Shown piece after piece: positions 1 to 64,000 of a stretch of DNA of 64,000 nt. A program made the position numbers and the translations under genes. The notes under the pieces were generated by a model. It saw nothing but the letters and a program-made list of their open reading frames with translations. It was not told the origin of the DNA and made no database searches. Source of the stretch: Podospora anserina (taxonomy: Eukaryota); contig CM030332.1 of assembly GCA_017654855.1 (NCBI GenBank), positions 4,402,001 through 4,466,000 of the forward strand. Direction: 5' to 3'. How positions within the stretch are numbered: position 1 is the first letter of the stretch; the number at the start of each line of letters is the position of its first letter.

Positions 1-1039
1 TTCAACCACTCCCATGTGATGGGAGGGTCAGACGTACCGCGCGTGGGTGGCATGGAGGATCAGTTTGGAGATCTCTTTCAAGCGCCTGCAGTTTGGAACG
101 TCAACATCCGCCTTTCTAGAATTTCGAGAGTAAGGCAGCCCGACCATCTTAAGAGATATGGCGCCGTGTTCGCAGGGCTATAAGGGTTTGGTATTCAAAG
201 AACGCTTCAGGTGTTCGGGGTAGGGTTGCCAGTTTGGCGAACAGCATCAGCGTGGTTCCTAATCCTTAAGTAGAGTGGAAACAATGATGTCAGGATCCCT
301 GTCATAAATCAAAGAGCCGCTAGCTGTCCGCTGTGAGACAGCGGACCATGGCACTTTGGGAACCGTATGTAGAGCCCCCAACTCGCCGATCCCTTCTGGA
401 TTATTGTACTGCTGGAGAGTTTTTCTGCTTGAATAAAAAGCCCCTACTAGGTAGGGTTGATGTTATGTCTTGCTTGGGCTTTCCTTCCCGCCCGTCAGTT
501 AACCCCAAAACCTTAATTCAACTTGAGCCCCACCAAGCCTCTGCCTAGCTGCAACAACCGCCCCGCGCAAACGAACCGCCACATCCCACCTTTTGTCGCC
601 AGCGTCAGTTCACAGTGCAGCTTTCCGATTACTTCCTCTCCTCCACAGTACTCATCTCCCCCTTCGTCCAAACCATCGATCACTGAAAGGTTCACATCCC
701 CTAGGTGAATCCCAAATCGGCCGCGACACTCCGCTCAGGTACGTCGTAAGCGCTTCCTCTGCCCCTCCATCCCGTAGGCGACTTCGCGCCCAGGGCAGCT
801 CCCGTTCCTCTCCAGGCACAGGCACAGGCACCCCTAGGCACGCGCGCTTCCCATCTCCCGAAGTCGCCCATTATCTGCAACTCGCCCCTCCGAGCAGCCT
901 ACTTCTCCTCCACTCACTTCCACACAATCCGAGTTGCCACAGCCCAACAAAGACATTTTTCGAATCAAGAAGGGCTAATTTCCCACGCTCACAGCTCACC
1001 TTCTCACCGACGACAACCAACCCCTCTCAAGAATTCGCA

Positions 1040-1454
1040 ATGGCCGACGCTGCGGAGAACGGTTCCCCTGGCCAGGGCCCCGATGTCCCCCAGGGTGGCA
1101 GCGAGCACCTCAACATCAAGGTGACCGACAACAACAACGAGGTCTTCTTCAAGATCAAACGAAGCACCAAGCTGGAGAAGCTGATGACTGCCTTCTGCGA
1201 ACGCCAGGGTAAGACCATCCAGTCGGTCAGGTTTCTCTTCGAAGGCCAGCGTGTCCAACCTTCCGACACCCCAGATACGGTATGTTTGTTTGCCCCTGGA
1301 CGCTTCAGGCTTTTCATGCTCTTCGTCCATTGCAGTTATACTTGGGGCAGGGCAGTTCACTAATCGATTTGGTCTACGTTGGTTTTAGCTCGAAATGCAG
1401 GATGGGGACACTCTCGAGGTTCACCAGGAACAAGTCGGTGGTGGTGGTCTCTAG
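1040..1454 (+). CDS. SMT3: SUMO (small ubiquitin-like modifier)
   Basis: Exons 1040-1279 and 1389-1454 (intron GTATGT...CTAAT...TAG). Spliced protein MADAAENG...EHLNIKVTDNNNEVFFKIKRSTKLEKLMTAFCERQGK...VRFLFEGQRVQPSDTPDTLEMQDGDTLEVHQEQVGGGGL is a typical SUMO fold with a C-terminal diglycine. Probable 5'UTR intron at 739-994. Confidence 0.97.
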
Positions 1455-2179
1455 ACATTCAAGAAAGCCTTTCTTCCCCGATCCTTTTGGGATTGTGGGG
1501 CACTGCAAACTGGGAAAATCGTCTGGACATGTCTTGACCTCATATAAGTGGGCGGTAGATTTCCATGATGAGTCAGCGGAGCGAAGGAGAGCATTGGCAT
1601 TCATGGCTTAACAGTGGTCACAGTCGTTGGTGCACAGGCACAGTACCAATGAGGTGGGAACAAGTCAACATCGGATGGGATGGATGGTGTTATCTTGGGC
1701 GGCCCGGTCTTGATGAAGGCAGAGATGATTGTCATCTCTGGCTATTGCGATGTTCTTTTTGCCAGTGGAAGGATTCTGATTCTGGCGCATTTCGGGGCGT
1801 AGTACTATGACACAATTTACGGAAAGTCAACTTTGCAATAATTCTGATCTTTTTGCTGCTGATTTTGTGACTGCAAAGTTCTGCTTGTGCAGTACAACAA
1901 TCGCCTTGCTCCTCCTGAATGTAAAAGTGAGAAAGAATTCATGTTGGCGATTTTGCAAAGTCAATAACGCCAGATCTAGGGACAGACTTTGATTTATTAT
2001 GCCTTCCTCCGTTAAAACCCCAAGCCCCATTCCAACACAAAAATAGACAGGTAGATGCTTGACCCGCTCACTGTATTCAAGTAAGCCATGCAACAAAACA
2101 GCAAAAACACGATTCATCGGCCATGATCATCATGTAACCATAAAAGGGCACCCATCACACCCATGGATGCAATCAATCC

Positions 2180-4892
2180 TCAAGCCTTGAGCTCAGCCTC
2201 CATGCACCTGGTACACAGAACAACCGTCTCGCCCGGCGCTCCACGCCCCTCCTGGGGGAAAATCTGGCCGTCGTCAAACCCGCCGTGGCAGGAAGCGCAG
2301 CGGAAGCACTCGTCATGCCACTCGCCGCCCAGCGCCCGAATGTATTGTCCGATGACAGCCTTCCTGCAGGCGCGGCACTTGGGCGCCCTCCGCTCTGTGC
2401 GCTTCGTCTGGCAAGAGACACACCACGCATAGCCGTCCTTTTCGATGTGCGTCATGCCCTTTTCAAACGGATCACCGCACTCGGCGCAGAAAAAGTGACC
2501 AAAATGCCAGTGTGAGCCCAGCGCCACAACATGTTCACCCATGATGGGCGTTTTGCAGTGCTTGCACCTTGGTGCAAACAGTTCGTGCCAGTCGAGGTGG
2601 CAGAAGAAGCGCAAGCGTTCGTCGCCGTCCTCTGCTTCCGTCTCGCCCGGCTTTTCGGGGAGTATCTCGCCAGCAGCGCGGCGAGAGATGCGCTCGAGGC
2701 GCTGGGCACGATAGTGATCTGGCTCGGGAGAAATCTCCAGTGCCTCGAGGGAGGTCCCGCAGGAAAAGCAGGTGAAGCACTGCGGGTGGAATCGCTCTGA
2801 GCTACCTGCCAGTGAGACGAAGCGGCCCTCGATGAAGTGGCCGCACTCGTGGCAGCGAGCCGTCGCCCTGCTGCCCACGGGCCTAGGGTCAGGAGTCCAG
2901 TGTCCTCTAGGACGGGCTGCAGCCTGCCTGACACGAGGCGCTCCTGGTTGAGGAGTGGGGAGTGGCCGCCGCGAGCCGCCACTATTATTCGTACTCGCGC
3001 TGTCGTCCGGGGTCACGATCACGGGGATACTCGGACCGTCATCGGCATCGTCAGGCGCGATTACGATGGACGGAACTGGCGGGGCAGCGGGCGAGGAGGT
3101 GTCCGACACCAAAATCGAGGGAACAGCAGGCCCATCTACTTGAATAGTGGGCGGCGCTGGTTGTGGGCGGCGGAACGGCGAGCGGCGCGTAGGCGGCGAT
3201 GGGGTCGGAGAATCATCCGAAACAGAAATAGAAGGGATCGGCGGCGCTTGCTGCTGGGCTTCTTTGGACTGCTTGGAGAGGATCCGGCCGGGGACGAGGC
3301 ACACGGGATGCTGGGCTTCGATGCCTCGTCCGGACCTCGTCGAGTCTGACTTATCGTCAGTAGCCTCCTCATGGGGCTTCCAATTCTTATCAAAGCTTAC
3401 GATTGGTCGCCCCGGAACGTCACTGACGGCAGATGGCGTGGGTAGCGCTGGACTACGGTCTTTGAGCTTCATAGTGGTGGCCTGCCGAATCTCGTCGCTC
3501 CGAACCTCGATACCGTGCTTTCGAGGCACGTCCTCACGCACCACAGGAGCTTGTGGGCGCGAGTTTGTGGTATAAGCAGGATTCCTCGATTGGGTTGGGG
3601 GGTTGCGATGAATCTCAAATCTATTGATGCGCTTTTGGGGGGACGGCGGAGACGTGACCGCAACCGATTGTGCCTCGGGAGCAAACTGCACACGGTTTAA
3701 CGGGTTCTTTGGCTTTGACTGCAGGGCCTGAGCTTTCCCATCTTGTGGGAACGGATCTTCAGCACGCTCAGCTTCCTGGCTGTCGGGTTCTTCCCAGATC
3801 TGATCACCAGAAAAGGGCTTTTGGACTTCGCCACTGATGTTTCTCTTGAGGCTGCTTCGACGGCGCCCCGCTGGCCGAGGCCCTGCGGGAGCCGCGACTC
3901 CGTTGTACGTCTTTGCATTCTGAGCCTCAGCTGAACCCCCCCGCAACGAATCGAGACTTCCTCGCCCACTGTCGACCGGATGAGCCGAGGTGAAAGACGA
4001 ACGACTTCTGATAGACGCAGGCCCATCTTCACCTTCGCTCGAGCTGCCGGAAACTGACGCAGAAGTAGAATTTCTCGCCAGTCCAGTTGGAGCAACATCA
4101 TTGCCATACATGCCCACGCTCGCCGTACGTGCGTGCGCATAGCTGTCCTTGCGAAGGTGGGATTTGTATCGATAAGGGGTGCCCGGCTGAGGCACTTTGC
4201 CAGGATTCTGGTGCTGCCATACCAGCTCGGCAGCCTCGTCGAGAGCAGCGTTGTAAAGCCGCTTTTCATCCTCATCCTCGGCAACCGGCGCACCATCTTC
4301 CTTTACTTCCTCATCTTTGACTGTCATATCCTCCATAGCCTGCCGCAGCGAAAACGCCTCCTCCTTTTCCATCCATCTCTGACCCCGTTCGATATAGGTT
4401 GCACTTGGTACGACGTCTGACGGCTTCAACGGCTGGACCGGGCGGTTCGGGTAATAGTCTCTCCCCCGGGTTCCCGCTGAAAATCTTGATGATATACTGG
4501 CGGACATGGACGGCAGACTTGCGGAGGGCCCTATCCCGCTGACTTCTGAGTGGGGCCCTTGCTGCTGGCTGTCGTTGTGATGATGGTGGCGAAGTGACGA
4601 TGTTTCGGAAGCTGGCATGGCTCCCACGGACGGGCGACTAGGGGGTAGCCCGGCTACATCTCGTTGCTTTGTGGGGGAGGTGGGAAGAGGACGAGCACCG
4701 CCGGGCCGGTTGATGCGGTTGTTGCGCAGGTCTGCCAGGTACGCGGCTACATATTTCATCAGCATCAGTTGCGGCGGCAGTCGCCAGATTGCATGCGCAC
4801 ATACCGAATTGCTCGTTCGACATGTACGAAGGTGACGGCGGCGTCACTTTCCGGGGAGAGCCCCGTTCCCTGGGCTTACTGTGTGCAAACAT
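2180..4892 (-). CDS. LIM-domain protein (paxillin-like, three C-terminal LIM domains)
   Basis: Exon 1 4892-4805 (MFAHSKPRERG...NEQF), intron 4804-4747, exon 2 4746-2180 in frame. The C-terminus has LIM patterns CHEC...HPQCFTCFSC, CKHC...HFGHFFCAEC and CRAC...HDECFRCASC after a Pro/Ser-rich disordered region. Confidence 0.9.
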
Positions 4893-6345
4893 CAGTCCTC
4901 CTCCTGGGGCTGTAGGGGTTCGTTTCGGGGTGTTGTCGTCGAGGTAAGGATAAAACTATTGTGATCGTAGTAGCTGTAGCTGCGGTGCTGTGTCCAGTGT
5001 AGTGTAGATGGTCTCGGAAACCAGGTGGAGAGGGCAGGCATCAAGACGTCAGGTGAATTTATGCTCGGGACTACAATAGCTGGTTGTTTATCATATACAG
5101 CGGCGGTGTTTCAACGAGGTTGCTAGGCAGGGCGGCGGGTGCGCCGGTGAGCCAGGGATGTCGGCGGATTGGAGGTGAGTCAAGAACGGGGGAGGGCGGG
5201 AAAGGGCGAGAAAAGGGCTGGTCGAAGCACCTAGAGTTGCAGTCTGGAGCTGTGAACAACAGAGATGCACCGAGATTTCGGCCCTGCCATTGGACCACGC
5301 AATGTGACAAACAACGGGGGTTCCCCAGGCGACCATCCACTTTCGGCAAGCGCTAGAACCTGGAAGATGCCGCGACCAAGAGTGCGTGCAGCCGGTACGT
5401 ACCTGGTTCAAGGTTGGCGATTGGCGGCTGAAAGTTTAGAAACAAAAATCACGCGAAACAGGGATTTCCTAGAAGCCTTTTCAGCCTTGCCTGCTGTCAA
5501 GAAATATGATGCGAATGGCGTCAGGGCGCCAGACAGAAGTGGCCGACTTGGCCTGCAGTGGACACATCTGTCATTGCCCAACAGCAGTCCACGGTTGCAG
5601 AGATGCAAGAGAGCACATGCTGGTGCTACTGCATGTTGGCAAGCAAGCACCGACAGCCGGGCTCTCCCGCCTCCCCCGCACCACTTATTCCCGACTGAGG
5701 TGGTGTTGGAATCTGGATTCTTCAGTAGCTTTGTTTCTTGGAGCCCAGCTTCTGCCCAATCCGCACTGATGACTCTCTCTACCTTGAATACCTCATCGGA
5801 ACCGCCAGTCTAGTGTACATACATGAAGCTTCTCTTCTGACGTTAGCTCTACCAGGCTTGGCATCTCTTGCCATGCCAGAGTCCAGACTGACCACCCTGG
5901 TGGATGTGGGTGTCATTGAAGAGATCCGCTTTGCCGAGGCGGGTTGGGACTGTCCAGGATCAAATCCATCGACCTTTGTCAGGTGGAGAGCAGGTAACAG
6001 GGTGCCCGTCCTCGGCCGAGTCCCAGGCATTCTCCCATGTATTATTGACTAAGACGTATCGAGTCGGTATGGTGATATCTTTTTTTTTCCGCAGTTTGTC
6101 ATCCTTATTCCCATCCTAGGCCGGTGACAGGCCTTGCGGATATCTTACCCGGTCTGTTGTTGATCGGGCATGAGGGGTCGCTCCTAGTTTCGTCTTCTTT
6201 TTATTGATTTAGTTTTGTTGCTGGTACTGTCTTTGAACTATCCACAACTTTTAGCGATTATTAATTGCCATGAACTGGATGCGTTTCCAATAATCTCTTG
6301 GTTTTTTTCTCGCTCGCTTTTTAAACCCTTCCCCAAGCCTTCGCA

Positions 6346-8191
6346 ATGATCCCGAGTTCGCCTGTCCCAGGCAGGTTGCCGGGCACGTCAGCCCCTGAGA
6401 CTGGGCTGGTCGATGTTGAGGGAACCACGAGATCTGGAAAGGAAGAGATAACAGGGGAAAGTGACTCTTCCGAAGTGAAAGAATTCAAGGAAGGTGGATA
6501 TGGCTGGTTAGTTTGCTAGCACTCTCCCATCAGTCTTCCTGCCAATCTGACAATGTATTCTCTAGGATGGTTGTCTTCTCAGTCGCCTTGGTCAACGCTC
6601 ATACATGGGGCCTAAACTCATCATATGCCGTGTTTCTTGCCTATTACTTGCGCTCTGGAGATATCGCTGGCTCTTCACCGCTTGCCTTTGCTTTTGTTGG
6701 CGGTCTCTCAATCTCGATCTGTGAGTCCATCCACACAGCAGCTCGCTTACCCAGGTTGCTTTTGACTGACACCTGTCACTCTTTTCAGCGCTGCTCGTCT
6801 CTCCACTGGTGACATGGTGTATAGGGAGGTTTGGAACCATACCTACGTTTCGGATAGGGGTTGTGTTCGAAGCGTGAGTCGGATCACTCTGATATCCAGC
6901 AATGCCTCCATGCTAACTCTCATCAAGCATCTCATTTGTGGGAGCTTCCTTTTCGACTCACATATATCACCTAATCCTAAGCCAAGGAGTGTGTTTTGGA
7001 ATTGGTTTGGGGTTTTGTTTTACAGCAACAGTCGGTGTAGTGCCCCAGTGGTTTGTTAAGCGACGTTCCTTTGCCAACGCTGTGGCGACATCTGGCTCTG
7101 GATTTGGTGGCCTCACATACTCCTTGGCCACCAATGCCATGATAACCAACCTGGGGCTGCCATGGGCTTTCAGAATCCTCGCCATTGTGGCGTTTGTGGT
7201 CAACGGTGGGTGCAGCTTGATCCTCCGTGATCGCAACAAGGCGGTCGGGGCGAAGCATGTGCCCTTCCATCTGGATCTCTTCAAACTACCTGAATATTGG
7301 CTATTCTTGGGTTGGGGCTTCTTTTCTCTCATGAGTTATGTCATTGTTGTATTTTCCATCACGGACTATGCTCAACAAGTTGGCTTCAGTGCCAGCCAGG
7401 GTTCCCTGGCTGCCGCCATCTTCAACTGTAAGTGGGCCACTTCTCTTCTCTTGCTCAAACAACTGTGCATACATACAAGATGCTAATTCATTTGGGGCTG
7501 GCAGTATCGCAAGGCATTGGAAGACCTCTCATTGGATTCGCCAGTGACCATGTTGGGAGACTCAACGTCGCTGGCCTCGGGACGCTCACCGCCGGCGTGG
7601 TTGCTTTCTTCTTGTGGGTCTTCGCCGGGAAGTCGTACCCAGGGTTGATCATATACGCCCTGTTCGGGGCGTTTGCCGGCATCATCTGGCCTTGTGTGGC
7701 TCCCGTTGGAGCTGAGGTGGTCGGTCTCTCACTACTACCTGCTGCTCTTTCAATTTATTGGCTTGTTCTCGTTCTTCCAGCCACCTTGTAAGCTTCCATT
7801 CACTTGGCCATGCATTTCTGCCCCACAGTGACTGACGCAAATCGCTGAACAGTGCCGAAGTGATTGGTCTGATGCTGAGAACATCTGGCGTTGATGGATA
7901 CCTGAATGTCCAGATTTTCACGGGGGTCATGTATATTGCCTCTTTCGTGTCCAGTACGTTCCTTTTTTCTTCAAACCTGTCTGCATTGTCACAATACATT
8001 CTAATTGCACGCGTTCTTTCATAGTCTGGCTTCTGAGGAGTTGGAAACTTCAACAAATGGAAATTTTGGGAACAATGGATGATCCGCTGGCGGTCGAGGC
8101 GCCCAATGCTGTCCAGTCGGGGGCAAAATCATCTGAAAACGGGCGTCCACGTTCGTACATCATGAATATGTTTGTTTTCAGGCATGTATAG
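6346..8191 (+). CDS. MFS transporter, monocarboxylate porter (Mch-like) family
   Basis: About 7 exons. N-terminal EGGYGW motif, hydrophobic TM segments, VVPQWFVKRRSFANAVATSGSGFGG and GRPLIGFASDHVGRLN (MFS motif A-like). The last exon ends ...MFVFRHV-TAG at 8191. Confidence 0.88.
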
Positions 8192-8482
8192 CAAGCAACG
8201 AGTACAAAATAGCTTCAGAATAATATTGGGAGGTCTGCGAATACAACCAACGGGCCCTGCGATACTACTTATAGGCCTTCCGAGGTGATCCGTCGATGTT
8301 AAAAGTTGTCAATGTCTTCTGACAAACCTATTGGATGCCTTGGAATGTGTCGATCTAACTTGACATCTCTATCATCTTGTCCACAATGTGTACCCCCAGC
8401 TACAAAACTATTACACCACCCAACGAATGAGAAGCTGTCCCACACAACTGGCTTTTCTTCCCTTCATCTTCATCTTCACCTT

Positions 8483-10838
8483 CTAAGCACTTGATAGCTC
8501 TATCGCCTTCGCCTTAGCCGCCTCGAAATCGTCAAAGGCGTAAAGCGGGAGGCCACTTTCCTCGATGAGTTTCTGTCCCTCCTTCTCGTTGGTCCCTCGA
8601 ATCCGTACCACGACGGGCACGCGTGGCGAGAGCTCCTTGAAAGCCATTATGATGCCGTTGGCGATCATGTCCCCCAAAGTCAGCCCGCCAAAAATATTCA
8701 CAAATATCACCCGGACCCTTGGATCTTTCAAGATAACCTCGAAGCCGTGCTTGACCGTCTCGCTAGTTGCTTTCCCGCCAGTATCGAGAAAATTAGTTGC
8801 GTGGCCCCCCAGGGCATCGACCGTGTTCATGGCGAGCCCTGCGCCATTGACCAAGGTTCCGATGGTCCCGTTACCCTCCAATTTGATGTATATAATGCCA
8901 CTCTTTTCCGCCTCGAGCTCAGAGGCATCCTCCACGGCTGTGTTTCTCAATTTCTGCAACTCGGTCTGCCGTCCGCAGCTTCGATAGGCTGCGTCGTCAA
9001 AGCCGAAGCGAGCACCAACCACCTTGATCTCACCAAGACGTTCCACAATCTCTGTCTCCATCAGATATGCCTCCTTTTCGTAAAATATGTCTGATAGTCT
9101 GTGGACAAGACGGCGGAGAGATTCATGGGCACTTTCCTTGAGACTGATGTGCAGGCGACTGGCAACACGCTCAATGGCAAGCTCGTCTGGACCGTGGCGA
9201 TAGTCGAAGGAGTAACGTTTTACCATCTTCTCGATCTGATCGTCATCCACGGTAGGAGCCGCAAGAATACACGGTGATCTGGTCGAACGATCGACCCCTA
9301 TGGCTAAGAAGCGCCTAGTGCCTAGCCCCGAGTAATGGCCGCAGTTAAGGCCTGCTTCGCGCAGCAGATCCATACAGTCGTCCTCGGACAATGTCAGGTG
9401 GCGCCGTTGCTGTGTGCACGGCTTTGCTAGAAACCGAGTCCTCGTTTGAGGTCTACGGACAGCCGTGTGGATCTGTCTACGCTGGTTTCCCAATTTGCCG
9501 CGACCAGCTGGGGAGTTCACCCCGTGTGTAGACCCTCCCAATCTTGCCTTGAAAGCTTCACCAAACTGACCTGGGTGTGTCACCATTGTCACACCAGCAG
9601 ACACCAGCGCTTCTATCTTCTCCTTCGCATCAGGTTCCCCAGCGATAGTGAAAGCTCCGGCATGACCCATGATACGACCGCGTGGCTCGTGAATCCCAGC
9701 GATAAGCCCGACTATTGGCCTATGGTTGAGCTGTTAGCTGACACAACCTGTGTAACGGCCATAATAAACCTACTTTGGAGTTTGTGTGCGAGAATGATAG
9801 TCTCGAATCCTATCCAGCGAGGTCGTTGTCAGCACACGAACACGGAATAGAAATGAAGGATTGGAAAAACAAGTCGGAATAATACCATTCGGCAGCATCC
9901 AGCTCACCCAAACCGCCGATTTCCCCGATTACAGCAATAGCCTCCGTATCACTGTCATTTTCTAAGACAGTGAAAGCCTCCCTCAGGTCTGTACCGGGAA
10001 CAATGTCACCGCCCACGCCTATACAAAGGCTCTGCCCAAGACCAGCTCTCGTGGTTGACGCCACAGTTTCATAGCTCAGCGTACCTGATTTAGCAATGAT
10101 TCCAATCTTCCCTGGCGAGAAGCAAGGCAAGGGCTGGAATCCTGGGACAATGTGACGTTAGTTCTCAGTACAGTAAGTGTGGATGTTGATATGGGCCATA
10201 TGCACACCGATTCGACACTTTCCCACGGCGGAGATGATCCCTGGGGAGTTTGGACCGACCAGGCGAGACTTGGATTGAGTCTTTAAGATAGAATGAATCT
10301 TTGAATGTCAGCATATTGGTTTTGGGATTTTCAGCAGTGGCGGCTCGCTTACTCGAAGCATGTCGTGCAGAGGAATATGCTCTGCTACTGCCACGATCAA
10401 AGGAACCTCGGCTTCAATGGCCTCCTCGATAGCACCTGGGGCCTGATGAGCTGCTACATAGATCGCTGTTGCATCTGGTTTGAGTTCTTTCATGGCCTAT
10501 CAGCTAGGTTAGCAGGGACTTGGGTGAGAGCACAGGCAGAGCACACAGACTGACTGAACCGTGGGGAGCACCGGAAGCCCGAGATGTTCTCCGGTCCGGC
10601 CGGGCCTCACGCCTCCAACAATGTTGGTCCCCCAAGCGATCGAGTCTTTGGCATTTGCTGTTGCCTGCTTGCCCGTGAAGCCTTGGAACATGACACGGGT
10701 GTGTGCTCCTATACGGAGATTGGGAAGAGTGTCGGCATAGCTCTGCAGTCTCACTGTTGTTCCAAAGTTTCGGCGCAGGGCTTGCTGCCGCGGCACGACG
10801 AATCGGGGCCCATATCGGATAGGCTGAACAACACGCAT
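8483..10838 (-). CDS. Succinyl-CoA synthetase-like alpha-beta fusion protein, mitochondrial-type, with truncated ATP-grasp
   Basis: Six exons. Arg-rich N-terminal presequence, then alpha motifs [41 protein letters not shown] and MGHAGA (phospho-His site). The same exon continues without a stop into beta motifs [34 protein letters not shown] and [10 protein letters not shown]. Confidence 0.9.
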
Positions 10839-11142
10839 TTTTTGGGGGATAAAGGGTTTCTAAGTATTTCAGAGTGGTGATGGTGTATATGGGAGACAAA
10901 CTCCCGGACAGGTAATACTGAATGTGAGCGCCAGCGCCTGTTGGCCGATCATATCCCACGATCAAGCCGAGGTATTTGGGTGTCGAAAAGAGGGACCGGT
11001 ACCAGTCGAGCATCGACGAACAAGATGCGTAAGTCGACTTACAGCCCAGAGCAACCATGTGGACGTCCCCAGACCCCGCAAACTAGCCCCTGTCGAAAAC
11101 GGCCGCATGGCATGGTGGGGTCATGCACATGTCATAACAAAA

Positions 11143-11657
11143 TCACCACTGAAGCTCGCCCTTGACGCCGTTGGTGTTGGCCCCAGCCTGGCTGGGAGTT
11201 TTGTCCTCCTTAAACCCCAGGTTTTTGAAGTCGTCTTTTGCCATCAAATTACTACAAGTCCAGAACCGTCAGCTTCCCAAAACAAGTACTGCCATCGCAT
11301 CTTTGGCGGTTGAGGAGTGACGAACTGGTCCATCCGACACCCAAGATATGACTTGGCCAGTTGCCGGCATTCGTCCTGGTTGACGCCTTTGACCTTCTTG
11401 ATACAGCTTAGGTAACTCATCATGACATCTTTGCACTCTCCTACAAGTACGAGCGGCCATGAGTAAGACATATGGCAAACCATCGATCGGTCATGAAGTT
11501 GGACTAAACATACCGTCATGATCAAGGGGAAAACTCCCTCTTTGTGGTCTTGTGACAGGGGCGTAATGTCAGTGTCGATTGTAAAATTATAAAACAGTGC
11601 TACTCACGGGGTGGGCTTGGTATTTGGGAGAGCCCCAGGGCTTCCGAAGGTACTCAT
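11143..11657 (-). CDS. COX19: Cytochrome c oxidase assembly protein Cox19 (twin CX9C)
   Basis: Four exons splice to [66 protein letters not shown]...NLMAKDDFKNLGF. The [15 protein letters not shown] signature and two CX9C motifs are present. Confidence 0.93.
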
Positions 11658-12591
11658 AGTGACTGGTGAAAGGCAAGTGTCTGAGAGGTTGTTCGAGGCA
11701 GCTGCGTACAGAAAAGCCTGCTATCGAATTGTTATTCTGGTTGAGATGGTTGGTCATTTACACTACCTATAGTTCATGAAGTGTCTGTTGCCGGCTGATC
11801 GAACCTGGTAACTCAACTGGGTGCCGGCCCGACTGCGGGATTACCTAAAGTTAGGTACTGGCAGCCACACCTAAGAACCCAGCCACACTCACACTCGAGG
11901 TAGCAGGTGAGGTAGCAAGTGTAGCCTCAGGCATTACCGGCGGCGGCCAGAAAAGCCCAAAGTCTTGTTTTCCTCACTGTTCTTCGCCAAGGCCAGCGCA
12001 CCTTGTTCGCGGTGGGTCAGCCTGTGACGACGCGCTTGTCCGTATCGGTAATGTGCACCACTTCGCACAAGCACTTCAACCTCCAACTTTTTTGTGGCTA
12101 CCCACTTGAACGGCCAAGTCCCGAATCGCCCCAATTTAATCCGCAGCTACGGAGTAGATTTTTGGCATCCACCCGCACCTTGGGCATGAACAGAGGGCAT
12201 CCCTCGTCTCTCTCGAGCTGCTAACGGCCAGGCGAAACAAACCCCCCTTCCTGTCTCTCCTTGTCAGTCTTTTTTCTCCCAAGAGCCGCGACCAGGCGTC
12301 CGCTGCTCCCTTTCTTTCCCTCATCAACGACTGACGATTTGCCCTTCAGCCAGCAGTGCGAGCATTGCGTCCCACCTGCTCAACCCATCACACACACCAC
12401 CACCACCCACCACCCACCACCCACCACCATCACCGCCCGCCACCTCAACTGGATCCTCGCTCGCTTTTCTCGCTCGCCCTGCTACCAGTAGCGCAGCTCC
12501 CGGTCCTTCACTGGCCCGCCCAACCGACCTAGCCATCTCTCCTAGATCACCACTTCAAGTTTCTTGTGGCCCTGCACAGAAAATCGCTATC

Positions 12592-15176
12592 ATGGCCGCT
12601 CTCGGCGACGACCTATTGGCGACTGTGAACAAGTTGCAGGACCTGGTCTTCAACACCATTGGAAATGACTCTCTCGATCTGCCCCAGATTGTATGTCCTG
12701 GTCCAGGCCTTTCTAGAGGTGGACAATGCTAACTGTATTCTCCTCGCCGTAGGTTGTCGTCGGCTCACAATCTGCGGGGAAATCCTCTGTGCTCGAAAAC
12801 ATCGTTGGGCGAGACTTCCTTCCTAGAGGTAGTGGCATTGTGACTCGCAGGCCCCTGATTCTGCAGCTGATCAACGTCCCCAGCGAGGATGAGGCCGAGG
12901 ACCCCCTTGCCGCTAGCTACCGGAATCCCAACCAAGCTCTCCGGAATGAGTGGGCAGAGTTCCACCATATTCCCAACCGGAGGTTCACCGACTTTGGGGA
13001 TGTGAAGCGGGAAATTGAAAATGAGACGGCGAGAGTTGCAGGAAGCAACAAGGGCATCAACCGCCAGCCCATCAACCTGAAAATCTACTCTCCTCACGTC
13101 CTGAACCTCACGCTCGTTGACTTGCCAGGACTGACAAAGGTCGGTAACCGTGCTCATGACCTTGCTCTGTCGCGTGTCCTAACTGCTACACTCTAGGTTC
13201 CCATCGGCGATCAACCTACCGACATTGAGAAGCAGACTCGAAACCTCATCTCAGAGTACATTGCCAAGCCAAACAGCATTATTTTGGCCGTGTCCCCGGC
13301 AAACGTTGACATTGTCAACTCGGAGGCTCTAAAGCTCGCAAGGCATGTCGACGCCCTCGGGAGGAGAACGATTGGCGTTCTTACCAAGGTCGATTTGATG
13401 GACCACGGCACAAATGCGCTTGATATTCTTTCCGGCCGTGTGTATCCTCTGAAGCTGGGCTGGATCGGAGTCGTCAATCGGTCGCAGCAAGACATCCAAG
13501 GTAACAAGCCCATGGAGGAGGCATTGAAGTCAGAGATGGAATTTTTCAGGCACCATCCCGCATATCGGAACATTGCGACCCGCTGCGGCACCCAATTTCT
13601 GGCCAAAACTCTTAACACGACCCTCATGGCACACATCCGCGACAGGCTTCCCGACATCAAGGCTCGCCTCAACACTCTTATGGGACAGACTCAACAGGAG
13701 CTCGCCAGTTATGGAGACATGCATTTCAGCGGCAAAGAGCATCGAGGCTCGCTCATCTTGACCCAGATGACACGCTTTGCGACATCGTTCATATCCTCCA
13801 TTGATGGTACTTCTACCGAAATTTCGACCAAGGAGCTCTGTGGTGGCGCCCGTATCTATTACATATTTAACTCGGTGTTTGGAAGCTCACTGGAATCGAT
13901 CGACCCCACGTCGAATCTTTCTGCGCACGACATTCGGACGGCGATCCGCAACTCTACCGGCCCTCGGCCCAGCCTGTTTGTCCCTGAAATGGCCTTTGAC
14001 CTGCTTGTGAAGCCGCAGATCAAGCTTCTCGAATCCCCAAGTCAACGATGCGTTGAGCTCGTTTACGAGGAGCTCATCAAGATCTGCCACACATGTGGAT
14101 CCAACGAGCTTTCCCGCTTCCCCAGGCTTCAAGCTAAACTGATTGAGGTTGTGTCTGACCTTCTCCGGGAGAGGCTCGGTCCGGCATCGACATATGTAGA
14201 ATCCCTGATTTCCATTCAGCGAGCGTACATCAACACGAACCACCCCAACTTCCTTGGCGCCGCCGCGGCCATGAGTCACGTTGTTAGCAACAAGCAAGAG
14301 CGGGAGAGAAAGCGCCTGATTCAAGAAGAGCGGGAGAGAAGAGAACGGAGGCGGCTAAAGGAGCTCGGCGCCAACGGCGCGGACACTCCCGCTGAGGAGG
14401 AGGAGGACAAGGGGACGCCAGAAAAAGAATCCATCGCGATACGAAAGGCGGCTGCCAAGAACGTCCGTAGCCTTTCACCTGCGGTACGCGAATCTGCATC
14501 AGGCGGTCTTGCTGCTGCGCTTAACGGAGGTCGCTCGGACTCTCCTGCCCGGTTGAACGGACAAGGGTTAGGCAACGCGAAAGATTCGTTCCTTAACTAC
14601 TTCTTTGGTAAGGATGGCGCCATTGTGCCGGGAGCACCACCTCCTCACTCACAAATGGGCCGCCATATCAACCAAATGTCGGAGCCTACCTTTAGCCAGA
14701 GCATGAGGCGGCAAGAAGAGAAGCCGATGCGATCTCCCATGATGCCGCTCAGAAGTGACGATAATCTCGACTTTACGTCCAAGACCACCGAAACTGTAAG
14801 TTGTCTGAACCTGTTGCCCCATAAGCTATCCTGTAGCTGTGCCCTGACTCAATGATTGCAGGCCGATGGTAGCAGCGATCCAGCCATGACGGACCGCGAA
14901 GCTATGGAAGCGGAGCTTATTCGGGCGCTAATCAGCTCCTACTTTAACATTGTTCGTGAGAGCATTGCGGACCAGGTGCCCAAAGCCATCATGCACTTGC
15001 TCGTTAACCACTGCAAGGACGTGGTTCAGAACCGCCTGGTGAGCGAGCTGTACAAGGAGTCGATGTTCGAAGAGCTCCTGTACGAGGATGATGCCGTCAA
15101 GAAGGAGCGTGAGAAGTGCGAGAAGCTGCTCCAGACCTACCGCGAGGCGGCCAAGATCATCGGCGAAGTCGTATAG
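12592..15176 (+). CDS. DNM1: Dynamin-related GTPase Dnm1 (mitochondrial/peroxisomal fission)
   Basis: [48 protein letters not shown] (P-loop), TRRP, DLPG and TKVD motifs, middle domain, insert B and C-terminal GED. Three introns near 12691, 13140 and 14796. The N-terminus resembles Dnm1 more than Vps1. Confidence 0.9.
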
Positions 15177-16222
15177 TCCCAGTATATTCGGGGGTCAAGG
15201 GGGAAAAGGGTGGCTAGTTGGGCAAGTGGATGGATGTCTATACGATGGAAATGAACGGGTTTGGGTCTTTCGATTTTGCATGAATTCTTCTAGACGGGTT
15301 CTTTCTTCCCCCACGAAAACCCAGTACACAAGGCAACTAACTCGGTTCGGGTGGTCAAGCGAAAATTAGTCATGGTTTTGTGTAGAGTTGAGATGGAAGG
15401 GGGTGAACTAGGCCATTTTAGCTATTGCCTCTCCGCCATCATGTGTACATAGGGGCCGATCAAAACTACTACTTCTCAACGGTGTTTAAACATGGCAGCC
15501 TCACTCACATGTGACGTGCATGCGGGACGAAAAAGCTTATCTAATAAATGAGTGCACGCACCCAGTCCTTTGTTGGAACTTTGGACCCGACGCGTTCCAG
15601 ACCCACTCCCACTCGGCAGCTTCCATCCATCCCTTCCATCCAATTCAATCCATACTTAAACATTTTCGGCTTTGGCAAGGCTGTCAACCATCTCATCCAT
15701 TGCACTCACTCACTCACTCACCGCAACACCATCACCACGTCTCTGACCAACGCTCACCAGCCCTCGGCTCTGCTGACTCCCGTCCGCCCGTCCGTCGGTT
15801 CTATTCTCTCCCACCAGACACGCTCCATCTTTCCGCACCTGGTGCCCTCGTTACGCGGTTTGACTTGGGACATTTCTGGCTCTTTCCTGCCTGCCTATTA
15901 ATCACAGCCAGCTCCGTCCGTCTAGCGACGCTCAAGATGCTGGGCTCTCCAACAGATCAACTGCACTGGTAGCCGAGTTTTTCTGGTTGCCCGTGGTGGG
16001 CTCCTATCCTCTGCATAGGAGCCGTCCGTCTTATACAGGCAACGACGCCATCTTCTTCAACGTCGTTGTCAGTCTACCAACTCCCCCTTCACTCCATCAT
16101 CCTATTTCTCCCTGCCCCCCCACCTCCCCCCCCCCTCCCCACTCTGCAGCACCGGACAAGTGTTTCCATTCTCCTTTCTGTCGCCACCAATTTGGTGCGA
16201 CGTTGTTCTTCTCGTTTCTCAA

Positions 16223-19200
16223 ATGGCCTCGGATGGTTTACATGGAGCTGGCCATCCAATGGCTTCTCGAGGCCCGGAGCTCCCAAACGCTGAGGCGCCC
16301 GTGTTGACAAGGAAACGCAAGTCATCTGGGCTCGAAGCAAAGTCCGATGCATCTACGGAAGTTTCATCTCAAGAGACGAACAAGAAGGTCAAGGTGGACA
16401 ATGACTGCGCCGAAAGGAAATCTGTTGCGGTGCCCATACCGGTGGATCGGTCTGCTCTTCCCCCAGAGATTTGGCATCGGATATTTACCTTCTGTCCACC
16501 AAGGTCATTGGGTAACTTGTTGTCTGTCAACAAACTCTTCAACCTATATCTTGACCCAAGTTCGAAGGTTAGCAAAGACGCTCCCGCTTCTAGCAGCAGC
16601 GGTGCTGTTGCACAAATCAAGGCCAACAGTATCTGGCAGGTTTCCAGACGGCTCTTTTGGCCTTATATGCCCTCCCCATTGCGCTCCAAGACAGAACTCG
16701 AGATGTGGCGGCTTGCTTGCTCTCATAGGTGTCATTACTGTGGAAAACTGGATCCGCGGAAACAGACTACCATGCTTGATCCTCATCTTCGAGGTCCCGG
16801 AGAAAACGGGGTAGCTACCATCTGGCCATTTGAGACTTGTATGTGTGCAGCGTGTCTCTTGAAGCACACCATCAAGGTACGATCATTCCGCGCCTCTTCT
16901 CTGGAGAACCTTCAGTTTGACACCGGAAAACAGGAGCTCGATTTAGATCTCTCACCCACTATCCCTTCCTCAGTTGTACCCGCGCTCTCTTTCGTGTACC
17001 TCACAAGCGACCTTCAGGTCCTCCCGGCTACTACTTTTGAACAAGGTCAGCTTCCTGTCGAAACACAGATCACCAAACGGTTCCTTTCCTCCGAGGTTCA
17101 AGCACTGGAACGTGAACTTCTAGAGGTCAGAGAAATGGGCCCGGGGACGGTGACAGAATGGTTGAAGGGACTTCCAGCGCGCGGTAGCGGCATCCGACAA
17201 GAAGTCTTGAAGTGGGAGAAATGGGAAAGTCTCGGTGGGCTTGCAAAAATGTGCTCGCAGCTTTACCCTGGCTACGTGAAAGACGTTGTGAGCACTCTGC
17301 CTGCCTCCACGACGCACGCGCCATCTTCTGATTCTTCATCTTCGATGCTGCCAAATCAACCATCCTCGGCTGCCACCCGCCAGCAGTTTCCCCATATCCG
17401 TCATGAACGCACCGCGGCTGAGGTTGCTGAGCTCAAGGCAGCGCGGAGAGCCGAGATTGAGCGACGTGCGCTGCTTCTTGAGCCCCCCTTGGGCCCAAAC
17501 GTACTCCGGCACATCCCATCATTCCAAGCAGCTATGCAGATTCCTCATCCTCCTTTTGACGATAAAGCCTGGGAAGTCCTCAAGCCGCGGCTCTTGGCTC
17601 AACGAGCTGACGCTGAACAGCGAGAACGAGAGAACGCAGCCGCCATTCAGGCCAAGCAAGACTCACATCTTGAAACGACTCTTGCTAGCACAAAAGAAGC
17701 CCGGGATCTGATCGACAAGGCTTGGGAAGATCAACAAGGGCCTCTTCGAGAACGCATCGCCGGTTACGCAGATGAGATAATCAGAGACGGGTGGAACAAT
17801 GGCAAGGTCACCAAGGAAACATGTGCCAGGTTTGCGGTTGAGGCACTTGGCTACGTGCGTAAACGATTCTACGCTGAAATTGCCAAGGATGTCGATGCTG
17901 CAAGGTCTGCCGGTCAAACACCGCCCGTTGATCCTCTAGAGGGTCCCTTCACGCAGAAGCTCACACTGGAGAATATGAAATGGATTTTCGATACGAAAAT
18001 CAAGCCCATCACAGAACGCTACCACAAGGAACTGTTTTATTGCAATGGCTGCGAGGGGATCACCAAGACATTCGGGTTTGAAGGTGTTATACAACATTTC
18101 GCCGCAAAGCATACAAGCGCTCTCAGTTCGGGCAACATCGTTGTCTACTGGAGAGCAGAATGGCCGGAACATCCTCCATTTGCGGCAGAGATCCGACAGG
18201 TTCGCCATCAGCCTTTCTTTGCGCCCACCCAACCTGTTTTCCCCGCCACTGGTCCTCCATCGTTCCCAGTCGGCCACAGCTACCCTCCAGCACCACTTGC
18301 ACCTAATCATTTGCCAACATACCCACGGGGCCCATATGGGTATGGAAATTCAGCCTACAATGACCCTTATCAGCCGCCGCCGTACCCCTTACAGCCACAT
18401 CAGATCGTGTCTTCCTATCCGTCTCAGCCTGGGTATGAGCACCACCAGTCTTACCCAGCGCCATCTGATCCATACCCGCCTTACCAGCCGCCTGTGGGTC
18501 AATACCCCCCAGGCCCTGCTTCAGCTACCGATCCATCTCATCATTACCCGCAACAGCCTCCCCAAGGCAACCCTTACGACCATGGTTACCCACCATATCC
18601 AGTCGCCCATCTTTACCTTCCTTCGGCAACACCACACCCTGATATGCACAGAGCAAAACTTGAGGATATAGCCCGGAATTCGCGGGAGGTCTGGCAAGAA
18701 CTGGGCAACATACGAGGACTTCCTGGCAGTGTACGCGTCTTTGTGACAATTCATCATTTGGTCAAGAGATTCCACTCTAAATTTTACGAACCGCCCGCGC
18801 TCGCGATTTTTATCGAGGGGCTCTCGAACAACAAAGACATGCGTCCTGTTCGAAACGTGAACGACCTGATCTGCAAGGCTTGTCATCTTGGACTTGGTAA
18901 CGCTGCCACGGTAGAGCAAGACAGAAAGAGCTTCTCGCTGCCCCAGTTAACAAATCACTTCCAATCCAAGCACGTCAAGCCTTTGCAGAGTGCGCATGCG
19001 CCTCCGATGGATTGGACGTTGGACATGGTGTTCTTACCGGAGCTAGCTCCGATATCGAATCTGCACTCTGCAATGTCAGAGGTGCAAAAGCGACTGATAG
19101 TCGAAGCTTTGCCAGGGATCTTTGAACAGCAGGGTCCGAAGCTTGTGCCTGCCGATGTTTATTACGGACAGCCAGCAAGTTCCTCTTCTGTGTATCCGGC

Positions 19201-20437
19201 CGCCCAGGAAGTCCACAGTGCCTTGCGGACCAACTCACCACAGGTCTTGTCGGCTGGTGCATATGGTAACACGGCCCCGTCTTATAGTCATTCCGGAAAT
19301 CCCTCCAATGATGTTCCAGCTATCACAACCCCTGCTGCAGCGTCTGAAAAAGCCTCGGGGCATCCCAGTGAGGGTGGCGGGCACGCCTCACAGGGGTCTC
19401 GACCTGCCAACCGACGCCAAAACGGGCTTCAAAATGGAAAGAAAGCATCTGGCAAGAACAAGCGCAAGAGAAACCAGGACGGGAATCCTTCTGGTGGGCG
19501 CAGGGCCGGGAGGCAGTTTAGAAGGGATGAGTCCAGTACCCGGCGCAGAAGCACCAGCGATAATCCTGGCACTTCCTCGTCGAACAGAGTGGACAGAGCT
19601 CCAGTATCGATTACTTCTTTTGGAGGCTCGTCAGGCCAGGATCGCACCACGGTGGGCAAAGATGCTACCAACCTTTTAGCGGCTTTGGAGTCACATCTCA
19701 CCCAGGCGCCGCGTGGGCCCGTGTATCACAAGAATGGGACTGCTCCCGCAGCTGGGGAAACTCTTCATAACGCCGTGCAGCCCCATGCCCGGCAGAGTGG
19801 GGATGAAGATCAGCATCGCTATTTCGAGCCATCCACTCGGCAGAGGATCTCAGTTGATAAGCGGGTCGAACAGCAGTCCTCTTATCATTCAAGAATAGAA
19901 GTCGAACGGCCCGATCACTGCTACCCAACAACTTCGGACGCAATCAGACCTTCCGGGTACGCCGCGCCTGAGGAGAGATACTACACCCGGTATGATCGGC
20001 CCTCTTCTGTCTTACCCGCGGAGCTGGAGCCAGGCAGTGGGCTGAGGCGGTTGAGGGAGGAGTCTGACTATCCGAGATACCGCGACGGGCCGCGCAGACC
20101 GATTAACCCGGCTGATGAGATTGTTGAAATCGTACACGTTATCGAGGGAGAGCATTCATATTATATTGAACGACCGGTTCGGCGTGAGCCCCAGACACGC
20201 TACGTGTTTGAAGAGCGAATACTTCCTCATCGTGAGCCAGTTGACCGCTTTACTGAAGGTGGTGGGTATGAGGCCGGGTACGCATCGGCCGCTCGGCCTG
20301 CAGGATCGGCTTCAGAGATGAATATGGCTAGAAGATTCAGCATGGCACCAGAAGGGAGACGAAGGACGGACGGAGGAGTTACGGTCAATAATTCAGCATA
20401 CCTAGAGGAGTATGATCCTCGGTTTCCGGCGGCCTAG
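16223..20437 (+). CDS. Large F-box-like protein with Cys/His zinc-binding motifs and a Pro/Tyr/Gln-rich region
   Basis: Long ORF with first ATG at 16223. F-box-like LPPEIWHRIFTFCPPRSLGNLLSVNK, NLS-like RKRK, and C2H2-like CNGC...HFAAKH and CKAC...HFQSKH. Likely in-frame intron at 16877-16933. Confidence 0.75.
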   Translation: MASDGLHGAGHPMASRGPELPNAEAPVLTRKRKSSGLEAKSDASTEVSSQETNKKVKVDNDCAERKSVAVPIPVDRSALPPEIWHRIFTFCPPRSLGNLLSVNKLFNLYLDPSSKVSKDAPASSSSGAVAQIKANSIWQVSRRLFWPYMPSPLRSKTELEMWRLACSHRCHYCGKLDPRKQTTMLDPHLRGPGENGVATIWPFETCMCAACLLKHTIKVRSFRASSLENLQFDTGKQELDLDLSPTIPSSVVPALSFVYLTSDLQVLPATTFEQGQLPVETQITKRFLSSEVQALERELLEVREMGPGTVTEWLKGLPARGSGIRQEVLKWEKWESLGGLAKMCSQLYPGYVKDVVSTLPASTTHAPSSDSSSSMLPNQPSSAATRQQFPHIRHERTAAEVAELKAARRAEIERRALLLEPPLGPNVLRHIPSFQAAMQIPHPPFDDKAWEVLKPRLLAQRADAEQRERENAAAIQAKQDSHLETTLASTKEARDLIDKAWEDQQGPLRERIAGYADEIIRDGWNNGKVTKETCARFAVEALGYVRKRFYAEIAKDVDAARSAGQTPPVDPLEGPFTQKLTLENMKWIFDTKIKPITERYHKELFYCNGCEGITKTFGFEGVIQHFAAKHTSALSSGNIVVYWRAEWPEHPPFAAEIRQVRHQPFFAPTQPVFPATGPPSFPVGHSYPPAPLAPNHLPTYPRGPYGYGNSAYNDPYQPPPYPLQPHQIVSSYPSQPGYEHHQSYPAPSDPYPPYQPPVGQYPPGPASATDPSHHYPQQPPQGNPYDHGYPPYPVAHLYLPSATPHPDMHRAKLEDIARNSREVWQELGNIRGLPGSVRVFVTIHHLVKRFHSKFYEPPALAIFIEGLSNNKDMRPVRNVNDLICKACHLGLGNAATVEQDRKSFSLPQLTNHFQSKHVKPLQSAHAPPMDWTLDMVFLPELAPISNLHSAMSEVQKRLIVEALPGIFEQQGPKLVPADVYYGQPASSSSVYPAAQEVHSALRTNSPQVLSAGAYGNTAPSYSHSGNPSNDVPAITTPAAASEKASGHPSEGGGHASQGSRPANRRQNGLQNGKKASGKNKRKRNQDGNPSGGRRAGRQFRRDESSTRRRSTSDNPGTSSSNRVDRAPVSITSFGGSSGQDRTTVGKDATNLLAALESHLTQAPRGPVYHKNGTAPAAGETLHNAVQPHARQSGDEDQHRYFEPSTRQRISVDKRVEQQSSYHSRIEVERPDHCYPTTSDAIRPSGYAAPEERYYTRYDRPSSVLPAELEPGSGLRRLREESDYPRYRDGPRRPINPADEIVEIVHVIEGEHSYYIERPVRREPQTRYVFEERILPHREPVDRFTEGGGYEAGYASAARPAGSASEMNMARRFSMAPEGRRRTDGGVTVNNSAYLEEYDPRFPAA

Positions 20438-20978
20438 CTTGCTACCTCATATCACAACACGAGGCTCAAGTTGATGGATGACATTGTTTCTTTATTGGTC
20501 TCAACCAATGCATATATATATATATGAATACCCAACTTTGGGAATACCCTGATAGTATTGGCATGACTGAGATGATGGAGCACGAAAAGTGTTGTAATCA
20601 CGGGTGATGTAGAACAGCACTGCTAGCCATCTCGCATTAAGCAGGTGATCTCGAAGTGTCCCAGAAGTTGGGTGGTGTTGATTTCGAGCTGGACGTCTGG
20701 TCTTCCCGGATCCACAACCCCCCCCCTTTCACCCTAACTCGTTCAATCCAGACCCTGCATTAAATAGTCTTCCATCACCAACTTACTCCAAGTGCAAATG
20801 CAGCAATCACATCTCTCAACTCTTCCCCCTGACAGTTCCGTCACTGCTGACATGACATTCACGCACACTCCCAAAAGGTCACAGCGAAATGGCCAAAAGG
20901 CTCGGGGACACTAGGCAAACGAACGCGAAGTCATGTTTCTATTCATCGTCAACATCACGGTGGATTGTTGATCGTAGC

Positions 20979-23603
20979 TCATTTCCATGAGCTCCCCACC
21001 GATGCCGCCGCACAGGGGACAGTGTAAGATCGGTTGGGGTCCGACTCCCACGACGCCGCACCTGAGCTGCTGACCTTGACAAACTTGTATTGGATGTTGG
21101 TCCCAGGGGCAAGCTTCAGAGTCCCGGTCCAGAGAGGGTTGTTGTTGGTGTACTGCGATGCGTTGAGCGCAACGCCGTTGGTTGGGTTCCAGTTGCCGAG
21201 AGCGGCCACATTTCCAGTGCTGTTGGGTGGGAAAAGACTTGTTAGTATGGTTGCGGTGAAAAAGAACAGAAAGAGTGGGTGGGGGTTATGACATACACCT
21301 TGACTGAGTCGCCGAAAGACGTGGACACGAGGTGGTTGAAAGTGATATCGACCGTGGCTAAGGAGCAGCTGGGATTGGCTGAGTGAATTCACGTAAGCTC
21401 TCTGCCTCACCGGTAGATTCAAGAGGAGCATACCTGTCGGGGTGGCAGTTGGGGCAGCGGTCGTTGATGTCGCAGTCGGCGGGCCAGTCAGGGAAGGGCA
21501 GATGCCACTTCCGGCGAGGCGAGAGGCTGGGTAGAGCACCCTTGAAACACCGCCATTGAGCGTGACGGTGATACCACCACCTCCATCTGTGGTGTAAGGG
21601 GTGCAGCTCATGACATCAATCAAGGCCTGGTTGGGGGTGAAGCCAGTGGCCGAAGAGACCAAGGTAACAGGCACCGACGAGGAGGAGCCGGCGTTGGTGT
21701 AAACACCGATAACCTGAGCTCCTGTGAACCCCTTTCGGAGAACAATGGTGCGGCTGTCTGAGTAGATGGTGTGGGCGTTATAAGTGAGGTATTTCGAGTC
21801 TTGCGAGATGGCGTGCGACCGAATCTGGTTAAGCTTGGTGATCCATTGGTAGAGTTCCGAGCTGGTCGAGTAGCCCGAATACCAGACAGCCTCGCGATTG
21901 TTGGGGGTTCCTGTGCCGGCATAGTGTTGTTCTTGTCCCTGGTAGATGATGGGGATACCTGTGGGTTGTTAGTGAACCACTCCGAACAATTCAAGCGATG
22001 GGGTGGACTAATACGTACCATCCTTCAGCATCGTGACAGCGATTCCCTAACAAAAGACCAGTGTTAGCGCTTGCTCCGAAAGATCGGGTTGGAGATGCCT
22101 CACATTCTTTGCCAGCGCCATATCCTTGGTAAAGGAAGCGAAGCGCTCCACGTCGTGATTCTCTAGGAACGAGCCCCAAAGACTGAGATCCTTCGCAACG
22201 CCCTTGATTGTATCGAGACCAGCCACGAGCGCGCTGATGCTACCGCTGGTGGACTGGAAAGCCCGGAGGATGTAATAGTAGCTGAGATGTATGGTCAGAA
22301 ATGTCCTTTGATCAGCAAAAGAGACATCGACTCACCTAGGATAATCAAGGACGCCATCCATGTAGTATTGGTATGGCGCGACATAAAGAGCGTCGCCATG
22401 GTACACCTCACCCGTCAAGTATACGCCCGCCGCGGCATTGAATCCAGACCAAAACGATGTCTCGACATGCTTTGCACTGTCGACTCGTAGACCATCACTG
22501 AACAAAATAGAGTTAGTTCTTCATTTCGCTTCATGGCACAGGTCGAGGGCTCGTACATGGAATAGGTAGAAACAAGGTGAGAAATCCACTCGTTCCAAAT
22601 CCGACGCACATTGGGGCTATAACAAGTCAACACAAAGCACATGGCGGATGGTGCTTTCTCGTGTGTGCTTACTCTGAAGTCCGAAGATCTGGGAGACTGA
22701 CGGTGTCGCTTCCTTGCCAGCATCTTGCCGTATGTTAGCTCTGCATAGATTCTGCGAGCACCTCGCGCAAAACACAACGGTACGTACTGTTCGACTGAAG
22801 TTTGGCTGTTGTAATTGATCCAACAGGGAGGGTGATAGTACGAAGACTGCGGAACACGGTATCAGCAACTGAAATCTTGTTAGGCCTTAGAGTCTAGAGG
22901 TACATACCGACGAAAAGGGGCTGAGAGCACCATAGTCAACACAGTTAGCACAGCCCATGTGCGCCATGTGGTTGGTGACAATATCCACCATAAGATACTA
23001 CGTAATCGTCAATATGGTTAGCAGGGATGTCCCTTCTGTCCACCCAGCCCTACCCAACAACTATGGTGGTTTCTGAAGAGCAGAAGCTGAGGCTCGAGTC
23101 AACAAACGCACCATTCCTCGCGCGTGGAGCGCCGTGGACAAGGCCTTCAGGTCGTCCTCGTTGCCGAACGCTGGGTTCAGAGCCCAAATGTCCTTGGCCC
23201 AGTACCCATGATAGGACGATCTAGATTCGCGTATCTGTCAGCCCTCAACCAAAACAAAGATACCACTTTCATAGTGGGTCATAGCAAAGCGTTGTCCTTA
23301 CCCATCCCTTGAGTTTCCATCAATCTGCTTGACAACAGGCGAGATCCAAACAGCTGTGAAGCCCATGCCTTGGATATAGTCCAGCTTCGAGATGAGTCCC
23401 CTCCAGGTCCCGCCGCAGTACACTTGGTGAGTGGTATCGCATGGTGCCGTAGTCGAAAGATCGGTGCGGGCGAATCGATCGGTGACAACCTGGTAGATAG
23501 ACTGCTTGCGCCACTCTGCCGCTGAAAGTCCCGAGACTCCCATCACTCCACAGAGCGCTGCGCCTGCGGCCAGGAGCCGCATGCCGAAGTTCAGGGTGTA
23601 CAT
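20979..23603 (-). CDS. Secreted alpha-amylase (GH13, Taka-amylase type) with Thr-rich linker and C-terminal CBM20 starch-binding domain
   Basis: Twelve exons reconstructed in frame. Signal peptide then [43 protein letters not shown], catalytic [14 protein letters not shown] and FLENHD. CBM20: [28 protein letters not shown]. The start may instead be the ATG of MRLL at 23582. Confidence 0.93.
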
Positions 23604-23968
23604 TGTGACAACAGCGAGGTGCTATCACTGAGAACTTCTGCGGCGATGGAAAGAGAGCCCGTCGAGGAGGAGTGGGTGAGCGAGGAAGGGAAAAAACTGA
23701 TCGGTGTGTGAAAACCGCCGAGTTGAGTTATATCCACGGAGCTGAAGCTGAACTTGAAGCCAGCCCCCTTATTAAGTACACCATCCTCGAGACACCATGG
23801 CAAGCACTTCCTTGATGATGATTAGCAAGTGTCAAATCCAGGTGGAGTGTCAAGAATCAGATAGAGAGATATCCATCATGATGGTACCGTGAACGTACCA
23901 ACCATACCGCAGAGGTGTGTAGAGAAGCATGTAACTATGGCCCAGCAATTGGCGCGCCCAAATTCGGT

Positions 23969-23982
23969 CCGTTACGAGACCG
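23969..23982 (-). promoter_or_regulatory. Putative AmyR/COL-26-type site CGG-N8-CGG
   Basis: Minus strand reads CGG TCTCGTAA CGG, about 370 bp upstream of the amylase ATG. Confidence 0.55.
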
Positions 23983-24574
23983 GATACAAAACTTGTTCAA
24001 CCGTAGACTGGGCATATGACTAGACGCGGACCTGATCTCGACCTTCCATTGACACTGCACTCGGAGCCATGTGCCTCGAAAGGGCTAGATACCGTACCAA
24101 GCCGGCAGCCGCACGCATTCCCCGCAAATGTTGGAGATCCGGGGCCCCGCCTCGACCCCTGAATCCGTCTTCCAAGGGAGCGGCAGAAGGCCCGAATGCG
24201 CTGCCGACAATGCCTTTTCTCTACACCACCTTCAATGACGAAAGTCGTCAGCGTACATAAAATGCGGGGAGGGGCAGTGTAACGTGCGATGAAACAAATC
24301 TTCGGCATGGCAGCCTCGGCTCTTTGCATTTTTTTCTCCAACGTTCGAGCAGCTAGCACACACTGATGGCGGTGGTAGTTATGACAGTGAAGGATGAGAA
24401 GGGGTATTATGATATACAACCCAGAGGCGACCTCGAACCAACCCACGCTTTTCCCCTCTGTCCTCCTGATTCCCACACCTGGCCCAGGAAACCCAAACAA
24501 ACTACCTTCCCATGACGTATTCGACAAGCGGTCTCAACTGGCCCTCGGCTCTCCGTCAACTAGATGTTGTGATA

Positions 24575-27374
24575 TCAGTCCGGATTTCCATAAAACAGAG
24601 ACCCGTCTGGTTGTTGCTGCAACGTGTCAGCGTTACCAGAGAAAAAGGTGTACGTTTCTCCACCGAAGTTGGCAGTCTGGGTGTAGTTTTCGAACGAGTC
24701 CTACATGTAGTGTACTGCGTCAGCAAAGAAGCAAGAGTCGGGCCGTTGTTGACACAGGATGGTGGGACTGCTCACCCAGTCAAAGTTGCTTCCAAAATCC
24801 ATACCACTGTGTGCCATGCTATTGAACATGGATAGCGGAGACTGCACTCCATCCAGCAACGAGGCATTTGCAAAATCAGAGGCGGCCCCCGCGTCTGATT
24901 TCAGTCCCAGGTCAAGAGCCGAATAAGTGGTACCCCCAGGACTCTGGACAGTTTCGAATGCCGAGGACAGGTTGCCGCTCGGGTGGTTTCCACTTGACAG
25001 CATTCCCAGCGTCATGGCGGCCGAGTGCTCCGGCTGCGACACCCCCGAGTCGACTGACCCGAAAAAATCATTACGCATCACCGCTTCGGGCGGACTTGCT
25101 CCCACACTGTCTGGCCGAACGAAACTCTTGATCTTGGCCAGCATGACCTCCAACACGTTCGAGGCCTTGACCGCCTCGATCGAGGTGTCAACGAGCCCTT
25201 TCCAGATCTCTATCGTCTGCTCGAGGCTACGGATCATCTCCTCCCGCTGCTCGCGAGTCCAAAAATACAGACTGTGGGAGCTCTGCCGCTCCCCAGACCG
25301 CTGCGCCTCATTATCAAAGTGGAGATCCAGAGCAATAAGCATTGCGGGAAGCAAGAAATCTTTGGTTGCCACCGAAGTGACATACCACTTGATCGACTGC
25401 AAGCGCCCGTTGGGCTGTGATTCTCTGTGCAAGGTCGCCAGATGCCGCAATGTTTCGAGGGATGCCTCGATGGCGCTGCGACGAGAGTGAGCGTACCGGG
25501 GATTGTGCCTTGCCCTAGGCAGATATTTTCTGTGAAGAAGACATATAATCTTCAGGTGAAGGATATCGATGTTGAACCGCGCGATGATGAGTGTGAGCGG
25601 GTCATGGGAGCCCTCGAGTGGCTGCAACATCAGGTGAGGTGGAAGCTCTGCCTTAATGTCGCGCAACTTGGAGTCATGCCGAAGGATTTCGTCGTAATGA
25701 ACTTGGTTCTTGACTCGGCCAGTTATCTGCAGGATATTGCCGAGCTCCAGACAAAGACGGATCTTGACGATCATGTAGCTGATGGGTGTGGGCTCGGAGC
25801 TCGGCCTGGACGGAGGTAGTACCTTTGTATCTGGGCCAAACTCTTCGTCAAAGATGTTGTGTGGCATCTCCGTGTCACAGTCATGGTCATTGATCATGCT
25901 TGAAAGCGATACTTGATGTGAAAAGAAAATGTCTGTCGTCCTGACCAAGGCCCATGTTCTTCGCCTCATCTCCTACATTCCACGTGGCGGTTAGTCTATG
26001 ATTTGAGGGAGAAATCATTCTCAATGGCTCAACTTACGGCTTGGAAAGGCGTGATGGTTGTGGGAAACCACTTACCATCACGGTGGTATCCCATGCGCAG
26101 TGCCACCCTCGTGACGAGCGATATGATCAGCCACAGGCCCAGATCGGCATCCCAACGGGAAGAATACTCGCAAAAGGCATAGAGGATCATGGTCTCGACG
26201 GTATACTCGGCCGGCTTGGTGTAATCGCCCGCTATCAGGCACTGCACGGTTCGCAGTCGGTACTCGTCGGCCAGCTCGAGCGCTCTCCCTCTCCACTCTG
26301 GAGGCTCGTCCCCGACCTTGTGGTATGAAAGCATAGCCAAGCACAAGATTGAGTAGAGCAGCCCTAGCCACATGATTGGCGTCTTGGATGGGTCCTGCCA
26401 ATGATTTCGAAGTTGTTGGTGAAAGGTGGGTGCGTGTATGATGTTGACAGCATTATCCATGGAATTGAAGTATCTCCCACACAGCGTCAAGACGGTCGAC
26501 TTGGGTGGCAGTTCAGCTCGAAGCTCAACTTCAGTCGCCGGTATAGCCCCCATTAGCAGCGCGGGCGGAGCCATGGCCGTGGAGGGCTTGCTACGCTTGA
26601 CCTGCTCATAGCTGTTTTCCAGCTCCTTCCTGTGGGATGCGAAATAATTCTTGACCTCGGTGATATCGAGCAGAATGGTGTGCCAATGCTCTTCTCCGAG
26701 GTAGATATGTTTACTTTTCGTCGGGTCAACCTTCAGCACGCCAAGCGACTTGGCTACATCTTCGATATCGCTTTCATCTTCATCCTGCATCGCATCCTCC
26801 AAGTGCGTATCGACTTTGGACGTAGCAGAGTTATTGTCTACCGTAGAGGGTGTGGCGTTGGAAGCAGGGTCAGATGAGCTTCTGTTTGCAACTGAAGCCG
26901 GCGATATCTCAATGTTTGCGCCGCCATGCATCAATGATAAAACCAGTCCCTCAAGCCTGTCAATGCGATTTTGCATATCATCCGGTGTTGGTTCACCCTG
27001 GTTCTGGCCCTTTTTGCGTGACGTCGGGGCGGCATAAGAACACGCATTTGCATCGGATCCCTCGCGCTTCACGCAATTGCTGCATGGATGAGACCTGTCA
27101 CATTTTCTAGAAAAAGAGTGTGAGTAGATGAGCATTTGGTATCCCACCACCATGGCCATCGCCATTGTCGTCTCGAACTTACAACCTAAGCACGGCATTG
27201 TCAGCAAGGGACGGTCAGAAGTATGTCGGAGCAGGGAGAATGAATGCCTTACTTCCTCTGCCGGCAAGGGTAACAACTCAATGGTACTCTGTTTCTCTTG
27301 CGGACCACCCGGAACTGGCCATCAGGCGAACGCCCATTCGAGGAAGGCGTAGTCGATGGTGGTGTCGGCGTCAT
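24575..27374 (-). CDS. Zn(II)2Cys6 fungal transcription factor with fungal-specific middle homology domain
   Basis: MTPTPP...RKRNRVPLSCYPCRQRKLKCDRSHPCSNC...C (assembled through a 3-nt microexon), IIHAPTF, ALRMGYHRD, EMRRRTWA. The last exon ends ...FYGNPD-TGA at 24575. Confidence 0.92.
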
Positions 27375-28500
27375 GATGCGCGTTCTTAAAGATTGGCTGT
27401 TGGATCGTGATATCTTCCCCTCCGTTCCCAATCGTCCCCAGCCGCACTGTAGATCCGGGGTAAGGTGGAGATAGCAAAAGACCCGCCGCACAGGCTTATC
27501 TGAACCTCAGTAAGGTCGGGTGGTTCGGAAAGAGACGTCTGAAAGGAGACACAGCTGATGGTGGAAGGGCTTCAGTGTCCACCGCCGAGGTATGTCGCGT
27601 AGTCTGGCATGCAGGGGAGTGCCGGTTTGGCAGCTAAGATTGTTGTGAGGTGGGCTCGCCGAGTCCTCCAATTCGACCTGTCGACGGGGCGGAACAGAAG
27701 CACCACGTTCGCATGCGCGCGCGAACTGTGAGGAATAGATAGGGTGAATGGCCGTGGCAGGCGCAAAACGTAGACTCGGTCAGAAAATAAAGAGATTGGG
27801 TTGAATGTAGGAGCGAGTTGGAGAAGACCCTAGGCAAACACAGGATTGCGATGCGACCATGTCCCGCTCCCCTCCTATCCATAAACGTTGTTGGTGGGGC
27901 TGATACATGAGCTGCTGCTTGAGTGGGGGGGTTATCCGGGCAGCTCTTTGTCTCCTGGCCGAGGCCTGGTTAGCCTGCTGTTGCTGTCTGAGGGATTGGT
28001 TGCGATGAAGGATTGCGATGGCGTGATATTGCACTACACATAACTCAGATATAGCAGACTACTACAATGAGAATGTACACACATGGCCTAGCTTTGCGTC
28101 AAGACTTGGCTGTTACCCCCATCGTTTAGCGGGTTCGCGTATTTCTCTTGATCCATATCTTCGTCTACCATACAGCATAGGGACAAGAAGTCATATGAGT
28201 TGGGCCTGAACTGCACCCCCCACACAGGAGCTGCTTATTAATCCCTTGTTCCGTTCTCATCAATATCCCAGTGACTCACCAGCGTGTGAGGAAGATTGCC
28301 CGACGTCGTCAGCATGTCAGCAGCGCCCCCCTGTTTCTATCGTCACACAAACCTAGCACGCCGGACAACCGGCGCAGCGATTGTGGAACCAATCAACGCC
28401 ACGTGAATGAACAGCAGCCAGTGCAGCCCGCTGCTACAGTGGTGAGCCTACAAAGTTCTCATGGTTCTGATTTGATTATCCTATGATAGGGGCCTTCTTC

Positions 28501-29339
28501 TCACGAGGCGGCTGCAGTCTCGCCGTTGGACTTGATGCTATATGCCTTGAAGAAGTCGGCGTCATTAGACAGTTCCTCCTTGACCTGTAACCTGGTTAGT
28601 CGGCGTGACCCATATAGCAAAAGAAACAGGCGACAGGAGGAAAACATACAATATCAAGCCCTCCGACCAGCTCGCCGTCAACCCAGAGCTGGGGATAAGT
28701 TGGCCAGTCGGCAAACTCTTTGAGGCCCTGGCGCACTTCATCGTCGGCCAGGATGTTGAAGAAGCCATACTTGACGGCGTTTTCCCGCAGAATAGCTACT
28801 AGCTGCCGAGAAAAGCCGCACTTGGGCTCGCTAGGAGTGCCCTTCATGAAGAGCATCACGGGAGCAGCCTTGACAAGATCTCCCAGACGCTTGAAGAGCT
28901 CCTCCTTTTTCTTCTCTGGATCCTCCTCGGTTGCCACCTCACCATCATGGCCGTCAGTCGCAGTCGCAGCGCCATTCAAAACTGGGGCGCCGGCCTTGGC
29001 GGCATGGGCTTCGATGGCATTCCGCACCTTGACGGCGCTGCTTCCACTGACGGTTTCCAGCACCTGTCCGTTGCGAATCAGGACAAGAAATGGAACGGCT
29101 GTCACGTTGTAGGTTTCGCTAATATCCGAAAGATCCTCTGCGTTGATTGACACCCATGATGTGGACGGTGGTTCAGTGACGGGATACTCGCTCGCCAGCG
29201 TCGACAGAACGGTCGCCATTTGCGCGCATGGAGCGGCCCATGGCGCATGGAAAGAGACCACGAGGAGAGTGGAAGGCGGTAGTGAGGTGACGTGATGTTC
29301 CCAGTTCGAAAGACTGGTGATTTCGCGAATAGTCGACAT
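28501..29339 (-). CDS. GRX4: Monothiol glutaredoxin Grx3/4 (Trx-Grx fusion)
   Basis: Trx-like domain with WAAPC. Grx domain LFMKGTPSEPKCGFSRQ, WPTYPQLW, GGLDI. One intron, then VKEELSNDADFF...-TGA. Confidence 0.95.
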
Positions 29340-30151
29340 GTTGTTGTATTGGTAGATATTCGAGCGGGTGACGGGGAGACCAAGACTCGCAAGGCGTGGC
29401 TGTCGGTGTGCAATGTTCTATGAGGTGATCTCAAAAGTTCAAGTGGCTCAGGCAAACCGAACATTCTCCAAACAGTGCCGAGCATTGCCCCTCCATGAAC
29501 TGCGATAAAGCTGGGGCCGATGGCGGATGACCCCGCAGTCCGCTAATATGGGCCCTGATTGGCTAGAGATCTGTTGCGTCATTTGGGATTGTCTCCTACA
29601 CAGTAGGTACCTTTAACTCCGGCCAAGACGGAAGAGAAGCGTGCCTGGAAGCTCCCGTGAGACCGACAACCCGATGTACTTATTTGTGGTATCTTTAAAG
29701 CTTTTTAAAGCATACCTAGGTGCCGATTGCAAAGCTCGAGACAGACTTGCAGATGCTAAGCATGGTGGCTGGGTTTGATGCAAGCTAATTGCATCGTCAA
29801 CACTTCGCCGGTTGCAGGTTGCACCTTCGTGCACCTTCAACATCAATGAACCATGACACGTGCTTTCCAGCTCAGCAGGTGTAGAGCCATCCATTATTAA
29901 AGGTCGAGGGACTCGCAGCCAAAGGCAAGGTCGTCGCGTCTGTGTTGTTTTCCGCCACTTTCCATCATCTACTAGCGACAAGAGCTTGCCTCTCCAGCCT
30001 CCCCATTCTGCAGAAGAACCTTTCACCGTCTTTCCCTCATCTTGCTCCGCAACTGACCTACCAATTCACATCCTCCTTTGAGATCTTGAAACTCCCCAAC
30101 CTAGTCACCTGCCCGGATACGGATACCTACTTATCCTCGAAGACTTACACA

Positions 30152-30534
30152 ATGTCAGCTGCCGAATACTATCAACAAGGCCCACCGCAACAGAGCTACG
30201 CCTCTCCGCACCCACCACCACAGGCCTACCCTCAATATCCCCAACCGGTGAGTCAACCCTGTTCCGGAACTGCTGGACGGCAGCTTCCCGCGCTGAGATG
30301 GGATGCCTATGCTGACGAGGTATACCACAGTCCTACGGAGGGCCTCCACCACAACAAGGGTACTATCCACCGCAGGGGCCGATGCAGTATCAGCAACAGG
30401 CACCCCCGACGAAGAGCAGCGGTGGCGGTGGTTGTCTTAAGGGCTGTCTAGCAGCCATGTGCTGCTGCTTCTTATGCGAAGAGGGCTGCGAATGCTGTGC
30501 AGACTGTTGTGAGTGCTGCATGGAGTGTTGTTAA
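30152..30534 (+). CDS. CYSTM-type cysteine-rich tail-anchored small protein (99 aa)
   Basis: Exons 30152-30247 and 30331-30534 (GTGAGT...CTGAC...CAG). P/Q/Y-rich N-terminus, then GGGGCLKGCLAAMCCCFLCEEGCECCADCCECCMECC-stop. Confidence 0.88.
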
Positions 30535-31145
30535 TGGCGGCGGGAGAATTCGGCATTGGAGTTTGAGCAGGGTGTTTCCAGTTTAGTAATTCAAAACGAG
30601 ATGGGGAGCGATGAGAGGGAATCAGGGGACGAGGAGGACAGCTTCATTTCTCGCTGTTGACCTGGTGTGGGTACCGTCACAGAGCTGTAAGATGGGTTGA
30701 AATGGATATTTGAAACCCTTAGGAAGCACCTGGATGCATCACTATCACCCAGATACCAGTACGGACGTTATTAGAGCTACACTAATTACATATCCTGTTG
30801 TACATGAGTGTTGTCCAAGTGAAGGTGATGATGGGAAAACTGGGGCTCTTGTCCTGTCCAATGGCAGCACCCCATTCGATGAAATGCGCGCCAAGACGTA
30901 CCCTGGAGACTGGGTGGGCTCAGTGGGCTGCTAGGGGAGGCGCACAGCCTCTTTGACGTCGGGTTGGCAACCTTCTGGGAAGCTCCCTCTCCGTTTCCCA
31001 GTTCCCTCAACGTCTCGCAAGACATCAGTCAGTCATACTTCTAGCTTCTTGTTTAAAGCCCTCTCTTTGTCACCACTGGGCCTTCTCGAATCATTCCATT
31101 CTCACGCTCGGCCCAGGCAACTTCTGGAGTCACTACACAACGACC

Positions 31146-33656
31146 ATGTCTTCGCTCAATCTGTCCACCAATGGCGTGGCCATCAAGAACAGCTACCAAG
31201 GCGTCATCAACGGCACGCTGTCATCAACCTCACCTACCGCCGCTCGCTGGGCCCTGTTCACGGTACAGGCGCCATTACTGAATGCCTTCCAAAACACGGG
31301 TTCGAAAGAGAGTGTCCTCAAGGTTGAGACCACTGGCGGTGAGTTCCAGGGAAACCTCCCGGTCCTTCCGGCTTGGGCTTGCTAACCACCGCTTTGCGTC
31401 AACAGAGGGCGAGCTTGCCGACCTGATCGAGGACTTCAACGAGGGACGCATTCAGTTTGCTTTTGTCAGAGTCAAGGACCCAAACAGTGGCCTGCCCAAG
31501 AATGTCTTCATCGCCTGGTGCGGTGGGGGCGTCCCTGAGCGGACCAAAGGCTACTTCACCAGCCACGTTGCCGCCGTCTCCAAGGTCCTCACCGGTTACC
31601 ACGTCCAAATCACGGCGCGATCTGATGCCGACCTCGAACCTGAAGCCATCGTGCAAAAGGTTGCGGATGCATCGGGTGCTAAATACTCGGCTGGGTCCGC
31701 CCCGGTCCCTGCTACGGCGGCAGCGCCACCGCCGGTTGCCAAGAAGCCCGTCTTCACTCCGACTACCTCGACTTCCGGCACCTCCTTCAATCCCCTCGTC
31801 GCGGCCCGCAATCGCAGACAAGATAATACCGATGATGACGGCTGGGGAGCAGACGCCCCTCCCGTTTCCCGCACTCAGATCGAAAAGGTGGCGCCCGCCT
31901 ACAAGCCAACCAAGGTTGATATTGCTGGTCTGAGGAAAAACCCCGACGAGTCCCGCCACAGCACCCCCTCTCAATCCGATGATCAGGCTCGCGATATTGT
32001 TAAGGGTGGGTATCAGCCCGTGGGAAGAGTTGATGTGGCCGCCTTGCGGGCTCAGGCAAAGCAGGATGACCGGCCTGCCGTGGTAAGGGGTGCCTATGAA
32101 CCCGTGGGAAAGGTCGACATCGCCGCCATTCGTGCCAAAACTCAGCGTCCAGTAGAAGCATCAGAGGAGCCATCAGCACCAAAGTCTCTTGCCGAGCGCA
32201 GTGCTGCCTTTGCTCAATCGGAACGTCTTACAGAGCTGCCCAAACCCAAGGTCGCCAAGAAGTTTGGCAGTACTCCCTTTACTGGGACCAAAGCACCCAC
32301 GCCATCCGGCTTCGGGGCGGCATCTGTTCCAGCGCCTCCACCGGTTGGCGCCGCCAGCCGCACATTTGCTGACCAGGGGGGCAAAACACCGGCCCAGCTG
32401 TGGGCGGAGAAGAAGGCTAAGCAAGCTGGATCAATCTCGTCGGCATCGCCTGGGCCTGCTCCCGAAATCACGGCTCAAAAGAGCGGCAGCGAGTGGAAGA
32501 GCGGATACGCAGGCAAGAGCTGGGCTCCTGTCAGTACGACCAACTTTGGACGCGGCGGGGTGGAGAAGCATGCGACCGGCGGTAGTGGTACTGAGCGCTC
32601 ACAGCCCGAAGCCGAGCCCGAGACAGCCGCGCCTTCCCCCGGTGGCATCGCAGCACTGCGCGATAGGTTCAAGGACCAACCGCCCATTGGCGTCTCTTCA
32701 CGATCTGCGCCAGCTGAAGAGGAGGCCGCGCCGCCGCCACCACCTCAGGCAAGCCGACCTGCCGGAGGGTTTGCCCTCCCTGGTCTCCCATCCAGACCAG
32801 CCCCAGCGGAGGAAGAGGAGGAGGAGGAGCAGCAAGAGCCTCCCGTCCCATCTCGGAACTACGAAGAACGCGACCCCTCTCCTGTGCGCATTGCGGTGCC
32901 GGTTGCACGCAGTTCTGTTCCAGACCTTGAACCGCCTGTTGAGGCGCTTCCCCCTCGTCCTGTGCCTGTTCCTGAGGAGATCCCTCGCGAGGAAGACCTC
33001 CCAGCAGAGGAGGATGCCTATGATCCCCGGGCTGCTGCTGCCACCGTCGCGGCTGTTGCCAGTGATACTACCAGGCCAGGTGGAGCAGCTCCTCAGTCCA
33101 ACACCGATGGCGGCTTACGTGCTGTAGTTCTATTCGATTATGAAAAGGCTGAGGATAATGAGCTTGAACTACGCGAGAACGAAATCATTAGCAACATTGA
33201 CAAGGTGGACCCTGATTGGTGGATGGGCACAGATGCCCAAGGCCGGAGCGGCTTGTTCCCTTGCAACTATGTCGAAATTCTGGAGGCTGACGTAGCGGCT
33301 CCTGTCCCTTCGGCCCCTGCTCCCGCTCCCGCTCCCGCTCCGGCCCCGGCCCCAGGGCCAAGCCATGCTTCCGCGCCCGATTCAAAGTCTGAGTACGATG
33401 TAGGAAGCGGGCCAACGGCCACGGCTCAGTTTGACTATGAAGCCGCGGAGGACAATGGTAAGCACTGGCACATACCATACATTTCCCCGGTCTTGCGAGT
33501 GGTGAAACTAATAGACCTTGTACAGAACTGAGCTTCCCAGAGGGCGCTACCATCACCAACTTGGACTTTCCTGATGAGGACTGGTGGTTTGGACACTACA
33601 AGGGAGCGTCGGGTCTCTTCCCTGCCAACTATGTGGAGCTTGATCAGAAGCCTTAG
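31146..33656 (+). CDS. ABP1: Actin-binding protein Abp1/drebrin-like (ADF-H domain, Pro-rich region, two SH3 domains)
   Basis: N-terminal ADF-H (FAFVRVKDPNSGLPKNVFIAWCG). SH3-1 LFDYEKAEDNELEL...DWWMG...GLFPCNYV and SH3-2 FDYEAAEDNELSF...DWWFG...GLFPANYV. Two introns. Confidence 0.92.
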
Positions 33657-34179
33657 GTGTAAAATGGGTCTGGAGGTGGCTGGATTTACAATACCTGGTG
33701 TCCTATGATACCACACAGCGTTTGTTGGCATTTGTAAAACCTCTCAGAGCGTGAGAGAGCAATCAGCAGTAGGAAGTAGGGATAAATTAGCAAGATTGAC
33801 GTTCATAGTCCAGGAATGGTGTCAGTGGCTACCCTTCTCCACGTCTGAAAAAGACAAATGCAATACATGGTTCTTGGCATGGCTGCACGCACTCCTTGCC
33901 CGCGTTGAGCTGTAGGTTGTAGACCTGGTAAGCCGTTATCCAAAATGCTGCAATGAATGAATTCTCTGGTCGCTTCAAAACAGGCGAGATAGGCCGAGCA
34001 AAGCCGGATTGTGCTGAAGTACAACAAGGTTGTTGTTTACGCATGTCGTCGCAGCCACATGATCAGTCCACTTTGGCCTTTTCTGTTCCAACCAACCACA
34101 TCAGTGCTCCCTCCCCCCTCCCCCCTTGCTCCTCCTACATCAACCCAACAAGAGACAAGATCAAAAGAAACGAACCGTC

Positions 34180-35005
34180 ATGTACTCACATACACCACCG
34201 GCGCCACCACCAAAGCCAGGAAATCATGATACTAGTGGCATGAGCACACCGGTGCCGGTGGGGCCGTCGTCACACACACCCCGCCCTCCGCCTCCGTTAC
34301 CCGAAGCCGTCACAGCCGGCGGGCTGCACTCGGCAGATGTCGGTGCAGCAGCATCAAATGGTGCGTTGGTCCAGGCCCAGGAAATCCCGGATCCCGGAGA
34401 CCAGTGGCTGCCCAAGTTCTTGCAGGATAAATCGTATGTTTATGTTTGGCGCTGGCCACATGCAACCAGCCTTGCTCGTTGTTGCTAACCACAACGGCTT
34501 CAGAAAGCAAGATTTGGCCGAGATATTGTCGGACCCGGCACGCCTCTCGGCGCTCACCCACTCCCCTCAGACAGTCCACCCCTCTTTGGGATCGTCTCAT
34601 GAGGCACTGCAGGTAGCACTAAGTGAAAACATCGAGCGGGCTGCTCAGCTGCTCGAGCTCGAGGCGAGGCTGGCCCACCAGAGATCAACAACACAGTCCC
34701 AGCTGCTGTCGACTCACGCACTGGAGAGACAGTGGCGGGCCAAACAGGCAGACATGGACCATGCGCTGGCTCCGTTCGCGCCTGCAAGTTTGTATCAGCG
34801 TCTCAGTCAGGGGGTTCAGGAACAGGAAGGCGTTTGCTATGCGCTGGAGGAGAGCTTTCTCGAGGGGGAAGGTGACGGTGCGCTGGCTACGGAGAGAGAG
34901 GTCGGTGATTGGATCAGGAGGTACAGAGAAGCCAAGAAGCTGTACTATTTGAGACAGGAGAGGAAGGAGAGGTGGGACGAAGGCAGGGTTGGAGGGTGGA
35001 GGTGA
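34180..35005 (+). CDS. VPS37: ESCRT-I subunit Vps37-like (Mod(r) domain)
   Basis: Exons 34180-34433 and 34504-35005. Pro-rich N-terminus, coiled coil, and C-terminal LEESFLEG...WIRRYREAKKLYYLRQERKERW, resembling Mod(r). Confidence 0.7.
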
Positions 35006-35222
35006 ACCTCGTCATTTGCTTGCCCCCTCTATTAACAGCAGTAGTATTCTCGTTCCCGGTGTGTTCCGTGAGGGTAACCTATCTCAAATACAACTACAAA
35101 AACACTCCCAACACATCACCGTTTGTGCCATGCACTTCCCCAAGCCCTGAAAGTCCCCAATGTCTAATCCACTTCTAGGTAATTATCATCATACAACATG
35201 ACCCTCTTTGACCTCCCCCTGT

Positions 35223-36380
35223 TTATAAGATGCTAAATGGACTCCTCTTCATCTCTGGACTTCGGGGGCTCATTGGCAGCGCAAATAGATCTTCCTCGGT
35301 AGCATCCTTTGTCCCTGCCTTTCCCACTGCCGAAGACGATTGGGGTAGGTTGTTTCCAAGGACGGCATCCAACGAAGCAACACCAGCACCTGCTGAGCCC
35401 ATGGCGATGCTGCGCCCTGCCAGGCCCGTCCCATCTGAAGCCGTAGCGAGGGAAGAGTGAAGGCGATGCTGTGTATCCTTAGAGGCTGTCGAGGAGATTT
35501 TGGTAAGTAGCATGTTCGGCCACAAGCAAACTAAAACGGGGCCTCCGGAGAAGGCAACTAGTTGAGGGTTTGACATACCTTGGCTTGCAGCAGCCAGTTC
35601 TGCAGGGCTCGTAGCAAGCTTCAAGCCTCGCAGCTTTTCGCCTAGCTTCCCCCCTATTGGGCTCCTCGGGCTCGCTGGACCGGCCGCCGTTTGTGGTATA
35701 TGTAGTCTGGTTGGCTTGGGCACGCCGTGATCCGGGCCGAGTCCGAAGTGGTCGACAATCCACTGCCGCTCTTGCGCTGCCATCTCCAACCCCACACTTT
35801 CGCCATTCGTCCTCATTTCCACTTCGATCTCGGCCTGCAGTTCTGCCAGCCGCTTCTTTGCCCATATCGTGTGGAGCACGCCTCGCAGGCCCGCCTCTTG
35901 CTTGCTGGTGAGCTCAGCAGGGAAGATGGCTGGCATGGGCATTGTGCGCAGAACTGGTCCGCCTGAGCTACCCTTGCGTGTGATGCTGACGAGTGCAGGC
36001 ACGGCGGCGCCCGTGGGCAGAAGAAAATAAATACGTCTTGTGCCACCGTTGGCACTGCCGCCAACGCCGACATCCCCGACGATGTCGTGGACGGCCAGTG
36101 CCGATTTCTTGCCCTCCCACGAGACTTCCCAGTCTGTAGCATTAGCTGCCCCCTTCCCAGCCTCCTCCGGCCTGGTTTCTTGCTGTCGTTGTTCCCGCCC
36201 GCCGAACGAGGCGTCCCACTCCACCATCAGCACCTTGGTGCCCTCATTGCCCTTGCCTGTCTCGAATTCGAACCGGGAGAGCGCCAGGCCCGACGAAGGT
36301 GACGTGGGTGTCTCGACCACATCCAGAGACTCAACATCAGTTGCCGTCACCGCCGCCACCGACCTAGCGGCCGTGGTCAT
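35223..36380 (-). CDS. Conserved-looking fungal hypothetical protein
   Basis: Long ORF with ATG at 36380 (MTTAARSV) and a probable in-frame intron at 35578-35486. No domain recognised. Confidence 0.7.
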   Translation of the reverse strand: MTTAARSVAAVTATDVESLDVVETPTSPSSGLALSRFEFETGKGNEGTKVLMVEWDASFGGREQRQQETRPEEAGKGAANATDWEVSWEGKKSALAVHDIVGDVGVGGSANGGTRRIYFLLPTGAAVPALVSITRKGSSGGPVLRTMPMPAIFPAELTSKQEAGLRGVLHTIWAKKRLAELQAEIEVEMRTNGESVGLEMAAQERQWIVDHFGLGPDHGVPKPTRLHIPQTAAGPASPRSPIGGKLGEKLRGLKLATSPAELAAASQGMSNPQLVAFSGGPVLVCLWPNMLLTKISSTASKDTQHRLHSSLATASDGTGLAGRSIAMGSAGAGVASLDAVLGNNLPQSSSAVGKAGTKDATEEDLFALPMSPRSPEMKRSPFSIL

Positions 36381-39300
36381 GGTGGTGATCCTGTGACAGA
36401 AACAAGATAGGACAAGGCAAAGAAGACACAGGCGACACAAGCACAAGGCCCGAAAGATAGTTGGGGGGATGTGGGGGACAGTCACCTAGCAAAAAGCTCG
36501 GTGAATTCGGCCGTATATCTCCGGGGGTGGCTATGAGCAACAGGGTGGCCAACCCGGCCACGTCTAGCTGGCTGAATCAAGCTGAAGACTCCCGGTTTGG
36601 TGACACACACCCGAGTCGGGTGCGTCAGTAGACGGTCCGAGATGCCAGAGCAGATGCGAGAGAGGGCGACAACGGATGAGGGACCAGGCCTGACAGCTTG
36701 GAGAGAACAGAGGGCGCAGCCGGCTGGGACTGGACCGAAAGGAGGAGGAGAGCTGGGACCCCGGTTCGGGTACGAGTTGATGCGTGCCAGGTAGACACGG
36801 ACAGGCAGAGAGGCCTAGGTGGGCGGGGGAGTCAATACTTGGAGATGTGAATTTCGTCCGCTGTCCAGCCTCGGCCTGCCAAAGGGAAAGGCAGGGTAGA
36901 GCGCAGCCGCGTGTGCCTTGGGTTGGGGGAGGGTACCACCTGACTCCGGGTGTAGGCTAATATGAAGAGAATATGCACAGATGCAGCCGCGGCGGGGGAA
37001 ACTGTGACGAGACAAGGGCCGCCAGAACAGGTTGCAAATATTGTGTACAGCAAGGTACTACGGTGGTTGTAGCTGGCGTAGAAGTCTCGTAGGTGAAAAA
37101 AGAGGAAGACGGAAAACTCACTCGTCACGCGGTGCAAAGAGGCGCGAAAGAAGAGCAAGGGAAAAGTCAGGGAGGCGACATGGAGGATGGGAAGCGCCTT
37201 CATGTTAGGCACTTGGCACATACTGCTTCACCTTATAATAGAATACATTGACAAGCAGCAAGGCCCGCAGTCCCGCGGTCCCGCAAAATCGAGGCTCCCA
37301 AGGCAAACCCCGCGAGTGAGGACGAAGATCGCCCATTACCTCCCCCACAGGTCCGGGACCCCGGGGCCATTGATTCTAGATTTGGGAAAACCCCATCCAC
37401 GTCGCGAGTGGGCTGGTCCAGAAGAAAGCGTGCTTTGGCATGGCTAGAGAGACCACAGTGCATGAACTAATCCGCGCGTTGAGAAGGCATTGGCTTGGCC
37501 AACCGAACAAAGAGCCCCTACATTGCTTGCGGACGTCTATCGTCCCCATCGCTGGGTTGCTACATCAAGCCATCATGTTGCTATGCCTTGGGGAAGGATA
37601 TCTTGTTCCCGAGCACCATAACCACCAGAATCAAACAAAGGTCCATCATCGAAAGTTGAACTGAAAGAGACGACAACTCTGGCGCTTTCAATCTACATAC
37701 ATACCTACCTTTTCTCGCGAGAGGCAGAAAATCAGCGAGGGGCACGGGTACCATCTTGTTTCCATAAATAGCCCCATGTCACTTGGCATTGAGTGACACC
37801 CTTTCCCAATCGGGACGCGAGTCTGGGAGGGTTGGGGGGGGCGATTTTCTGGAACTTTGCGGAATTTCAATGGCGGTTGGTAGTTGCGTTTCGGTAGGAG
37901 AACACTGGAAAAGTAAGATAATCACACGCAGATCAGGGTCAGGTCGATGACGACAATAAAACACCACTGCTACCTCCATGTGAAGACCGGAAACACAAGC
38001 CCCTTCATCGCCATGCATGTTGCTCCTGTAGCTGGTAGGAGCTTTGATCTGAAGATAAAACTGATCTCCCATGCGGCACATGATGGCCAAGCAGGTGAGC
38101 AAGTAGAACATCCATGTCGTTGGTGTCCAAAAGCCTTGCCACATGGCGGGGGCTCCCGTGATGCAGTGCGACGACCGTGATGATTCGCTCGAGCTTTTTT
38201 CGATGTACTGCGGAAGCCGGCGGTGGTTACCCAGACACGCAAAAGACGGGCCAAATGATGGCTCCGGACCGAGGCCGATTCCAATGTCGGAACCATTCTT
38301 GGCACGACACGGAGGGGCCGGAACATGACCGCGAAGCCGGCACAAGACTCCACTTAAAACCCCCAGACTACCGCCCATATGGATAGCCCCTCCGGTGCAA
38401 AGGCTTATGTGTCCGGAGCCAAAGTCGAGAGCGGCTCAAGGAAAGGGAGGTAAAGCGTGCGGCTCGGCGACGTGATCCGGTCGAAATGTGGTACCCTTCC
38501 TCCATGGTTGAACGCAATGGAATGACAGGGCCGAGATACTGCCGTTGAACACGATAGACGAAGCAAGCGAAGCTTGGAAGCGAGATGGTAGTTGTGAGGG
38601 CGACTGCTGGGTAACTCCTCGTTACATTGAGCATCGACCGTGAGCAGGACAAGAGTAGTGCGGTCAGGTTGGGCGGAGACGATGGCGGCTTTTTGAACAA
38701 CGTGGAAAGCCCACCTCGGCCGGAAGCTTTGACTTTTCGGACACGGGCATGTTTGATAGAAGGTCGGCAGACGCCCGACAACCGCCGGAAGGAAAGGGGC
38801 ATATGGCGGTTTTGAGCGGCATCCATAGGCTCTCTGGATAAAGGGGCCCGCGGCCATATACCCCCACAACGTTTCTTTTACAAGGGCCGAGATCCGGCCC
38901 CGAGAGGACGACATCGAGAAAATGACCGGAGTAGGGCCGTGGCAATTCAGCTAATCGCTAGCATTGCCCAACTTGGTGCCGCGTATCGCTCAGTGTATCA
39001 GACTCGCTATGAATCCTGGCTTTGTTCAGTAGATGTATAGGAGATCAACCGTTATCGCACGGTAATGGGCACGTCGATCTGTATACCTAGTTGATGGCGG
39101 CACGACTTCATCGCTTCCTCACCCACTATAGCCGGGATTCGTTTTAGATCAGTGTTGACCACAGGAGAGATGGCTGCCGAAGGGCGCGCAGGCGCCTCGA
39201 TTATTTCGACTCGGCTCTCACTTGTCCATCTGGGGAGTGCGTCCAATCCAGGTGCCCATGGCTCTTTATTGCACAGGATGAATGCAGCATGAACAGGGGG

Positions 39301-39904
39301 TCCAGTGGGAGTGTGTTGTGATAGGCAAATATTTATTTGAAGGACCGTTCTATGGTCACATTTGGGGAGAAACGGCGTTATGCAGTGGTGATATCGCTGC
39401 TCTGTTATAACTCGACTCTTTCGTCGTCGCCCGACCTGCTCGCCCAACTGCCGACGGTAATGTTCCACGGGTCCTTCACCCCCAACTTCAACAACACCCT
39501 CCGATTTCTTCGGGGCAATAGAGAGCACAGGGTACCTGTTCTGGCCGAATCTGCTGGGCATGAAACCTGCCCCAGCAGCGATCGACAGGTCGCCAACCAA
39601 GAGGAATTCTATCTGGAATGTGTACTGCAGAAGCGAACAAAGAATAAAATCCAGAGACAAAATGGCGAGGAAAGGAAGTAACAAGCGAGAGATCTACACA
39701 CGTTCGAGTCTCAGCGCCTCGTTGTACGTATGTCCCACTTGTGGTGCCGGCCCCAGCCAGGCATGCCTGTGTGACCTCATCAGCATGTAAACTCGGCAAC
39801 CTAGGTAGACAGACATAGAAAGGATTTGGGGTTATGTAGGGGGGAGCGGGTGGATTGTCTAGTCATGGCTGGCTGGCGGCGGCGGTAGTAGTGGTGGTGT
39901 CGTT

Positions 39905-39985
39905 GCTGTTGATCATGACGCTGATGCCGCTGATGATTCCGATGATGCTGGTGATGATGCTGGTGATGCTGGTGATGGACGCGGA
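39905..39985. repeat. Degenerate (GAT/GCT/GGT)n trinucleotide-like low-complexity tract
   Basis: gatgatgctggtgatgatgctggtgatgctggtgatg in the intergenic region. Confidence 0.6.
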
Positions 39986-40643
39986 TGAAATGGTCAGAAA
40001 TGGGTTACTCCGTACTGGTCGATGTTCCCCCGGTTCCCCCATGGAAATTCCAGACGTCCCCATGTTCGGTGCTTCTTTGGATCCGTGATTGGCCCCGGCT
40101 AAATTACGACGTGCCCGCCCACATGCACAGCGATGCGGCCAAGGCTCCCCCATGTTGCGCTACCGGACCGTGAGCGTGGGTTGCTAAGCCGGGGGAGAGC
40201 TCTGCTAGTGCAACCGCCGCAGCAGCACCGCAGAGACATCCCGAGCAAATCGCCGGCTATCTAGCTCCCATTCCAAAACGGTTACGCTGACACGGGTGCA
40301 GACCAGACACTAGGAACCAGGCCCTGAACAGGCCCGATTGGGACACACCCTCAATGAAACGTGAGCACTTCTCTGGGCGCAGTGCAGCGATAGCAAGGTA
40401 CCAGACATCCTCCGCCACGGTTCCGCACCGAAGAGGTATCGAGCTAGTCGGTTTGCTGGTGCAGACCCGCTGGGGTAAACGGTTCGCACTTGGGTCTGTG
40501 GAGGGGAGGGGGGCGTGGCACATCAACGAGCCATCAAAGGCTTTCGAATCTGGCCCGACTCCAGCAACTCTCCACTATTACGCCGGCCAAACCGCCGTGT
40601 GGGCCATCGCCAACCCCAAACCTTCGTCCCATCCCTACAACCG

Positions 40644-40666
40644 CACACACACACACACAAACACAC
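40644..40666. repeat. (CA)n microsatellite
   Basis: cacacacacacacacaaacacac. Confidence 0.8.
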
Positions 40667-41422
40667 TCTCCCGACCCTCGACCGCCCACTCCCCGCCCTT
40701 CTCCCCGCGAATCCCAGTGACCACCGGCCATACCCATACCGCAACGGCCACCTGTAATTCCATCCGTCTCGGTGCTTTCTGTGTCGCTGTTCTTTGATCA
40801 TCCATTTCGGCGCGTGTTCGGGCACACGTCTGTCAGTTGTCTGCTGTCTGTCTCTTCGCCTCTTTCGCCCTTTCACCCTTTCACCCTCTTCCCCTCCACC
40901 CTTCCAAAACAGGCGTCAACCCCAGCTCCGTCGAACCCGCCAACCCCCCTCCCGTCCCGTCTTCTCCTGCCAGCCTCTTTCCTGCATTTTGTCGTCTGTC
41001 GCCGTCAACCTCCTGGTATTCTGGACCGTCGACTTGTTGCGCGCATCGCACGTAGCCTCCGATTGATCCAACTCGATCTCGCCCGTATTCATTCGTTACC
41101 ATCTGGACGCTGGTGCTAGGAGGGTGAGCCCGGCAGTAATATCTCGCGAAAACCGACGACGCTCTGCACCAACAGACGAATCTCGACGCCAATTGACCCG
41201 CCGACCGTCGCTCGATACACTCCTCAACGCTTGCTCACTGGCTGTGGAATTGGAGGGTTCTCTTGTGCCTGATCTGTCGACGTTCCTTTCTCGCGAGGCC
41301 GATGTCCCATCATGGTTAAATTGCGATTGGTTTGTGTTGCCGCCATCATCAACACACCGTCCATCTCCTCTTCACCTGCGCAATAAGACCTAGGTGGTCG
41401 TTGTCGACCAAGAATCGGAGCC

Positions 41423-43047
41423 ATGGATCCATTACATATCACCGAGTTCGGTTCGGAGCGCTATCTCGAGAAGGTCCAACAGTCTCAGGCCCAGACACAG
41501 GCAAATGCTTCCAAAGGGCAGGGGGCAGTCTCGACGCTCCTCCAGTCCCCCTTTATTCTCCCTATTCGCGAGTCCGGCGCCACGGGCTCAGATGTCGGGG
41601 CCAAGTCGAACGAGCAAAAGCGTCCGGAAAAGAAGGGATTCAGCTCCTGGAGGAACAGATTTACCAAGCCCCCAGCAGTCCCATCTTCGAGTATCTGTGA
41701 ACAGCCCGAACGTCGTCCCTCGTTGCCAGAATCGACAACCAAACAGCCGTAAGTATTGATTTGCATCTTTGCGGAAGCCTATCCAAGTGCTAACCCCTCG
41801 TCAGGCTGCCTTTCGACCATCTGTTTGCCGCGCTGCCGAACGAACTGCAGGTCGAGATCATCGCATCACTTCCGCTCTCTGATGTCTTGAACCTTCGACT
41901 GGCTTCGAAATCCCTTCACGCTCTGGTATCGCTGAACGAAGTCCCCATCACACGCTACCACCTTGACCACCACATACCCGCGTACGCCAAACGGCTCTAC
42001 CCTTTGCCCCAGGGGCGTTCGCTCAACTTTCACTATCTGTGCGGAATTTGGCATCGGCTACACGTTGCCGCCAAGCTGTCTCACCTAATGTGCCAGTTGA
42101 TAATCAGAGAACAGTTGCTCCTCAACACTGAAGAAAAGAGGAGGCAGTACGCCCCTCAAACAGAGCGGATGCGCCGCCGTCTGATTCCCATTTTGTTTAC
42201 CGTGTTCCATTTCTTCGAAACGTACCGGAAGCTTCACCTCAAATACATGGCCGAACACGACGGCTTCGGCCTATCAAAGACGCCTTATACGGTCAATCCA
42301 ATCGAGGCCGAGATCATGAACATGTACGACGACCGCACACTTCTGCGCGTTCATGAGGCCTTTCCCCTGGTAATATGGGCCTTTTGCAGAAGGCTCCGAC
42401 CACCATCCTATGTCGGCCGCGTCGAGCGATCGCTGAGGGGTTACCTTAAAGAGAGACCACCTGACGAGGTCCATGTTGCAGTGTTGTGCCTCGGTGGCAT
42501 GCGGGAAGTCTTGAGGCTCTGGGAGGTGAAGGGTTACAATGCACGGCGGGCGGCCGTCGATGCTTGGTATGAGTCGATTCTCCATGAACAACCGGTGGAG
42601 CCGGAGCCGAAAAGAAGACGAGGGATGCTGGGCCTCAAGAGGAAGAAGTCTTCTTTCAACATGGGCAAGACGAATGGTCATGGGCACGAGGCACAGCACG
42701 GCGCAAACGACGTGAGCGCAGCACGCGGGAAACAGCCAGACAGCCTCGTTTTTCACACCAGCTTAGCGGCTGGTATGCCCATGGCCGCCCTGAGCAAGGA
42801 CGAATCCAAACTGTTGTACCCTGATCTTCCGGTGCTGCAACGAATATGGCTGGTCACAGCCGAGGCCATGATCTTGGATCGCAAAATTGTCGAACGACCG
42901 GCACATATACATCGCAACGCCCAAGTATTTACCGATTTGATTTCCGAAAGCGGCATCGATGAAGAAGACCAGTGGCTCTATGGTACCACCGCACCGGAGT
43001 CTGTCAGGCCGAACCTGGACGCTATTGAAGAAGACCCAGATGAATAA
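41423..43047 (+). CDS. F-box domain protein
   Basis: Exon 1 starts at 41423 (MDPLHITEFGSERYLEK), then an intron GTAAGT...GCTAAC...CAG at about 41749-41804. Exon 2 carries F-box LPNELQVEIIASLPLSDVLNLRLASK and NLS-like KRRRGMLGLKRKK. Confidence 0.85.
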
Positions 43048-44027
43048 CCGGAAAGGAGCCCGGTGAATTTTTATCACACGGCCTCTGTTTAGCCAGCAAC
43101 AAGGACGATCTGCTGACGTCCGCTCACTACATCACCGCCAAAACGCCCTCTTACGTCATTATTTTCGGCCCCATGAAGAGACGGCGGCTGTAAAACATCG
43201 ATACCAAGACATTTCTACAAAGACACAATTTTCATTTGTCCGTTATGGGGTTATAAAAGCATTTACGGGCGTTTCAAGTTTCCTTTTTCAAGCTGCTGCT
43301 TCTTGTTCCGGAAAGCCGATAAGCTCGGCGGGGAACTCGGGCGAAGAGGGTCGGCATTGCGAGACAATATGGTGTACGGGATCTGTTGTTAAATCTTGGA
43401 AATGGTCCACGGGCCGCTTGGGGTTTCGAGCCCGGGGGGGGTTGTTTGTCGTATTTGGGTCTTTTTTTTTGAGGCATAAGGGGGCACACGGTGTGCCTTT
43501 TCACCTTACGGGTCATAGACCGCTCTTCTTTTTGTCACCTCTTGCTCTTGGTGTCGTTTCATCTTCTTTTCTTAAACTGCATACATACCCAGGAGTCATC
43601 TCACAGAGACACGGGCGCTTGCTGTACCATCGGTCTCGCTTGAGCTGCCTTGGCTCGAGTCAACTGAATGCCAGTTAGGTGGTGGACTTCATAGACACGG
43701 GAAAGACGCCTCCGCCCCTCCATCACATTACATGGCCTCTAATTAAAGTACATTATTCATACATTTGCTGCTTTGGGGGAAAACTTTCCCACGTGCCCCA
43801 TATCAAATCAGAAAAATTCGTGTCTGAGGAGATGCGTAGTCAAGATGCACGATCAAGCTTGTCTCTCCATCGCCGTACCAGATATTGCAATGTTGGCCCC
43901 ATATAATCCAATCCTACCTGAAAACGATATTATATCACCAGCCAATGTCAACATGTCAGTTCCCAAAGGCTATTCTTCATGACTTGTGTATTCATGTATT
44001 CATGGACCAACCCTGACCCCATCTCAT

Positions 44028-44755
44028 TCAACGACGACCGACTCCGTGATAACGTTCATTATAGGGGAGTCCTGACGTGTCATAAGTACCTAGGCCTGCC
44101 GCACCAAACGTGGAACTGTTTCCCGAGGTGCGGGCATTGGTCGTGTTGATGCCATAGGTGTTCGTTAGCCCCAGACTTGATGGCTGCCCGGATGCATCGA
44201 TATGGCCTGTGTCAAATAACTCCCAGCTACCACCCGTATTTCCCGAAAATGCCTGCATTGAACCAGACATGCCTTGCACGCCCTGGTTGGTAGCGTGACT
44301 GGCGCTGCCGCCTCGCTGTTGGGCTGCGCCGGAGCCAGTGTTGAACGACGGAGAGTGGTGTGGCAATCCATGTGCGCCACTGCTGCGAAACGATGCGGCA
44401 GTCGAGGGTGTTGTGGACTGGCTGTGTTGCCCATAAGTAGAGGTACCCAGCGAGGTTGACGATGCCCGGTACGTGCCGTCGGTCGTGGCTGTATAATTGT
44501 TTGTCGCCGAACCGGCAAATTGCGAGGGCGGTTGGGTATTGTTGTACGAATTCGTGCTTCCTGCAGTTGTTGTTAGATGTTGCTGCTGGTATCTTTGCTG
44601 AGATGAGAGCTGCTGCTGCTGCTGCTGCTGCTTGTTTGTGTATGATGATTGATTCGAGGGATGCTGCTGCTGAGTCGAATTCACAGAATATTGCTGGGCT
44701 GGCGAGCCCTGCACAATTTGGCCTTGGAGTTTCTGCTGTCCCAAAAAATGGGATG

Positions 44756-44806
<51 letters not shown>

Positions 44807-47468
44807 GCTGGTGGTGTTGTTGGTGTCGTGATGAAGACAGAGATTGAGAGGATGACTGGCTTTGTTTGGAATGCTGCGACTGATTATATTGAGAATTCGG
44901 TGGAAGATACTGCGGATATTGGCCTTGACCGGTCGTTCGCGTTTGTGATTGTGTGGCTAAGGATAGTCCCGCTTGTGGATTTGATACTTGCGGCTGGGTG
45001 TTTGGTGACCTACGTTGCGGCGTTGATGCTGACGTCGACTGCTGCTGCTGCTGCTGCTGTCGTGGTTGCCGGGCTGACCTGTACTGAGGGTCGACACGGG
45101 TTTGATGGGAAACCGTTTGAGACTCCATCTCCGCTTGCTGCTCTATTTGGGCTTGCAATTGAGCCTCATAGTTCTCCATGGTGGGTGATTGGACCTCGTA
45201 GTGGTTTTGATGAGGCGAATGTACCGGTGGTACAGATGTCTCATTCGTGTCCGAGGCCATATCACGAGACTCCGTCATTGTGGTCAGGCTCAAAGCCGCG
45301 GCTGCACTAGAAGAGAGGGCCGAATGTGGTCCCGAATCCGAGCGCAAACCGACCATGGCACCAGTGGTTGACACTTCGATATTTGCAGCTGCTGGATCCT
45401 GGTTAGCTACCGCGGTGGTTTCCTTAGGGCCTTTGCCCCTCCTTGACCTTTTGGCCACAGGAGGCTGGAGTGCCGAGGCGGCTGTAGAATGCGCGGAGCC
45501 AACGTTTGCTGGTGGTGTTGGTAATGCTGGGCCATTCATTTGGGGTGATGCTTGGTTGGATACACCAGACTGCACAACGTGGTTGCCACCGCCTGTTTTG
45601 GCAGTCCTCTTGCGTTTTTGCCCCAAACTACCGGGTGCGGTGTTAGGGAGCGCGGGGCTAGCAGAGGGAGGAGTTGGGAGAGCCAGAGTTTGGCCCTGGG
45701 GGTTTTCCGTCTGCCTGGATGTCTGAGAAGGTCTTGGTCGAGAGCGATGGGAAGAGGTGCTGGACAGGCCGTCTGGGGGGGCCGAATACACAAAATCTGT
45801 TGTCGCGAAACTTCCAAGTGTTTTATCTAGGCCTTGTGATAATGTCGCGGGCTCTTTGTTTATTGATTCTGTCCTGGGGCCTGACGTTGATGCATTTCCT
45901 GTCTGCGCCAGATTCTTCTGCGTGGTGCCTGTCACTGTGTCCATTGCCGCCCCGGGTAACGCCCCTCCTGGCGCTGTTTCTGGTTCTACTCTCGTCGCAA
46001 CCCCTGATGCGGCCCCTGAGGCCGACAGTGTCGCCGCTCTCGCTCCATGATCTGTGGTGATACCCGGAGGGATATGAGAACGCTGACTTGTTGGGCGTTG
46101 CTTATCTTCTAGAGCCTTTGATCTGCCCACCTTTTTGGTGGCCGTCGATGGGGTTCCGGCATTCACCGGGGTGAATGGTTGGCTTGATGTAGAATGTTCG
46201 AACACTCGAGGAGTTGAAGAGGCTTGGGCTGGCTGCGAGGCCTGTGGACGTGGCGATGATGCCCGTGCTGCCGTACCTACCGCATCTGGCCGCTGAGAAT
46301 ACAAAGGGTCGCCAGTCTGCGCTCTTGCAGGTGTGTCTGATGATCCATCCTTGGGCCGGTTTTTGGAGCCCTTGGGCCGACCCCTTTTCCTTGCGCTAGG
46401 TGTGAGATCAATTGTACTGGTGCTTGTGGTCGGGGCGGTGGGTAAAGTTGTTCGTACTGGAGTACTGGCCGCGAGCAAAGGCCGCTCATGGGCCACACCA
46501 GACTGCTGTAACTGTGGCACTGGTTGCGGCGTTGAGCTCTGCGCAAGAAGCATTACATTCGCATCCACCTCGTCCACAGCATCATCCTCGACATCAACCC
46601 AGCTTTCATCGGCCGCGTTTGTGTGTTGCTGGCTTTCGGCAGTGCCGGAGACAGCCTTCATAAGGGGCCCCTTTTTGATTCCTTTATCGATCCGAGGCCT
46701 GGTGCCCTTGCTGCCCTTGGGCCGTCCACGCTTTCGTCTTGTTGAAACAAGGGGAGGAGGGTCAGACTCGCGTATAGCAGGAATGACAGGCTGTTGTCCT
46801 GCAGTGTTGCCCCCTAACCTGGGGAATATTTCAGCTATCCATCCTACAAAGAGGCTGCCAGATCCATTCGACTCTGCGCTCTGCGGGAATCCATCCCCAG
46901 GGGGTGGTCCCCCTGGTATGCCCCCGAAAAAAGCTAGGGCTTTGCAGATTTGGTCAACCACAAGGACAGGGTGAAGGCTCCGCAGTAACGTCAACAACCG
47001 GGCCTGTTCTGCCTTGGTTTCTTCGGGGGTCAGCGGGGTCTGGCGCGTCCGATGCGCGGCTGCAGTTACTGATGCTTGCGGCGGAACGATAGGCTTAGCC
47101 GCCGGTTCTGGTTCGTCGGGGATGTGTATAAACCGGCTCCTTCGTAACGACACATAGCCATTCTCATAAGCCCGCTTCGCAGCAAGCTCTGTGCTCTCGC
47201 TGGTTCTTTTTGCCTCAGCGTCACGTTCCGTGGCCTCCGTCCTGCCCGCCACATCTATATGCATCACGCTGAAATTTCCCTTGGAGCCATCTGTCTTGCC
47301 CTTCAACTTGCTGGGAACGGGATTTCGAATGCGGCCGTCTCGGTGGGGGCCACTTGACGCGTCGGGGACATTGGAATCGCTTGTCGCTAAAACACCGAAA
47401 CTGGCTGTAGTTGTAGGCGCTGTTGGAACTGCTGGCGCCGATTTTTCCATTGGCGCACGACTCGACAT
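44028..47468 (-). CDS. AT-hook-containing, Gln-rich putative chromatin/transcription regulator (1146 aa)
   Basis: Single long ORF. Two AT-hooks (RKRGRPKGSKG, RKRGRPKGSKNRPK), one short helical segment (EETKAEQARLLTLLRSL...FFGG) and polyQ tracts. Confidence 0.8.
44757..44807. repeat. (TTG)17 = (CAA)17 coding microsatellite (polyQ)
   Basis: Perfect 17-unit trinucleotide repeat inside the AT-hook ORF. Confidence 0.95.
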
Positions 47469-49063
47469 GGAACCTGGTTTAGGCAGGGGAACGGGAGTGA
47501 CTTTGGATGTGGTAGCCGTGCGTGAAGAGAGTGTTGCGCCTGCGCGTGAAAGTTAGCAGCACATTTGGTCCCCCTCATCATTATCATGCCCACCTGAAGG
47601 GGGAGCCATTGGAAGGTGTGGCTATGAAGAGCGTCGCACGATGCAAAACTCAGCGGTGGCATAAATGCTGAAGCGGCTCCAGTGATATGATTGATCTAAT
47701 GGGGCGTCAAGTCACAACCTCGGCGCCCAAACTGCATTTTCGAAGTGAATCTGGGTTGAATATGTTTTGACGGAGGTGCTGGTGAGAAAGCGATAACAGA
47801 GGCGCGCCGAATCGATGGAGAAGAGTTCAGCGACTCCACAAGATGCCAGGGAGCAGGGAGCGCCAGGTTGGCAGCCAAAGTCAACAGGCCCGACTATGCG
47901 CGTTGACCAGCACGAGAGGGAGAGCAACGCAAGAACGTTGTTGCCGCCGTTCCACAGCTCTGGCTGGGTGAAGTATAAAGATTGTCAAAGTCGAAGTAGC
48001 TGCACTCGGTAAGCCCAATGACCTGAGGCGGTTGGTGATACAACTGTACACGCCAGGCCAATGTTGCTTGGAATCGAAAGTTGAGGGGCAATGGAGCGAT
48101 CACAGAGCGATGGCTGGGGCCTGAAAAGCGGTCCACGAATGTGTGATGCCAGACACAAACATGACGATGTCAGCGGCCCTGGAGAGACTGGGGATACTGG
48201 GTCGAGGCCGATAACTCGGTGTAGTTTCTCTGCGGAGCAGCTGAATGGCAAAGGTCCGTCGGTCGGTTGGAGTTGAGGTTGAACAGCGGAAACGCACCTC
48301 ACCTAATACGAAAGAAATGCAGACACATGAACAAGGACGAAAGCCCGCGCCTTGATTGGTAGCTCGCCGCCAATCATGCGCCAACAAGCCTCACCCACGC
48401 TACCTACAACTGCGCCCAGTGTGGCTGCTGTATGCGTAACAGCTGCTGTTCATTTCCCCAGCGTCGTGATGAATCTCCCGATGCTAACACTTGGCCTACT
48501 GGCCCAATAACAAGACATAAACAGGTCTAGCCTCATAGGAGAAGGAATCCAAGTTCGACGGATTGGGGCAGAACGGAAGGCTCCAACTGATACATTGGGC
48601 CTCCGGCACATCTTACACATATCGTCCCGACCCCCGACTGGGGTACGTACCGGGCCCATAGCTGCCAAATCAAATGCGACCGCCAGGGGCCCAGCTAAGC
48701 TGCTGGTGAGCTCCCCACTTCCAGGTGCTTGGTGTGTTCCAACATCATCAATTGATACCAACATCACCCTCATCGAGACCTCCCACCGCACCCCACGGCA
48801 TCCCGCAGAACGCCTTCAATATTAACCTCTCAAGCCTCTCTACTTTTCTGCCTCCTGTATCGGTTAAACAACCAGCCCTACTCAACCGCCCTTGTCCTCG
48901 CAACCGGTCGTCTCTATCGCACAGGCAACCACCCCTCCCCTTGAAGGGAAATCCCCCAGAGTCCAGAGTCCCGAGAGCAACACCTCGGCTTCTCGACACA
49001 CCTGTACCGCCTTGCAACGAACTCTAGGCCGACCCCAAGCATACCGGCATGCTGTAGCCCGCC

Positions 49064-50450
49064 ATGGCTCCGGCGCAATACATACTCGTTTCCCTGCCCC
49101 TCCGCGTCTTCGATGACGATCCGCTCAAGTCCTTGGCCGCCACCGTGGGTCGTGACAATGGCGAGGTGCTGCCCTACCCTGTCCCGTCGTTCAAGATTGG
49201 CACACTCGACGCCCTGGTGCAACATGCCGACGACCTAGCAAAGCTCAACGGCGCCTGCGAAGCTGCCGTCGCCAAGGTTGCCGATTCCCTCAGAGGCATT
49301 TTGGATGGTGATGAAGACCTAGTGGCTCAACAAAAGATAGTCAATGACAGTAAGCTTGTGTTGCGCTATTTGCCATCGTGCCAGAATGACTGCTGACAAG
49401 TATGACACAGAACCCACGGATCAGTACCTGCGCTCATTCCAATGGAACAAACTCCGCTACCGAGCTGATCGGCCTCTGGTTGAGCTCATCGAAAATCTCC
49501 AAAACGACTTGCAAAACTCAGATAACGATGTCAAGGCCAAGTTCAACCAGTATAACACCGTCAAGACGAATCTCGCCGCCTTGGAGAGGAAACAAACGTA
49601 GGCTATCCCAGACTTTTGCGGCTGTGTAGCTTCTCTCATGTTCCGGGCTGACTATAATTCATCTAACCAGAGGAAACCTCGTCACCAAGTCGCTCACGCC
49701 CATCGTGGACCCAAAGCTCCTTGTACAGGACTCGGAATACATGGAAACGCACCTCATTGTGGTGCCGACGAACGCACGGAAAGACTTCATCCGCAGCTAT
49801 GAGACACTTGCTCCCATGGTAGTGCCGCGGTCATCTATTCAGGTTGCTCAGGACGACGAATTCACGCTGTTTGCAGTCACAACGTTTAAGAAGACGAGCG
49901 CCGAGTTTCTTCAAAAGTGCAGGGAGCACAAATGGACCCCTCGCCAGTACAAGTATGTGGAGGGCGGCAAAGAAGAAGAGCAACGCGAGCTCCAACGCGT
50001 CGAGAAGGAGGCGAGAAAGGTGCGGGCCGAGGCCCTTTTGCTGGGTCGGACAGGTTGGGGTGAGAGTGTGATGATTTGGGCACATGTCATGACACTTCGC
50101 GTCTTTGTCGAGACAGTGCTCAGATACGGCTTACCCTTGGAGTTTGCGTCGGCACTTATCAGAGTAGGTTTTGAAACCCCCAGAAGACGGGCTTGGGAGA
50201 CAAGACAAAATACCTGAAGCGTTGGAGCTGACACTGCACGTAGACAACGCCAAAACAAGCCAAGAAGGTCAAAACAGCCTTGGACTCGGCATACTCGTAC
50301 CTTGGGGGCAATGCGTTTGGCCGGGACAAGCATGGGCGGGTCACCAAGGACGATGCATCTCTAACATCCGAAATGGCAGCGGCGGGCCTTAGTGTGGGCG
50401 AGGGCAACGAGTACACCGCATATGTGTATTATGAATTTGATCTCCCGTAA
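49064..50450 (+). CDS. VMA5: V-type ATPase V1 subunit C
   Basis: FKIGTLDALV, YLRSFQWNKLRYR, SEYMETHLIVVP, YETLAPMVVPRS, LRVFVETVLRYGLP and C-terminal EYTAYVYYEF. Three introns. Confidence 0.95.
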
Positions 50451-50686
50451 TCGGTTAGGGGTACCTTCGTGAAGGCATGGACGGGTGAATAGGGAGTGGC
50501 TGTATGGTTCGTCATTCGGGAGTCTCGGTGTCAAATGCCTCTTTAACTTTCCTCAGCCCTATTTTTTTTCTTTTTGTTCCCTTGAGATGGATGCCAGAAT
50601 TTGATGTAACTTGTAGTGGCTTTGCCATTCAGTCTCCGACACGTGCAGAATAGACGCTCAAAGCAGGGCCCAGGATCGCTCTTCAT

Positions 50687-51549
50687 TTATCTCGTCTCGG
50701 TGGTCTGGCTGATCAGCCCCTTTTCCGCCAGGTACTCTACAATCTTCCTCACTGATTCCTCCACGCTCAGCTGATCGGTTCGGATGGTGATTTCTGGATT
50801 CCCAGGGGCCTCGTACGGCGCCGAGATGCCAGTAAAGTCCTTGATCTCACCAGCACGCGCCTTCTTGTAGAGACCCTTGGGATCTCTCTTCTCGGCCTCC
50901 TCCAGAGGGATATCCACAAAGACTTCGATGAACGGGAGTGCGTCGTCGCCGGACTGCGAGGCGTTCGCATGCAAGTCGCGGGCGATCTGCCGGTCGGCCC
51001 GGTAAGGAGAGATGAAGGATGTCAGGGCAATGGTGGACGAGTCAGCGAACAACTTGGCAACCTAAGTCGAAGCACAGTATTTTATGATTAGTAACCAGAT
51101 CGCACGCCCATCAACAAACCCGAGTGACAGGCCGGATTTCCTACCTCAGCAATGCGGCGGATATTCTCGTTGCGGTCTTTCTCCGAGAAGCCCAGGTCCT
51201 TGTTCAGGCCGAAGCGAACATTGTCGCCGTCGAGCCTGTAGGCGGCAAGGCCGATATGAAGCAAGTGCTGCTCAAGGGCAGTGGCAACGGTCGACTTTCC
51301 CGAGGCAGAGAGACCCGTGAACCAAACAGTAAAGCCGCGTTGGCCACGGAGTTGGTTTCGCTCATGGCGCGAGAGCGATGGATGCCAGGTAATGTTGCTA
51401 TCGCCCGGTGTCAATACTCCTGGTTCATGGGCTGGTGCGAGACACATCTGCCCCGCCATGAGCCAGCTGTGCTCAGGGACATCAGAAGCTCTAGACTCGG
51501 CCCCGAATAGCGGGACGGAGAAGCAACCAGGTTCAACTTACGTGGCCAT
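50687..51549 (-). CDS. MET14: Adenylyl-sulfate (APS) kinase
   Basis: 8-nt first exon (ATGGCCAC). MATNITWH...[12 protein letters not shown] (P-loop), [48 protein letters not shown]. Confidence 0.96.
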
Positions 51550-51866
51550 TATGACGAGTGTCGGACTATCCAGGGACGGCGTCCTTAACGTTCAGTTTGG
51601 ATTAACAAGTTGGGATGAGGGTCCAACACAAGAATCGATATACATATGGATGGCGGGGTCATAAACGACAATATATATATACATGTAACAAATTCCAACG
51701 CCTGGGTGAGTGGGTCATTGTTTCTGCAACCGTTCGGCCGTCCCTGCAGCGAATGTGACTCGACTTGACTCCGATTCGGAGCTGGAGCCCTGCAAAAAGG
51801 TCGCCATTGTTGGTCAGTTTGATGTTTCCATCCCAGCATTGAAGCCTTGGTCTGGTCGGATGGCAG

Positions 51867-51876
51867 ATGGCGTCAT
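51867..51876. promoter_or_regulatory. CYS-3/MetR bZIP sulfur-regulon site
   Basis: ATGGCGTCAT matches the consensus ATGRYRYCAT and lies about 320 bp upstream of the APS kinase ATG. Confidence 0.65.
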
Positions 51877-52224
51877 TTTTTAGCTGCTGCGTGCATGGGA
51901 AATACCCCACACCCCACATTGATGTGTGTCTTGGCGGCTTGTCAAGGGCTCTTCTTCCACTTGCACTCTCCACATGCAGCGATTGTACTATGAAGCATTG
52001 CGCCCCTACATGACTGGTGTCGACTATTTACGGCCGATCGCGACCTGCTACTACCAAAGCGGCAGCAGCATCTGCTCTAACTATACCTCTATTCAGATGC
52101 CTCTATTAAGATGCCTCTATGCGAAATAGCAACGATGTAAATGTATGTCTACCCCCTACAACTTCTATCCACGCCATGTGTCATCTCCCAATCCCCCACT
52201 CACCACGAGCTTGCGTGCGCTGTT

Positions 52225-53254
52225 TCATGTTACTGGGTAAATCTTTGCCATGGTCTGTAAGCGCCAAGTTTGTCAGCAGAACGTGTCTTGAATCGGCTTG
52301 GGGGTCTGCATTCAGAAATGTCCATACCGATGCTTGTCTAGGAGAAATGAAAAGAGCGCTCGCCGTGGCCAGTACTGTTGGCTGCTGGCCCTCCTCGGTA
52401 GGCAAAGTCTCGATATGGCCCTCGACCCACGCTTTCCTCCCCTCTGCCTTGACTGTCGTCGCCCGGAGCACCAGATACTGATTGGCCATGGCGGGTGCCT
52501 TGTAGTTGATCTCAAGCTTGGCTGTCATGCCCACATTAAAAGGCAGCACCGGAAAAGAGCACCGCGCCAGCCCCTCGTCCAACATCGTGGCGAGGAATCC
52601 GCCGTGGATGATGCCTTCATGGCCGCACAAGTCGGTTCCCACGTGCGATATTTGAACATAGCTCTTGCCGCTTCGTTCTGACCAACTAAAAGGCGGAACT
52701 GTCACTTTCCCTGGTCCCATGAGTGTGCCGCCTGTCAAGTTGTGCTTCCTCCAGGTCTCGGGTATCTTCATGTGCGGGCGAGACTCAATCATATCAGGGT
52801 CGGCGCGAAGGGAGGCGACCAGGGGGTGTGAGTTGATGTAGTCTTCCTTGGCCTTGGCATCGTCGTCTTCGGGAGTGTACATGGTGAGGCTGGCAGCATC
52901 ATCTGGTGGCGAGAGGATTGTCCTAGCGGACTCGTACGCGGGCGCAGCGGCCATGATGAAGCCGAGAGCGGTAAAGAGGAGGATGCGGCCGGTGACGGAG
53001 GCGGTTCGACGGAAAAACGGCGGTTTATCGGCTGCAACGGAAGCACTGGCCGAATCTAGGGACCGATCAGGCAGACTGTCAGTGGCCTAGTTTACAGGAC
53101 GCAGAGCATATACCATGATTGCTTTGAGCTTACCTGTGGTAGTCGAGATAGCACGAGACGGTGGTGTTGGGATACAGTGCCTAGACCTAGGGGTAGAGAC
53201 AAGGCGGAGGGTGGAAGTATGGCGGCGCGTGGCCGAGAGTAAATGGGAGGACAT
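52225..53254 (-). CDS. Mitochondrial hot-dog-fold thioesterase (PaaI/THEM4/Fmp10-like)
   Basis: Exon 1 MSSHLLSATRRHTSTLRL... is presequence-like. Core has LCGHEGIIHGGFLATMLDEGLARC and GMTAKLEINYKAP. Last exon TMAKIYPVT-TGA. Confidence 0.88.
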
Positions 53255-54094
53255 GGCGAAGAGGCGGCCTCGGGCGAGGAAGACAAGACGGGTTTTATGT
53301 CACCGAAATCCGGGTTTCGCAACCTGTCTGCCAGGCACCGCACGACGGCTGGCGGGAATTGCTTTGGACGGATCCACCTTGCTCGCGTCGATGTCGCAGG
53401 CGAGCGGACACACGGAGAGGGTGGATCCCGGGAGGCTAGGGTCTAGATGCAAATCTGTCAGCCAGTTTACTTATCATGAACATGGCAGACGCCAAAAGAT
53501 ATAGATATTGAGGGAATACACTGCCCAGGCTTCGAGTCTATGTTCAAGCAGCGCCGGACCGGCATAGAGCAATGCTGAAGAACTTACTGCAGTAACTCTG
53601 GTGAGACTGAGCTTCGATGTCAGTGCCAACGGCACAAGCTTGTACCGACGTGACCAGCAATCAGGTCTTGCGGGAAGGAGTGCCGGGGTGAACGAAGCAG
53701 AACACGGCTTCAAAACCTCGGCAACGGTTTTCATGGCACCCGGAGGCGCCGGCTCAAGATGGTGACGTCTTGGCACAAATGCTTAGCTAAGGTGTGTGCA
53801 TCGTCGAGGCTTACACATGGAATCTTCAGACACGCAATGTCTCACAGCCACGAGACAGAATCCCGTGTTCTGGCGTGCAGGATGCACGGGCGCAAGCAAT
53901 CTGTGCCTTCATCTCGTGGCCGGCCACTGACGCAATTGGATGAACTGCTCACTTGCCTTGAATTGAAGCAACAGAAATGGTTGACATGCCCCTCCATCTG
54001 AGCCCACCCACTATTTTATTTTCCTCTATTACCGCTGCTGCTTCTGTTACTATTCACCGCTCCCAGTCCATACATATACACAGTAACACCCATT

Positions 54095-54752
54095 ATGGTA
54101 CGTTTGCTGGCAAGCAACATCCCCCAGTCGTGGCGGTGGCTAGCCCTGTTAACTGTAGTAGGCCACCGCAGAAACCGTCGAGCTCGGGGCCACTCATGAG
54201 CCAAAGGAGGAGTCGCTCCGGGTCTTTGAGCAGATTGAACATGAATTGAAGAAAACACTCGTTCATATCCGTCACGAGCATGACAGTGAGCCAAAATAGC
54301 CTGCCTTTTCGCCCATTCCTGGCCAGCAAGGTCCTGATCGCTTACACATTTGCATTTGTCCCCCATAAAAGAACATGAGCCGGAATACTTTGCGGCTACT
54401 GAGCATCTCAGTGATGCCGAGTTAGCCGGCTTTACGCTTACGACTTCCAGCAAGTTCGTGTCGCCGTCTCCGCATACGGGATTCATATCTTCGGCAAAGT
54501 CAGGATTCCCGCTCTGCCTGATGATGGCCCAGCCTACATTCATTTCCGTGCTTTCACCGGAGGCCCGGACGACGAAGCCAAGCTCCACAGTATCCGTAAG
54601 TCAAAGTGCAAAGGCATAGGAGGTCAATGGAGACCCGAGAAGTGCTCAGCTTATAGTGCAAAGATACCGAAGACAAGGAAGAACCCGATGGTGGCCACAC
54701 TTTCCGCGCCATCTTCACAAAAAACGATCCGCTGGAGTGGTTCGACACCTAG
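54095..54752 (+). pseudogene. Small four-exon hypothetical gene with an apparent 1-nt deletion frameshift (pseudogene or sequencing error)
   Basis: ATG | ATAETVELGATHEPKEESLRVFEQIEHELKKTLVHIRHEHD | KHEPEYFAATEHLSDAELAGFTL, frame break at about 54440, then DFQQVRVAVSAYGIHIFGKVRIPALP...LHSI | HTEDKEEPDGGHTFRAIFTKNDPLEWFDT-stop. Introns 54098-54161, 54286-54371 and 54596-54663. Confidence 0.65.
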
Positions 54753-54915
54753 AACCTCTGCCCATGATACCCACAGGGCTGACTTAGATAGCAATAAAAC
54801 AAGCCACTTTTTGCCCCCTTTTTTGATTAACACAAACTCCCGTCCACCCTAAATAGTGAGGAGTCTCAATAGTTGTGACCTCGCACTTTCCAACCAAAAT
54901 GCTGTACAGGACATG

Positions 54916-57900
54916 CTAGTCTTCCAACCCGTCTTGCTCGTCGGCCAACATCTCGGCGTAGTCATCAACTGAAGCGAACGTGGGGAGAGCCTTGAGCTCC
55001 TTCTTCCTACGTCTGGCCTCGCTGAACTTCTTCGGTGCCTCCTCCTTGGGTCCCTGGGCCTTGCCTTCCTCGCCTTCACCGTCATCGTCTTCGCCTTCCT
55101 CGGAATCTCCAAAGATGCCCTCGAATCCATCATCATCAGAAACATCCGACCCGAGGTCTTCCATATCCTGATCAATCGTAGCATCAACGTCCATGTCCTC
55201 GTCGGAATCCTCGTAGCCCTCCATGTCAATGTCTGAAACCTCGTCCGCATCGTCTCCCTCGACCTCGGGCCGAGAATTGACCAGCGCTTCCCAGATCTCG
55301 TCTTCGGCCTCCTCGTCATCAGAATCAGCCGCAACCTTGGCCTCCTCCTTCTTCTTTACGCCCTCGGCAGGCTTGCCAATACGGGCAAAGTATTCGTGAA
55401 AGAAGACATCTTCGGCCGAGACTTGTTCGGGCTTCAAATTCCAGAATGAAGCCGAGTTGACAGTCTTGGCCTGTTTGGCTCCTGCCTTGTGAGATGCCAC
55501 AATGTGCGAGGCGCTGCCCGACGCAAGTACAGGCTGCATGATAGAACCACCCCGTTTGGGATCCTCAGTCTTGGGATTGCGGTACACAAACCTGTCAAGG
55601 AAGTGCATCAACGTATGGTTGGCCAGGTCAGGCTTGGGAAGCTTCTTGTCCTGTCGAGACAGCAGATTTGTAGCAAACACGCCAACTGATGGGTGATAAT
55701 GGGAAATGAACGGTACCTAGAACAGAGAAAACACTGTGATTAGTGCATGGCCACAAACCTACGGCATGACTTCAATTGGAAGAACAGCACTTACCAGCTC
55801 CCAGAGGCAGCTCCGGTGGGCATTGCTATGCTCCGGGTCTCGTTTGCGGCCATCGTAATCCCCACTGCGTCGAAGGGTTGTCGTTTCTCCCTCTTGCACA
55901 GGAGCCTGGGTGTGAGGCTCGTCGTCCCTAACATCCTTGTACACCTCGTCCTCATCGTCCTCGTTATCTTCCGGCTCGTCAAGCAAAGTATGAAGGTCCG
56001 GGAAATTGGACTGCAGCTCGGCGATCAAAAACAAGATTCCACAGGCGAACGGAGCTTGGTGCAAGCTCAAAACCTGAACCAGTCTCTTGACAAAGGCCTT
56101 AACGCGCCGAACGTCGACGTCGTTCTTCATGGCCCGATACAAAAGATTAAGATACAGCGCCTGCTTGGATGAAGTGATAAGTCTTGGGTCGAGGAGAGAC
56201 TCATACAATGTCCGGTAAAACCTATCCACGGCCAACAGTTTTGATGAGGCTAGCTGCTGTATGAGCATTAGGGCCTGCACACTCGTGTTGAAATTGGATG
56301 AATGTGTGATCCGGAAGAGGGTATCGAGGTGCTTTTCCAGAGTCGAGTCATCGGCCCCGGCAAAAGGGATGGCTCGGTTGACGCCTGTGAGTAACGAAGA
56401 TACTAGCTTTTGCGCCGTTTCCTGCTCGTTTCCAGTAACGGTAGTGCTGGGTCCCTTCCGCTTCTTGTCCTTCTTCCGGTTGTGGTCGACCTTTTTCTCA
56501 CTGTCCAGGCCACCCATATCACCCAGTGAGCCCGTCTTTAACAGTGACAAGAAGGACTCAAAATATATCCGCAGAAGGTTGTCGGCAATGGCGGGCTCCT
56601 TCGTACTCAGGATTGTCTGGTTCAAAGTGTTGACAGCATAATACCTTGCGCGCATACTTTGCCCTGGCTTGAGAAGAACCTCGAGCTCCACATTCTTGAT
56701 GACGACAGCTTTCATTCCTGGGTGGAGATTCAACAACTGCAAAATAAGATACGACGCTCGTGATGCAATTTTGCGCTCCCGGTCGCCCAACTTGTTCACG
56801 AGCAGCCGGAGGAGATTGGCCTCCTGCTCAGGCTTGCTTTTGAGAAGGCCAAAGACGAAATCGAGAGCTCGCGACCTCGAGTATTCAATCTCATCGGAAC
56901 ACCAGGTCTCCAAGAGCTGGATGATGCGGAAGTAGGCATCTTTAAGCCAATCCTCATATGCCCACATCATCAAATGCGACTGGGTAAGCTTGCCGGGCAG
57001 CTTGCTAGATTGCGTCCATGGGGAAGAGCCCTGTCCCTGAAGAGCGCACAGGAGTGCAGGCTGAGCACCGAAAACTCGTAGACGACGGTCGCTTGGGAGC
57101 ACTGAACCGTTGCCTAGAAGATCAACCAGCGCCCCCAGCGCTGCGATTGCTTGTCCGCGGCTTTTCTTGCCAGCAAGCGCGATCAGATTTTCGAAAGCCT
57201 TGCAGGTATGAAGGGGGGACTCCTGTATAGACAAGGTGAGAGCTGATACCTTGTCCGACAGTGTGCCGGATGACATGATGGTGGACATAAACCTCTGGGT
57301 CGAGCTCGAGGACTGTTTTTTGTTAAAAGCTGCCGAGTCTTCGTCCAAAAGCGCCTGCGCATATGTCTTCAAATTGGCAATCGAAGCGAAGTGCGGTTTG
57401 GCATTGCCAGAAACAGTAGACGGAAGACCCTCCATCGAGAGGCCGTGCCAATCAGGTCTTGGTTCAAAAATCTAGTCCATGTTAGCCACAAGTTTTTGAC
57501 CCTGAGGTAACAAGGTGCAACCGCGAAGTACTAACCAGCTTGCCTGATTTCTTGCCCTGGCGAGCTTCTTGCCGCTGGTCCACTACTTCTTTCACTTTCT
57601 CAGCAACGGGCTCTTCCGCTTGGCCTTCCTGATCTTCGTCGAGTTCTGCTTCCTCCTCCTCCTCCTCCTGGTCTTCTTGTTGTTGTTCATCTTCCCCCTC
57701 GCCCTCTTCCTCCGTGTCTAGCTCGGCCTCCCCGCCCTTAACATCCTCGTCTTCCGGCTCAGAATCATCGGTATTGGGGTCTTCCTCGTCGTCACGTAGC
57801 TTCTGGAAGCCAAGGCTGGAAGCGAACTTGGCTAGCTCTTGCCGGAGGGCATCGTCTAAAGAGCCATCGGCCGCAGCAGGCTTGGACTTGGGCGCATCAC

Positions 57901-58216
57901 CATCCTCGTTGTCTGATTCAAGATTGGCTACCAATTCGAGATCCTCCTTGTCTCCGCCGAGGGCTAGAATCTCGTCCAAGAGAACAGTGCGCTTGTCGCT
58001 TCTCCCTCCTTGCTTTTGCTGCTCGTGAGGCTTGGTCTGGCGTCGCTTCGAGTCGGGGGCATCGTCGCTGTCGCGCTGTCTCTTGCGCTTTGTCGTCTCC
58101 TGCTTCTCAGATCCACCAAGAGTCTTGTCAATTTTGCTTGTCAGTTTAGCAAGGGCGGCCTCATCAAATGTTGGTTTCGCAGCCTTTTTCTTGTCCTTCG
58201 TGCGCTTGATACCCAT
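54916..58216 (-). CDS. MAK21: Ribosome biogenesis protein Mak21/Noc1 (CBF domain)
   Basis: Three exons. SGTLSDKVSALTL, EQEANLLRLLVNKLGD, DRFYRTLYESL, YDGRKRDP, TLMHFLDRFVYRNPK, acidic tail and LPTFASVDDYAEML. Confidence 0.93.
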
Positions 58217-58661
58217 TGCGTCTCGCCGAGCTCACAGGAGCTGTTTGTAGGAATTGCTGAGAATTCAATGGCGAATGGGCGGGGTGATGGACAGGGCTCC
58301 CGTGAAGTGCGTGTGTCTGGAAAGAATTGCGTGTTGGGCTGCGTCAAACTGGGAATTGTCGACTGCTTTGGTCGACCGACTGAAGTTTTGGAGTGGGGAG
58401 AAAAAAAAAGTTGAAGTAGCACTGGAGCCAACCCTGCACGCCGCCCGTCTCCCGGCAGGCAAGCTCAGGGTGGGGCCTCAGTAGCAAGCTGCGGCCCGCT
58501 GCGCAGTCAACGGGGGGTCTGTTATTGGACAGAAAATACGGAGTAGTTGAGGCTGTTGAACTAAACTATCCTACGATATATCTTGTCCTTTCTGTATGCC
58601 AGATGCCGCCAACATGTTGCGGGACCACCCGAGGTAAAATCACCAAGAAAACCGCCACAGT

Positions 58662-60522
58662 ATGATCCCGCCCGCGCTCGCCCGCCTCTCGCGGGTATGG
58701 TTTCCCACCAAAAAAAGACCAGCATCGGGAGTAGAAAATGGGCATGCGAAGCTGATCCGTGCTGGGTTTTTGCGCCCTTCTCACGCCGGTATCTTCCACA
58801 TGCTTCCTCTGGGGAGGCGCGTGCAGACCAAGCTCGAGGAGCTGGTGGCCAGACATATGGAGCATATGTTGGGTGAGTCTCTCCCTCGGCGCACTAACCA
58901 TGGTCCCATGCTTACCCATGGCCACTGTCCCGGTCTCCAGCTGCCTCGAGGGTCTCGTTGTCGGCTGTATCAAGCCAGTCTCTCTGGGACAAGAGTGGGA
59001 GGCTTGAGAATACCGCGTCCGAGGTGTGTCAAATCGTCATGCCTTGTTTGAACACCTGGTGTTGACACTGCCTTCCCTGCAGCTCTTCAAGTTCTCTGAC
59101 CGTAAAAACGTTGGCTACCTTCTGGCCCCAACACATGAAGAGGAAATTACCGCTCTGGTGGCCCAGACGGCCAAGACAGCAAAGGATCTCCCCCTCAGGC
59201 TATTTCAGATTACACCCAAGTACCGCGATGAGTTTCGCCCGCGCCATGGCCTCCTCCGCGGACGAGAATTCGTTATGAAGGACCTCTATACCTTCGACAG
59301 CAGCAAAGAGTCCGCTCTAGAAACCTACGATAACGTTCGTCTGGTGTATTCGCAGATATTTGAGGAGATGAAACTCCCAGTGTTAGCAGCCAAGGCCAGC
59401 TCAGGTAACATGGGAGGTAATCTCAGCCACGAATACCATCTTCCCACGCCACTTGGAGAAGACCATGTTATCAGTTGTGATAGCTGTAACTATGTTGCTA
59501 ACGAGGAGGTGGCTGAATCAGTACTTTCTGACCAGGTTGTCAGTGACACGACCTTCCGCGTCTGGCGAGGCATCACCAAGGACCGAACCAAATTGGTCAA
59601 CGTCTGGTACCCCAAGCAAACACAACCCCTTGGTGGGGGTGCGTTGAGAGAGTATACGGACCTCGACATAAACATTGCGGAGGTGAAATCCATAATCCCT
59701 GACCTGGATGCCGGTGTTGAGGATGCGCTGCCGCTGTGGTCGACGGCGGCAGCTGCGGGTGGGACAGCTGTGGAGCTCGTGAACATTGTTGACTGCCGGC
59801 TTCCGCTGTCCTTCTCTGAGAGCCTGGTGGGAACTAAGCCAACCATCCCAAGTTGGCCCAAAAATTTGACGCCACGCAACCAAGTGCCAGTGTCGGTTTC
59901 AGTTCAAAACACCAACCAATGGAACAAAGACAGACCACTCAATCTCATTCGGATCCAGACAGGCGACAAGTGCCCTTCGTGCGCATCCGGACATCTAAAG
60001 GCAGAGAAGGCAATGGAGTTAGGACACACATTTTACCTTGGCACCCGGTACTCAGAAGCCCTGGGAGCTACAATCTTGGTGCCCAATGATGAGAGGAAAG
60101 CTGTGCCAATGCAGATGGGTTGCTATGGAATCGGTATCTCCCGGATTCTTGGCGCCGTCGCAGAGCTCCTGATGGACGAAAAGGGATTGAATTGGCCGGT
60201 GGCTATTGCACCCTACTCCTGTGTCATAGTTATGGGCGCTGGTGTCGACGAACAGGATGCAGTGGAGGTGTATCGCCAGATCAACCAGATAGGACGAGTT
60301 CAGGCCAAATATCTGGATGTCGTGCTGGACGACAGGCAAAAGACTCTACCCTGGAAGTTGATGGATGCCGATTTAGCTGGTTTCCCCATCATAGTCACGC
60401 TTGGGAGGGAGTGGCTTGCGGCAAAACGCCTCGAGGTACAATGTCGACGATTAGGGGTAAAGCAAGCAGTCGGGATAACCGAGCTACCACAGATAATAGC
60501 CAAGTTGCACGGAGACTTGTAG
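58662..60522 (+). CDS. Prolyl-tRNA synthetase, bacterial/mitochondrial type (Aim10-like)
   Basis: LIRAGFLRPSHAGIFHMLPLG, LAPTHEEEIT, KYRDEFRPRHGLLRGREFVMKDLY, ELGHTFYLGTRYS, MGCYGIGISR, WPVAIAPY. Two introns. Start codon uncertain. Confidence 0.92.
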
Positions 60523-61959
60523 GGCTGTATCCACTGTATAAATATACATCTGATGCGTGCTGCTATCACGACCAATAACACCAATGGGTTCTGCTTAATC
60601 TCGAAATCATTTATACCTACTCAACCAAGACGGGTGTGTGAGCAAGCAACTCCTACCTACCAAGCGTGCAAAACCCTCCTAGGATCATTATTTCGGCCAT
60701 TTTAAAGGAACATTGACTGTGCGGCTCTTGCTATCCCTGTAGACAGGTTGGGCGATCGTAAGTCGCCTTTGTTCCACCTGTCACTGCTATCCTTGAGACC
60801 TTCACAACCCGCTTTACAGGCTCGGTGTAGTAGTTCCATGTGGTTCCCGAACAAGTATTGACGCTGATCTAAGGGAGAGTGTTGCTCCTGGCTAAACTGA
60901 GATAGTGCCACTGACCTCGAACCCCGGCCTATCTGTAAAGGATTTCGGCATAATAAAACAGAACAAAGGGTACTTTTAAATGCTTTTAACAAGTTGATAA
61001 TAATATAGCTTTCAAAGTATAAAATAATTTATTTTAATGATTTTATAAATAATTTTGTTAACAAATAGAAAAGAAGTAATGTAAATCTTTTTAAATATAT
61101 TTTATTATTACATTTTTGATGTTTCTTTTAACTTTAAATAAAACAAATTTTATTAAATAATATCTAGAAAATATTCTGCTTATATAATTTTTATTTAACT
61201 AGTTACTATTAAAAATTAAAGTATTATTCTAATATAACTTTTAATATGTAAATTAAACTGTAATTTAGACTTCATAAATATAAAGTTCAGTTTATAATTA
61301 CTTTTATGTTATAAAACTTATTAGATATTTATGTATCATAATAGTACATTCAATATTTATGTAAAAATTGAAAGAAAACAATTAATAAAAATAAAGATAT
61401 TTCAATTATAATACTTTTTGTATTTATTTGTTAACTTTTCTACTTTAAGGAAATTAGTTAGTTAGGCTTTTAGAAGTAAAAAACCTATTTGAAATGTAGT
61501 TTTTTGGTTTTATAAATATATAAATATATTAAAGTTTAAAACAGTTTTAGTAATCTTAAATAATAAATTAATAATTATTATAATATTAGCTTAATACATT
61601 TACTTATATAGTCCTAACTACCTAGGTTTCGATGGGCAGTAAGCTTTCTTATAGAGCCTACTGTAAAATTTCTAAGGTTATAAAACATTTATATATTTAT
61701 TTTTTATAAGGCGTAACTATAATAATACGAAATTAATAAGAAGAAATGTAGTCGGTGAATTATTAAAGGTAGAAATTTTTTTAAAAAGAATTAATACGTA
61801 AATATTTATAACTTCGAACATCTTTAATTATTGTAAAAAACCCCTCTACCCAAAGAAACCTAATTATTTAGGTCTTTATAAATAGAGAAGATTCCTATAT
61901 AATTTACCAATCCTAAATAAACGAAATAATCAAATTAAACATAAAATTTATACTTCTTA

Positions 61960-62330
61960 TGTGACGAACCCCTGTACAGAACCTCTGAAAGGGATACGGG
62001 TTGAAGGTAACTTCTGACAATTGGTTCGGTGCAGCTAGACAGTGCACAACAAGATGTCTCAATGTAAACACAAGATACCGTGAATACAACTGTGGATTGC
62101 ATACTGCGGAACTGTCTATCTACACCAGCCAGTTCCTCTGTATATATAGACCTGTTTATCACCATTATCACCAGTGATAATGTCGATTATTACTCGTCGT
62201 TCACCGAAGGCTGGTGATAATTGTGATTATCACCCTTGGCGCTAGTGATAATCTGACTTCCCCACTTTTCCGTTCCTAGTGGTTAGACGGGTCGCGCCCC
62301 GCGCTCCCCACTTATGTCAGGTCCGTGACA
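61960..62330. mobile_element. Solo LTR (371 bp), little or no RIP, with 5-bp TSD
   Basis: Starts TGTGACG and ends CGTGACA (TG...CA, imperfect terminal inverted repeat). Flanked by TCTTA at 61955-61959 and 62331-62335. Confidence 0.9.
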
Positions 62331-62462
62331 TCTTACTAGGGTAAAAAAATATAATACCAAAAGAGTACGAGGTTAGCGGAAAGAAGTAAAGTTGATTAAT
62401 TTTCGGAAACAACGAAAATATTTCCTTTCCGCTTTAGTTTGAGGTATAGATTTACGCCTAAT

Positions 62463-62900
62463 TGTGACGAACCCCTATACAGAACCTTTAAAAGGGATAC
62501 GGGTTAAAGGTAACTTCTAATAATTAGTTCGGTGCAGCTAAACAGTATATAATAAAATGTCTTAATATAAATATAAAATACCGTAAATATAATTATAAAT
62601 TACATACTACGGAACTATCTATCTATATTAGCTAGTTCCTGTATATATATAAACTTCTTTTCCTAACTGTAATTCCTTTAATTAATATCCTAAGTATATT
62701 AATTACTTACGTTTAGCCTAATTAATATCCTAATTATATTAATTATCCCAGCCTAGCCTATTTAATTTAATTAATATTTTAATCGTATTAATTACCGTCC
62801 CTTACTATAATTAGCTTTCTTAAGTATTTTCCTAATTAGCCTTTACTCCCGTAATTCTATAACTAATCGTTATTCTCGTTTATATATTAGGGTTATAATA
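62463..62900. mobile_element. RIP-mutated related LTR copy
   Basis: The first ~190 bp align with the 61960 LTR through mostly CA>TA and TG>TA changes. The right end is tentative: GGTTATAATA could be a RIP-mutated G-G-T-C-G-T-G-A-C-A terminus. Confidence 0.75.
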
Positions 62901-64000
62901 CGATACTCCTCCTTTTAAACTAACGTCCCGGTAGTCCTAATTTTTTTTATTTTTTTTAATAACAACTTCCTTCCTTAATAAATTTTCCCTTCTTATTATT
63001 ATCTTTTCGCAATATTTAATTATATTAAGAAACCTACGCCAAAAGGCCTTTCCAGTACCCTTCGTTACTAAAATCTTATTACTATTACTTTTATTTTTAA
63101 TAACAAAATACTTCCTTATTTGTTTTACGAAACCCTTAGAATTTTTAATTATTACACTTTCGAATACTTTTTTAGATATAACTACTATATTAGTTCTAAT
63201 CGTTTCGACTATAATATCCTGGATCTTACTTCCGCCCTAATAACTTTCCTTCGTTATTAAAAGGAAAAACTAAATATTAATAAGCGAAAAGCCCATACGA
63301 CTATACTATAAACTACTTCAAAGCTTTCGCGAATAGAGACTTAGCGTTATACTTTAGTCGCTAAATTCCGTTATATTACGGCCCGTAAAGAACGGTTAAT
63401 CGAGGATTTAAAACGGAAGGAAGTATAAATTACCTTTATTACTAATCTTCTTCTAACCTTTTCTCTTAATTGGGCCTCCGTAATACTAAACTAGCCCGAC
63501 CTAAACCTTCCGAACGACCTATCCTTTAACTTTCCGCTTAATTCCGACCTTTTCCTAAAGTCGGCCGTTAGTACTTCCCGGAGTTCCCTACCTCCAGCTA
63601 CCCCGGATTTTTCTAACGGTAATCCTTTTATTTTTTAAGGTAATTAATATTTATAATATTATTTACGCCTAGATTCCTTCGTACTTATTAACTTTATAGT
63701 ATAGTACGTAGTACGTTAATTACTACGTTAAAAGTATAAATTTAATTCCTATCGAGGTTCTTTTATATTTATATTATAAATATTTTTCCATAACTTAAAT
63801 ATAGTTCTTTTTATTTATTTAGGTTTTAATCGGTTTAGGTATTACTAATAAAATTCTTTTTATTTATTTAAGTAATTAAGGTTTACTTTTAATTCCTATA
63901 AATTATTTATAACCGAATACTTTAATTAATTAACTAAATACTTTAATTAATTTTTATTAAACCATAAATTTAATATTTCTTTTATATTACACTTCTTTTT

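Follow-up and report, generated by a model that had tools for sequence, protein, structure and literature searches.

A fused SCS-like gene of Podospora anserina as a candidate composite mitochondrial precursor with a putative presequence relic between its halves

To our knowledge, only a handful of composite mitochondrial precursors that are cut internally by MPP are known. The stretch of Podospora anserina DNA analysed here (the window, 64,000 nucleotides) carries a gene in which an SCS-alpha-like half and an SCS-beta-like half are joined by a basic linker, and the question is whether its product stays in one piece or is separated into two chains. The initial annotation argued for one precursor, imported and then cut within the linker into SCS alpha and beta chains. 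Our preferred reading keeps the precursor and the cut but changes the identity of the products: it is plausible, with a probability of roughly 0.55, that the product is a divergent SCS-like paralogue made as a composite mitochondrial precursor, which MPP cleaves in the linker. The gene is laid out as follows.

8483 to 10838, minus strand: fused SCS-like gene, whole coding region, with six coding exons and a product of 683 aa
10838-10551, 10496-10353, 10298-10208, 10141-9886, 9809-9774 and 9719-8486, minus strand: the coding exons, boundaries read from the sequence
8485-8483, minus strand: stop codon of the fused gene
10734 to 10838, minus strand: presequence-like N-terminal start, about residues 1-35, with RRNFGTT (from composition)
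9557 to 10733, minus strand: SCS-alpha-like half, about residues 36-326, with five introns inside (Pfam, NCBIfam, Foldseek)
9386 to 9556, minus strand: linker, residues 327-383, 57 aa, with 13 K/R and no D/E, predicted to be disordered
8486 to 9397, minus strand: SCS-beta-like half, residues 380-683, a truncated ATP-grasp remnant followed by a C-terminal CoA-ligase domain
8854-8504, minus strand: the C-terminal CoA-ligase domain, residues 561-677 (PF00549)

Along the product, the order is thus presequence-like start, alpha-like half, linker and beta-like half, and a single gene and a single spliced mRNA form carry both halves. A 683-aa protein (P0001, 100% identity) aligns to the window in six blocks that correspond to the six-exon splice. 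Contigs from three studies (X1, X8 and X11) have the five introns removed, with GT..AG ends on the minus strand, and span 8300-9718 without a splice joint, such that the linker is read through unbroken; transcript ends and rare or minor isoforms are invisible in such data. The 15 runs with 0.83-0.85 of the words are only presumed to be RNA, none being recorded as RNA, and the contigs are spliced. These results uphold the proposal that one gene gives one precursor mRNA. The claim that both halves lie in one exon with no stop between them holds in part: the stop-to-stop frame at 8483-9733 (minus strand, 416 aa) does contain the alpha C-terminus, the linker and the entire beta-like half with no stop, but the alpha half is represented there only by its last 54 residues, the remainder being in the five upstream exons. 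The gene neighbourhood (an MFS transporter, a LIM-domain protein, a SUMO-like protein and a dynamin) gave no functional hint.

What are the two halves? The alpha half matches the Pfam families CoA_binding, Ligase_CoA and Succ_CoA_lig; over residues 46-326 the matches are PF02629 (E 8.8e-17), PF00549 and PF13607, which give it a CoA-binding Rossmann domain and a CoA-ligase domain, and it has the phosphohistidine loop, with the H291 codon at 9664-9662 (minus strand). Foldseek aligns it to SCS alpha chains with a TM of 0.76. H291 and E248, mapped via a PDB alignment to His246-alpha (the phosphohistidine) and Glu208-alpha, whose roles in SCS are described in PMC10342173, are present in 24/24 relatives. 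Two yeast LSC1 proteins, 80% identical to each other, match the alpha half at 52-53% identity, and the half scores below the sucD equivalog cut-offs (NF004230, 290.9 bits against 336; TIGR01019, 286 against 353.2).

The beta half departs further from the canonical subunit, and the departure is centred on one site:

9317 to 9352, minus strand: site of the missing ATP-grasp segment, residues 395-406, a 12-residue string (MAFFT alignment)

Canonical beta subunits have about 85 extra residues at this site, including a glycine-rich loop of the GGRGK type. In the MAFFT alignment (24 rows), an 85-column gap over the loop region is common to all 8 fused rows, and the short form is found in 24/24 rows of alignment A1. 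E. coli SucC can be aligned to the beta half only from its residue 108 on, and the match to ATP-grasp_2 (PF08442; E 0.21) is confined to profile positions 108-196 of 202. The beta half falls below the sucC equivalog cut-off (NF001913, 207.6 bits against 370), and its Foldseek TM is about 0.63 over 286 columns, the compared chains having about 390 residues. The equivalent of Glu197-beta is present here (E493, with the same mapping from two alignments) but in only 12/24 relatives.

With roughly 85 ATP-grasp residues missing, both halves below the NCBIfam cut-offs, Glu197-beta kept in only half of the relatives and the fused clade branching apart from yeast LSC1, on a long stem, the view that the products are ordinary SCS alpha and beta chains is not supported. 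Judged by these sequence features, the fused product is a divergent SCS-like paralogue rather than ordinary SCS, and the public label "succinyl-CoA ligase subunit alpha" for the fused proteins is probably misleading. The enzyme would retain the CoA/phosphohistidine site and would have lost the usual nucleotide site, and therefore should not be the SCS of the TCA cycle; P. anserina presumably carries an ordinary SCS as well.

Fused relatives are found in Sordariomycetes, Leotiomycetes, Dothideomycetes and Lecanoromycetes, plus Mycena, and the gene is conserved in Neurospora crassa and P. anserina. Two other candidates were set aside. The 706-aa "fusion" of Fusarium graminearum (P0420) is a beta-like protein and a membrane protein merged in one annotation, not an alpha-beta fusion, and the 687-aa protein of Atractiella (P0285), with a different N-terminal part and without the GHAG loop, was left out of the fused relatives. 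A literature search found no report of an SCS-type alpha-beta fusion, and nothing usable on the SCS genes of Podospora or Neurospora.

The initial annotation described a 57-residue stretch with 13 Lys/Arg and no Asp/Glu within 9380-9560, and residues 327-383 (9556-9386) match that description. A second acid-free run of 57 residues is present at residues 142-198, so that such a run is not unique to the linker. Other features of the linker do go beyond chance. Net positive charge over 20 residues peaks there, the top two windows of the protein (net +7 and +6) exceeding the presequence-like N-terminus (+5), and residues 334-377 have a pLDDT below 50 in the predicted structure. Among the 24 aligned relatives, the linker has 51-65 residues, 8-15 K/R and 0-6 D/E; its sequence varies, while the basic, acid-poor character stays. 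Even against the closest relative (P0002), 18/57 residues differ, yet a 13-residue string and QQRRHL are identical. On this alignment, a basic, acid-poor composition is a conserved property of the linker, and disorder is predicted for it. At the N-terminus of the protein, the window from residue 12 has a net charge of +5, no acidic residues and an RRxF(G/S)T motif. An RRxFST-like pattern within the first 70 residues is seen in 14/24 relatives, under a definition (R, any residue, hydrophobic, then small or hydroxylated residues) loose enough to match strings such as RLRRYGS as well. By its composition, this segment is a candidate presequence, which would place the protein in mitochondria.

Two arginine motifs stand out in the linker, at the places where the initial annotation had them:

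9464 to 9484, minus strand: motif 1, QRRQIHT, residues 351-357, with the core R353-x-hydrophobic-H356-T357 (from conservation)
9389 to 9412, minus strand: motif 2, QQRRHLTL, residues 375-382, a putative relic of the end of the beta presequence (from alignment and conservation)

In motif 1, R353 is kept in 24/24 relatives, Q351 in 23/24, H356 in 22/24 and T357 in 20/24; in motif 2, R378 is kept in 23/24 and Q376 in 22/24. R361 is likewise invariant or nearly so. Since the relatives keep both Arg motifs, along with the basic, acid-poor linker, the objection that orthologous linkers might lack them falls away. The pair reads R-x-hydrophobic-H-T and then, about 21 residues on, R-x-L-x-L, and the interval between the two cores has median values of 21 residues, 6 K/R and 0 D/E. 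Both cores occur in order in 142/157 distinct junctions, compared to a mean of 2.2 in 200 shuffles, and the core R-x-hydrophobic-H of motif 1 occurs in 148/157, compared to 13.5, contrasts that overstate independence and significance because the sequences are related. Elsinoe, Nemania, Coniella and two Mycena species have both cores, and some of the 15/157 junctions without the ordered pair (Hypomontagnella, Teloschistes) look degenerate.

The location of motif 2 suggests where the linker came from. QQRRHL aligns to the last residues before the mature part of stand-alone beta proteins, with Met1 of bacterial beta falling on L380. The annotation had pointed to a similar pattern at the end of beta-precursor presequences, and a related motif (R-x-L-x-hydrophobic-H/Q-E) does indeed occur, within residues 19-50, in 12 of the 18 rows listed, all 12 being stand-alone beta-type proteins that have an N-terminal extension. 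Because motif 2 aligns with this presequence end, the linker is, on alignment evidence, a retained beta presequence. The conservation of motif 2 is partly structural, since its L380-x-L382 part forms the predicted first strand of the beta half (residues 379-381 in the model).

A His after the hydrophobic position, as in motif 1, is an atypical +2 residue for an MPP site. According to the main text of Friedl et al. (2020, PMC8734313), the R-2 motif of MPP has Arg at -2 and an aromatic residue at +1, and internal cleavage requires an internal MTS-like segment together with a strong N-terminal presequence. As sequences, both motifs fit the R-2 rule, and the +6 and +7 windows with two conserved R-x-hydrophobic motifs make up an MTS-like junction with an R-2 type motif. 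PTS2 and PTS1 readings were rejected after comparison by eye with the consensus patterns. An R-10 (MPP plus Oct1) reading of motif 1 was not adopted, the hydroxylated residue being one position off the octapeptide pattern.

The proposed pathway would begin with an alpha-type and a beta-type gene that became a single reading frame, the beta presequence being kept as the junction. The resulting composite precursor would be brought into the matrix by its N-terminal presequence, where MPP would then cleave within the linker. Either R-x-hydrophobic site, or both, could be used: one cut would follow R353-Q354, and the other would follow R378-H379 or lie one residue further on. The products would be two chains, one alpha-like (about 35 kDa) and one beta-like (about 33 kDa), with an inter-site piece of about 25 residues discarded, and the freed chains may assemble like the SCS heterodimer.

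Among the closest known systems is Arg5,6 of S. cerevisiae (arg-6 in N. crassa), which in the main text of Friedl et al. (PMC8734313) is likewise one precursor for two cooperating enzymes, carrying a presequence at its N-terminus and, internally, an MTS-like junction with an R-2 type motif. Cleavage of Arg5,6 has been shown by experiment, whereas the fused SCS-like case is known from sequence; the parts of Arg5,6 are unrelated enzymes, whereas those of the fused SCS-like protein are two subunits of one enzyme type. Another difference is that homology links the SCS-like junction to the presequence of its downstream subunit. Etp1, Rsm22-Cox11, SPAC22A12.08c and rice RPS14 give functionally unrelated products. 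The same main text (PMC8734313), in which the word "succinyl" does not occur, describes, for each of these four (Rsm22-Cox11 and SPAC22A12.08c being from S. pombe) and for Atp25, a junction with an internal MTS-like segment and an MPP motif; Atp25 yields two functionally unrelated polypeptides, unlike the fused SCS-like halves.

Canonical SCS (SucD/SucC; LSC1/LSC2; human SUCLG1 with SUCLA2 or SUCLG2) has folds and domain families in common with the fused protein, as well as the phosphohistidine and Glu208-alpha that are invariant in the relatives, but consists of separate subunits with the complete ATP-grasp domain. The nearest stand-alone kin of both halves are fungal alpha'/beta' paralogues (for example Fusarium oxysporum P0326; Cordyceps sp. 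CDD83_270 and CDD83_272). Their beta' proteins have an N-terminal presequence that ends in a QQRRHLHL-type motif; unlike the fused protein, they are encoded by separate genes and have the ATP-grasp region, which is complete in Rhizodiscina P0315 (214 bits), while several others are without the GGRGK loop. Finally, the fused protein has weak NCBIfam matches to acetate--CoA ligase models, which recall the fusions in the NDP-forming acyl-CoA synthetase superfamily. ATP-citrate lyase and the fused ADP-forming acetyl-CoA synthetases have alpha and beta domains in one chain, but in a different order and with a complete ATP-grasp domain.

If the preferred reading is right, the gene is a candidate composite precursor whose internal signal has a directly readable origin, namely the presequence that the downstream subunit retained at the gene fusion. 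Its presence in the genetically tractable N. crassa and P. anserina would make cleavage quickly testable. An SCS-like family with an intact phosphohistidine/CoA site and a truncated ATP-grasp domain also raises the question of its mitochondrial role. One bolder and rather doubtful scenario is an old fused paralogue of Ascomycota and Basidiomycota from which two MPP cuts excise the retained internal presequence, leaving an alpha/beta pair that has given up the nucleotide half-reaction and either carries out CoA/phosphohistidine chemistry with a different phosphoryl partner or serves as an acyl-CoA-responsive protein instead of an energy-conserving ligase. Such a system would, if true, amount to a previously undescribed mitochondrial activity in Neurospora and Podospora.

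Perhaps the protein is never cut. The linker could be a flexible tether left from the beta presequence in a single-chain enzyme, with its basic, acid-free make-up and Arg motifs kept for import (internal MTS-like receptor binding) or for enzyme contacts; we regard this as possible, if on the unlikely side. Fusion without known cleavage occurs in ATP-citrate lyase and in some ADP-forming acetyl-CoA synthetases, and the two SCS subunits necessarily pair as a heterodimer, so that one chain tethering them could function uncut. The halves would assemble regardless, as both match SCS alpha/beta folds within one predicted model, a linker of 51-65 residues should be long enough to bridge the heterodimer, and part of motif 2 coincides with the strand predicted to open the beta half. 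Considering that an Arg at fixed spacing before a hydrophobic residue is kept twice across class-level distances, and that the motif matches the presequence-end position of stand-alone beta proteins, it is difficult to see how a mere tether would explain the junction; the composite precursors listed by Friedl et al. (PMC8734313) have junctions of just this kind.

Two products could also arise without proteolysis, from an internal promoter or start codon, the second half of the linker being the beta-like protein's own presequence. Many Leotiomycete relatives do have a Met after motif 1 (HTM RR..RP...) followed by a complete-looking presequence, and gene callers often begin models there. This arrangement is nonetheless very unlikely for P. 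anserina: its protein and those of other Sordariales are without a Met at that position (HTAVRRP), and the three spliced contigs are unbroken through the linker, the latter being a weak argument because contigs cannot show transcript starts. That the linker is instead an artefact (a missed intron, a misassembly or the junction of a decaying pseudogene) is extremely improbable: the intron-like string read by eye across 9570-9383 (GTCAGT...CTGAC...AG) has 188 nt, not a multiple of three, so that its removal would break the frame, no spliced contig skips it, the window agrees exactly with an unspliced DNA contig, and an in-frame linker is present in each of the 24 aligned relatives as well as in 165 proteins that span the junction.

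The open frame at 8483..9733 (minus strand, 416 codons) contains an SCS-alpha-like C-terminal end, a 57-residue linker and a complete beta-like half, with no stop between the two halves, as the initial annotation had reported. Its placement of both halves in one exon holds for the linker and the beta-like half, which lie in the last exon, but only the C-terminal end of the alpha half is found there, the rest being encoded upstream. The 683-residue protein P0001 from public assemblies is 100% identical and aligns to the window in six blocks; exon coordinates were read from these blocks, the window sequence and contig joints:

10838-10551, minus strand, coding exon 1
10496-10353, minus strand, coding exon 2
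10298-10208, minus strand, coding exon 3
10141-9886, minus strand, coding exon 4
9809-9774, minus strand, coding exon 5
9719-8486, minus strand, coding exon 6, with the stop codon at 8485-8483
9556-9386, minus strand, linker, residues 327-383

The six exons sum to 2049 nt, or 683 codons, and the gene name taken from cluster members is Pa_1_12650 (Podospora anserina species complex). Of 24 sequencing runs listed, with RNA status recorded for none, 21 contain at least half of the stretch's sampled words; word coverage is 0.83-0.85 in 15 runs (nine studies) and complete in six. Contigs were compared for four runs. Those of X1, X8 and X11 (three studies) lack the same five segments of 54, 76, 66, 54 and 54 nt, all bounded by GT..AG when read on the minus strand, and each is joint-free across 8300-9718; the X16 contig is identical to the window and unspliced. 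These contigs establish a spliced form, and this form contains the linker. Could the two halves nonetheless come from separate transcripts? The spliced contigs run continuously through the linker, which argues weakly against this, as contigs are blind to transcript ends and rare isoforms. Several Podospora/Triangularia records carry a 634-residue model that begins 49 residues later and so omits the presequence-like start; the spliced contigs support the 683-residue form rather than this model.

The linker has the composition first described for it, with 13 Lys/Arg and no Asp/Glu in 57 residues. Lack of acid alone is not special, because residues 142-198 of the same product form another acid-free run of 57. 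The protein's two most positive 20-residue windows (net +7 and +6) both lie in the linker, and the N-terminal presequence-like start peaks at net +5. In an AlphaFold2 model built with 24 aligned relatives (mean pLDDT 67.5, pTM 0.68), residues 334-377 fall below pLDDT 50 and the beta half opens with a predicted strand at 379-381.

Comparison of orthologues, which the initial annotation had proposed, indicates that the basic, acid-poor linker and both Arg motifs, QRRQIHT (motif 1, residues 351-357) and QQRRHLTL (motif 2, residues 375-382), are conserved. Fused proteins of about 630-710 residues recur throughout the best 120 matches; their sources are Sordariomycetes and Leotiomycetes, N. crassa (XP_964070) among them. 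Judged by junction sequence, Nemania, Hypomontagnella, Coniella, Elsinoe, Teloschistes and one further record among ten more distant representatives are also fused, as are Mycena chlorophos and M. indigotica in the Basidiomycota; Atractiella P0285 and Trichoderma P0345 were left out of the alpha-beta fusion count. Linker length ranges over 51-65 residues across 24 aligned sequences (61-89% identity to the window's protein), and the linkers contain 8-15 Lys/Arg and 0-6 Asp/Glu. R353 and R361 are kept in 24/24 relatives, Q351 and R378 in 23, H356 and Q376 in 22, and T357 in 20. Relative to the closest relative, P0002, 18 of 57 linker residues differ, with a 13-residue block and QQRRHL unchanged. 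All 165 stored junction-spanning proteins, which include representatives at ≤50% identity and two phyla, yielded 157 distinct linker windows. An R-x-hydrophobic-H core occurs in 148 of these (mean 13.5 in 200 shuffles), an R-x-[LIFV]-x-[LIVF] core in 146 (mean 6.3) and both in order in 142 (mean 2.2), counts that are not independent events because the sequences share kinship. The stretch between the motifs in the 142 ordered junctions has a median of 21 residues, 6 Lys/Arg and 0 Asp/Glu, and is acid-free in 98. Six alpha-only models (P0140-P0144 and P0148; 301-372 residues, including Dothideomycetes) nest in the fused clade and stop shortly past '...SGR.V.KI', early in the linker; these ends may reflect a linker intron missed by gene callers or a truly split form.

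Where did the linker come from? We aligned 24 beta rows, comprising 8 of 24 fused beta halves and 16 stand-alone beta-type proteins picked from 150 listed. In this alignment, the counterpart of a 12-residue junction segment of the fused protein is LQQRRHLHLPEQQ in a stand-alone protein from Fusarium oxysporum, and KQQIRQLSIHEYQ and LQQWRLLNVHEYQ in beta proteins of mitochondrial type. L380, within motif 2, occupies the position of the first Met in four clearly bacterial rows; a fifth row labelled bacterial, P0350, groups with fungal stand-alone proteins. The beta-precursor pattern cited in the initial annotation was borne out, in that R-x-L-x-hydrophobic lies at residues 19-50, the presequence end, in 12 of 18 motif-search rows, all stand-alone proteins with an N-terminal extension; the other six are either pieces of fusions produced by gene calling or chance matches further downstream. 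From this alignment and the motif's position, we infer that the linker's second half is a retained beta presequence. Mostly confined to the fused family, motif 1 resembles RRxF(S/G)T in the family's own N-terminal presequence; the stand-alone protein P0389 has a motif-1-like RSFHA that lies upstream of its junction by about 28 residues. Stand-alone paralogues (alpha' and beta') seemingly share a contig in several fungi (P0186/P0329, P0152/P0328, P0181/P0315 and P0253/P0430): the Cordyceps sp. RAO-2017 locus tags are CDD83_272 and CDD83_270, and the contigs recorded for the two proteins have the same length in each of Aspergillus sclerotioniger, Rhizodiscina lignyota and Ophiocordyceps camponoti-floridani. 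These data suggest a linked alpha'/beta' pair, which may represent a precursor state of the fusion.

As reported by Friedl et al. 2020 (PMC8734313), Arg5,6 is cut internally by MPP (mitochondrial processing peptidase) at an R-2 motif, with Arg at -2 and an aromatic residue at +1, within an internal MTS-like segment, a strong N-terminal presequence is also needed for such cuts, and previously described composite precursors have such junctions. Like that motif, both linker motifs place Arg two residues ahead of a hydrophobic or aromatic residue, and both are located in the protein's most presequence-like part. We propose, with a probability of about 0.55, that the N-terminal signal would import the fused precursor, MPP would cut the linker at one or both motif sites, and the alpha-like and beta-like chains would then assemble. 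Part of motif 2 is a predicted structural strand, and its weight as evidence for cleavage is reduced accordingly. A serious but less likely rival is an uncut, tethered enzyme whose linker is a relic that helps import.

The fused protein is not the ordinary SCS. Its Pfam domains are CoA_binding and Ligase_CoA for the upstream frames, with Ligase_CoA recurring in the beta-like half; in a PDB sequence search with frame 8483..9733, residues 3-60 match SCS alpha chains and about 140-410 match beta chains. The E. coli SucC alignment begins only at SucC residue 108, and about 85 alignment columns, where canonical proteins hold a GGRGK-type loop segment, are missing from every fused beta half. ATP-grasp_2 matches the fused beta half only over profile positions 108-196 of 202 (E 0.21), unlike the stand-alone Rhizodiscina protein P0315 (positions 2-201, 214 bits). 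Both halves score below curated NCBIfam cut-offs (alpha, 290.9 versus 336; beta, 207.6 versus 370), and the Foldseek alignment to beta chains, which are about 390 residues long, covers only 286 columns. Other residues stand at the positions of E. coli N199 and D213, which we take to be metal ligands. The His246-alpha and Glu208-alpha equivalents are invariant in 24 relatives, and only 12 of the 24 retain that of Glu197-beta, which is E493 in the window's protein (roles as described in PMC10342173).

Trees and identities agree. In the beta tree (24 rows), the fused proteins group as a single clade with SH-aLRT 100 (stem length 1.2 changes per column), nested in a starred clade of fungal beta-like proteins; in the alpha tree (47 rows), a starred clade holds the fused proteins and three short Dothideomycete/Cirrosporium models, with four yeast LSC1 proteins in a clade of their own. 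Identity of the fused alpha half is 52-53% to two yeast LSC1 proteins and 54-58% to a stand-alone alpha' group, whose members share 68-85% with each other. In Hyaloscypha variabilis, a fused protein (P0058) occurs alongside a stand-alone alpha' (P0178). We infer that the genome also has canonical SCS genes.

Full-text literature searches found no report of an SCS-type alpha-beta fusion of this kind, and the word 'succinyl' is absent from the main text of the Friedl et al. paper. We regard the gene as a new candidate for a class already known, the composite mitochondrial precursors; the SCS-like paralogue that it encodes is uncharacterised. In another fusion, P0345 (Trichoderma sp., 662 residues), a beta'-type protein whose ATP-grasp domain is nearly complete follows an N-terminal FAS1-like/MaoC-type dehydratase region, a hint that unsaturated or hydroxy dicarboxyl-CoA esters are substrates of the stand-alone paralogues. 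P0420 (Fusarium graminearum, 706 residues) was rejected as an annotation merger of the divergent beta-like FGSG_13240 and the adjacent membrane protein FGSG_13241, which are separate in other annotations.

An MFS transporter gene (6917-7791, plus strand) converges on the fused gene's 3' end; the spliced contigs reach across both neighbours, so untranslated regions probably overlap or abut. Just upstream of the fused gene lies a small open frame (11244-11603, minus strand) in which no Pfam match was found and whose cysteine spacing, by eye, is like that of a twin Cx9C mitochondrial intermembrane-space protein. At 60001-64000, G+C falls from about 0.53-0.58 to 0.31-0.34, and this may be a repeat-degraded AT-rich block.

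What the first reader, a model, noticed from the sequence alone, without database searches (positions are those of the whole stretch)
8483..9400. Beta half has lost the nucleotide-binding ATP-grasp: probably not a normal succinyl-CoA ligase
Seen: after the first helix ([15 protein letters not shown]) the sequence jumps straight to the [11 protein letters not shown] strand. The segment carrying the canonical KAQVxAGGRGK loop (roughly 80-90 aa) is absent. The EINPL motif reads ETEIV and DAK reads GAR. The substrate loop NIFGGIVRCD reads [10 protein letters not shown], and alpha GPNCPG reads GPNSPG. The CoA-binding motif, phospho-His (MGHAGA) and NGAGLAM helix are retained. Inference: the enzyme may use a phospho-His/acyl-phosphate cycle without NTP, acting as a CoA-transferase, phosphorolase or hydrolase on a non-succinate acid. 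This is loosely analogous to bacterial FdrA/YahF SucD-like proteins that lack an ATP-grasp.
Basis: partly seen in the sequence, partly recalled or inferred. Interest (0 to 1): 0.85.

Follow-up and report, generated by a model that had tools for sequence, protein, structure and literature searches.

The report
Fungal succinyl-CoA synthetase lacking its nucleotide lid
This fungal gene encodes a conserved, expressed relative of the citric-acid-cycle enzyme succinyl-CoA synthetase in which the two subunits are fused and the part that binds ATP or GTP has been cut out, so it probably does a different, still unknown, CoA-linked reaction.

Summary
A six-exon gene on the minus strand (10838-8483) encodes a 683-aa protein: basic presequence, complete SCS alpha half, 48-aa basic linker, then an SCS beta half. 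Between its first helix and the next conserved strand the beta half has 13 residues where complete beta chains have 98-103. Pfam ATP-grasp_2 fails (12.9 bits, cut-off 29.5).

It is not a decaying copy. Contigs from three runs of three studies skip exactly the five introns. Thirty-nine full-length orthologues show the same deletion.

In 39 of 39, the catalytic His, the alpha Glu and the Ser-Gly-Thr motif are invariant. The four beta positions that serve the nucleotide site vary. Canonical beta subunits coexist with the fusion in three named species.

Best reading: a mitochondrial, site-I-only SCS derivative that cannot couple to NTP in cis. It probably runs phospho-His/acyl-phosphate chemistry on an acyl-CoA; substrate and net reaction are inferred only. 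My six literature searches found no paper on it. New variant of a known kind; interest moderate to high.

The parts
8483..10838 (-). Whole gene. The six coding exons are 10838-10551, 10496-10353, 10298-10208, 10141-9886, 9809-9774 and 9719-8483 (stop 8485-8483). It encodes 683 aa.
   Evidence: Hand-derived. Identical to P0002. Contigs of runs X1, X8 and X11 skip 54, 76, 66, 54 and 54 bases with CT..AC ends (GT..AG on the minus strand) at exactly these borders, and the DNA run X16 does not.
10740..10838 (-). Residues 1-33: poorly conserved basic N-terminal extension, a likely mitochondrial presequence (inferred).
   Evidence: 7 Arg+Lys and 0 Asp+Glu. Majority fraction 0.38. pLDDT about 30. Precedes the start of the match to mature pig and human SCS alpha.
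9554..10739 (-). Residues 34-327 (introns included in the range): complete SCS alpha half, made of a CoA-binding domain and a Ligase_CoA/flavodoxin-like domain.
   Evidence: phmmer to pig and human SCS alpha at E about 1e-81 over residues 29-327. Pfam CoA_binding and Ligase_CoA on the exons. Foldseek TM 0.72-0.75 normalised to the alpha chains.
10239..10256 (-). GPNSPG (residues 159-164), where canonical alpha has GPNCPG. The Cys position is A in 20 and S in 19 of 39 family members.
9662..9664 (-). Codon of His291 in MGHAGA, the equivalent of the phosphorylated His246-alpha of E. coli SCS.
   Evidence: Aligned. Invariant in 39 of 39. Role of His246-alpha taken from passages of PMC10342173.
9410..9553 (-). 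Residues 328-375: basic, poorly conserved linker joining the alpha and beta halves. It ends in a QQRR-type motif like the one that ends the presequence of stand-alone fungal beta subunits.
   Evidence: 11 Arg+Lys and 0 Asp+Glu. Majority fraction 0.48. pLDDT 25-49. QQRR/QQKR stands just before the first beta strand in canonical rows and family rows alike.
9338..9409 (-). Residues 376-399: retained first strand and first helix of the beta subunit ([18 protein letters not shown]).
   Evidence: Aligns with the N-terminus of canonical beta chains. Model strand 379-381 and helix 384-393, pLDDT about 90.
9314..9349 (-). Residues 396-407 (overlapping the end of the previous part): the short loop that stands where the roughly 85-residue small ATP-grasp subdomain should be (the deletion scar).
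   Evidence: 13 residues against 98-103 in complete beta chains. The same in 39 of 39 orthologues, range 13-25.
8945..9313 (-). Residues 408-530: retained large subdomain of the former ATP-grasp, now without conserved nucleotide or Mg ligands.
   Evidence: Matches sucC profile positions from 109/110 on and E. coli SucC from residue 108. Block pLDDT mostly 85-96. Majority fraction 0.67.
9008..9061 (-). Residues 492-509 ([18 protein letters not shown]): degenerate remains of the EINPL and DAK motifs of site II.
   Evidence: Alignments. Residue counts at positions 493, 495, 507 and 509.
8486..8944 (-). Residues 531-683: beta C-terminal CoA-ligase domain, which forms site I together with the alpha half.
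   Evidence: Pfam Ligase_CoA E 4.7e-25. Majority fraction 0.87.
8765..8794 (-). [10 protein letters not shown] (residues 581-590), where LSC2-type beta chains have NFLDVGGGAT. Thr585 and Lys588 are invariant in the family.
8669..8698 (-). [10 protein letters not shown] (residues 613-622), where LSC2-type beta chains have NIFGGI(V/M)RCD. Leu618 and Thr619 are invariant in the family.

Best explanation
Shown anatomy. The gene encodes a member of a conserved fungal family in which a paralogue of succinyl-CoA synthetase has its alpha and beta subunits fused, alpha first. It has lost the small lid subdomain of the beta ATP-grasp. That subdomain holds the stretch corresponding to the KAQVLAGGRGKG-type nucleotide-binding motif of canonical beta chains.

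Mitochondrial location is inferred from the basic presequence-like N-terminus.

Inferred mechanism.
1. Because the lid is gone and the remaining site-II residues drift, the protein cannot pass a phosphoryl group between its histidine and ATP or GTP in cis.
2. Site I is intact and strongly conserved. It comprises the CoA-binding domain, the His291 loop, Glu248, the Ser-Gly-Thr motif and the two loops of the beta C-domain.
3. The protein therefore most likely still carries out the nucleotide-independent half of the SCS reaction: acyl-CoA + Pi gives acyl-phosphate + CoA, and acyl-phosphate + His291 gives acid + His291-P.
4. Turnover then needs an acceptor other than NDP. The most economical option is a second carboxylic acid. 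The enzyme would then be a phosphate-dependent CoA-transferase that conserves the thioester energy in a phosphoenzyme. Hydrolysis of His-P, giving a net thioesterase, is the simpler alternative.
5. The family-specific invariant changes around the acid and thiol pocket suggest that the acid is not simply succinate. These are GGLT for GGI(V/M), GGKAT for GGGAT, Ala or Ser for the Cys of GPNCPG, AEHIP for TEGIP, and AAHQ for PPPF.
For: Anatomy
- Searches give the fusion and the 13 against 98-103 residue gap.
- In the AF2 model the beta remnant is confident and the linker is disordered. Foldseek aligns about 285-297 columns to beta chains of 371-420 residues, TM 0.56-0.64 normalised to the target.

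Real, used gene
- Spliced contigs from 3 runs of 3 studies skip all 5 introns.
- P0002 stands for 14 member sequences on 12 contigs.
- There is no RIP signature over 8001-12000.

Purifying selection with a catalytic pattern
- I aligned 39 full-length orthologues, picked from the 120 listed, at 62-73% identity to the window's protein.
- Majority fraction is 0.85 in the alpha half and 0.87 in the beta C-domain, against 0.48 in the linker.
- His291, Glu248, Ser193, Gly194, Thr195, Asn563, Lys588 and Thr619 are invariant in 39 of 39. The equivalents of Glu197-beta, Asn199-beta, Asp213-beta and the DAK lysine are E 24/39, N 1/39, D 0/39 and K 2/39.

Published roles
- The roles of His246-alpha, Glu208-alpha and Glu197-beta come from passages of PMC10342173.
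- That site I can phosphorylate the His from succinyl-CoA + Pi when Glu197-beta is mutated is recalled from Fraser et al. 2002. I saw only its title, in a reference list, and the PDB title of the E197-beta-A mutant.

Paralogue, not replacement
- A canonical LSC2-type beta coexists with the fusion in Pseudoneurospora amorphoporcata, Coniochaeta sp. 2T2.1 and Hyaloscypha variabilis.

The two halves work together
- Trichosporon asahii has the same lid-less beta and a His-bearing alpha fused in the opposite order.

Precedent
- An SCS-alpha-like protein is known in a nucleotide-free, phosphate-dependent acyl transfer: AllF/FdrA in oxamic transcarbamylase (abstract and passages of PMC11326118).
Against: - No activity, substrate or phosphorylation was tested. 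Everything beyond the anatomy is inference.
- A phosphate-dependent CoA-transferase built on this fold has, to my knowledge (recalled, no call), never been described.
- The AF2 model is mediocre in the alpha half (mean pLDDT 70.1, pTM 0.63; the His loop 283-300 is below 50). It therefore does not show that site I is assembled as in SCS.
- One Foldseek row (7jmk_D) aligned 360 columns, gaps included, to a 354-residue beta chain at 28% identity. I did not inspect that alignment.
- The large ATP-grasp subdomain is still moderately conserved (0.67) and carries invariant residues (E488, E498, F510, F512, D513). It may therefore serve a purpose I have not explained, such as docking a partner that supplies or accepts the phosphoryl group.
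- Conserved catalytic residues alone cannot exclude a ligand-sensing pseudoenzyme.
- The phylogeny that makes the family one clade is weakly supported (74/100).
- Mitochondrial location rests on composition only.
Confidence: 0.55

Rival explanations
1. It is still an NTP-dependent ligase, but the nucleotide step is supplied in trans. A separate protein would phosphorylate or dephosphorylate His291, docking on the retained large ATP-grasp subdomain. Candidates are nucleoside-diphosphate kinase, or a stand-alone ATP-grasp or beta-type paralogue.
For: - The large subdomain is kept, folds confidently and has invariant residues.
- A review discusses complexes of SCS with mitochondrial NDPK and possible phosphate hand-over between their phospho-His sites, as a hypothesis (passage of PMC10342173).
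- Pezizomycotina have a further beta-type paralogue with an intact ATP-grasp.
Against: - The equivalent of Glu197-beta, which serves the His at site II in SCS, is not conserved (E in 24 of 39).
- The beta C-domain position next to alpha is already occupied in cis, so a second beta chain has no obvious place (inference).
- No partner is indicated by the neighbouring genes, which are a LIM protein, an MFS transporter, dynamin and an F-box protein.
- No test was run.
Confidence: 0.13
2. It is a catalytically silent pseudoenzyme. The SCS scaffold would be kept as a CoA or acyl-CoA sensor, regulator or structural protein of mitochondria. The ACD-like domain of bacterial Pat acetyltransferases is a recalled example of such a change.
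For: - One of the two active sites is lost.
- Several CoA and thiol pocket residues differ from canonical alpha: AAHQ, AEHIP, and no Cys in GPN(A/S)PG.
- No function is reported in the papers I could search.
Against: - Every residue known to act in site-I chemistry is invariant in 39 of 39: His291, Glu248 and Ser-Gly-Thr. The phosphate- and acid-facing loops of the beta C-domain are among the most conserved stretches, at 0.92-0.96.
- That pattern is unusual for a pure binding module (inference).
Confidence: 0.2
3. It is an annotation or assembly artefact, or a decaying duplicate. The missing lid would be a gene-model error, such as a skipped exon, or recent pseudogenisation.
For: - Many database relatives are fragments or mis-modelled, at 300-600 aa.
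Against: - The beta half lies in one uninterrupted 1237-base exon, so no exon can be missing there.
- RNA-derived contigs from three studies give exactly this reading frame.
- The same 13-25-residue junction occurs in 39 of 39 orthologues, from genera that I recall as belonging to two ascomycete classes.
- There is no RIP signature on the gene.
Confidence: 0.02

Closest known systems
Mitochondrial succinyl-CoA synthetase (LSC1/LSC2, SUCLG1 with SUCLA2 or SUCLG2; E. coli SucCD; PDB 2fp4, 6g4q, 2scu)
   Same: - The same alpha fold with the catalytic His, the Glu208-alpha equivalent and the Ser-Gly-Thr motif.
- The same beta C-terminal CoA-ligase domain.
- About 42-45% identity to alpha chains and 32-35% to beta chains in Foldseek.
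- The first beta strand and helix and the large ATP-grasp subdomain are kept.
   Different: - The subunits are fused, alpha first, through a basic linker.
- About 85 residues, the small ATP-grasp subdomain with the nucleotide-binding stretch, are deleted.
- The EINPL and DAK motifs are degenerate.
- Family-specific invariant changes surround the pocket: GGLT, GGKAT, GPN(A/S)PG, AEHIP and AAHQ.
- The Pfam ATP-grasp_2 and NCBIfam sucC cut-offs are failed.
AllF (FdrA) of the E. coli oxamic transcarbamylase AllFGH
   Same: It is an SCS-alpha-like protein (Pfam PF00549) that works without an ATP-grasp partner in a reversible, phosphate-dependent, nucleotide-free acyl transfer: oxalurate + Pi gives oxamate + carbamoyl phosphate (abstract and passages of PMC11326118). 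It is the best known example of the working mode proposed here.
   Different: - There is no sequence membership: the NF004760 FdrA model scores 21.7 bits against a cut-off of 433.
- AllF works with AllG and AllH, not with a beta C-domain.
- It is bacterial, and no CoA substrate is known for it.
Stand-alone beta-like protein of Saitoella (P0261/P0280, 429 aa)
   Same: - It shares the family's GGLTRGD and GG(R/K)AT motifs.
- It is the sister of the family in the ML tree, with support 53/90.
   Different: - It is not fused.
- It still has the lid, though with a degenerate glycine-rich stretch (ANQRQTG where canonical rows have AGGRGKG) and SPK for DAK. EINPL is intact.
- It looks like an intermediate stage (inference).
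Beta-alpha fused SCS-like protein of Trichosporon asahii (P0271, 672 aa)
   Same: - The beta half is shorter than a complete beta chain and shows no EINPL or DAK motif. Its N-terminal region aligned poorly (61 residues in the lid columns), so the loss of the lid is my reading.
- It has a GGLT motif and a His-bearing alpha half.
   Different: - The domain order is the opposite.
- It sits on a very long branch (4.25) and its place in the tree is unresolved.
- It keeps GANCPG.
ADP-forming acetyl-CoA synthetases (ACD) and ATP-citrate lyase
   Same: They belong to the same superfamily, have a swinging phospho-His loop, and occur as fused forms.
   Different: - The AcCoA-syn-alpha model scores 18-22 bits against a cut-off of 567.
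- ACLY chains match only the alpha part, at E 1e-7 to 1e-9.
- Both families keep a working ATP-grasp.

Membership tests
Canonical NDP-forming succinyl-CoA synthetase (SucCD / LSC1-LSC2) | Alpha subunit with a CoA-binding domain and the phosphorylatable His in MGHAGA | tested here: met
   His291 is invariant in 39 of 39.
Canonical NDP-forming succinyl-CoA synthetase (SucCD / LSC1-LSC2) | Beta C-terminal Ligase_CoA domain | tested here: met
   PF00549 at 88.6 bits against a cut-off of 24.5.
Canonical NDP-forming succinyl-CoA synthetase (SucCD / LSC1-LSC2) | Complete beta ATP-grasp (Pfam ATP-grasp_2; full-length match to the sucC models) | tested here: not met
   - ATP-grasp_2 scores 12.9 bits against 29.5.
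- NF001913 scores 204 bits against 370, and TIGR01016 191 against 375.6. Both match from profile position 109/110 on only.
- 13 residues stand where complete chains have 98-103.
Canonical NDP-forming succinyl-CoA synthetase (SucCD / LSC1-LSC2) | Conserved site-II residues (Glu197-beta, Asn199-beta, Asp213-beta equivalents) | tested here: not met
   E in 24 of 39, N in 1 of 39, D in 0 of 39. The window's protein has E, E and G.
Canonical NDP-forming succinyl-CoA synthetase (SucCD / LSC1-LSC2) | NTP-dependent formation of succinyl-CoA | not testable with these tools
   Needs an enzyme assay.
Fungal fused alpha-beta' SCS-like family (unnamed; auto-annotated 'succinyl-CoA synthetase-like protein') | Alpha-then-beta fusion of about 630-740 aa with a lid-less beta half and the GGLT and GGKAT motifs | tested here: met
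   - P0002 is identical to the window's product. The nearest named members are Triangularia verruculosa (86%) and Apiosordaria backusii (85%).
- 39 of 39 aligned members share these features.
- Two Atlas clusters of 335 and 105 members, mostly Ascomycota, score 0.98 and 0.97.
FdrA / AllF acyl-CoA-synthetase-like family | Match to NCBIfam NF004760 above its cut-off | tested here: not met
   21.7 bits against 433, on one alpha exon only.
FdrA / AllF acyl-CoA-synthetase-like family | AllG (YlbE) and AllH (YlbF) partner proteins | not tested
   No genome is held. The window's other genes were scanned only in part.
ADP-forming acetyl-CoA synthetase (ACD) | Match to TIGR02717 or NF045494 above their cut-offs | tested here: not met
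   18.3 and 22.5 bits against 567, and 13.3 bits against 1200.
ATP-citrate lyase | Citrate-binding and citrate-synthase-like domains, intact ATP-grasp | tested here: not met
   No such Pfam hits. ACLY chains match only residues 82-329, at weak E-values.

The most novel reading that the evidence does not exclude
The family would be a new reaction type in the SCS superfamily: a site-I-only enzyme. It would use catalytic phosphate and a phospho-histidine to move CoA from one carboxylic acid to another, or to phosphorolyse an acyl-CoA, without any nucleotide. That would give fungal mitochondria an energy-conserving CoA-transferase unrelated to the known classes of CoA-transferase.

A further twist is not excluded. 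The basic linker keeps the ancestral beta presequence motif, so the mitochondrial processing peptidase might cut it and release separate alpha' and beta' subunits from one precursor. The N. crassa ARG-6 polyprotein is a recalled precedent.
Probability: 0.3. Interest if true: 0.85.

Novelty: new variant of a known kind. Interest (0 to 1): 0.62.

Why it matters
- SCS is a textbook two-site enzyme whose histidine shuttles a phosphoryl group between a CoA/acid site and a nucleotide site.
- Here one site has been deleted in a conserved family, while the other site is kept under strong constraint. The Atlas places the query next to two clusters of 335 and 105 members, mostly Ascomycota. The family also reaches Basidiomycota and includes Neurospora crassa.
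- The family is thus a natural experiment on what site I can do alone.
- If it is active, it would define an undescribed nucleotide-free route for handling acyl-CoA esters in fungal mitochondria. It would also correct hundreds of automatic annotations as 'succinyl-CoA ligase subunit alpha'.
- If it is inactive, it is a clear case of a core TCA-cycle enzyme turned into a pseudoenzyme.
- Both outcomes can be tested in Neurospora crassa, a standard genetic model.

Tried and rejected
- Whole-genome check for canonical LSC1/LSC2 in this assembly: not possible, because no genome is held. I used coexistence in three named species instead.
- Gene neighbourhood: the neighbours are a LIM-domain protein, an MFS transporter (tail-to-tail), a small CHCH-like ORF without a Pfam hit, dynamin and an F-box/DUF7892 protein. 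There is no metabolic cluster and no functional lead.
- RNA run listing: no RNA holder is listed on record, and the run kinds are guesses. The spliced joints are what I rely on.
- Literature: six searches on the family or on lid-less SCS found nothing relevant. Supplements are closed and were not consulted. Subscription papers are not in the library.
- Earlier findings of this scan: nothing on this genome or sequence. Four notes on bacterial and archaeal SCS-like ferredoxin fusions and an ACL-like family do not bear on this.
- Phylogeny as proof of a single origin: deep branches are unresolved, with 10 of 24 inner branches open. The family clade has 74/100 and the Saitoella sister relation 53/90. 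I treat this as a hint only.
- AF2 model as evidence for an assembled site I: rejected, because the alpha half and the His loop are of low confidence.
- The pseudogene or artefact reading was rejected (see the rivals).
I read the borders from the ruler instead.
Full report
**What is at the locus**

I read the exon borders from the sequence: 10838-10551, 10496-10353, 10298-10208, 10141-9886, 9809-9774 and 9719-8483. All five introns are 54-76 bases long with GT..AG ends.

The resulting 683-aa product is letter-identical to database protein P0002, which stands for 14 member sequences on 12 contigs.

Contigs of three runs from three different studies skip exactly these five introns. Their ends are CT..AC on the plus strand. 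A DNA run covers the stretch unspliced. The run kinds are only guessed by the tool. The joints themselves show that a spliced form exists, so the gene is transcribed and the model is right.

**Anatomy**

- Residues 1-33 are basic (7 R+K, 0 D+E), poorly conserved and disordered in the model. They are a likely mitochondrial presequence, which is an inference.
- Residues 34-327 are a complete SCS alpha chain. phmmer to pig and human alpha gives E about 1e-81, and Pfam finds CoA_binding and Ligase_CoA.
- Residues 328-375 are a basic linker with 11 R+K and 0 D+E, majority fraction 0.48 and pLDDT 25-49. It ends in a QQRR-type motif like the one that precedes the first strand of stand-alone fungal beta subunits.
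- Residues 376-399 are the first strand and helix of a beta subunit.
- A 13-residue loop follows.
- From residue 408 the chain matches beta subunits from E. coli residue 108, or sucC profile position 109/110, to the end.

**The observation**

In one MAFFT alignment the window's protein has 13 residues between the end of helix 1 and the [10 protein letters not shown] strand. Thirteen complete beta chains have 98-103. Four other rows of that table are not informative. Two are N-terminally cut records, one is a shorter fusion with 81, and the Trichosporon row (61) is misaligned through its presequence.

The missing stretch of about 85 residues includes the KAQVLAGGRGKG-type motif seen in the canonical rows. 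From recalled knowledge of the E. coli structure, it corresponds to the small subdomain of the ATP-grasp.

Pfam ATP-grasp_2 scores 12.9 bits against a cut-off of 29.5. The sucC models reach 204 and 191 bits against cut-offs of 370 and 375.

One refinement is needed. The large subdomain of the ATP-grasp (residues 408-530) is retained and modelled with high confidence.

Foldseek agrees. Alpha chains match at TM 0.72-0.75. Beta chains of 371-420 residues are matched over about 285-297 columns at TM 0.56-0.64. One row, 7jmk_D, gave 360 columns including gaps, and I did not inspect it.

**Not an artefact, not decay**

- The beta half lies in one continuous 1237-base exon, so no lid-encoding exon can be hidden there.
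- From the 120 best hits I took the 39 that looked full-length and aligned them. They are 62-73% identical to the window's protein. They carry names of genera such as Neurospora, Chaetomium and Podospora and such as Hyaloscypha, Cadophora and Oidiodendron. I recall these as Sordariomycetes and Leotiomycetes; no taxonomy look-up was made.
- All 39 have the short junction of 13-25 residues.
- Conservation is uneven in the way expected of a working protein: 0.85 in the alpha half, 0.87 in the beta C-domain, 0.67 in the remnant and 0.48 in the linker.
- The gene region has no RIP signature, unlike the end of the window.

**Which site is kept**

These positions are invariant in 39 of 39:
- His291, the equivalent of His246-alpha.
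- Glu248, the equivalent of Glu208-alpha.
- Ser193-Gly194-Thr195.
- Asn563.
- The family-specific Lys588 and Thr619.

The equivalents of the site-II residues are not conserved:
- Glu197-beta: E 24, T 8, S 5, A 1, I 1.
- Asn199-beta: N in 1 of 39.
- Asp213-beta: D in 0 of 39.
- The lysine of DAK: K in 2 of 39.

The roles of His246-alpha, Glu208-alpha and Glu197-beta are taken from passages of a review (PMC10342173).

Selection therefore maintains the CoA/acid/phosphate site and has released the nucleotide site.

**Range and origin**

The representative search found the fusion in further 50% clusters. Cluster look-ups name Elsinoe fawcettii, Stictis urceolata and the basidiomycete Mycena chlorophos. 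The Atlas places the query next to two clusters of 335 and 105 members, mostly Ascomycota, auto-named 'succinyl-CoA ligase subunit alpha'.

Trichosporon asahii has a beta-then-alpha fusion. Its beta half is short, carries GGLT and lacks EINPL and DAK.

Saitoella has a stand-alone beta-like protein. It shares the family's GGLTRGD and GG(R/K)AT motifs but still has a lid, with a degenerate glycine-rich stretch.

In an ML tree of 27 rows the ten family rows form one side of a branch (74/100) with Saitoella as sister (53/90). Deep branches are otherwise open. I read this, cautiously, as:
- a fungal beta paralogue that first lost nucleotide-binding residues and then the lid;
- alpha' and beta' genes that were fused at least twice, which argues that the two halves work together.

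**Paralogue, not the TCA enzyme**

Canonical LSC2-type beta subunits are 78-86% identical among these fungi. They are listed for Pseudoneurospora amorphoporcata, Coniochaeta sp. 2T2.1 and Hyaloscypha variabilis, which also have the fusion. For the window's own genome this could not be checked.

**How it most likely works (inference)**

1. Without a lid and without conserved site-II residues, the protein cannot exchange phosphate with ATP or GTP in cis.
2. Site I of SCS can by itself form the phosphoenzyme from succinyl-CoA and phosphate. This is recalled from Fraser et al. 2002. I saw only the title of that paper, and the PDB title of the E197-beta-A mutant.
3. I therefore propose that the protein runs the half-reaction acyl-CoA + Pi to acyl-phosphate to acid + His-P.
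4. Turnover could come in two ways. The phosphoryl group could pass to a second acid, making a phosphate-dependent CoA-transferase. Or it could be hydrolysed, making a thioesterase.
5. The invariant substitutions around the pocket suggest an acid other than succinate.

I put 0.55 on a site-I-only enzyme. Rivals are a trans-acting phosphoryl partner (0.13), a pseudoenzyme (0.20) and an artefact (0.02).

**Comparison with what is known**

The protein is a member of the SCS superfamily. It fails the defining ATP-grasp feature of SCS proper. It is not a member of the FdrA/AllF, ACD or ACL families.

In working mode the nearest precedent is AllF/FdrA. That SCS-alpha-like protein is part of a phosphate-dependent, nucleotide-free transcarbamylase (abstract and passages of PMC11326118).

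Six full-text searches found no paper on the fused family or on a lid-less SCS. Subscription journals and supplements were not searchable.

**Verdict**

The anatomy and 'not a normal ligase' are supported. The mechanism is untested.
- Novelty: a new variant of a known kind. The family is already present in databases but is mis-annotated and, in the literature I could search, uncharacterised.
- Interest: 0.62.

Noticed in passing
window 61000-64000: There is a sharp drop in G+C, to 0.12-0.42 in 250-base windows. Over 60001-64000, TpA/ApT is 1.29 and (CpA+TpG)/(ApC+GpT) is 0.66, against 0.53-0.71 and 1.17-1.42 in the rest of the window. This looks like a RIP-mutated repeat block. The RIP index thresholds are recalled.
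   Followed up: partly
proteins P0284, P0286, P0299, P0353, P0354: Pezizomycotina carry a second stand-alone beta-type paralogue with an intact ATP-grasp but its own motifs: NFLDAGGQAT and NIYGGIIRCD. It forms a clade with support 100/98, separate from LSC2-type beta. Lomentospora prolificans and Cladobotryum mycophilum are listed with both types. Its function and its alpha partner were not examined.
   Followed up: partly
window 9410-9553 (linker, residues 328-375): The alpha-beta linker is strongly basic and keeps the QQRR-type motif that ends the presequence of stand-alone beta subunits. R353 is invariant and R378 is nearly so. It might be an internal cleavage site for the mitochondrial processing peptidase, which would make the gene a polyprotein. 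This is an idea only.
   Followed up: no
window 6500-8060 (+): An MFS-type transporter gene with several exons lies tail-to-tail with the SCS-like gene. Pfam MFS_1 matches two ORF pieces, at E 1.4e-13 and E 1.8e-6. Whether this pairing is conserved in other fungi could not be checked.
   Followed up: no
window 11244-11525 (-): A small ORF lies upstream of the gene on the same strand. It has paired Cys motifs reminiscent of CHCH/Cox19-like mitochondrial intermembrane-space proteins, a resemblance that is recalled. It has no Pfam hit at E 0.001.
   Followed up: no
proteins P0175, P0198: There are beta-then-alpha fusions of about 700-720 aa with a full-length ATP-grasp. Two Atlas clusters of similar architecture are mostly from Thermodesulfobacteriota. 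These are complete fused SCS-like ligases, unrelated to the lid loss.
   Followed up: no
protein P0202: A 687-aa unnamed record holds two near-identical tandem copies of a lid-less beta-like module with FGYGAGLSMST and NIFGGLTRCD motifs and no alpha half. It is either an assembly or gene-call artefact or a further architecture of the wider group.
   Followed up: no
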